From a virus (taxonomy: Duplodnaviria > Heunggongvirae > Uroviricota > Caudoviricetes): 4,949 nt of DNA. Numbering within the stretch: the stretch's first letter is position 1; each line of letters opens with the position of its first letter. The stretch lies in the IMG/VR virus record IMGVR_UViG_2529292882_000009; one strand, written 5' to 3'. The notes beneath the pieces were generated by a model that did not search any database, had not been told where the DNA came from, and saw only the letters and a list, made by a program, of their open reading frames with translations. Below, piece after piece: positions 1 through 4,949 of the stretch. The position numbers were made by a program, and so were the translations under genes.

Positions 1-52
1 AATCCGCCTTAAATAACAGTTTGTTGCAGTTTTTACAGCGAATTGATTTCAT
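1..52 (-). CDS. com: N-terminal 17 codons (MKSIRCKNCNKLLFKAD) of a small Cys-rich zinc-finger protein resembling phage Mu Com, the translational activator of mom; gene continues beyond the window start
   Basis: Reverse complement of 1..52 reads ATG AAA TCA ATT CGC TGT AAA AAC TGC AAC AAA CTG TTA TTT AAG GCG GAT. AGGAGG Shine-Dalgarno (rc of 57..62) lies about 4 nt upstream of the ATG (rc of 50..52). The CxxC motif at residues 6-9 and the position immediately downstream of the invertase match the Mu gin-com-mom layout as I recall it. Too short for the ORF track; partial. Confidence 0.5.
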   Translation of the reverse strand, partial: MKSIRCKNCNKLLFKAD

Positions 53-134
53 CTCACCTCCTTTGCATCAATTCGCCACTATCTTAAAAAACATCGTGGG
101 TTAAGTGTGGTTATTAGGGCATAATCGATCTGTA
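53..134 (-). promoter_or_regulatory. Promoter/leader region for the Com-like gene (mom-operon-type, activator-dependent weak promoter)
   Basis: On the minus strand: candidate -10 TAAGAT (rc of 81..86), preceded by a T6 tract (rc of 86..91), candidate weak -35 ACCACA (rc of 106..111) with a suboptimal 19-bp spacer, then AGGAGG and ATG. Promoter elements are assigned by eye and by recollection of the Mu mom promoter (poor -35, T-tract in spacer); not experimentally anchored. Confidence 0.4.
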
Positions 135-161
135 TTACCGATCGATTTGATTGATTCGATC
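127..161. promoter_or_regulatory. Cluster of three GATC (Dam methylation) sites within 35 bp, upstream of the mom-type promoter and overlapping the invertase 3' end
   Basis: GATC at 127..130, 140..143 and 158..161, each inside an ATCGAT or CGATCG palindrome. The last two lie inside the final codons of the invertase (stop at 135..137). In Mu, three clustered GATC sites upstream of the mom promoter are the methylation-sensitive OxyR (MomR) repression site (established knowledge, recalled). Confidence 0.5.
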
Positions 162-728
162 GTCGTTTTCTATATGCGTTCGTTTCGCAGGGTGTTTTTT
201 ATACAGAGTTGACAGGGCCACATCGTAGATCAATGCGACCTGCTTGCGGGGGATTCCTTGTGCTAATAAACGCCCGGCCTGCTCCCACTCTGCTTTGGTT
301 AGTTTAGGTGGTCGCCCACCAATACGGCCTTTATTTCTGGCGGCAGCAAGTCCAGCCATCGTTCGCTCGATAATTAGTTCTCGTTCCATTTCAGCCAGAG
401 CACCCATAACGTGGAAGAAAAAACGCCCCATTGGAGAAGATGTGTCTATGTTGTCGGTCAGACTGCGAAAATTAATCCCTCGCTCCCGTAGTTCCCCGAC
501 GAGAGAAATCAGATGTTTCATACTTCGCCCGAGGCGATCCAGTTTCCAGACAACCAGCGTGTCACCTTTTTGAAGGCGCTTTAAAGCGCGTTTTAATCCC
601 GGTCGGTCTGTCTTTGTCCCGCTTAATTTATCTTCAAATATTTGTTCACATCCTGCACAAACAAGAGCGTTTCGTTGCAGGTCTGTATTCTGGTCATTTG
701 TTGATACCCTTATATAGCCAATCAGCAC
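135..728 (-). CDS. gin: Serine-recombinase DNA invertase, Gin/Pin/Cin/Hin family (resolvase-like catalytic domain plus C-terminal HTH)
   Basis: 197-aa ORF; N-terminus MLIGYIRVSTNDQNTDLQRNAL contains the catalytic-serine motif (YIRVST) typical of Gin/Pin/Cin/Hin invertases; C-terminal GRPPK...AIYDVALSTLYKK region matches the HTH DNA-binding domain. Start is GTG (rc of 726..728) with GGGAG Shine-Dalgarno (rc of 736..740) 7 nt upstream. Symbol gin is chosen because of the Mu-like neighbours (Com-like gene, GATC cluster); a Pin- or Cin-type orthologue cannot be excluded without alignment. Confidence 0.95.
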   Translation of the reverse strand: MLIGYIRVSTNDQNTDLQRNALVCAGCEQIFEDKLSGTKTDRPGLKRALKRLQKGDTLVVWKLDRLGRSMKHLISLVGELRERGINFRSLTDNIDTSSPMGRFFFHVMGALAEMERELIIERTMAGLAAARNKGRIGGRPPKLTKAEWEQAGRLLAQGIPRKQVALIYDVALSTLYKKHPAKRTHIENDDRINQIDR

Positions 729-781
729 TCTGGATCTCCCGTTTAAAAGCGCAAATCATGCCATGCAGGCCGGAAACAGCC

Positions 782-1753
782 ATTATCCAAAACCTCGGTT
801 TGCAGGAAACGGTAAATCAGGCTTCTGGCGCATTACAGAAAAAACAGAACGGTGCAGATATTCCGGGAAAAGATACCTTCACCAAAAATATTGGTGCCTG
901 CCGCGCATATAGCGCATGGCTGAATATTGGTGGCGATAGTCAGGTCTGGACAACCGCGCAATTTATTTCGTGGCTGGAGAGTCAGGGAGCATTTAACCAT
1001 CCTTACTGGATGTGCAAAGGCTCATGGGCTTATGCAAATAATAAGGTCATTACAGATACAGGTTGCGGAAATATTTGTCTTGCAGGTGCTGTGGTGGAAG
1101 TTATTGGCACTCGCGGCGCAATGACCATACGCGTTACTACGCCGAGCACGTCCAGCGGTGGCGGAATTACTAACGCTCAATTCACTTATATTAATCATGG
1201 TGATGCTTATGCTCCTGGCTGGCGAAGAGACTACAACACGAAAAACCAGCAGCCTGCATTTGCTTTAGGGCAAACAGGAAGCAGGGTTGCAAATGATAAA
1301 GCTGTTGGCTGGAACTGGAATAGCGGCGTTTATGATGCAGATATCAGTGGCGCATCGACATTAATCCTCCACTTCAATATGAATGCGGGGAGTTGCCCTG
1401 CTGTACAGTTCCGCGTGAATTACAGGAACGGCGGTATTTTTTATCGTTCAGCGCGTGATGGTTATGGATTTGAGGCTAACTGGTCAGAGTTTTACACCAC
1501 GACCCGCAAACCCTCTGCGGGAGATGTTGGTGCATACACGCAGGCAGAATGTAACTCAAGGTTTATTACAGGTATTCGCCTTGGCGGTCTGTCATCTGTT
1601 CAGACATGGAATGGTCCCGGCTGGTCTGACAGGTCAGGTTATGTCGTTACGGGTTCAGTTAACGGAAACCGTGATGAATTAATTGATACAACTCAGGCAA
1701 GGCCAATTCAGTATTGCATTAATGGAACGTGGTATAACGCGGGGAGTATTTAA
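782..1753 (+). CDS. Silent alternative tail-fibre C-terminal variable cassette (S'-like); no start of its own, would be fused to the constant fibre N-terminus after inversion
   Basis: The ORF track extends this frame back to 614, but 614..781 overlaps the invertase 5' end and has no fibre-like sequence. Real homology starts in the inverted repeat, where IQNLGLQETVN (782..814) is identical to the same peptide in the expressed fibre. Gly/Asn/Trp/Tyr-rich fibre-tip composition; ends RPIQYCINGTWYNAGSI, similar to the expressed fibre end. Stop TAA 1751..1753. Confidence 0.8.
   Translation: MIQNLGLQETVNQASGALQKKQNGADIPGKDTFTKNIGACRAYSAWLNIGGDSQVWTTAQFISWLESQGAFNHPYWMCKGSWAYANNKVITDTGCGNICLAGAVVEVIGTRGAMTIRVTTPSTSSGGGITNAQFTYINHGDAYAPGWRRDYNTKNQQPAFALGQTGSRVANDKAVGWNWNSGVYDADISGASTLILHFNMNAGSCPAVQFRVNYRNGGIFYRSARDGYGFEANWSEFYTTTRKPSAGDVGAYTQAECNSRFITGIRLGGLSSVQTWNGPGWSDRSGYVVTGSVNGNRDELIDTTQARPIQYCINGTWYNAGSI
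783..816. repeat. Left inverted repeat of the invertible segment (gix-type recombination site)
   Basis: ttatccaaaacctcggtttgcaggaaacggtaaa is 33/34 identical to the reverse complement of 3825..3858. The first 26 bp have gix/hix architecture: two 12-bp half-sites (783..794, 797..808) around a 2-bp core TC (795..796). Confidence 0.9.
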
Positions 1754-1755
1754 TT

Positions 1756-2289
1756 ATGATGCACTTAAAAAATATTACTGCTGGCAACCCTAAGACAAAA
1801 GAGCAATACCAGCTAACGAAACAATTTAACATCAAATGGCTTTATACAGAGGATGGGAAAAACTGGTATGAGGAACAAAAGAACTTTCAGCCTGATACGT
1901 TGAAAATGGTCTATGACCACAACGACGTTATTATTTGTATTGAAAAGGATGTTTCAGCAATTAATCCAGAAGGCGCAAGCGTCGTTGAGGTTCCTGATAT
2001 TACAGCAAATCGCCGGGCTGATATTTCGGGTAAATGGATGTTCAAAGATGGCGTAGTGATAAAGCGAACTTATACCGAGGAGGAACAGAGGCAGCAGGCA
2101 GAGAATGAAAAGCAAAGCCTGTTGCAACTTGTCAGGGATAAAACCCAGCTATGGGACTCACAGCTACGGCTGGGAATCATTTCCGACGAGAATAAACAAA
2201 AATTAACTGAGTGGATGCTCTATGCGCAGAAAGTCGAATCTACAGACACCTCCAGCCTGCCAGTAACATTTCCCGAACAACCTGAATGA
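1756..2289 (+). CDS. Alternative tail-fibre assembly protein / chaperone (U'-like), currently in the silent orientation
   Basis: 177 aa; starts 2 nt after the S' cassette stop; first ~125 aa closely resemble the 2318..2848 product ([22 protein letters not shown] vs [23 protein letters not shown]; shared [18 protein letters not shown]), with a divergent C-terminal third. Family assignment by position and paralogy. Confidence 0.8.
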   Translation: MMHLKNITAGNPKTKEQYQLTKQFNIKWLYTEDGKNWYEEQKNFQPDTLKMVYDHNDVIICIEKDVSAINPEGASVVEVPDITANRRADISGKWMFKDGVVIKRTYTEEEQRQQAENEKQSLLQLVRDKTQLWDSQLRLGIISDENKQKLTEWMLYAQKVESTDTSSLPVTFPEQPE

Positions 2290-2292
2290 GAC

Positions 2293-2312
2293 AAGGCCCG
2301 ATAGCGGGCCTT
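2293..2312. terminator. Hairpin between the convergent chaperone genes; candidate bidirectional terminator
   Basis: aaggcccg (2293..2300), loop atag, cgggcctt (2305..2312): perfect 8-bp GC-rich stem. Followed on the plus strand by aattttta (2313..2320); flanks are less T-rich for the minus strand. Confidence 0.5.
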
Positions 2313-2317
2313 AATTT

Positions 2318-2848
2318 TTATTCAGGCTTTTGTGGCCATTCTGGCTTTGCCGTATCCACACGGCTGACCAGAACACTGTAGCGTTCCCATGACTCCAGTC
2401 GTGCGCGTTCCTCATCCGTCGCCATATTCAGTCTGACAGCGCGTTCCAGTGGCTGAATAACGTTTTCTGCTTCGGAAAGTAACGCGGCCTTTTGTGATTC
2501 GGCCTGTTGTTGTTGCTCGTCTGCCGTATAAATCCGTTTAACCACAGCTCCGTCCTTAAACATCCACTTCCCTGAATCATCGGCACGACGATTGGCTGTT
2601 ATATCTGGAATCTCAACGACGCTAAAGCCTTCGGGATTAAGCGTTGAGGCATCTTTGGTTATGGCAACAATAATATTATTTTCGTCGTATACAATCTTTA
2701 TGGTGTCGTCCTGAAAGTTATTTACTTCTTCATACCAGTTTTTACCGTCTTCGGACCATAACCAGATAACATCAAAATTCTTTGTTAGCTGATATTGTTC
2801 TTTCGTTTTAGGATTTCCAGACTTAATATTTTTTAAATGCTGCATCAT
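2318..2848 (-). CDS. Tail-fibre assembly protein / chaperone (U-like), in the expressed orientation
   Basis: 176 aa; tandem ATG start (rc of 2843..2848) directly abuts the fibre stop codon (TAA, rc of 2849..2851); AGGTG Shine-Dalgarno upstream; paralogous to the 1756..2289 product. Confidence 0.85.
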
Positions 2849-4354
2849 TTACACCTGTGCGACGTTATACCATGTGCCATTGATGTATTTTTGTATTGGC
2901 CTGAAGATGGCTTCATCATCGCCATCTACTTCACCAATGATTCTTAATCCGGTAATTGCGTGTCCGGCTTTTTCATAACGACCACCACGCGCCATCAATT
3001 GAACAACACGTGTGCCAAGTCGGACATCTCTCACATAGCGTGAGTCAAAATTGCCATAATTGCCGGGAATAACTTGCGCACCACAAAGCCAGTTACCGTT
3101 ATTATCCATGTACGCCTGACCATCGGTGCCATTGGCTGTCCTTGAGTTATTAATCATGTAGATGCCAAATTGCTTGTTCCCCAGTCCACCTATCATGAAC
3201 TTTCGGTCGGCGTGATTCTGGCGAAGTAACGCCTGAGCGCTATCAGTGTTAACTATATTTTTCCCAAAGATAGCGTTGTTATCGCGCATCTGAATCCACA
3301 TACCATTACTGCTGTTAATAGCAAAACGGTCTGAAAGTGTCTCCCCTGAAACATTAAGACCACGCCCCATCGAAACAGCGCCAGTAGCGTTATTAATCCA
3401 TAATGGCCTTAATCCGTTATAAGTCCCCATGTTGTCACCGGAGTTTGTCAACATGAAGTATGTATTTGAACCATCATTACGAATAAAGAATCCGTAATTA
3501 CCATAAGCAATACGTAGGCCGTTTGCTGATTTTGATATGACTTCGCCATTTACAATGGCATTGACAAGAACATACAAAGCATCCCATTTAAGATTCATCA
3601 GGTCTTTTGTTGTGGTGCTCTGGCGGCTTCTCCATTTGAAATATTCATTGCCGTTGTCGCCTGTTTCAAACCACATGTATGAATCAGTGTCGCTGTCGGC
3701 ATCATTTTTAAATCCAATCTTTGCCCAGTCAGTATTCCGAATCCAGGCAAGGATTGAGTCGTTTTCAAAAGTAAGTCCGCCGGACAAGGTATCGCCTGTC
3801 TTTTGAACGGCGTTACCAGCCTTGTTTACCGTTTCCTGTAAACCGAGGTTTTGGATAAACAGCGGCTTATTGGGAATATCTGCTCCGTTCCGGTCTTTTG
3901 CCAGACGGGCATTGGCATTATCCATCGCAATTTTCACCGCTTTTGCGGTGGCTGCCAGCGTTTCACTGAGGCTGTCAGTGGCACTGGTTAGCTGAACGAG
4001 TCCTTTTTTGTTCAGGCTGGCATCATAGATATCCAGATTTTCACGTGCTGTACGCTGTGCTGATGCCCCGGCAATTTTAATTTCGCTGAGGTTATTTTTT
4101 ATCAGCAGCGCGTTATTGCTCATAATGGCTTTAATGGACAGTGCAAGCTGGTTTAATTTTGTTTTATCCGGTTGAATACCGGCTTCTTCCAGCGTGTTTA
4201 ATAACTCCGCCTGCACAATATTAAACCAGTCCATGCCGGGCCATGTGATAACATTATTCCCGTCACCTTCTGAAAACCAGCGAACGATAGCACTACGCTG
4301 GGCGGATACGGGCGGCATGACGGTTACGCCGCTGTCGTTATCAATATAAAACAT
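2849..4354 (-). CDS. Tail-fibre protein (S-like): constant N-terminal part (4354..3859) fused across the right inverted repeat to the currently expressed variable C-terminal part (3824..2849)
   Basis: 501 aa; GGAG Shine-Dalgarno upstream; start ATG (rc of 4352..4354) overlaps the upstream gene stop by 1 nt (TAATG). The inverted repeat encodes FIQNLGLQETVN in frame. C-terminal two-thirds are rich in N, G, W, Y as expected for a receptor-binding tip; ends RPIQKYINGTWYNVAQV. Confidence 0.9.
   Translation of the reverse strand: MFYIDNDSGVTVMPPVSAQRSAIVRWFSEGDGNNVITWPGMDWFNIVQAELLNTLEEAGIQPDKTKLNQLALSIKAIMSNNALLIKNNLSEIKIAGASAQRTARENLDIYDASLNKKGLVQLTSATDSLSETLAATAKAVKIAMDNANARLAKDRNGADIPNKPLFIQNLGLQETVNKAGNAVQKTGDTLSGGLTFENDSILAWIRNTDWAKIGFKNDADSDTDSYMWFETGDNGNEYFKWRSRQSTTTKDLMNLKWDALYVLVNAIVNGEVISKSANGLRIAYGNYGFFIRNDGSNTYFMLTNSGDNMGTYNGLRPLWINNATGAVSMGRGLNVSGETLSDRFAINSSNGMWIQMRDNNAIFGKNIVNTDSAQALLRQNHADRKFMIGGLGNKQFGIYMINNSRTANGTDGQAYMDNNGNWLCGAQVIPGNYGNFDSRYVRDVRLGTRVVQLMARGGRYEKAGHAITGLRIIGEVDGDDEAIFRPIQKYINGTWYNVAQV
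3825..3858. repeat. Right inverted repeat of the invertible segment (gix-type recombination site), inside the tail-fibre coding sequence
   Basis: tttaccgtttcctgtaaaccgaggttttggataa; its reverse complement differs from 783..816 by one base (A vs G, partner of position 802). Core dinucleotide at 3845..3846 (GA on plus, TC on minus) matches the left core. Confidence 0.9.
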
Positions 4355-4896
4355 TAGTTATCTCCGTCATGGTAAACAAATTTATAAATCTGATGCGCGG
4401 GTTTATATTTCTCCAGTAAACATTCCAGCGCACCCGATTCATAAACACGTAACGGCGTCAGAACATTATCCAGCACCGTTGCGTTGCGATAATTTTTAAT
4501 ACCGTAAATATTGACCTGCGTAACCCACTGGCCTTCTGTGGAATCCGTCAGCCTGACGGTAAAACCGTACTGCGCAGCCAGCCATTCATAAAAGCGCCTA
4601 CTCAGATTGCCGGTCATACGCATTTTATTCGCGGCAGCCCGCTGGCGTTCGGACAGGGTGCCGTTTTCGCTGGTACAGTCCGGCAACCCCAGAAATGATT
4701 CCCACTCACCCAGATACCAGCGGGATGTGGACGGGAAACGCTCCCGCAGCATTTGCCGCGCATCATCCGCCGCAGTGGCAATCACGTCGCTGATGGCCTG
4801 CGCCAGCGCAGATAATTTGCTGTCGGGGCTTTTATTCCAGGCAAGCCCTGACGGCAGTAATTGCAGAAAGGCCGTCTGATAGGGTGTTACAGCCAT
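4354..4896 (-). CDS. Phage tail/baseplate protein immediately upstream of the tail fibre (Mu gp48 / P2 gpI / YmfQ-like by position)
   Basis: 180-aa ORF (MAVTPYQTAFLQLLPSGLAWNKSPDS...); GGGGA Shine-Dalgarno 7 nt upstream; start ATG (rc of 4894..4896) directly follows the upstream gene stop (TGA, rc of 4897..4899). Function is inferred from gene order in Mu-like tail modules; I cannot confirm the family from the sequence alone. Confidence 0.6.
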   Translation of the reverse strand: MAVTPYQTAFLQLLPSGLAWNKSPDSKLSALAQAISDVIATAADDARQMLRERFPSTSRWYLGEWESFLGLPDCTSENGTLSERQRAAANKMRMTGNLSRRFYEWLAAQYGFTVRLTDSTEGQWVTQVNIYGIKNYRNATVLDNVLTPLRVYESGALECLLEKYKPAHQIYKFVYHDGDN

Positions 4897-4949
4897 TCAA
4901 TTGTCCCCGGTGTTAACAGTTCCGTATTCTCCGAACGCTGGATCTCTGT
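4897..4949 (-). CDS. 3' end (last ~17 codons, ...RDPAFGEYGTVNTGDN, plus stop) of an upstream tail/baseplate gene entering from beyond the window end
   Basis: Open minus-strand frame from the window edge to TGA (rc of 4897..4899), which directly abuts the next ATG, consistent with a translationally coupled late-gene operon. Identity unknown (baseplate J-like by position only). Confidence 0.35.
   Translation of the reverse strand, partial: RDPAFGEYGTVNTGDN

Follow-up and report, generated by a model that had tools for sequence, protein, structure and literature searches.

The truncated reading frame at the edge of a Mu-like prophage sequence is almost certainly the 5' end of com

Introduction

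Is a stop-free run of 17 codons, cut off by the end of the sequence that carries it, the beginning of a genuine small gene, and if so, which gene is it and why does it break off? The question is raised by one edge of a 4,949-nucleotide stretch of DNA, the whole of which was analysed here and is referred to as the window. A first-pass annotation had noted a CxxC motif and a strong Shine-Dalgarno sequence at this edge, and had proposed the start of a Com-like zinc-ribbon translational regulator.

The com-mom operon is a textbook example of layered control over a toxic phage gene, in which Dam/OxyR, the activator C and Fis are combined with a zinc-finger protein that activates translation. In phage Mu, translation of mom requires Com (PMC3378877), a zinc-finger protein whose zinc binding, RNA binding, activation of mom and 19-mer target (GAAUGCCUGCGAGCAUCCC) are known (PMC6483171). 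The hairpin target in mom mRNA adjoins a translation-inhibition structure (the TIS model), the stem of which holds the GUG start of mom, and binding of Com has been proposed to melt this structure and thereby expose the start signals (PMC6483171). Here, we identify the truncated reading frame from its neighbourhood, its match to Mu and its complete relatives, and trace its premature end to the source assembly.

Results

The window is the right end of a Mu-like prophage

The open reading frames, Pfam matches and phage annotations gave the following genes:

4896-4354, minus strand: Mu gp48-family baseplate protein (Pfam PF10076)
4354-2849, minus strand: tail fibre S, 501 aa (ORF list, Pfam)
2848-2318, minus strand: tail-fibre assembly protein U (ORF list, Pfam)
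1756-2289, plus strand: alternative U', inverted (ORF list, Pfam)
ending at 1753, plus strand: C-terminal part of alternative S', inverted (ORF list)
135-728, minus strand: gin, the G-segment serine invertase, 197 aa (Pfam Resolvase and HTH_7; Gin in the Mu and D108 annotation)

Together with the mom promoter (Pmom) and the com start that follow gin, these genes identify the whole window as a Mu-like prophage's right end. Their order, gp48-S-U-(U'-S')-gin-Pmom-com, is shared with Mu and D108; the gene immediately upstream of com is gin. By BLAST, D108 and Mu matched the whole window at 96% identity, and the best whole-window identity among the complete E. coli genomes and phage records searched was 96.5%. 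Over the first 800 bases, identity was 98.5% to PhiR68_1 and 95.5% to Mu. No nearer relatives were found than E. coli prophages and the phages Mu and D108. The gp48 protein was too widespread to discriminate, since a protein look-up returned 12011 index blocks and only other prophages.

We also noted several features of the tail-fibre region. A 58-nt inverted repeat (81% complementary, 783-840 and 3801-3858) bounds the invertible G segment; its arms lie within S and shortly upstream of gin. S and U lie in line with gp48, so the G segment is in the S/U-expressing orientation, while U' and S' are inverted and silent. A 379-aa open reading frame on the plus strand (614-1753) starts at a TTG within gin, on the strand opposite to it, and extends over the boundary of the G segment; its portion within that segment alone corresponds to the variable C-terminal exon of S' (331 aa as called in related loci), and the frame is not an independent gene. 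U is given as 176 aa in some records and as 175 aa in others with identical or near-identical DNA; the difference is one of start-codon choice (ATG ATG, window 2846-2848), and not of sequence. Two other Mu-like prophages (L014 and L017, 6543-10111) lack both gin and the inverted U'/S', and have an 854-aa S fibre and a single U followed directly by com-mom, which suggests a fixed, non-invertible tail-fibre module. On a metagenome scaffold (L015, 3926-6010), mom-com-gin is inverted beside a truncated baseplate J (179 aa), upstream of gp48; this arrangement looks like either an assembly chimera or the outcome of a large inversion with gin-associated sites at its ends.

The edge fragment matches the first 17 codons of Mu com

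Read on the minus strand from position 52 to position 1, the edge of the window translates without a stop into MKSIRCKNCNKLLFKAD. The elements of this fragment and of the region ahead of it are listed below:

158-161, 140-143 and 127-130, no strand assigned: three GATC (Dam) sites upstream of Pmom (identical in Mu)
111-124, minus strand: putative C activator site, dyad TTAT-N6-ATAA overlapping the -35 region (from the sequence; the half-sites are our reading)
81-111, minus strand: Pmom core (alignment to Mu, whose record annotates a 'late promoter' here)
111-106, minus strand: -35-like element of Pmom, ACCACA (PMC2582627)
105-87, minus strand: Pmom spacer, 19 bp (PMC2582627)
91-86, minus strand: T6 run of Pmom (PMC3378877)
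86-81, minus strand: -10 element of Pmom, TAAGAT (alignment to Mu)
63-54, minus strand: Shine-Dalgarno sequence of com, AAGGAGGTGA (from the sequence; AF083977 annotates a ribosome-binding site here)
52-50, minus strand: com start codon, ATG (from the sequence)
1-52, minus strand: 5' end of com, with the first 17 codons and one further base, truncated where the window meets a gap in the scaffold

Both features that had drawn attention to the edge were there. C6 and C9 form the CxxC motif, as zinc ligands, and the Shine-Dalgarno sequence places GGAGG 4 nt ahead of the ATG; we take its ten bases to be complementary to the 3' end of 16S rRNA. The proposed kinship with Com held as well, and exactly: all 17 residues and all 52 coding bases are shared with Mu com. 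In an alignment of window 170-1 with Mu and PhiR68_1, the Shine-Dalgarno sequence was identical in all three, and the whole of window 102-1, that is, the -10 region of the mom promoter, the leader, the Shine-Dalgarno sequence and the 52 coding bases, was identical to phage Mu (AF083977). The matching stretch of that record is annotated, in order, with Gin, the 'late promoter', a ribosome-binding site, the 'translational activator Com' and a Mom that overlaps the end of com. The Mu Com protein is MKSIRCKNCNKLLFKADSFDHIEIRCPRCKRHIIMLNACEHPTEKHCGKREKITHSDETVRY.

The fragment had been reported as missing from the mechanical list of open reading frames, and indeed it is, because that list omits frames that run off an end of the sequence.

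The control region upstream of com is that of Mu with four substitutions

The ACCACA element of Pmom and its 19-bp spacing have been described in Mu, where C recognises an imperfect dyad of 16 bp, whose centre is at -43.5, and leaves a footprint spanning -30 to -55 (PMC2582627). The T stretch of the promoter and the interplay of Dam and OxyR are likewise described (PMC3378877). Compared with Mu, the spacer between gin and com in the window has four substitutions (window 149, 116, 103 and 96), all of which spare the -35 element, the T6 run, the -10 element, the GATC sites and the half-sites of the dyad. Those at 103 and 96 fall in the Pmom spacer, and that at 116 in the N6 of the dyad. OxyR reportedly binds over exactly these three GATC sites, in work by Bolker and Kahmann from 1989.

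An exact-pattern scan for the Pmom variant of the window found no match in GTDB species representatives; in IMG/VR, the same scan found it in one Mu-like UViG (2541047851_000005, locus L003), which is 99.5% identical to the window over gin-com and carries a different G segment.

The remaining substitution, T-to-C at window 149, turns the Mu gin stop TAA into CAA (147-149, minus strand), and Gin therefore gains four codons (QIDR) before a TAA at 137-135. The extension gives a 197-aa variant and runs over the second upstream GATC/PvuI site in the control region of mom. This Gin variant is common; it was found in 351 index blocks, E. coli SE11 included.

A gap in the source scaffold cuts com at position 1

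Exact look-ups of the Gin and S proteins encoded here traced the window to scaffold JH768571.1 (assembly GCA_000261385.1), where all 4949 positions equal positions 3406-8354 of locus L019. The window is bordered at either end by a run of N (2501-3405 and 8355-9064 of the locus), and the base that follows '...AAGGCGGATT' in JH768571.1 is the first N. The gene is thus cut at position 1 because the scaffold gap begins at the very next base, which says nothing about the gene itself, and what looked like a 'partial ORF' is an artefact of the assembly. The window carries 17 of the 62 com codons, and the source scaffold is N from the next base on. The first-pass annotation had called for upstream sequence to complete the frame. 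That description is right only in plus-strand coordinates; com lies on the minus strand, and its missing part is downstream of the gene start, beyond position 1.

Past the gap, the scaffold resumes within mom, and the last 442 bases of that gene show no mismatch to loci L020 and L021. The neighbourhood expected of com is therefore present on one scaffold, with gin and Pmom in the window and the 3' part of mom past the gap. A third run of N follows the right end of Mu (L007, 4954 onward), which brings the gaps across the prophage region to at least three; perhaps repeated Mu-like sequence in this genome left the prophage so badly fragmented in GCA_000261385.1.

Complete relatives carry an intact com across the gap

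The two closest gap-free relatives, L020 (GCA_036175105.1) and L021, equal the window at 4947 of 4949 positions, and both mismatches lie in gp48. They also share with it the 197-aa Gin variant and the Pmom variant. At the place of the gap they have 342 nt, which supply codons 18-62 of com and the first part of mom, and their Com reads MKSIRCKNCNKLLFKADSFVHIEIRCPRCKRHIIMLNACEHPTEKHCGKREEITHSDETVRY, with the second cysteine pair present at C26 and C29. We most likely see in this protein, which is also that of L008, the version of Com that belongs to the prophage of the window.

The survey then covered all retrieved loci with the same 52 bases: 19 complete, one cut at codon 55 and two from the gapped scaffold. 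A second CxxC within about 30 residues, the feature by which the first-pass annotation proposed to judge the fragment alongside an alignment to Mu Com, was found as C26-P-R-C29 in a 62-aa Com in each of the 19 complete gap-free copies; the twentieth, which a contig end breaks off at codon 55, has C26 and C29 too. No early stop occurred in com among the gap-free copies carrying the same 52 bases, and neither an early stop nor loss of the second pair, the two outcomes that had been named as fatal to the proposal, was seen in any relative. In every gap-free copy, the 19-nt RNA target of Com (GAATGCCTGCGAGCATCCC) lies 107 nt after the ATG, outside the window.

The 17-aa fragment alone is too short for profile scoring, and a full-length relative was used for the profile tests. 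Com of L008 scored 31.4 bits against PF10122 (Zn_ribbon_Com), for which the cut-off is 22.9 bits and Mu Com scores 36.8 bits, and it matched phrog_13819 ('gpCom control of modification') over 1-62 of 62 residues (E=3.2e-44). These families come from Mu-like prophages, including those of Haemophilus and Neisseria, and the part of the relative behind its Pfam match is the N-terminal zinc ribbon, residues 2-29. The 231-aa frame that overlaps com downstream is Mom (Pfam PF25680, E=2.5e-75); in L008, com and mom share 50 nt, and the right end of Mu comes next. A sequence search of the PDB turned up neither Com nor a clear relative among solved structures, only marginal zinc-ribbon matches with E of about 0.4.

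Judged by sequence, the fragment belongs to the Mu Com family, its second cysteine pair, profile match and RNA target being read in near-identical relatives. With Mu Com (gp52/Mup54, AAF01130.1), the window shares the first 17 residues, the 52 bases, the Shine-Dalgarno sequence, the -10 region and the place after gin and Pmom; the nearest complete relatives have the same 62 aa length, four cysteines and RNA target as Mu Com. Com of L008, L020 and L021 differs from it by D20V and K52E, both beyond the window. From the Coms of E. coli prophages (L008 and L020, GCA_036175105.1; L011, E. coli SE11, AP009240) and of L003, the fragment differs in nothing of substance, except that they are complete where the window has its gap.

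The gap itself leaves room for a reading in which com is present by descent but broken: a small mobile element, for example, or some other insertion or a rearrangement could lie hidden there, and the 17 codons would then begin a pseudogene. The run of N after com is 710 long where L020 and L021 have 342 nt, and the other bounding run (905 N) comes within about 4 bases of the true distance in relatives, as judged from the shift in gene coordinates between L019 and L020; the prophage region of this scaffold has at least three gaps. Gap lengths in a scaffold are, however, estimates. Both flanks match intact relatives (2 mismatches in 4949 positions on one side and 0 in 442 on the other), all 19 complete gap-free copies are intact, and there is no positive sign of an insertion. 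We accordingly regard a broken com as very improbable, and give the same slight chance to an insertion of ~370 bp, or a rearrangement, after codon 17 at the com-mom junction of this prophage. If true, the control that Com exerts over mom, a toxic gene, would be uncoupled or inactivated.

That the fragment is no gene at all, but a short chance frame with a purine-rich stretch and an accidental CxxC, has a negligible probability: no more than 17 codons can be seen and random frames often contain a CxxC pair, but the fragment matches an experimentally studied gene exactly in sequence and position, and Mu, D108, SfMu, PhiR68_1 and many prophages all conserve the full reading frame, its Cys4 pattern and the RNA target. 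This reading was rejected on the identity to Mu and the conserved complete copies.

Almost certainly, then, the fragment is where com begins, and with it the com-mom operon, at the right end of an enterobacterial Mu-like prophage; com would work by the Mu mechanism, and it is incomplete in the window only by reason of the assembly gap.

The window's copy of com would act as in Mu

The mechanism is taken from the Mu literature, and we infer it for the copy in the window. Late in lytic growth, the activator C would bind the dyad over the poor -35 element of Pmom and recruit RNA polymerase, while Dam methylation at the three upstream GATC sites would block repression by OxyR. The transcript would begin about 20 nt ahead of the com ATG, and the strong Shine-Dalgarno sequence should allow efficient translation of Com, a predicted protein of 62 aa in which a Cys4 zinc finger (C6, C9, C26 and C29) at the N-terminus is joined to a disordered tail. 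Com would then bind the short hairpin within the 3' portion of the com coding sequence and open the adjacent translation-inhibition stem, which would otherwise sequester the Shine-Dalgarno sequence and GUG start of mom. Mom could now be made, and would modify adenines of the phage DNA against host restriction.

We also folded the RNA of L008. RNAfold pairs CCCACGGAG with AUUGUGGG, which places the GUG in a stem; its energy, however, did not stand out from that of shuffled sequences (z = -0.88). The RNA structure therefore rests on the published probing, and the RNAfold stem is not counted as independent support.

Discussion

The reading frame at the window edge shows no departure from the known Mu system; it is already known and ordinary. 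What the window adds is one more prophage copy of com-mom, and its value lies mainly in correct annotation.

The suspicion that genes as short as com are missed proved well founded. In L016, an intact 62-aa com (10867-11055) with the Shine-Dalgarno sequence GGAGGTGAA is uncalled in the record, although the neighbouring mom is called, and several records of Yersinia Mu-like phages label com a 'hypothetical protein'. Short com genes are under-annotated. With the 62-aa com sometimes uncalled or 'hypothetical' in public records, it was right to flag its first 17 codons at the edge of this window.

Follow-up and report, generated by a model that had tools for sequence, protein, structure and literature searches.

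The stretch of DNA analysed here (4,949 bases, called the window throughout) carries at positions 53-175, on the minus strand, what is very probably the transcriptional control region of com and mom in a Mu-like (D108/Mu type) prophage of E. coli, and judged by its sequence this region should work as it does in Mu. The feature itself is already known: it is the Mu mom control region, in an allele common among E. coli Mu-like prophages. The added value of the analysis lies in a pair of GATC sites, 18 bp apart, that emerges as the conserved part of the operator across diverged com-mom lineages; otherwise no new biology is claimed. The presence of the control region places the window at the right end of a Mu-like prophage and predicts an anti-restriction DNA hypermodification function in the source strain.

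All 4,949 bases of the window are 100% identical to an NCBI draft assembly (L010; GCA_000261385.1, scaffold JH768571.1), and a closely related prophage (L011) shares 99.96% identity with it. Among the complete E. coli genomes, no identical match to the whole window was found, the best reaching 96.5%. According to its ORFs and Pfam affiliations, the window holds the right-hand part of a Mu-like prophage in reverse orientation, with the following larger features:

135..728, minus strand: gin, the G-segment DNA invertase, 197 aa with a D108-type C-terminus (PF00239 and PF02796)
614-1753 and 1756-2289, plus strand: S'/U' tail-fibre set inside the G segment
2318-2848 and 2849-4354, minus strand: U/S tail-fibre set inside the G segment
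4354-4896: Mu gp48-like gene

The G segment thus contains alternative tail-fibre and tail-fibre-assembly genes, two sets in all, flanked by inverted repeats. The repeats that bound this invertible segment are located at 783-840 and 3801-3858 (58 nt, 81% complementary), and U and U' form an additional inverted repeat of 351 nt (70%).

Window positions 1-760 match Mu-like phages over their full length with identities between 94.7 and 98.4% (PhiR68_1 98.4%, D108 97.1%, Mu 96.2% and SfMu 94.7%; several Yersinia Mu-like phages match as well), and the features annotated there are gin, a promoter and com. The Mu record AF083977.1 annotates this same part with a 'late promoter, PMID 2522923' in addition to gin, com (labelled 'translational regulator of Mom') with its ribosome-binding site, and mom. 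Mu and the window also agree in location: in both, the region lies between gin and com, with the Mu right end about 1 kb away. The control region was present in 46 of 5,426 complete E. coli genomes and was chromosomal in every case. One of its carriers, the complete prophage of E. coli SE11 (L015, NC_011415.1 2659800-2699000), is 100% identical over window positions 40-180 and has the full Mu gene order of repressor, transposase A/B, two Mor/C-family activator genes (L015 26475-26885 and 28245-28634), late genes, gin, com and mom. A C-family gene is thus present in a prophage with an identical control region; a cognate C gene in the window's own prophage would be hidden by the gaps of its draft scaffold. 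The SE11 prophage sits within a gene for an Rpn-family recombination-promoting nuclease, the halves of which flank it on both sides.

The elements of the control region, with positions relative to the mom transcription start where these apply, are as follows:

158..161, minus strand: GATC site I (distal), -87 to -84, in the gin codons GAC GAT CGA
140..143, minus strand: GATC site II, -69 to -66, in the four-codon gin extension QIDR; in Mu proper just past the gin stop
127..130, minus strand: GATC site III (promoter-proximal), -56 to -53, abutting the C-binding dyad
128..175, minus strand: presumed OxyR operator over the three GATC sites, by homology to Mu
110..125, minus strand: predicted C-activator binding dyad ATTATGCCCTAATAAC, half-sites TTAT/ATAA, -51 to -36, overlapping the -35 and placed from the start coordinates
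106..111, minus strand: -35 hexamer ACCACA of momP1, -37 to -32, matching TTGACA poorly and unchanged throughout the Mu type
86..91, minus strand: T6 run that closes the 19-bp spacer (87-105) on its 3' side and shares one base, the first, with the -10; invariant in the Mu type
81..86, minus strand: -10 hexamer TAAGAT of momP1, inside the promoter feature of AF083977.1
74, minus strand: inferred transcription start of the mom operon (+1, G), 22 nt upstream of the com ATG and seven bases after TAAGAT
57..62, minus strand: Shine-Dalgarno sequence AGGAGG of com; the Mu annotation has a ribosome-binding site at the equivalent position
1..52, minus strand: first 17 codons of com, the zinc-ribbon translational activator of mom, opening MKSIRCKNCNKLLFKAD and cut by the window edge
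120..125, plus strand: CATAAT, candidate -10 of momP2, overlapping a C half-site

A preliminary description, made from the sequence alone, had likened positions 53-170 to the Mu mom promoter with its OxyR-bound GATC cluster and its C activator. This likeness is borne out by collinear near-identity to the annotated late promoter, and the elements named in that description agree with the published accounts (PMC2582627, PMC3378877, PMC7549136, PMC2909390). Within 53-170 the window and the Mu mom region align collinearly and gap-free with four differences in 118 bp, namely substitutions at 149, 116, 103 and 96, and share the three GATC sites, the C half-sites, ACCACA, the 19-bp spacer, the T6 run, TAAGAT, the Shine-Dalgarno sequence and the com start. 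The four substitutions thus spare the GATC sites, the C half-sites, the -35, the T6 run, the -10 and the Shine-Dalgarno sequence. In a gap-free alignment of seven sequences covering window positions 1-240 on the minus strand (among them Mu, D108, SfMu and other Mu-like phages), the three GATC sites, both C half-sites, ACCACA, T6, TAAGAT, the Shine-Dalgarno sequence and the first 17 com codons do not vary. Substitution 116 falls in the central, non-contacted spacer of the C dyad, which reads CCCT in the window, CCCC in Mu and TCTC in D108, and 103 and 96 fall in the spacer between -35 and -10; all three could in principle change the strength of the promoter. D108 also carries an extra gene after mom. 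The 160 nt of the window that end at the com ATG represent the commonest variant in the survey sample described below.

The substitution at 149 changes the Mu gin stop TAA to CAA and so lengthens Gin by four codons (QIDR), a tail that D108, SfMu and the Yersinia phages have too; the gin stop of the window, a TAA, is located at 137-135 on the minus strand. D108, SfMu, the Yersinia vB_YpM phages and the SE11 prophage all share the control region of the window and have, like it, a Gin of 197 aa that ends in QIDR. Since the extension runs through GATC site II, two of the GATC sites are coding here, as opposed to one in Mu. At positions 135-149, then, the regulatory DNA doubles as coding sequence in some Mu-like phages, but not in Mu.

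The promoter momP1 consists of a poor -35 (ACCACA, 111-106), a 19-bp spacer (105-87) and the -10 TAAGAT (86-81), followed by AGGAGG (62-57), all on the minus strand; the preliminary description had listed each of them, and the positions that it gives for the -35 and the -10 are correct. The T6 run that had been described as the end of the spacer is present; its final T is, in fact, the first base of the -10 hexamer (T6 at 91-86), and the spacer itself ends in T5. ACCACA has been named the proposed -35 of Pmom, with the same 19-bp spacing (PMC2582627), and Pmom is known for its poor -35 and -10 elements, its suboptimal spacing and the curvature imposed by a 'T stretch' (PMC3378877), a '6T stretch' being common to Plys and Pmom (PMC4461284). 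A generic sigma-70 promoter scan of positions 1-800 reported no promoter, as is expected of an activator-dependent promoter with a 19-bp spacer. On the relevant strand of the same 800 positions, a terminator scan found no terminator. A reading of the intergenic DNA as an RNA element was rejected, as the fold of positions 175-40 (minus strand) had a z-score of +0.54 and the DNA separating gin from com thus shows neither a terminator nor a stable RNA structure.

The transcription start at window position 74 follows, by analogy, from published oligonucleotide coordinates for Mu. Two independent placements lead to this base: the 78-bp Ptin7 fragment spanning -58 to +20 (PMC3378877), whose oligonucleotide ends in ...aaaggaggtg (PMC4461284), and the primer GGAATCCGCCTTAAATAACA, whose annealing site is put downstream of +56 (PMC3378877). 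With +1 at 74, the centre of the dyad ATTATGCCCTAATAAC falls between positions 118 and 117, that is at -43.5, in exact agreement with the published position. The C element is defined as a 16-bp imperfect dyad centred at -43.5, with a DNase footprint from about -30 to -55 (PMC2582627), and the 16-bp dyad at 125-110 corresponds to this definition and is predicted to be the C site. Its half-sites are invariant in the Mu type, and the variation is confined to the dyad spacer. C unwinds the out-of-phase promoter, recruits RNA polymerase and promotes its escape through the beta-prime subunit (PMC4461284; PMC4287176).

In Mu, a divergent promoter, momP2, overlaps momP1 (PMC3378877; PMC4287176), and C moves RNA polymerase from momP2 to momP1 (PMC4287176). 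The hexamer CATAAT at 120-125 on the plus strand, a good -10 sequence, is probably the -10 of momP2, because a 'P2 disrupted' oligonucleotide (PMC4461284) turns GATTATG into GGTTGCG and thereby alters exactly the CATAAT bases; no convincing -35 for momP2 could be assigned. The overlap of a C half-site with this -10 would explain the displacement of polymerase from momP2 upon C binding. Five Fis sites have been reported in Mu, centred at -123, -98, -49, -38 and +3 (PMC3378877), and these map onto window positions 197, 172, 123, 112 and 72.

Upstream of the promoter, three GATC sites had been noticed within 35 bp, and they are indeed found at 127-130, 140-143 and 158-161. The two sites at 140-143 and 158-161 lie in the final codons of gin, as had been claimed, and the third just outside, beyond the stop. 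The sites are spaced by 18 bp and 13 bp, as in Mu, and site I is invariant in all Mu-type sequences. CGATCG (PvuI) sites occur at 139-144 and 157-162, and their distance of 18 bp matches the 18-bp PvuI fragment of Pmom (PMC3378877). A conserved ATAG (173-170) indicates the upstream edge of the presumed operator, as does the place where phages with another gene upstream become homologous again.

In Mu, Dam and OxyR govern mom transcription (PMC3378877), and Dam methylation of the three mom GATC sites prevents OxyR from binding (PMC7549136; PMC2909390). Searched with the 37-bp OxyR consensus (ATAGnTnnnAnCTAT-N7-ATAGnTnnnAnCTAT, Toledano), the window reached its top score, 13 of 20, at 128-164 and hence over the GATC cluster; 76% of shuffled sequences reached this score (shuffle mean best 12.99). 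OxyR binding at the cluster is accordingly predicted from homology to Mu rather than from the motif. The tetranucleotide itself is rare in the window, with 7 occurrences against 15.6 expected (from composition and from dinucleotide-preserving shuffles) and at least seven sites in 200 of 200 shuffles; three of the seven observed sites fall in the mom operator. The probability of finding three GATC sites within 35 bp is P = 0.004 if 7 sites are placed uniformly and P = 0.06 if 16 are. The clustering statistic is modest and would not carry the claim by itself; the decisive evidence is homology and conservation.

The value of P = 0.06 under the composition-based null is one reason to consider whether the GATC cluster is a by-product of the C-terminal coding sequence of gin or of simple repetition of the ATCGAT type, with the promoter as the only functional part. 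Two of the three sites are contained in gin codons here, and the sites sit in a repetitive ATCGAT/AATC context. Nevertheless, gin of Mu stops 12 nt earlier, and site II is identical there in spite of being non-coding. Published genetics moreover ascribes Dam/OxyR control to these GATC sites (PMC2909390; PMC7549136). Further evidence comes from a survey of Mom-relative loci in species-representative genomes and IMG/VR, from which the regions upstream of com were extracted, yielding 38 distinct sequences. In all Mu-type sequences, GATC is found at -109, -91 and -78 from the com ATG. Three loci (L031, L036 and L037) have an upstream gene other than the gin of Mu and D108 and still carry the same three GATC sites; their homology to the Mu type resumes at about ATATAGAAAACGACGATCG (window position ~175), just upstream of site I, and the module has its upstream limit there. 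Sequences of a diverged lineage (L017, L058 and L059; Com 63-69% identical) retain the three GATC sites at spacings of 18 and 13 bp, with different bases in between. The retention of GATC sites and spacing while their neighbours change means that conservation exceeds that of the coding and neighbouring sequence, which argues against a by-product of gin. An origin of the cluster in coding or repetition is thus extremely improbable.

Within this operator, the distal pair is the part most widely kept. The 18-bp GATC pair occurs in nearly all Enterobacteriaceae-type lineages among the 38 distinct sequences, even where Com is 56-74% identical, the flanks cannot be aligned and the upstream gene is not gin; the sole exception is L057, with three GATC sites at 31 and 13 bp. 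The third GATC, a further 13 bp on, is kept in two lineages and absent in another. A second, widespread lineage of about 20 IMG/VR loci (including L042, L046, L049 and L050; Com 72-74% identical) has the distal pair only. Its motif reads ATAG-N7-CGATCGAT-N10-TCGATCG, with two GATC sites 18 bp apart, followed by a C-like element AAATACCCCC; neither a third GATC nor T6 nor a TAAGAT -10 is present. Likewise, a Scandinavium MAG (L016) carries only the distal pair, 18 bp apart, and lacks T6 and TAAGAT. The conserved element ATAG-N7-CGAT that holds GATC site I recurs in diverged lineages. A scan of genome contigs with Mom yielded only three loci, of which a Magnetospira MAG (Mom 53% identical) was too short upstream to be informative. 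A com-mom lineage with two GATC sites was not found described in the searchable papers. Based on this distribution we tentatively suggest, as a possibility of rather low probability, that the distal GATC pair, 18 bp apart and preceded by the conserved ATAG, is the ancestral and most constrained part of the switch, and that the second lineage represents a variant mom control with a possibly different Dam/OxyR logic. In the window itself, the three spacer substitutions might tune promoter strength.

Downstream of the promoter, a Com-like ORF had been noted on the minus strand. The ORF is present: it starts with an ATG, opens MKSIRCKNCNKLLFKAD and runs off the window. The ATG is located at 52-50, which makes position 53 the last untranslated base. 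The DNA of the 17 com codons in the window is identical to that of Mu com. Beyond position 1, a com of about 60 aa overlapping a Mom gene had been predicted, and in L011 com encodes 62 aa (PF10122) and overlaps mom, encoding 231 aa (PF25680). The same arrangement was found in six further loci with identical Gin, in which com (62 aa, PF10122, Zn_ribbon_Com) overlaps mom (231 or 241 aa as called, PF25680); this exact Gin protein is encoded on many E. coli contigs. The Mom gene is therefore where it had been expected, but a designation as a classical acetyltransferase needs updating, since the use of Gly-tRNA(Gly) is now reported: Mom turns adenine in double-stranded phage DNA into N6-carbamoylmethyl-adenine with Gly-tRNA(Gly) as co-substrate, and so protects it from restriction (PMC13219725, 2026). 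Earlier work had described an acyltransferase-like fold of Mom (PMC7261163). The translation of mom depends on Com (PMC3378877).

In the source assembly, a gap of 710 N (L010 6729-7438) begins straight after window position 1 (L010 6728), which is why the window stops there; the assembly, rather than the genome, would consequently lack the greater part of com and the 5' portion of mom. The sequence resumes past the gap with 146 codons from the 3' part of mom (PF25680, matching profile positions 59-202) and then reaches the Mu right end, after which a second assembly gap occurs. An IS21-family element, consisting of an rve transposase and an IstB helper, is located at L010 9860-11661, about 2 kb beyond the Mu right end. 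As assembly gaps bracket the mom fragment and this element lies near it, the source prophage could be taken to be defective, with com-mom disrupted and the control region a decayed remnant that controls nothing; the gap is in addition 368 nt longer than the matching sequence in L011. Gap lengths in draft scaffolds are, however, estimates. The mom fragment is in frame and complete to its stop, and is followed by an intact Mu right end; the L011 prophage is intact, and the regulatory elements are all unmutated. Decay of the locus is thus very unlikely.

The course of events at this promoter can be proposed by carrying over from the Mu experiments the binding of OxyR, C and Fis, the dependence on Dam and the start site. 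momP1 would be intrinsically dead owing to the poor ACCACA, a 19-bp spacer that sets the two hexamers out of phase and the curved T6 run. As long as the late activator C is absent, RNA polymerase would be held at the divergent, overlapping momP2, and Fis would occlude the region. During late lytic growth, a C dimer on the dyad at -43.5 would unwind the DNA, bring RNA polymerase to momP1 and aid its escape from the promoter. The three GATC sites (-87 to -53) would lie in the OxyR operator, and their full methylation, the normal state in dam+ cells, would exclude OxyR; an unmethylated operator would bind OxyR and mom would be repressed, such that Mom would be made from Dam-methylated templates only. 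The transcript would begin at window position 74, com would be translated by means of its strong AGGAGG, and Com would then activate the translation of the overlapping mom. The product of mom would finally convert adenine in phage DNA to N6-carbamoylmethyl-adenine and thereby block many restriction enzymes. The mom region is in this respect a textbook case of layered control over a toxic phage gene, combining Dam methylation read by way of OxyR, an activator that untwists a mis-spaced promoter, a divergent decoy promoter, silencing by Fis, and Com as activator of translation.

The closest parallel to the GATC operator outside the Mu-like phages is agn43 (flu), which likewise has three GATC sites in an OxyR operator, where OxyR is kept off by methylation and, once bound, prevents methylation and acts as a repressor (PMC13337833; PMC2909390). 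Given this equal architecture, with Dam opposed to OxyR over three GATC sites (PMC13337833), mom might be phase-variable, with heritable ON and OFF states, instead of being subject to a simple check of methylation; whether mom phase-varies has been called not known (PMC2909390). The two systems differ, however, in that the agn43 operator is located downstream of or over its promoter and no phage activator is involved, whereas the mom operator is upstream (-53 to about -100) and the promoter needs C. As C is made in lytic growth only (PMC4461284; PMC2582627), a heritable state in the lysogen would have little chance of being read out. Phase variation of mom is for this reason regarded as unlikely.

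Among promoters of Mu itself, Plys, PI and PP resemble Pmom in their C dyad, centred at -43.5 across the -35 region, and in having a -10 that can be recognised; Plys also has T6. In contrast to Pmom, they possess neither a GATC/OxyR operator nor momP2 nor the proposed -35 hexamer. One study (PMC4461284) describes the action of C as a single step at Plys, PI and PP and as two steps at Pmom.

Follow-up and report, generated by a model that had tools for sequence, protein, structure and literature searches.

Knowledge of the bacteriophage Mu G segment goes back to 1980-84, and the segment is the founding example of gene-altering programmed inversions. In Mu the S/U genes are expressed in the G(+) orientation and S'/U' in G(-) (PMC4406740; PMC11915804), and the N-terminus of the fibre docks to gp48, which bears a docking loop (PMC11915804). 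The coding region of gin in this phage contains three Fis sites, and a divergent promoter, momP2, overlaps Pmom (PMC3378877). More generally, in many loci with gene-altering inversions one of the two target coding sequences lacks the transcription start through the first inverted repeat (PMC9881135). The locus described here displays the same asymmetry between gene and pseudogene and does not differ from these systems in principle.

Organization of the locus

The stretch of DNA analysed here, referred to below as the window, is 4949 nt long. End-to-end alignment of the window gave 96.2% identity to phage D108 and 96.1% to phage Mu, and Mu-like prophages of E. coli could be aligned with it as well. 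When the Mu and D108 records are read in the orientation of the window, com/mom is leftmost and is followed by gin on the minus strand, S'/U' on the plus strand, and U/S and gp48 on the minus strand. The list of open reading frames found in the window has the same layout (Table 1). Gene order, the 34-bp inverted repeats with gix sites, the position of the crossover and the division of the fibre genes into Sc, Sv and Sv' are all shared with the Mu/D108 G segment, at 96% nucleotide identity over the window. Apart from the divergence of about 4%, the window differs from that segment in an S protein of 501 aa rather than 504 and in a single G/A difference between its two gix sites. The 3' end of gin and the gin leader in the window resemble those of D108 and PhiR68_1 and not those of Mu.

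The C segments of P1, P7 and D6 were 92-96% identical to the interior of the window (825-3840), and their records likewise annotate Sv, U, U' and Sv'. The invertase, the constant part of the fibre and the outside sequences are not common to the window and the P1/P7 C segment with Cin at the megablast level.

A serine invertase of the Gin/Cin/Pin/Hin class, with a resolvase catalytic domain and a C-terminal helix-turn-helix, adjoins the segment. The constant N-terminal part of the fibre is encoded outside the segment, and inside it are two opposed C-terminal cassettes, each with its own chaperone. The window thus almost certainly represents the host-range switch, or G segment, of a prophage of the Mu/D108 type in the S/U-expressing orientation. 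The gp48-type gene precedes S and belongs to the same late transcription unit. At the position equivalent to the hairpin between the convergent chaperone genes, the D108 record annotates rho-independent terminators on both strands.

Table 1. Features located in the 4949-nt window.
Feature	Position	Strand	Observations
gin, serine DNA invertase (197 aa, GTG start)	135..728	-	Resolvase E=7e-51, HTH_7 E=2e-17; GGAG 7 nt 5' of the start; named Gin at this position in Mu and D108
Very probably spurious 5' extension, codons 1-56 of the 379-aa ORF	614..781	+	
gix site, gin-proximal	783..808	.	TTATCCAAAACC TC GGTTTGCAGGAA; crossover dinucleotide 795-796; inverted repeat
Sv', start-less and predicted silent cassette, alternative C-terminal receptor-binding part of the fibre	797..1753	+	
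U', assembly chaperone partnering Sv'	1756..2289	+	Caudo_TAP E=2e-36; GGAG 9 nt upstream; U' in Mu/D108
Hairpin terminator between the convergent U' and U	2293..2312	.	8-pair stem, then a T-run
U, assembly chaperone of the presently expressed fibre	2318..2848	-	Caudo_TAP E=5e-37; Mu/D108 annotation
S, expressed tail fibre (501 aa)	2849..4354	-	GGAG 7 nt upstream; Phage_fiber_2 and Gp34_trimer domains
Sv, variable part of S	2849-3844	-	Inside the G segment
gix site, Sc side, within the S gene	3833..3858	.	Crossover dinucleotide 3845-3846; inverted-repeat partner
Sc, constant part of S	3847-4354	-	Outside the G segment
Mu gp48-type baseplate wedge protein	4354..4896	-	Phage_Mu_Gp48 domain; Mu annotation

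Inversion between the gix sites

An inverted repeat of 34 nt with one mismatch, at 802, was found at 783-816 and 3825-3858, set within a looser repeat of 58 nt. By our own estimate, the chance expectation of a 34-nt inverted repeat with one mismatch in 4.9 kb is about 1e-11. The repeat includes a 26-bp site of the gix type, TTATCCAAAACC-TC-GGTTT(G/A)CAGGAA. The two sites are inverted relative to each other and identical at 25 of 26 positions, with 3.05 kb between the crossover points. In the Mu record the boundary of the G segment corresponds to 795/796, i.e. to the central dinucleotide of gix, and one boundary falls inside gene S. The single difference between the sites is a G at 802 versus an A (on the equivalent strand) at 3839. 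It is synonymous (TTG/TTA, Leu) and could lower the frequency of inversion.

The arrangement suggests the following course of events. Gin would exchange the strands at the central dinucleotide of each gix site and thereby flip 797-3844. Gene S, on the minus strand, has its start at 4354, outside the segment, and its constant part, which encodes the docking N-terminus of the fibre, runs into the gix site on that side; the flip would join Sc in frame to Sv', with U' behind it. Judging from the Mu literature, transcription of either S/U or S'/U' would come only from the late promoter upstream of S, and inversion would be assisted by Fis and an enhancer inside gin.

Inversion was modelled in silico over 797-3844. 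Exchange at the centres of the sites kept the reading frame and gave a full-length alternative fibre, an Sc+Sv' fusion of 488 aa in which residues 1-177 are those of S and the rest corresponds to residues 58-379 of the plus-strand ORF. This fusion was 99% identical to a natural protein of 488 aa (P0014). In length and register it also equalled the solved Mu(-) fibre, PDB 8ju3 ("Tail fiber protein S, Tail fiber protein S'").

The inverted isomer was also found among deposited sequences. A 1200-nt query of the predicted junction was 100% identical to E. coli PEC422, and the whole inverted window differed from that genome by 3 SNPs in 4949 nt. The G and A variants of the gix sites (position 802) are on swapped sides in PEC422, as expected if the crossover took place to the left of 802. 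For E. coli W, each of the two orientations is represented by a deposited assembly (NC_017664 versus NC_017635). Together, the PEC422 and E. coli W entries demonstrate that both orientations exist in nature, and the modelled fusion and these natural isomers support the proposal of the initial annotation that the cassette is joined to the fibre by inversion.

In the expressed Sc+Sv' fusion of PEC422 a TGG codon is changed to TGA at the equivalent of 1483, and PGAP flags an 'internal stop' there. The window keeps an intact TGG at 1483.

It could be argued that the cassette is a dead remnant, i.e. that inversion no longer works in this prophage and that Sv' is never expressed. The gix sites do differ at 802, a similar single-base difference has been proposed as the cause of non-inversion in SfMu (PMC4406740), and the near-identical PEC422 prophage carries the nonsense mutation in Sv'. 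However, gin, Sv' and U' are all intact ORFs in the window, and the mismatch is six bases away from the crossover dinucleotide as well as synonymous. Moreover, the swapped site variants in PEC422 imply that two sites already differing have undergone inversion at least once. A dead remnant is therefore very improbable, and a silent cassette within a G segment is the reading that we retain.

Several further inverted repeats were noted. One of 26 nt (839-864 versus 3873-3898, 85%) codes for the fibre motif NGADIP(G/N)K. It is located within the segment on the gin side and outside the segment on the Sc side, so that the S' fusion carries the motif twice, about 27 residues apart. A second (1700-1739 versus 2863-2902, 80%) covers the last ~13 codons of Sv'/Sv (RPIQ..INGTWYN), and a third of ~350 nt (1752-2102 versus 2499-2849, 70%) covers the 5' two-thirds of U'/U. 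These terminal repeats indicate that the two cassettes are related at the fibre tip and the chaperone end and not in the receptor-binding middle.

The outer half-site of the gin-proximal gix contains, on the minus strand at 782-787, a GATAAT resembling a -10 element, 54 nt upstream of the gin start. The -35 region is poor by eye. This element may be a candidate weak promoter of gin; a consensus promoter scan upstream of gin found none.

The 379-codon frame and its 5' extension

On the plus strand Sv' forms part of an ORF of 379 aa (614..1753) that starts with TTG. Its frame is free of stops from 476 onwards, the upstream stop being at 473-475. Codons 1-38 (614-728) are antisense to gin and codons 39-56 (729-781) correspond to the 53-nt gin leader, in agreement with the initial annotation, which had placed the first 56 codons over the invertase start and the region upstream of it. 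Fibre-like sequence had been said to begin exactly at the peptide IQNLGLQETVN, common to the expressed fibre. The peptide is indeed shared, as residues 58-68 of the ORF and 167-177 of S, and its correct position is 785..817; the range originally assigned to it, 782..814, is one codon off and translates to IIQNLGLQETV.

It is very nearly certain that the 379-codon frame consists of a silent, start-less Sv' cassette and a chance open stretch that leads back into gin. In the present orientation Sv' would have no start codon, ribosome-binding site or fibre N-terminus of its own, and the frame would simply be stop-free for another 102 codons leftward, through the gin leader and the antisense strand of gin. 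As a result, an ORF finder takes the first TTG (614) as the start and lists a 'gene' of 379 aa. From the sequence we infer that Sv' is silent in this orientation.

The homology data fit this division of the frame. No Pfam or PHROGs family was detected in residues 1-56 or in the full open stretch of 102 codons, and matches to fibre families in the same two collections begin at about residue 47-58 of the ORF. Residues 165-488 of PDB 8ju3 align with residues 56-379 at roughly 95% identity, in line with the predicted onset of fibre similarity at residue ~57. Residues 1-56 alone, compared with 5.8 billion proteins in a word-index search that is not exhaustive (P0001 was missed though it shares the segment), gave zero fibre matches. 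The sole matches were four hypothetical ORFs of E. coli, 39-92 aa in length, in the same position antisense to gin. The absence of tail-fibre homology from residues 1..56, as anticipated from the sequence alone, was thus observed with Pfam, PHROGs and the large protein set.

An apparent homology of residues 21-56 to P2-type fibres of 656 aa (BLAST coverage 89-95%) was rejected: the alignments start at residue 21 or 41 with almost no identities there and are carried by the strong match downstream.

Signals for translation were sought at each candidate start. No Shine-Dalgarno sequence precedes TTG614, TTG701, ATG758 or TTG800, and TTG698 has only an AGGT 15 nt upstream. By contrast, a GGAG is found 7-9 nt ahead of the start in S, in U' and in gin. 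The consensus scan predicted no sigma-70-like promoter on the plus strand to the left of the cassette. The initial annotation had denied the unit any credible promoter or ribosome-binding site. The second half of this statement holds, and the first, although in line with the scan, has to be softened in view of momP2 of Mu. An equivalent of this promoter would point along the plus strand toward the gin antisense region and the cassette, which makes plus-strand transcription conceivable; a credible translation start is absent.

A small hairpin, GCGCTTTAAAGCGC, is present at 576-589 on the plus strand and is followed by a T-rich run. It lies just upstream of TTG614, inside the gin antisense region, and is a weak terminator-like match only.

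The length of the open stretch was compared with chance expectation. Finding 56 or more open codons ahead of the repeat had a probability of 0.09 from base composition and 0.21 from synonymous reshuffling of gin; an open stretch of 56 codons before the repeat is unremarkable. For the full 102 open codons the probability was between 0.012 (lower) and 0.036 (upper), and a stop-free stretch of this length is somewhat longer than typical.

The extension was also followed in relatives. In D108, C is replaced by T at the position corresponding to 788, which gives an in-frame TAA (788-790) within the outer gix half-site, directly before the crossover point; this TAA is not present in the window. Gin-proximal sites of the D108 type read TTATCTAAAACC (D108 1083-1108). 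The same TAA was found in six IMG/VR loci with Gin 97-98% identical. Because the TAA lies in the outer half-site, the frame antisense to gin cannot enter Sv' in D108 and these six loci. More distant invertases, with 75-81% identity to Gin, occur in 67 loci; here just 2-21 codons of the frame are open upstream of the site, compared with 100-400 codons downstream of it in nearly all of these loci. Stops in the antisense frame also occur in the slightly more diverged Gin genes P0123 and P0124. The short frames in the distant loci and the TAA of the D108 type indicate that the long extension is peculiar to a few close relatives. The original view that the 379-aa ORF is artefactual at its 5' end is therefore upheld by the lack of fibre homology, of a Shine-Dalgarno sequence and of conservation of residues 1-56.

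Within the extension, the gin leader (729-782) is the stretch least conserved against Mu, with 83% identity versus 96-97% in the flanks. The same nucleotides are 98-100% identical to D108 and PhiR68_1, and the flanks are 96-97% identical to all three phages. The region 729-782 is, to judge by these identities, a small mosaic patch.

These results bear on the possibility that 614..1753 or 758..1753 is a genuine stand-alone gene whose product, in the present orientation, would be a free C-terminal piece of the fibre. The frame is open, PGAP has annotated it as a CDS of 379 aa (KO11FL) or 331 aa (E. coli W, PhiR68_1), and in Mu the divergent momP2 is upstream on the same strand. Against this, the frame has neither a start with a ribosome-binding site nor a predicted plus-strand promoter, its first 56 residues are not fibre-like and have no homologues other than spurious short ORFs, and it is not kept in relatives, being stopped just before the crossover point in D108 and closed within 2-21 codons in more distant systems. 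A protein made from it would be without the N-terminus encoded by Sc, through which the fibre docks to gp48, and in other genomes the same cassette is labelled 'incomplete, missing N-terminus' by PGAP itself. We consider a stand-alone gene even less probable than a dead cassette.

The weakest proposal, that the 102-codon stretch antisense to gin (476-781) is a small overlapping gene, can hardly be credited: the stretch exceeds the length mostly expected by chance (P about 0.01-0.04) and has no stop in Mu, D108, PhiR68_1 and those E. coli prophages that were examined, but these relatives are only about 4% diverged, so that a kept open frame says little, no family or homologue is found except the four hypothetical ORF calls, a Shine-Dalgarno sequence is lacking, and both substitutions in 614-728 are non-synonymous in its frame, while in gin the same two are third-position or conservative (I/V).

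Returning to the silent Sv' cassette, we note a variant that has next to no likelihood, namely that the 102-codon open frame and momP2 allow a free receptor-binding fragment to be translated at a low level in the 'wrong' orientation. If this were true, such a fragment could serve in the lysogen as, for example, a decoy or an exclusion factor.

Annotation of the cassette in databases

The cassette is annotated differently from record to record. KO11FL carries a CDS of 379 aa (WP_244401891.1) that overlaps gin by 115 nt; this is the very mis-annotation against which the initial reading of the sequence had warned, in stating that a stand-alone gene at 614..1753 would be wrong. In E. coli W and PhiR68_1 a CDS of 331 aa begins with the ATG at 758, and in the D108 record a CDS starts at the equivalent of 860. 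A pseudogene missing its N-terminus, from the equivalent of 785, is given in JCKP02, in PEC422 and in the second assembly of E. coli W. The Mu record uses a misc_feature for the cassette, at the equivalent of 796-1753 (Sv').

The artefactual forms have been replicated, with clusters of 101 member sequences for the 379-aa form and 45 for the 331-aa form. RefSeq thus treats one silent cassette in three incompatible ways, as a 379-aa CDS, a 331-aa CDS and a pseudogene. A rule that recognises invertase-adjacent, repeat-bounded cassettes would remove the false proteins. The ORF represents a classical element of Mu-type G segments, the silent Sv' cassette, and as such is already known; the practical value of the present analysis is in annotation only, the biology being textbook.

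No RNA family was detected when the whole window was scanned with Rfam. The left end of the window (1-134) contains the start of com (ATG at 52, minus strand) and the Pmom region. Three GATC sequences, at 127, 140 and 158, are clustered at the 3' end of gin, which fits the Dam-regulated mom control region of Mu.

Follow-up and report, generated by a model that had tools for sequence, protein, structure and literature searches.

A complete G-segment inversion switch at the right end of a Mu/D108-type transposable prophage of Escherichia coli

The window, which is the whole 4949-nt stretch of DNA analysed here and forms one contig of a draft E. coli genome, is colinear throughout with phages Mu (NC_000929) and D108 (NC_013594), whose annotations supply gin, S, U, U′, S′ and the boundaries of the G segment. 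Overall, single-piece blastn puts its nucleotide identity at 94.5% (Mu) and 96.1% (D108); with megablast, the aligned pieces reach 96.1% and 96.2%, respectively. In both annotations, the G segment has gp47/gp48/Sc on one side and gin-com-mom on the other, in the right end of a Mu-type genome, and the window has the same order (gp47-gp48-Sc, gix, Sv-U-U′-Sv′, gix, gin-com-mom). The complete prophage context was seen at further loci (L003–L010). The features are as follows.

1..52, minus strand: com (5′ end), which activates translation of mom; 100% identity with Mu and with D108, Mup54 of the Mu annotation maps here; flanking gene, outside the switch
135..728, minus strand: gin, serine DNA invertase of the G segment; product of 197 aa; start codon GTG, shared with Mu; Pfam and PDB matches
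639..710, minus strand: presumed recombinational enhancer (sis, Fis-binding), gin nt 19–90, at the 5′ end of the gene; placed by homology only
729..782, minus strand: gin-gix spacer; 98% identical to D108, 83% to Mu
783..816, plus strand: gin-proximal 34-bp inverted repeat; gix core 783–808, TTATCCAAAACC TC GGTTTGCAGGAA; crossover TC at 795–796
817..1753, plus strand: Sv′, silent alternative variable C-terminus, in frame from 785; Pfam gp37_C; 97% amino acid identity to Mu S′
1756..2289, plus strand: U′, chaperone (tail-fibre assembly) of the silent cassette; Pfam Caudo_TAP (2e-36); 98.9% amino acid identity to Mu U′
2293..2312, no strand assigned: GC-rich hairpin at the segment centre, where U′ and U converge; terminator, by terminator scan
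2318..2848, minus strand: U, chaperone (tail-fibre assembly) of the expressed cassette; Pfam Caudo_TAP (5e-37)
2849..3824, minus strand: Sv, variable C-terminus now joined to Sc, G(+); Pfam Gp34_trimer
2849..4354, minus strand: S (Sc-Sv), expressed fibre; 501-aa open reading frame
3825..3858, minus strand: Sc-proximal 34-bp inverted repeat; gix core 3833–3858; crossover dinucleotide 3845–3846; 100% identical to Mu
3859..4354, minus strand: Sc, constant N-terminus of S and S′, outside the invertible segment; 99.4% nucleotide identity to Mu; Pfam Phage_fiber_2 repeat
4354..4896, minus strand: flank, Mu gp48 baseplate wedge subunit; Pfam Phage_Mu_Gp48; 99.3% nucleotide identity to Mu
4887..4949, minus strand: flank, 3′ end of the Mu gp47 baseplate protein (Mu and D108 annotations)

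The first-pass annotation had proposed a serine invertase beside a ~3-kb segment, and the gin product bears this out. It contains Resolvase (Pfam, 7e-51) and HTH_7 (2e-17) domains, and its residues 1–193 align to Mu Gin (PDB 3UJ3 and 4M6F) with 98% identity (E 3.5e-124), while the DNA-binding domain of Hin is a weak PDB match. NCBIfam searches matched Gin to sub-threshold recombinase models only, and returned no family-level name for the fibre or chaperone proteins. The protein differs from Mu Gin by four substitutions (V6I, R39K, S93N and A184T) and has in common with D108 a 4-aa extension (197 aa here and in D108 versus 193 aa in Mu). It retains the catalytic Ser9, replaced in the crystal form 3UJ3 (S9A), and the wild-type Met114. 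The roles of both residues in Gin have been described, M114V being a Fis-independent mutant (PMC3575834). The presence of the wild-type methionine suggests that this Gin has a normal Fis dependence.

From nt 17 to 110, gin shows 100% identity with both Mu and D108, and this stretch lines up with the annotated P1 enhancer (cin nt 19–90). Fis sites have been located in gin, ~550 bp upstream of the mom start (PMC3378877). A degenerate Fis-motif scan yielded candidates, but no clean 48-bp pair. The promoter of gin and its ribosome-binding site presumably lie in the gin-gix spacer; a sigma-70 consensus scan found no promoter match for gin, and fewer sites than in shuffles, and an Rfam search gave no match.

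Inverted repeats of 34 bp had been placed at 783–816 and 3825–3858. The coordinates stand, and the match is imperfect: the repeats agree at 33 of 34 positions, with G at 802 set against T (complement A) at 3839. There are exactly two copies of the 26-bp gix core, one on each strand, compared to 0 matches in 200 dinucleotide-preserving shuffles, and the AAACCNNGGTTT core was found at the same two places only. Even when 3 mismatches were allowed, or the core pattern alone was used, there were only two sites, which rules out a multiple-inversion system such as p15B Min or a shufflon. The central TC is the same in both gix sites, and the mismatch falls in one half-site. Compared to Mu, the Sc-proximal gix is identical and the gin-proximal gix differs by A>G at 802 (repeat position 20, inner half-site), a synonymous change (Leu, TTA>TTG).

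Both repeats start at codon position 2 and encode IQNLGLQETVN in both fibre frames, so they do lie in frame inside the fibre gene, as had been claimed. Positions 817 and 3824 are repeat edges and are ruled out as codon starts; the frame that begins at 817 has 23 stop codons. The in-frame start of Sv′ is instead 785 or 818, and reading from 785 stays open.

The segment thus bounded holds two opposed Sv-chaperone cassettes, each in frame with Sc via the repeat. As assembled, the constant N-terminus (4354..3859) is joined to the variable C-terminus at 3824..2849, giving the 501-aa S followed by U at 2318..2848, just as the first reading of the sequence had it. We flipped the segment in silico, taking the central TC as the point of exchange, and obtained an intact 488-aa S′ (Sc-Sv′) followed by U′, in agreement with the second variable C-terminus (to 1753) and chaperone (1756..2289) that had been assigned to the opposite orientation. 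The last 110 aa of S, the Sv tip, are 100% identical to S of phage D6, 95% to P1, 89% to D108 and 69% to Mu, and U has 99.4% amino acid identity to its D6 counterpart and 97.7% to that of Mu. Gene callers mis-annotate the silent cassette, either as a 331-aa open reading frame that begins upstream of gix or under a partial or pseudogene label. Between the cassettes, the central hairpin has folding energies of −16.5 kcal/mol on the plus strand and −14.7 kcal/mol on the minus strand (z −4.7 and −4.0, respectively), with a clear U-tract on the plus strand only; the D108 annotation has one terminator per strand at this position.

Public assemblies of the same prophage show the segment both ways round, and the breakpoints fall within the sites. 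E. coli PEC422 carries this prophage with the segment flipped: it is 99.94% identical to, and colinear with, the in-silico inverted window (3 mismatches over 4949 nt). Its gin and both of its gix alleles are those of the window, and the repeat SNP is relocated to the Sc side. Because the mismatch moves with the segment, the crossover must have occurred within repeat positions 1–19, which include the central TC. The SNP is also a natural tag with which strand exchange could be followed. Two assemblies of E. coli W (NC_017635 and NC_017664) have a precise 3084-bp inversion as their sole difference, and the exact 488-aa S′ is already present in NCBI from several assemblies of E. coli and E. marmotae. 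Using junction searches over 5,426 complete E. coli genomes (coverage at least 80%), we found a G(+)-type junction in 23 and a G(−)-type junction in 12. The expectation that the locus would be heterogeneous in a population thus receives indirect support, the same prophage being found in both orientations across public assemblies.

Taken together, the data supports, with a probability of about 95%, the reading that the window comes from the right end of a transposable E. coli prophage of Mu/D108 type and holds a complete and apparently functional G-segment inversion switch, in the G(+) orientation as assembled. The Mu reference is likewise in G(+). The locus had been assigned to the class of Mu G, P1 C and e14 P. 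That assignment was supported and, as judged from a Mu/D108-type prophage whose Sc, gp48 and com flanks are 99–100% identical to Mu, can be sharpened to the Mu G segment proper. The system had also been called well-described rather than novel, and it is indeed textbook biology that leaves the understanding of Gin-type switches unchanged.

By analogy with the known system, inversion would proceed as follows. Gin dimers would bind both inverted 26-bp gix sites and, together with host Fis on the enhancer in the 5′ end of gin, would come together on supercoiled DNA as a synaptic tetramer. This complex would cleave at the central TC/GA via Ser9, swing one subunit pair through 180 degrees and religate, so that ~3.05 kb become inverted. 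Late transcription is expected to come in from Sc, outside the invertible segment, and only the cassette joined to Sc would then be made (S and U here, S′ and U′ after a flip), with the central hairpin probably stopping transcription. We infer that the S and S′ fibre tips recognise different lipopolysaccharide cores, in which case a lysogen population would give phage of two host ranges. The tips, including the D6/P1-type tip of Sv, would be expected to set which hosts an induced phage can infect. The main relevance is to annotation and assembly: as the inversion is programmed, assemblies of one strain may show either orientation.

The window departs from Mu in two respects only: it is mosaic, its Sv tip being identical to that of the P1-like phage D6, and it has the synonymous gix polymorphism. 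It is unlikely, though somewhat less so than the alternatives that follow, that the unequal gix sites (802 A>G) alter the rate or bias of inversion and, in a Mu backbone that bears an Sv tip of D6/P1 type, make this a Mu variant with changed switching and a changed G(+) host range.

A switch that is complete in structure could nevertheless be frozen, and fixed in G(+), by the 802 polymorphism, by the Gin substitutions and four extra amino acids or by prophage decay. The repeats do carry one mismatch, and the authors who described SfMu thought that a single repeat mutation might abolish that phage's inversion (PMC4406740). Here, however, the SNP is a synonymous one, at a distance of 6 bp from the crossover dinucleotide; D108 too has gix variants of its own. 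All 8 of the 8 loci found by exact S protein are G(+), which is a consequence of the selection, and the intact S′ fusion has been deposited from several assemblies. The identical Gin protein is present on 161 contigs. PEC422, only 3 SNPs per 5 kb apart, is inverted while carrying identical gin and gix, so at least one inversion has occurred with exactly these alleles. We therefore consider a frozen switch very improbable.

It is less probable still, to the point of being nearly negligible, that the two orientations arose without Gin, through homologous recombination by the host, with either the 34-bp repeats or the U/U′ arms (70% similar) as substrates, or as assembly artefacts. The enzyme cannot be named from sequence comparison alone, but an intact, Mu-identical invertase system adjoins the segment; the segment contains internal inverted homologies (I1, I3), but the breakpoints lie within the 34-bp repeats, outside the internal U/U′ homology, and the SNP confines the exchange to repeat positions 1–19, the central TC among them; and short-read assemblers can orient a segment across a 34-bp repeat arbitrarily, but both states are present among complete closed genomes. 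A match of 33/34 bp is, moreover, close to the lower length limit for RecA to recombine efficiently, or under it, which also counts against inversion without Gin.

When the invertase and fibre proteins were aligned with their counterparts in Mu and P1, part of a check proposed in the first-pass annotation, Gin was 98% identical to Mu Gin, with which it shares the GTG start, and only 77–78% identical to Cin, while Sv′ and U′ had their 97% and 98.9% identities to Mu. The C segment of P1, P7 and D6 with Cin shares the switch logic and has homologous Sv/U/U′/Sv′ cassettes, and in P1 the annotated enhancer lies in the 5′ end of the invertase gene, where the presumed one of gin would also fall. However, the invertible segment of P1 is ~4.26 kb (annotated at 32225–36480) compared to 3.05 kb here, P1 S is much longer than the S of the window, and the P1 segment is flanked by P1 genes (lydC and others), whereas the flanks here are Mu genes. 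A P1-type C segment or P1/e14-type element was rejected on these grounds: the invertase is at 77% to Cin versus 98% to Gin, the flanks are those of Mu, and the likeness to D6/P1 is limited to the Sv tip and U.

By description, the switch also resembles Hin/hix of Salmonella and Pin of e14, which are Fis- and enhancer-dependent small serine invertases whose 26-bp sites share the same consensus. For Hin, the mechanism of inversion has been described (PMC3798978). Unlike the system in the window, which exchanges a coding 3′ end, Salmonella Hin inverts a promoter.

An ORF list and repeat search of the window reproduced the switch anatomy proposed in the first-pass annotation:

Features of the window (ORF list, except where marked)
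1-52, minus strand: 5′ end of com (Mu/D108 annotation)
135-728, minus strand: gin, ORF of 197 aa
783-816 and 3825-3858: 34-bp inverted repeat (repeat search)
end at 1753, plus strand: open frame, variable C-terminus Sv′
1756-2289, plus strand: chaperone U′, ORF of 177 aa after the Sv′ frame
2318-2848, minus strand: chaperone U, ORF of 176 aa directly after S
2849-4354, minus strand: S, ORF of 501 aa

Mu and D108 annotations mapped onto the window follow com with gin, a G-segment boundary, the S′ variable part, U′, U, S, a second boundary inside S, gp48 and gp47. The inverted repeat has a single mismatch (802 G versus the complement of 3839), and its similarity extends weakly inward (58 bp at 81%) because related codons open both variable parts. 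Its 26-bp core, the gix site, occurs exactly twice in the window, on opposite strands (0 matches in 200 shuffles), and the core pattern AAACCNNGGTTT is found at the same two places and nowhere else in the window. The repeat is in frame in both fibres, as had been claimed: both copies start on the second base of a codon and encode IQNLGLQETVN. Positions 817 and 3824 mark the edges of the repeat and do not start codons. Further inverted similarities in and around the segment (839-864/3873-3898, 1752-2102/2499-2849 and 1700-1739/2863-2902) reflect paralogous cassettes, not additional crossover sites. The N-terminal halves of U and U′ are 70% similar, RPIQ..INGTWYN is common to the C-terminal ends of Sv and Sv′, and an NGADIP..F..N.G fibre-repeat motif lies on both sides of gix in the S′ fusion.

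The invertase was correctly assigned to the Gin type. It carries Resolvase and HTH_7 domains (Pfam), aligns end to end with the Mu Gin structures 3UJ3 and 4M6F (E about 1e-124) and is 77-78% identical to the P1 and D6 Cin proteins. Compared to Mu Gin, it differs by V6I, R39K, S93N and A184T and by four extra C-terminal residues, an extension common to D108 and the window, where G at position 149 converts the TAA stop of Mu to CAA. The Gin nucleophile is Ser9, and changing Met114 to Val makes Gin Fis-independent (PMC3575834); both residues are wild type here. The Fis sites are placed inside the coding sequence of gin, about 550 bp upstream of where mom starts (PMC3378877). In the P1 record the annotated Cin enhancer spans cin nt 19-90, and its counterpart in the window, gin nt 17-110, is identical to Mu and D108; the window's enhancer is presumed to lie here, as placed by homology only. 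Scanning with a degenerate Fis motif yielded candidate sites but no clean pair 48 bp apart. Within window 127-170, around where gin ends, GATC sites at 127, 140 and 158 fall in the regulatory region upstream of mom.

The pathway is established for Gin (PMC3575834) and Hin (PMC3798978). At this locus, Gin dimers would bind the two gix sites, the Fis-bound enhancer would activate formation of a synaptic tetramer, Ser9 would cleave both strands of both sites, and one subunit pair would rotate by 180 degrees before religation. Because of the locus anatomy, only the cassette linked to the constant N-terminus, Sc, is expressed. The host-range consequences of the Mu switch are summarised in PMC4406740, and we infer the receptor specificities of the window's two tips.

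We inverted the segment in silico by flipping 795-3846 at the central TC. The Sc frame now continues across the repeat into Sv′, yielding an intact 488-aa S′ with U′ two bases on, and deposited E. coli and E. marmotae assemblies already include this exact S′ sequence. A 700-bp query across the predicted G(-) Sc junction matched E. coli PEC422 at 100% identity. PEC422 is colinear with the inverted window over its whole length, with 3 mismatches; the uninverted window splits into three alignment blocks, that for 783-3858 lying on the opposite strand. Since the gin and gix alleles of PEC422 and the window are identical, inversion has occurred with exactly these alleles. A switch frozen in the source strain is therefore unlikely, given the inverted segment in PEC422 and the deposited S′ fusions. 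The repeat mismatch is also swapped, the G allele adjoining Sc and the A allele adjoining gin in PEC422, and exchange therefore took place within repeat positions 1-19 (the central dinucleotide is positions 13-14). RecA-mediated inversion or an assembly artefact as the source of the opposite orientations is highly improbable in view of the breakpoint locations, the short repeat and the intact invertase system adjoining the segment.

As a same-strain control, we compared the two E. coli W assemblies in RefSeq, whose Mu prophage is 96%-related: NC_017635 and NC_017664 differ by a precise, 100%-identical 3084-bp G-segment inversion. Among 5,426 complete E. coli genomes, Sc junctions at coverage of at least 80% were G(+)-type in 23 genomes and G(-)-type in 12. 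The data thus confirm a complete Gin-type invertible tail-fibre switch, an interpretation supported by its anatomy, its Mu identity and the flipped PEC422 copy. The locus is the Mu G segment itself, already-known biology, and only minor mosaic and polymorphic variation is new.

Several observations concern the expressed and silent cassettes. The expressed S′ of PEC422 (L011 4393-5859) has a TGG to TGA nonsense change, W399*, at the equivalent of window position 1483, and RefSeq labels the gene a pseudogene with an internal stop. In E. coli W, the silent-cassette annotation switches with orientation between 'tail fiber protein' and partial pseudogene. Gene callers annotate the silent Sv′ cassette as a 331-aa ORF (window 758-1753, plus strand; 12602-13597 in the related prophage L003) whose ATG lies 25 nt upstream of gix, in a frame open back to 614, within gin; it is probably an annotation artefact rather than a gene.

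Megablast against phage genomes gave colinear full-length matches to D108 (96.2%) and Mu (96.1%). In a three-way alignment, identity to Mu is 99-100% for Sc, gp48 and com; the segment interior is mosaic (87-97%) with a strongly diverged patch at 2801-3100. Over the whole S protein, identity is 92% to Mu and 95% to D108, and its final 110 aa (2849-3181, minus strand) are 100, 95, 89 and 69% identical to D6, P1, D108 and Mu, respectively. U is 99.4% identical to that of D6, a P1-like plasmid prophage, and Sv′ and U′ match Mu at 97-99% identity. These identities therefore indicate a Mu backbone whose receptor-binding G(+) fibre tip is D6/P1-type, and imply that Mu G and P1-type C segments have exchanged cassettes. 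Pfam assigned Phage_fiber_2 and Gp34_trimer to S, gp37_C to Sv′, Caudo_TAP to both chaperones and Phage_Mu_Gp48 to the flank.

The convergent chaperone genes are separated by a GC-rich hairpin (2293-2312) with folding energies of -16.5 (z -4.7) and -14.7 kcal/mol (z -4.0) on the two strands and a U-tract on the plus strand only; D108 has terminators annotated on both strands at this place. An Rfam search of the window gave no match.

The window is 100% identical to L004 9406-14354, from scaffold JH768571.1 (GCA_000261385.1), and is exactly one contig of that scaffold, between N runs of 905 and 710 bases, the assembly having broken inside the prophage on either side of the switch region. A gene for this exact S protein is carried by 18 contigs. 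The same 4949 bases recur with 2-3 differences in six other strains, each time within a complete Mu-type prophage at another chromosomal site, and the host genes beside the near-identical prophage (L003, L005-L010) differ from strain to strain: fxsA/aspA, the frv region, the hpa operon, entD/fepA and aroA/serC. Such different chromosomal sites are expected of a transposing phage and fit recent Mu-type transposition.

Follow-up and report, generated by a model that had tools for sequence, protein, structure and literature searches.

The closest described relatives of the locus analysed here are the G segments of phages Mu and D108, which have the same gene order: gp48, S (composed of a constant part, Sc, and a variable part, Sv), U, U', Sv' and gin, followed by the com/mom side. 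The recombination sites of this system are called gixL and gixR, and its Fis enhancer is the element 'sis' within gin. The same architecture is found in the C segment of phage P1, which has an invertase (Cin) with an internal enhancer, two sites (cix) and Sv, U, U' and Sv' cassettes, although Cin is a different protein and the segment measures 4.2 kb. The e14 element of Escherichia coli K-12 resembles the present locus in that a Din-family invertase (PinE) adjoins the inverted tail-fibre cassettes of its P segment, but differs from it in segment length (1.8 kb), in the core (TT/AA) and outer half-sites of its pix sites, and in being a defective prophage. Inversion of the e14 P segment has been demonstrated experimentally (PMC12529663), and Pin is able to invert the Mu G segment (cited in PMC12529663). 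The reaction, as described for Mu Gin, depends on host Fis and on negative supercoiling, and the DNA is cleaved with a 2-nt stagger and linked to the enzyme through phosphoserine (PMC3575834; PMC3798978).

Gene content of the locus

The window, i.e. the whole stretch of 4,949 nucleotides under analysis, matches phages D108 and Mu from end to end with about 96% nucleotide identity, the remaining divergence of about 4% being scattered through the fibre genes. Judged by this similarity, it almost certainly represents the gin/G-segment region of a Mu/D108-like prophage. The cassettes of P1 are about 92% identical to positions 825..3840. The following features were recognised:

135..728, minus strand: gin, serine DNA invertase (197 aa, GTG start; Pfam Resolvase, E 7e-51, and HTH_7, E 2e-17; catalytic Ser9 present in the N-terminus MLIGYIRVS)
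619..712, minus strand: putative Fis-dependent recombinational enhancer, nt 17-110 of gin, placed by homology only
783..816, plus strand: gin-proximal 34-bp inverted repeat with the 26-bp gix site 783..808, 25/26 identical to Mu gix
797..1753, plus strand: Sv', alternative C-terminal part of the tail fibre (gp37_C domain; annotated as S' in Mu and D108)
1756..2289, plus strand: U', tail fibre assembly protein paired with Sv' (177 aa; Pfam Caudo_TAP, E 2e-36; annotated in Mu and D108)
2289..2322: bidirectional terminator, a hairpin located where U' and U converge (GGCCCGATAGCGGGCC, with T/A runs on each side)
2318..2848, minus strand: U, tail fibre assembly protein paired with Sv (176 aa; Pfam Caudo_TAP, E 5e-37; annotated in Mu and D108)
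2849..4354, minus strand: S, tail fibre gene (501 aa; Phage_fiber_2 and Gp34_trimer domains; annotated in Mu and D108)
3825..3858, minus strand: Sc-proximal 34-bp inverted repeat with the 26-bp gix site 3833..3858 (core GA, 3845..3846), 26/26 identical to Mu gix
4354..4896, minus strand: Mu gp48-like baseplate wedge protein (Pfam Phage_Mu_Gp48, E 1e-27; Mu_48 annotated at the homologous place)

The S gene consists of the constant part Sc (3847..4354) and the variable part Sv (2849..3844), which are joined by a gix site, and the gp48-like gene is located outside the invertible segment. The orientation present in the window is of the G(+) type, in which Sc+Sv and U are expressed and Sv' is silent. 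The reading frame of Sv' is open from 782 to 1753 and passes through the other gix site. The extension of this frame in the ORF list to a TTG codon at 614 (614..781, plus strand; 379 aa, overlapping gin in antisense) was rejected as spurious, since expression of Sv', which lacks its own start, depends on fusion to Sc. Inversion of the window in silico produces an intact Sc+Sv' ORF of 488 aa in place of the present 501-aa S. The locus therefore holds two alternative fibre C-termini, each accompanied by a Caudo_TAP protein, and a complete fibre gene in both orientations.

At the position homologous to the hairpin between U' and U, Rho-independent terminators are annotated on both strands in D108 (L002, 2589..2622). 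Another inverted repeat, of 351 nt with 70% identity (1752..2102 versus 2499..2849), corresponds to the homologous N-terminal halves of U' and U and is not a recombination site.

The two repeats as gix sites

Positions 783..816 (TTATCCAAAACCTCGGTTTGCAGGAAACGGTAAA) agree with the reverse complement of 3825..3858 (TTATCCAAAACCTCGGTTTACAGGAAACGGTAAA) in 33 of 34 bases; at the remaining one, G at 802 stands against A (3839 being T on the given strand). The first-pass annotation had read the pair as serine-invertase sites whose single mismatch, at the sixth base of a 12-bp half-site, spares the crossover dinucleotide. Direct comparison confirms this description, the half-site being 797..808, since the two cores, TC at 795-796 and GA at 3845-3846 (TC in reverse complement), are identical. 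The assignment of the crossover dinucleotides agrees with the Mu record (L001), in which the G-segment boundaries (1095 and 4154) fall within the core dinucleotides of the two Mu sites. The chance expectation for such repeats in 4949 bases is about 4e-12. Outward, the similarity ends sharply at 783 and 3858; inward, a repeat search extends the pair to 58 nt with 81% identity, and this extension is due to the homologous coding sequences with which Sv and Sv' begin. Translated in frame with the fibre gene, each repeat gives IQNLGLQETVN.

In the recombinase-engineering literature, native gix is given as a 20-bp core, CTGTAAACCGAGGTTTTGGA, in which crossover takes place at GA (PMC5175349; PMC3985619, Table 1). 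This sequence maps to 3836..3855 without mismatches and to 786..805 on the minus strand with one, no matches being expected by chance. The match to the gix core and the location of the Mu boundaries at the cores indicate that the functional 26-bp site is 783..808 itself and is not offset from it, as the earlier reading had allowed for. Within this site the outer half-site occupies 783..794, the core TC 795..796 and the inner half-site, with the variant G at 802, 797..808. In Mu both 34-bp copies are TTATCCAAAACCTCGGTTTACAGGAAACGGTAAA, to which the Sc-side copy of the window is identical at all 34 positions and the gin-side copy at 33, differing at 802. The two sites are 26-bp imperfect palindromes in inverted orientation with identical 2-bp cores, and on this evidence there is little doubt that they represent the two gix recombination sites of a Mu/D108-like prophage. 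The cix sites of P1 have in common with them the half-site pattern xxxxxxxAAACC, followed by a 2-bp core and GGTTT, but differ in the core (TT/AA) and in the inner half-site (TTCTCTTAAACC), and the outer half-sites of cixL and cixR are unlike each other.

Gin invertase and the putative enhancer region

The Gin protein is identical to Mu Gin at 189 of 193 positions and to D108 Gin at 194 of 197, its C-terminus having the length found in D108 (197 aa) as opposed to that of Mu (193 aa). Both phage records have gin annotated at the homologous place, and the enzyme of the window is intact.

Fis sites are known to lie inside the gin coding region (PMC3378877). The annotated enhancer of P1 covers nt 19-90 of cin and is homologous to nt 17-110 of gin in the window. 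The latter stretch is base-for-base identical to that of Mu, and the first 130 nt of the gene differ from Mu solely at nt 16, 111 and 116. Fis-like 15-mers are also present. Judged by the homology with Mu and P1, the putative enhancer is very likely intact.

A simple scan for sigma-70-like promoters around the gin-proximal site (600..950) found none, which leaves the idea that 802 belongs to a promoter hexamer of gin unsupported.

Nature of the G/A mismatch

Base 802, the sixth of its half-site counted from the core, corresponds to position 7 in the conventional numbering, in which the core bases are +/-1. It occupies the third place of a leucine codon, TTG versus TTA, and the difference is silent in both S and S'. 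Compared with Mu, the gin-side copy carries one synonymous A-to-G change, located at position 7 of the inner half-site beside Sv'. Gin is reported to read its half-site non-specifically at positions 10-7, strictly at positions 6-4 (an A/T tract) and specifically at positions 3-2, and to read the core non-specifically if both cores give compatible 2-bp overhangs (PMC3985619), these tolerance data having been obtained with fusions of the catalytic domain (zinc-finger-Gin and Cas9-Gin). Position 7 is located directly outside the strictly read block. A comparison with known gix, pix and cix sites, as proposed in the first-pass annotation, was performed: position 7 is A or T in the half-sites of Mu gix and T or A in those of P1 cix, and it is C in both inner half-sites of e14 pix (TTCTCCCAAACC), which is the same base as in the variant site of the window (TTCCTGCAAACC). 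In all likelihood, the G/A difference is a neutral polymorphism in a Gin/gix system.

There is a slim chance that a G:C pair at position 7 measurably alters the affinity of Gin for its site, leading to an orientation-dependent rate of inversion or to a different Gin occupancy upstream of gin. The site carrying it alternates between the place proximal to gin and the enhancer and the place proximal to Sc, so the two orientations might differ in rate or occupancy. If true, this would mean unequal G(+)/G(-) switching or autoregulation of gin, absent in Mu, whose sites match.

A flipped natural isomer

The genome of E. coli PEC422 matches the window colinearly at exactly 783..3858 only, and according to its annotation it carries this prophage with the segment in the opposite orientation. 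Inversion of the window in silico between the cores gives a sequence identical to PEC422 at 4946 of 4949 bases; the three SNPs (window positions 1483, 4630 and 4651) are all outside the gix sites. The prophage thus occurs in either orientation, and the two forms cease to be colinear at the sites. In PEC422 it is the Sc-side site that has G, and the gin-side site has A. Both 802 and 3839 lie between the cores, inside the inverted DNA, so the G switches site at each inversion and is linked to Sv'. The sequences directly show the identity of the sites, the gene content and, through this natural isomer, the movement of the marker with the segment.

The exchange separating the two forms lay outward of 802, within 783..801, a stretch that includes the core; since these bases are identical in both copies, the exchange is not placed more finely than this and not to the dinucleotide. 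The G thus shows that the exchange occurred outward of 802, but it does not resolve a partition exactly at the crossover dinucleotide, the check proposed in the first-pass annotation. The mismatch was also expected to stay with its flank, and it does remain linked to the Sv' flank; this flank, however, is the invertible segment and not the fixed gin side. The proposed use of the G as a marker of which arm is which fails, as the base moves at each inversion, and what it reports is the orientation, as can be seen from the 3-kb segment anyway.

At least one inversion occurred after the G arose, and the variant site is thus competent, though possibly at a different rate from a site without the G. 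The flip might also have been catalysed in trans by a Pin-type invertase in place of Gin. Inversion probably continues in the source lysogen.

In PEC422 (L003) a TGA codon is found in Sv' at the homologue of window 1481..1483 (TGG, Trp). The fibre gene now fused to Sc is annotated there as a pseudogene with an internal stop; Sv' of the window is intact.

Variant sites in other Mu-like loci

The G variant is uncommon but recurrent. No exact match to the 26-bp site with G was found in the species-representative genome collection, and a relaxed 19-base pattern retrieved 14 loci from the same genomes, nearly all in phyla far from enterobacteria, which are given no weight here. In IMG/VR the site with G has exact matches in 3 contigs and the Mu-type site in 8. 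Of 5,426 complete E. coli genomes, none contains an exact copy of the 64-nt gin-G-Sv' junction present in the window. The flipped form of that junction (Sc-G-Sv', 64 nt) has exact copies in PEC422 and RMDEC465, and MIN10 has an exact copy of a gin-side junction of the D108 type with G.

Among the Mu-like loci compared, the inner G is located on the gin side in the window, MIN10 and the loci L009 and L012, and on the Sc side in PEC422, RMDEC465, L006, L007 and L008, almost always beside Sv'-type sequence. In L008 (IMGVR_UViG_2534681662_000019) G occupies position 7 of both gix sites (826..851 and 3837..3862), and Sv-type sequence follows each of them, so that across the population the G is not strictly tied to Sv'.

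Outer half-sites also vary. The variant TTATCT occurs on the gin side only (D108, RMDEC465, MIN10, L008, L009, L012, L014 and L015), in loci of both orientations. Both outer half-sites are variant in D108 (L002, 1083..1108 and 4130..4155) and in MIN10 (L034, 5015..5040 and 7967..7992), with TTATCT (position 8) on the gin side and AAAACG (position 2, adjoining the core) on the Sc side. Position 2 is where recognition by Gin is said to be specific; the recurrence of AAAACG in two records that are independent of each other points to a genuine polymorphism that is tolerated. Markers of the inner half-site change place on inversion and those of the outer half-site do not, which is the behaviour predicted if strands are exchanged in the middle of the site; this pattern holds at the population level only. 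No near-isogenic pair with both an outer and an inner marker was found among L012/RMDEC465 and MIN10/RMDEC465, which have opposite orientations and shared site types, about 94-97% identity and different cassettes.

In E. coli SE11 (L005, sites at 1083..1108 and 4130..4155), as well as in L009, Sv'-type sequence (tcaggcttctgg...) follows both gix sites, and such alike cassette starts suggest exchange or conversion between cassettes. The contig L012 (IMGVR_UViG_2690316161_000025) contains an exact direct repeat of 4,776 bp (270..5045 and 8390..13165) that begins inside gix, and has three gix sites, one of the Sc type and two of the gin type; the repeat may be an assembly artefact or a real duplication.

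Alternative explanations

The G at 802 might be a sequencing or assembly error, as the first-pass annotation had itself considered, the repeats being truly identical as they are in Mu (34/34), and the absence of an exact match to the gin-G-Sv' junction of the window among complete E. coli genomes would agree with this. The probability of such an error is nevertheless negligible, because the same G is found beside Sv' in the independent assemblies PEC422, RMDEC465 and MIN10 and in several IMG/VR contigs (L006-L009 and L012), and PEC422, at a distance of three SNPs, has it at the very site predicted by inversion. Somewhat more conceivable, but still very unlikely, is that the gin-proximal site has been disabled by the A-to-G change, leaving the segment locked and the repeat a relic in a decayed prophage. 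Known gix and cix half-sites do have A or T at position 7, next to the A/T tract (positions 4-6) that is read strictly (PMC3985619), and the nonsense mutation in S' of PEC422 shows some decay in the lineage; however, the near-identical, G-bearing prophages of the window and PEC422 are in opposite orientations, which implies inversion after the G arose, and the G occurs on both the Sc and the gin side across Mu-like loci. Functional pix sites of e14, whose inversion is documented (PMC12529663), have C at position 7, and Gin, the core and the enhancer region of the window all appear intact, which also argues against a locked segment.

The difference in orientation between the window and PEC422 could in principle result from RecA-dependent homologous recombination between the repeats in place of site-specific exchange, since a crossover anywhere in the identical 783..801 would look alike. 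The uninterrupted identity outward of the mismatch amounts to merely 19 bp, well below the length at which RecA-dependent recombination in E. coli is efficient, and a complete dedicated invertase system, near-identical to the characterised Gin, gix and enhancer of Mu, is present; this route is accordingly extremely improbable. Site-specific exchange at two gix sites, one of them with a neutral base difference, is the preferred reading.

Proposed mechanism

In site-specific exchange of this kind, a Gin dimer would bind each 26-bp gix site, and host Fis, bound to the enhancer in the 5' part of gin, would activate the synaptic Gin tetramer. Gin would then cut all four strands at the central dinucleotides (795-796 and 3845-3846), with phosphoserine links formed via Ser9, after which one pair of half-sites would rotate by 180 degrees before religation. 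The identity of the cores matters because the 2-nt overhangs must pair for religation. As a result, 797..3844 would be inverted and the fusion partner of Sc would be swapped, giving either Sv with U or Sv' with U', and the exchange of the variable fibre end may change the host range. The dependence on Fis and the enhancer, the chemistry and the effect on host range are presumed for this locus by analogy with the described Mu, Hin and Cin systems (PMC3575834; PMC3798978; PMC3378877).

Each inversion transfers the G at 802 to the other site, its linkage to Sv' being maintained. Serine recombinases form no heteroduplex beyond the 2-bp overhang, so the difference at position 7 escapes both correction and transfer to the other copy, in agreement with its stable association with Sv'.

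Implications

The system is already known, being the textbook G-segment switch of Mu, and nothing in it is categorically new. The window can safely be annotated as the G segment of a Mu/D108-like prophage with an intact Gin/gix switch, and the finding matters little beyond this label. Its natural polymorphism, the inner G at 802, and those of its relatives, the outer TTATCT and AAAACG, represent built-in markers of the exchange. In public assemblies of both orientations the inner markers move and the outer ones stay, as would be expected for exchange at the dinucleotide without heteroduplex or gene conversion.

Follow-up and report, generated by a model that had tools for sequence, protein, structure and literature searches.

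The two stretches encoding NGADIP in this prophage region each represent one copy of a joint motif of about 21 residues, L-x-K-[DN]-Q-N-G-A-D-I-P-x-K-x-x-F-x-x-N-[ILV]-G, that is conserved among tail fibres and very probably links the proximal shaft of the fibre to interchangeable distal receptor-binding modules. The window, by which we mean the whole stretch of 4,949 nucleotides that was analysed, is the invertible G region of a Mu/D108-like prophage and shares 96% nucleotide identity with D108 and Mu over its full 4,949-base length. One copy of the motif, the outer copy, closes the Mu-type constant part of the fibre, and its final codons, F-I-Q-N-L-G-L-Q-E, are the gix crossover site. The other, the inner copy, is part of a portable cassette leader, which comprises the gix-encoded LGLQETV, a short NxAxGALQKxQ stretch and then the motif. 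Inversion by Gin gives an S' fibre with two 32-residue units in tandem. The inner copy would be the joint at which distal modules are swapped with the general pool of fibre genes, and this exchange would proceed through the island of nucleotide similarity, about 60 nt long, that accompanies the motif. Because the distal modules would come from, and exchange with, a pool of fibres built as shaft, motif and module, invertible cassettes would bring their own copy of the motif with them.

Table 1. Features of the window, with positions counted from its first letter.
Feature	Coordinates	Strand	Evidence or remarks
gin, serine DNA invertase	135..728	-	PF00239 (E = 7e-51), PF02796 (E = 2e-17); gin in Mu/D108 annotation
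Silent S'v cassette, alternative fibre C-terminus	783..1753	+	Open reading frames, Mu/D108 homology, Mu annotation
gin-proximal gix, 26 bp, TTATCCAAAACCTCGGTTTGCAGGAA	783..808	+	Left arm of inverted repeat; equals the Mu-annotated G-segment boundary
Cassette leader TVNQASGALQKKQ, from gix to inner motif	809..847	+	Resembles the end of the PF03406 (Phage_fiber_2) repeat
Inner extended joint motif LQKKQ-NGADIPGKDTF-TKNIG, 21 residues	833..895	+	BLASTP alignment
Inner copy, NGADIP codons, in the silent S'v cassette, inside the segment	848..865	+	Kept in Mu, D108, SfMu, P88 and P1
U', assembly protein for the S' fibre	1756..2289	+	PF02413 (E = 2e-36)
U, assembly protein for the S fibre	2318..2848	-	PF02413 (E = 5e-37)
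Tail fibre gene S, 501 residues	2849..4354	-	Constant part Sc plus expressed variable part Sv
gix within gene S, 26 bp, coding (F)IQNLGLQE	3833..3858	-	Right arm of inverted repeat
Outer extended joint motif LAKDR-NGADIPNKPLF-IQNLG	3842..3904	-	BLASTP alignment, gix register check
Outer copy, NGADIP codons, in the constant part Sc of S, outside the segment	3872..3889	-	Mu, D108 and SfMu; not in P1/P88 constant parts
gp48	4354-4896	-	PF10076

As judged by every defining feature that can be read from sequence, the locus is a Mu-type invertible tail-fibre switch of the Din family (Gin/Cin/Pin). The serine invertase gene gin adjoins the invertible segment; two opposed fibre C-termini, each with its own assembly protein, are served by one shared N-terminal part; and the two gix sites are complementary at 25 of 26 positions, one of them inside the fibre reading frame. 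The inverted repeat to which these sites belong is 34 bp long (783-816 and 3825-3858), with a less perfect extension to 58 nt at 81%. Pfam searches of S returned PF03406 at residues 113-153 and PF21446 at residues 210-320, and the gene is 96% identical to those of D108 and Mu. Because gene S is composed of Sc and the expressed Sv, the window is in the G(+) state. In-silico inversion of the window yielded a 488-residue S' that aligned over its full length, with few substitutions, to PDB chain 8JU3 (488 residues, named 'Tail fiber protein S, Tail fiber protein S''), which is presumably the Mu(-) tail fibre structure of Mori et al. (2024). A Mu-type switch is also defined by a recombinational enhancer (sis) bound by Fis and by inversion activity; an enhancer is annotated within cin in the P1 record. 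A prophage nearly identical to the window is present in E. coli strain PEC422, with its G segment the other way round. The S' gene of that prophage is annotated as a pseudogene.

A sequence-only reading of the window had drawn attention to AACGGTGCAGATATTCCG (848-865) as matching the reverse complement of 3872-3889, AACGGAGCAGATATTCCC, at 16 of 18 positions. This match is real, and both members encode NGADIP in the fibre frame; a repeat search extends the pair to 26 nt at 85% identity (22/26; 839-864 and 3873-3898). Inverted, non-palindromic 16/18 matches occurred 0.20 times per dinucleotide shuffle of the window, with at least one in 18% of the shuffles, and for this reason the 16/18 DNA match is not significant by itself. 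On that count the 18-mer could be a chance coincidence that is biologically meaningless. We nevertheless consider such a coincidence extremely improbable, since the 22/26 match was seen in none of 300 shuffles, the two stretches are in frame in both fibre genes, and a hexapeptide common to Sc and S'v arose in just 37 of 20,000 residue shuffles. In addition, BLASTP aligned DNANARLAKDRNGADIPNKPLFIQNLG with NQASGALQKKQNGADIPGKDTFTKNIG over 27 residues, of which 13 were identical (E = 8e-6), and both copies are kept across Mu, D108, SfMu and dozens of prophages. The shuffled control that had been proposed leaves the short DNA match marginal, but did not reproduce its 26-nt extension. Given the same hexapeptide, four of the six codons are identical where 2.27 are expected (P = 0.14). 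As codon identity is no higher than the peptide predicts, the similarity is that of a conserved peptide and not of a fresh DNA copy.

The two copies were also said to be asymmetric about the inverted repeats, and for the 34-bp repeat this is the case: the inner copy begins 32 nt beyond position 816, the outer one 14 nt beyond position 3858. The outer copy nearly abuts the PF03406 repeat, which ends …RLAK at residue 153, with NGADIP following from residue 156. The inner copy lies 13 codons beyond gix, after the leader, whose NQASGALQK aligns against DNANARLAK of Sc. In the G(+) window about 3 kb separates the copies, which have opposite orientations; Gin inversion turns them into direct repeats with a spacing of 96 nt, the arrangement found in SfMu, which was deposited in the G(-) state. 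The expectation that a G(-) fibre would carry the motif twice is borne out by about 60 database clusters of S' proteins of 486 or 488 residues and by chain 8JU3, all of which have both copies. The separation of about 20 residues that had been anticipated was an underestimate, the distance being 32 residues (96 nt) from start to start and 26 residues between the hexapeptides.

The motif is far more widespread than this locus. A degenerate DNA pattern for NGADI-xx-K-xx-F matched at least 120 loci on viral contigs, with about 21 chance hits estimated for the whole collection, and 124 of the 127 viral-contig sites among the matches listed lay in tail-fibre contexts. Because the pattern required N-G-A-D-I, K and F, consensus statistics at these positions are circular; the flanks outside the pattern were therefore tallied at 111 sites, giving L at -5 in 101, K at -3 in 106, Q at -1 in 97, N at +13 in 100, I, L or V at +14 in 105 and G at +15 in 81. 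Both copies in the window fit this flank consensus. Upstream of the motif, three classes of sequence were found, namely the PF03406 repeat, a gix-like LGLxET leader and other shaft sequence, and downstream at least 46 different sequence clusters or modules. Among species-representative genomes, the extended motif was present at 68 of 124 pattern sites, in the genera Xenorhabdus, Photorhabdus, Morganella, Sodalis and Pectobacterium, and the other pattern sites look like chance, falling for example in ankyrin repeats. Hosts of the motif include Escherichia, Salmonella, Xenorhabdus and Photorhabdus.

Protein-level searches gave a similar picture. The 48-residue junction, compared with 1.84 billion representatives, matched 361 clusters (clustered at 50% identity) at E <= 1e-3 and 92 at E <= 1e-10. 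The motif is not covered by any Pfam family: the PF03406 model stops at residue 153 (…RLAK), and when the junction peptide was scanned against Pfam, the match was confined to residues 2-17. Many tail-fibre families in PHROG match short stretches across the same peptide. The sequence-only reading was to fall if the motif proved to be a common repeat of fibre shafts, and this is essentially the case; with 361 clusters and at least 46 downstream modules the inner copy is not a footprint specific to Mu.

Between fibres that are unrelated on both sides of the motif (4,571 pairs), nucleotide identity was 0.6-0.8 from -15 to +45 around the motif, compared with 0.25-0.30 in the flanks, the value in the 0 to +15 window being inflated by the search pattern. 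The island of similarity between unrelated fibres is thus about 60 nt in length, and exact runs of identity are usually 8-14 nt. Four of the seven modules found behind gix, leader and motif also occur elsewhere directly behind PF03406 and a single motif, and S'-type modules likewise follow the PF03406 repeat and a single motif in fibres that have no gix-like sequence before the motif. These mosaic patterns suggest that modules are exchanged at the motif; a point against it is that the exact runs of 8-14 nt are short for RecA.

The final third of the outer motif coincides with the recombination site. The gix within gene S (gixR) overlaps the extended motif by 17 nt (3842-3858), the crossover dinucleotide included; it begins at the second base of the F codon, a register check showing these 26 nt to be gix, and the crossover dinucleotide falls in the L codon of N-L-G. 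Because gix sits within the last codons of the motif, Gin inversion always joins the alternative C-termini in frame. A gix or cix site consists of two inverted 12-bp half-sites and a 2-bp core, with AAACC..GGTTT at its centre. Among 184 genuine motif sites, 37 were followed by an in-register AAACC..GGTTT, with a mean identity to gix of 20.3/26, and the sites lacking this core averaged 13.2/26. A Gin homologue was found in the same locus for 7 of the 37 sites with a gix-like core and for 13 of the 147 others, the loci holding a few kilobases of flank. In the 26 nt that follow the inner copy, taken in gix register (TTCACCAAAAATATTGGTGCCTGCCG), hand alignment gave 12/26 identity to gix, close to the mean of the coreless sites, and the AAACC..GGTTT core was not found. 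The use of the inner copy by Gin as a secondary site was ruled out on account of this low identity and the missing palindromic core.

These comparisons bear on the proposal that the inner copy is the scar of an older, offset Gin/Cin crossover or fusion, or was left by a recent local duplication of DNA during capture of the cassette. In its favour, the protein similarity runs through the gix region of the outer copy (F-x-x-N-[LI]-G), and on the S' side the DNA homology between P1 and Mu sets in at window position 825, just 23 nt ahead of the inner copy. We find this origin quite unlikely. The sequence after the inner copy resembles gix no better than that after coreless sites does, and codon identity (four of six) is compatible with the 2.27 expected. 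Moreover, positions 6 and 18 are invariably A and C in the outer copy but variable in inner copies (T/C and G/A); the copies are not undergoing homogenisation. Many unrelated fibres also contain the motif and show the two-copy layout. A recent duplication or gene conversion between the copies was rejected on the codon statistics and on these synonymous differences, fixed between outer and inner copies across lineages. Of the earlier suggestion that the inner copy is a footprint or fusion point, what survives is that it marks the joint of the S' module; a Mu-specific scar or an older offset Gin site does not.

The two-copy, 32-residue layout is a general one that recurs in unrelated fibres, consistent with a conserved joint motif. 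At least two copies of the motif were present in 22 of the best 150 representatives, with a spacing of exactly 32 residues in 15 of 23 cases, and one protein in this set had three. The two-copy fibres have differing N-terminal parts (MDNANARLAKDR, DEQVKTRLEKNQ, MNLIGQKLSKDQ, TESNEAYMAKSQ, GEVNEAFLQKGQ) and several distal modules. Among the two-copy representatives listed with the 32-residue spacing, a gix-like N-[LVI]-G-L-x-[ETDN]-[TA] comes after the first copy. An AlphaFold2 monomer of the 488-residue S', built on an alignment of 36 sequences, had a mean pLDDT of 35 and was too unreliable for use. That model hinted at a helix-hairpin-helix-hairpin pattern with a 32-residue period.

In two Mu-like prophages the two copies have been reduced to one. 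A 456-residue fibre (P0059) reads …ARLAKDRNGADIPGKDTFTKNIGAC, with the Sc copy fused straight to the S'v copy. The contig that encodes it, L003, is the complete tail region of a Mu-like prophage in the G(-) state, with U', silent U and Sv, one remaining gix, and gin; relative to the window inverted in silico, it lacks exactly 96 bp, the crossover of this deletion lying within the shared GCAGATATTCC. Among 5,426 complete E. coli genomes, Sc was joined to S'v on seven chromosomes, six of them undeleted and one deleted. The prophage of APEC E19057 (L124) has the same 96-bp deletion as L003 and a different gene beside the prophage end; here too the crossover lies within GCAGATATTCC, one gix stands beside gin, and Sv and U are silent. 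The deletion is in frame and takes out one gix together with exactly one 32-residue unit, and by it the switch is lost and the G(-) fibre (S' expression) is fixed. Because the product reproduces the single-motif layout of P2-like fibres, the shortened 456-residue fibre is plausibly functional.

The two deleted prophages differ in their closest relatives. Upstream, L003 shows no difference from Mu and the E. coli W prophage in 1,011 nt; downstream there are 24 differences from them in 1,421 positions, and its inner copy ends …ATTCCA, as it does in both. The prophage nearest to L124 is the undeleted one of strain 22KM0354, with 5 and 31 differences, and both have the rare …ATACCG; L003 and L124 differ from one another at 86 downstream positions. 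Since each prophage is closest to a different undeleted relative and shares the inner-copy variant of that relative, the two deletions are apparently independent, this being the simplest reading of the two prophages at hand. Alternatively, a deleted allele may have been transferred, followed by recombination in its flanks. Recombination or slippage between the direct repeats is the probable origin of the deletions. The locked allele could also be reached in two steps, with inversion of the G(+) form via the short inverted repeats and then deletion between the two direct gix sites that result; this route leads to an identical product, but was judged less parsimonious than one deletion in G(-), and no intermediate of it was seen.

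Two apparently independent, precise, in-frame 96-bp deletions in diverged prophages, the occurrence of the deletion in one of the seven prophages with Sc joined to S'v in complete E. coli genomes, and a product that shares its layout with natural single-motif fibres could together indicate that the pair of copies is kept as a built-in lock, that is, as a selected deletion hotspot offering an exit from phase variation to the G(-) host range. We regard selection of this kind as very unlikely: conservation of the joint motif as protein explains each copy alone, so that extra selection is unneeded, there are two cases only, deletions between short direct repeats are a generic product of mutation, and many prophages are decaying, as exemplified by PEC422. 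It is likewise doubtful, on our reckoning, that the G(-) copies recurrently recombine to leave a working P2-like fibre and an irreversible commitment to G(-), as a favoured escape in some hosts and not as decay. The preferred reading is that both copies are instances of a conserved fibre joint motif.

The window itself is a textbook Mu G-segment host-range switch, in which the repeat reflects this joint motif and has little further significance. The feature is ordinary and already known in kind: it is an established idea that module boundaries are marked by short coding motifs conserved between fibre genes that otherwise have nothing in common, and that the crossover sites of invertases are situated within conserved coding sequence. 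Mosaic sequence motifs of tail fibre genes are reportedly the subject of work by Haggard-Ljungquist and colleagues (174:1462) and by Sandmeier and colleagues (174:3936), both in J Bacteriol in 1992, and of an article by Sandmeier in Mol Microbiol in 1994 (12:343). A full-text literature search, of incomplete coverage, returned nothing relevant on NGADIP, and neither this motif nor the locking deletion was found described. In related loci, the recurrent deletion that locks the switch is a minor novel finding: the two copies offer a simple and apparently recurrent way to lose an invertible host-range switch, through a 96-bp deletion that locks the G(-) state. The motif also provides a compact landmark of module boundaries in the tail fibres of Enterobacterales phages, useful for chimeric fibres and, since no Pfam model covers it, for annotation.

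Among known systems, the G segments of Mu and D108 have the same gene order, gix sites, 34-bp inverted repeats and both NGADIP positions as the window, from which they diverge in sequence by about 4%. The comparison with related phages that had been called for thus finds both copies in Mu, D108 and SfMu. The C segment of P1 and P7 (cin, cix) and the invertible cassette of P88 have an S'-type cassette that is homologous to the window from position 825 or 827 on, and P1 and P88 share with it the leader and the inner motif (LQKNQNGADIPGKDTFTKNIGAC). Their constant parts, in contrast, are without the outer copy: in P1, TINGVSFDGSKNIELTAENLNL precedes the Mu-homologous part of the cassette, and P88 has the lambda-Stf-like VGRDILAKSTVAAVIEYLGLQETV instead. 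As a consequence, the inverted fibres of P1 and P88 have the motif once. In P1, P88 and lambda-Stf-like fibres the inner copy alone is present, and the leader that accompanies it is always the same; the inner copy therefore travels with the S'-type module, whereas the outer one belongs to the Mu-type constant part. Two further P2-like proteins, H of fiAA91-ss and the side tail fibre of PhiR68_2, were matched as well as H of PsP3, the layout having been read from sequence for PsP3 only. In PsP3, gene H has a PF03406 (Phage_fiber_2) repeat, then one motif (NGGDIPDKDLF) and then an S'-type distal domain; no invertase is annotated in the four-gene stretch around it, and, unlike in the window, neither a gix-like sequence nor a second copy is found around the motif. 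This layout of PsP3 H is the one that the 96-bp deletion recreates in Mu-like prophages.

An exact, in-frame loss of 96 bp between the two copies of the NGADIP-containing joint motif was found in two diverged Mu-like prophages of E. coli, for which the nearest undeleted prophage differs. The deletion yields an S' fibre of 456 residues and leaves a single gix site, adjoining gin, with Sv and U permanently silent in both prophages.

Features located in the window and in related prophages
Feature	Position	Source	Context
96-bp deletion	L003:6466-6483	E. coli NOFP01000015.1	Mu-like prophage
96-bp deletion	L124:5061-5078	E. coli APEC E19057, NZ_CP126934.1	Mu-like prophage
G+C-rich hairpin (AAGGCCCGATAGCGGGCCTT), then T-rich run	window 2293-2312		between convergent U' and U

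The start of the Sv cassette (window 3795-3832) is a related, degenerate version of the leader/motif unit at 809-865, and in the segments aligned by HMMER for Mu S, ETVNKAGNAVQK-TGDTLSGGLTF of the Sv leader is equivalent to ETVNQASGALQKKQNGADIPGKDTF; because of this resemblance, the inverted repeat reaches 58 nt. The motif occurs three times in P0138, a fibre fragment of 220 residues recovered by similarity search, with successive copies 48 and 33 residues apart, and therefore more than two occurrences of the unit are possible. A contig from IMG/VR (2534681627_000024), in which L014:3239-3271 is part of a Mu-like G region, carries a silent cassette with the same leader and motif as the window (VNLASGALQKNQNGADIPDKDRF), but with a different distal module (LSNINVYSKGEVDKKKGMRQY…). 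A two-motif fibre would be predicted from either orientation in this prophage.

The far ends of the two cassettes are likewise related. Window 1700-1739 and 2863-2902, which encode the very C-terminal ends of S' and S, resemble each other in inverted orientation over 40 nt at 80% (RPIQYCINGTWYN versus RPIQKYINGTWYN), and U' and U have 351 nt in common at 70% (1752-2102 versus 2499-2849). Related, chaperone-facing sequence therefore closes both cassettes.

When the window (1-4949) was inverted in silico, its gp48-S'-U' part differed from the E. coli PEC422 prophage (NZ_CM168005.1) at 3 of ~2,430 compared positions. The PEC422 prophage is in the G(-) orientation, opposite to that of the window. 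The annotation lists its S' as a pseudogene containing an internal stop.

In D108 (~883-908), P88 and three further loci (L014, L026 and L068), the sequence of the gin-proximal gix is TTATCTAAAACC rather than TTATCCAAAACC. This variant creates an in-frame TAA (…TII*NLGLQET) immediately ahead of the silent cassette, whereas the window has CAA (Q) at this position. The TAA may simply stop read-through into the silent cassette. At the place equivalent to the intergenic hairpin, rho-independent terminators are annotated on both strands of D108.
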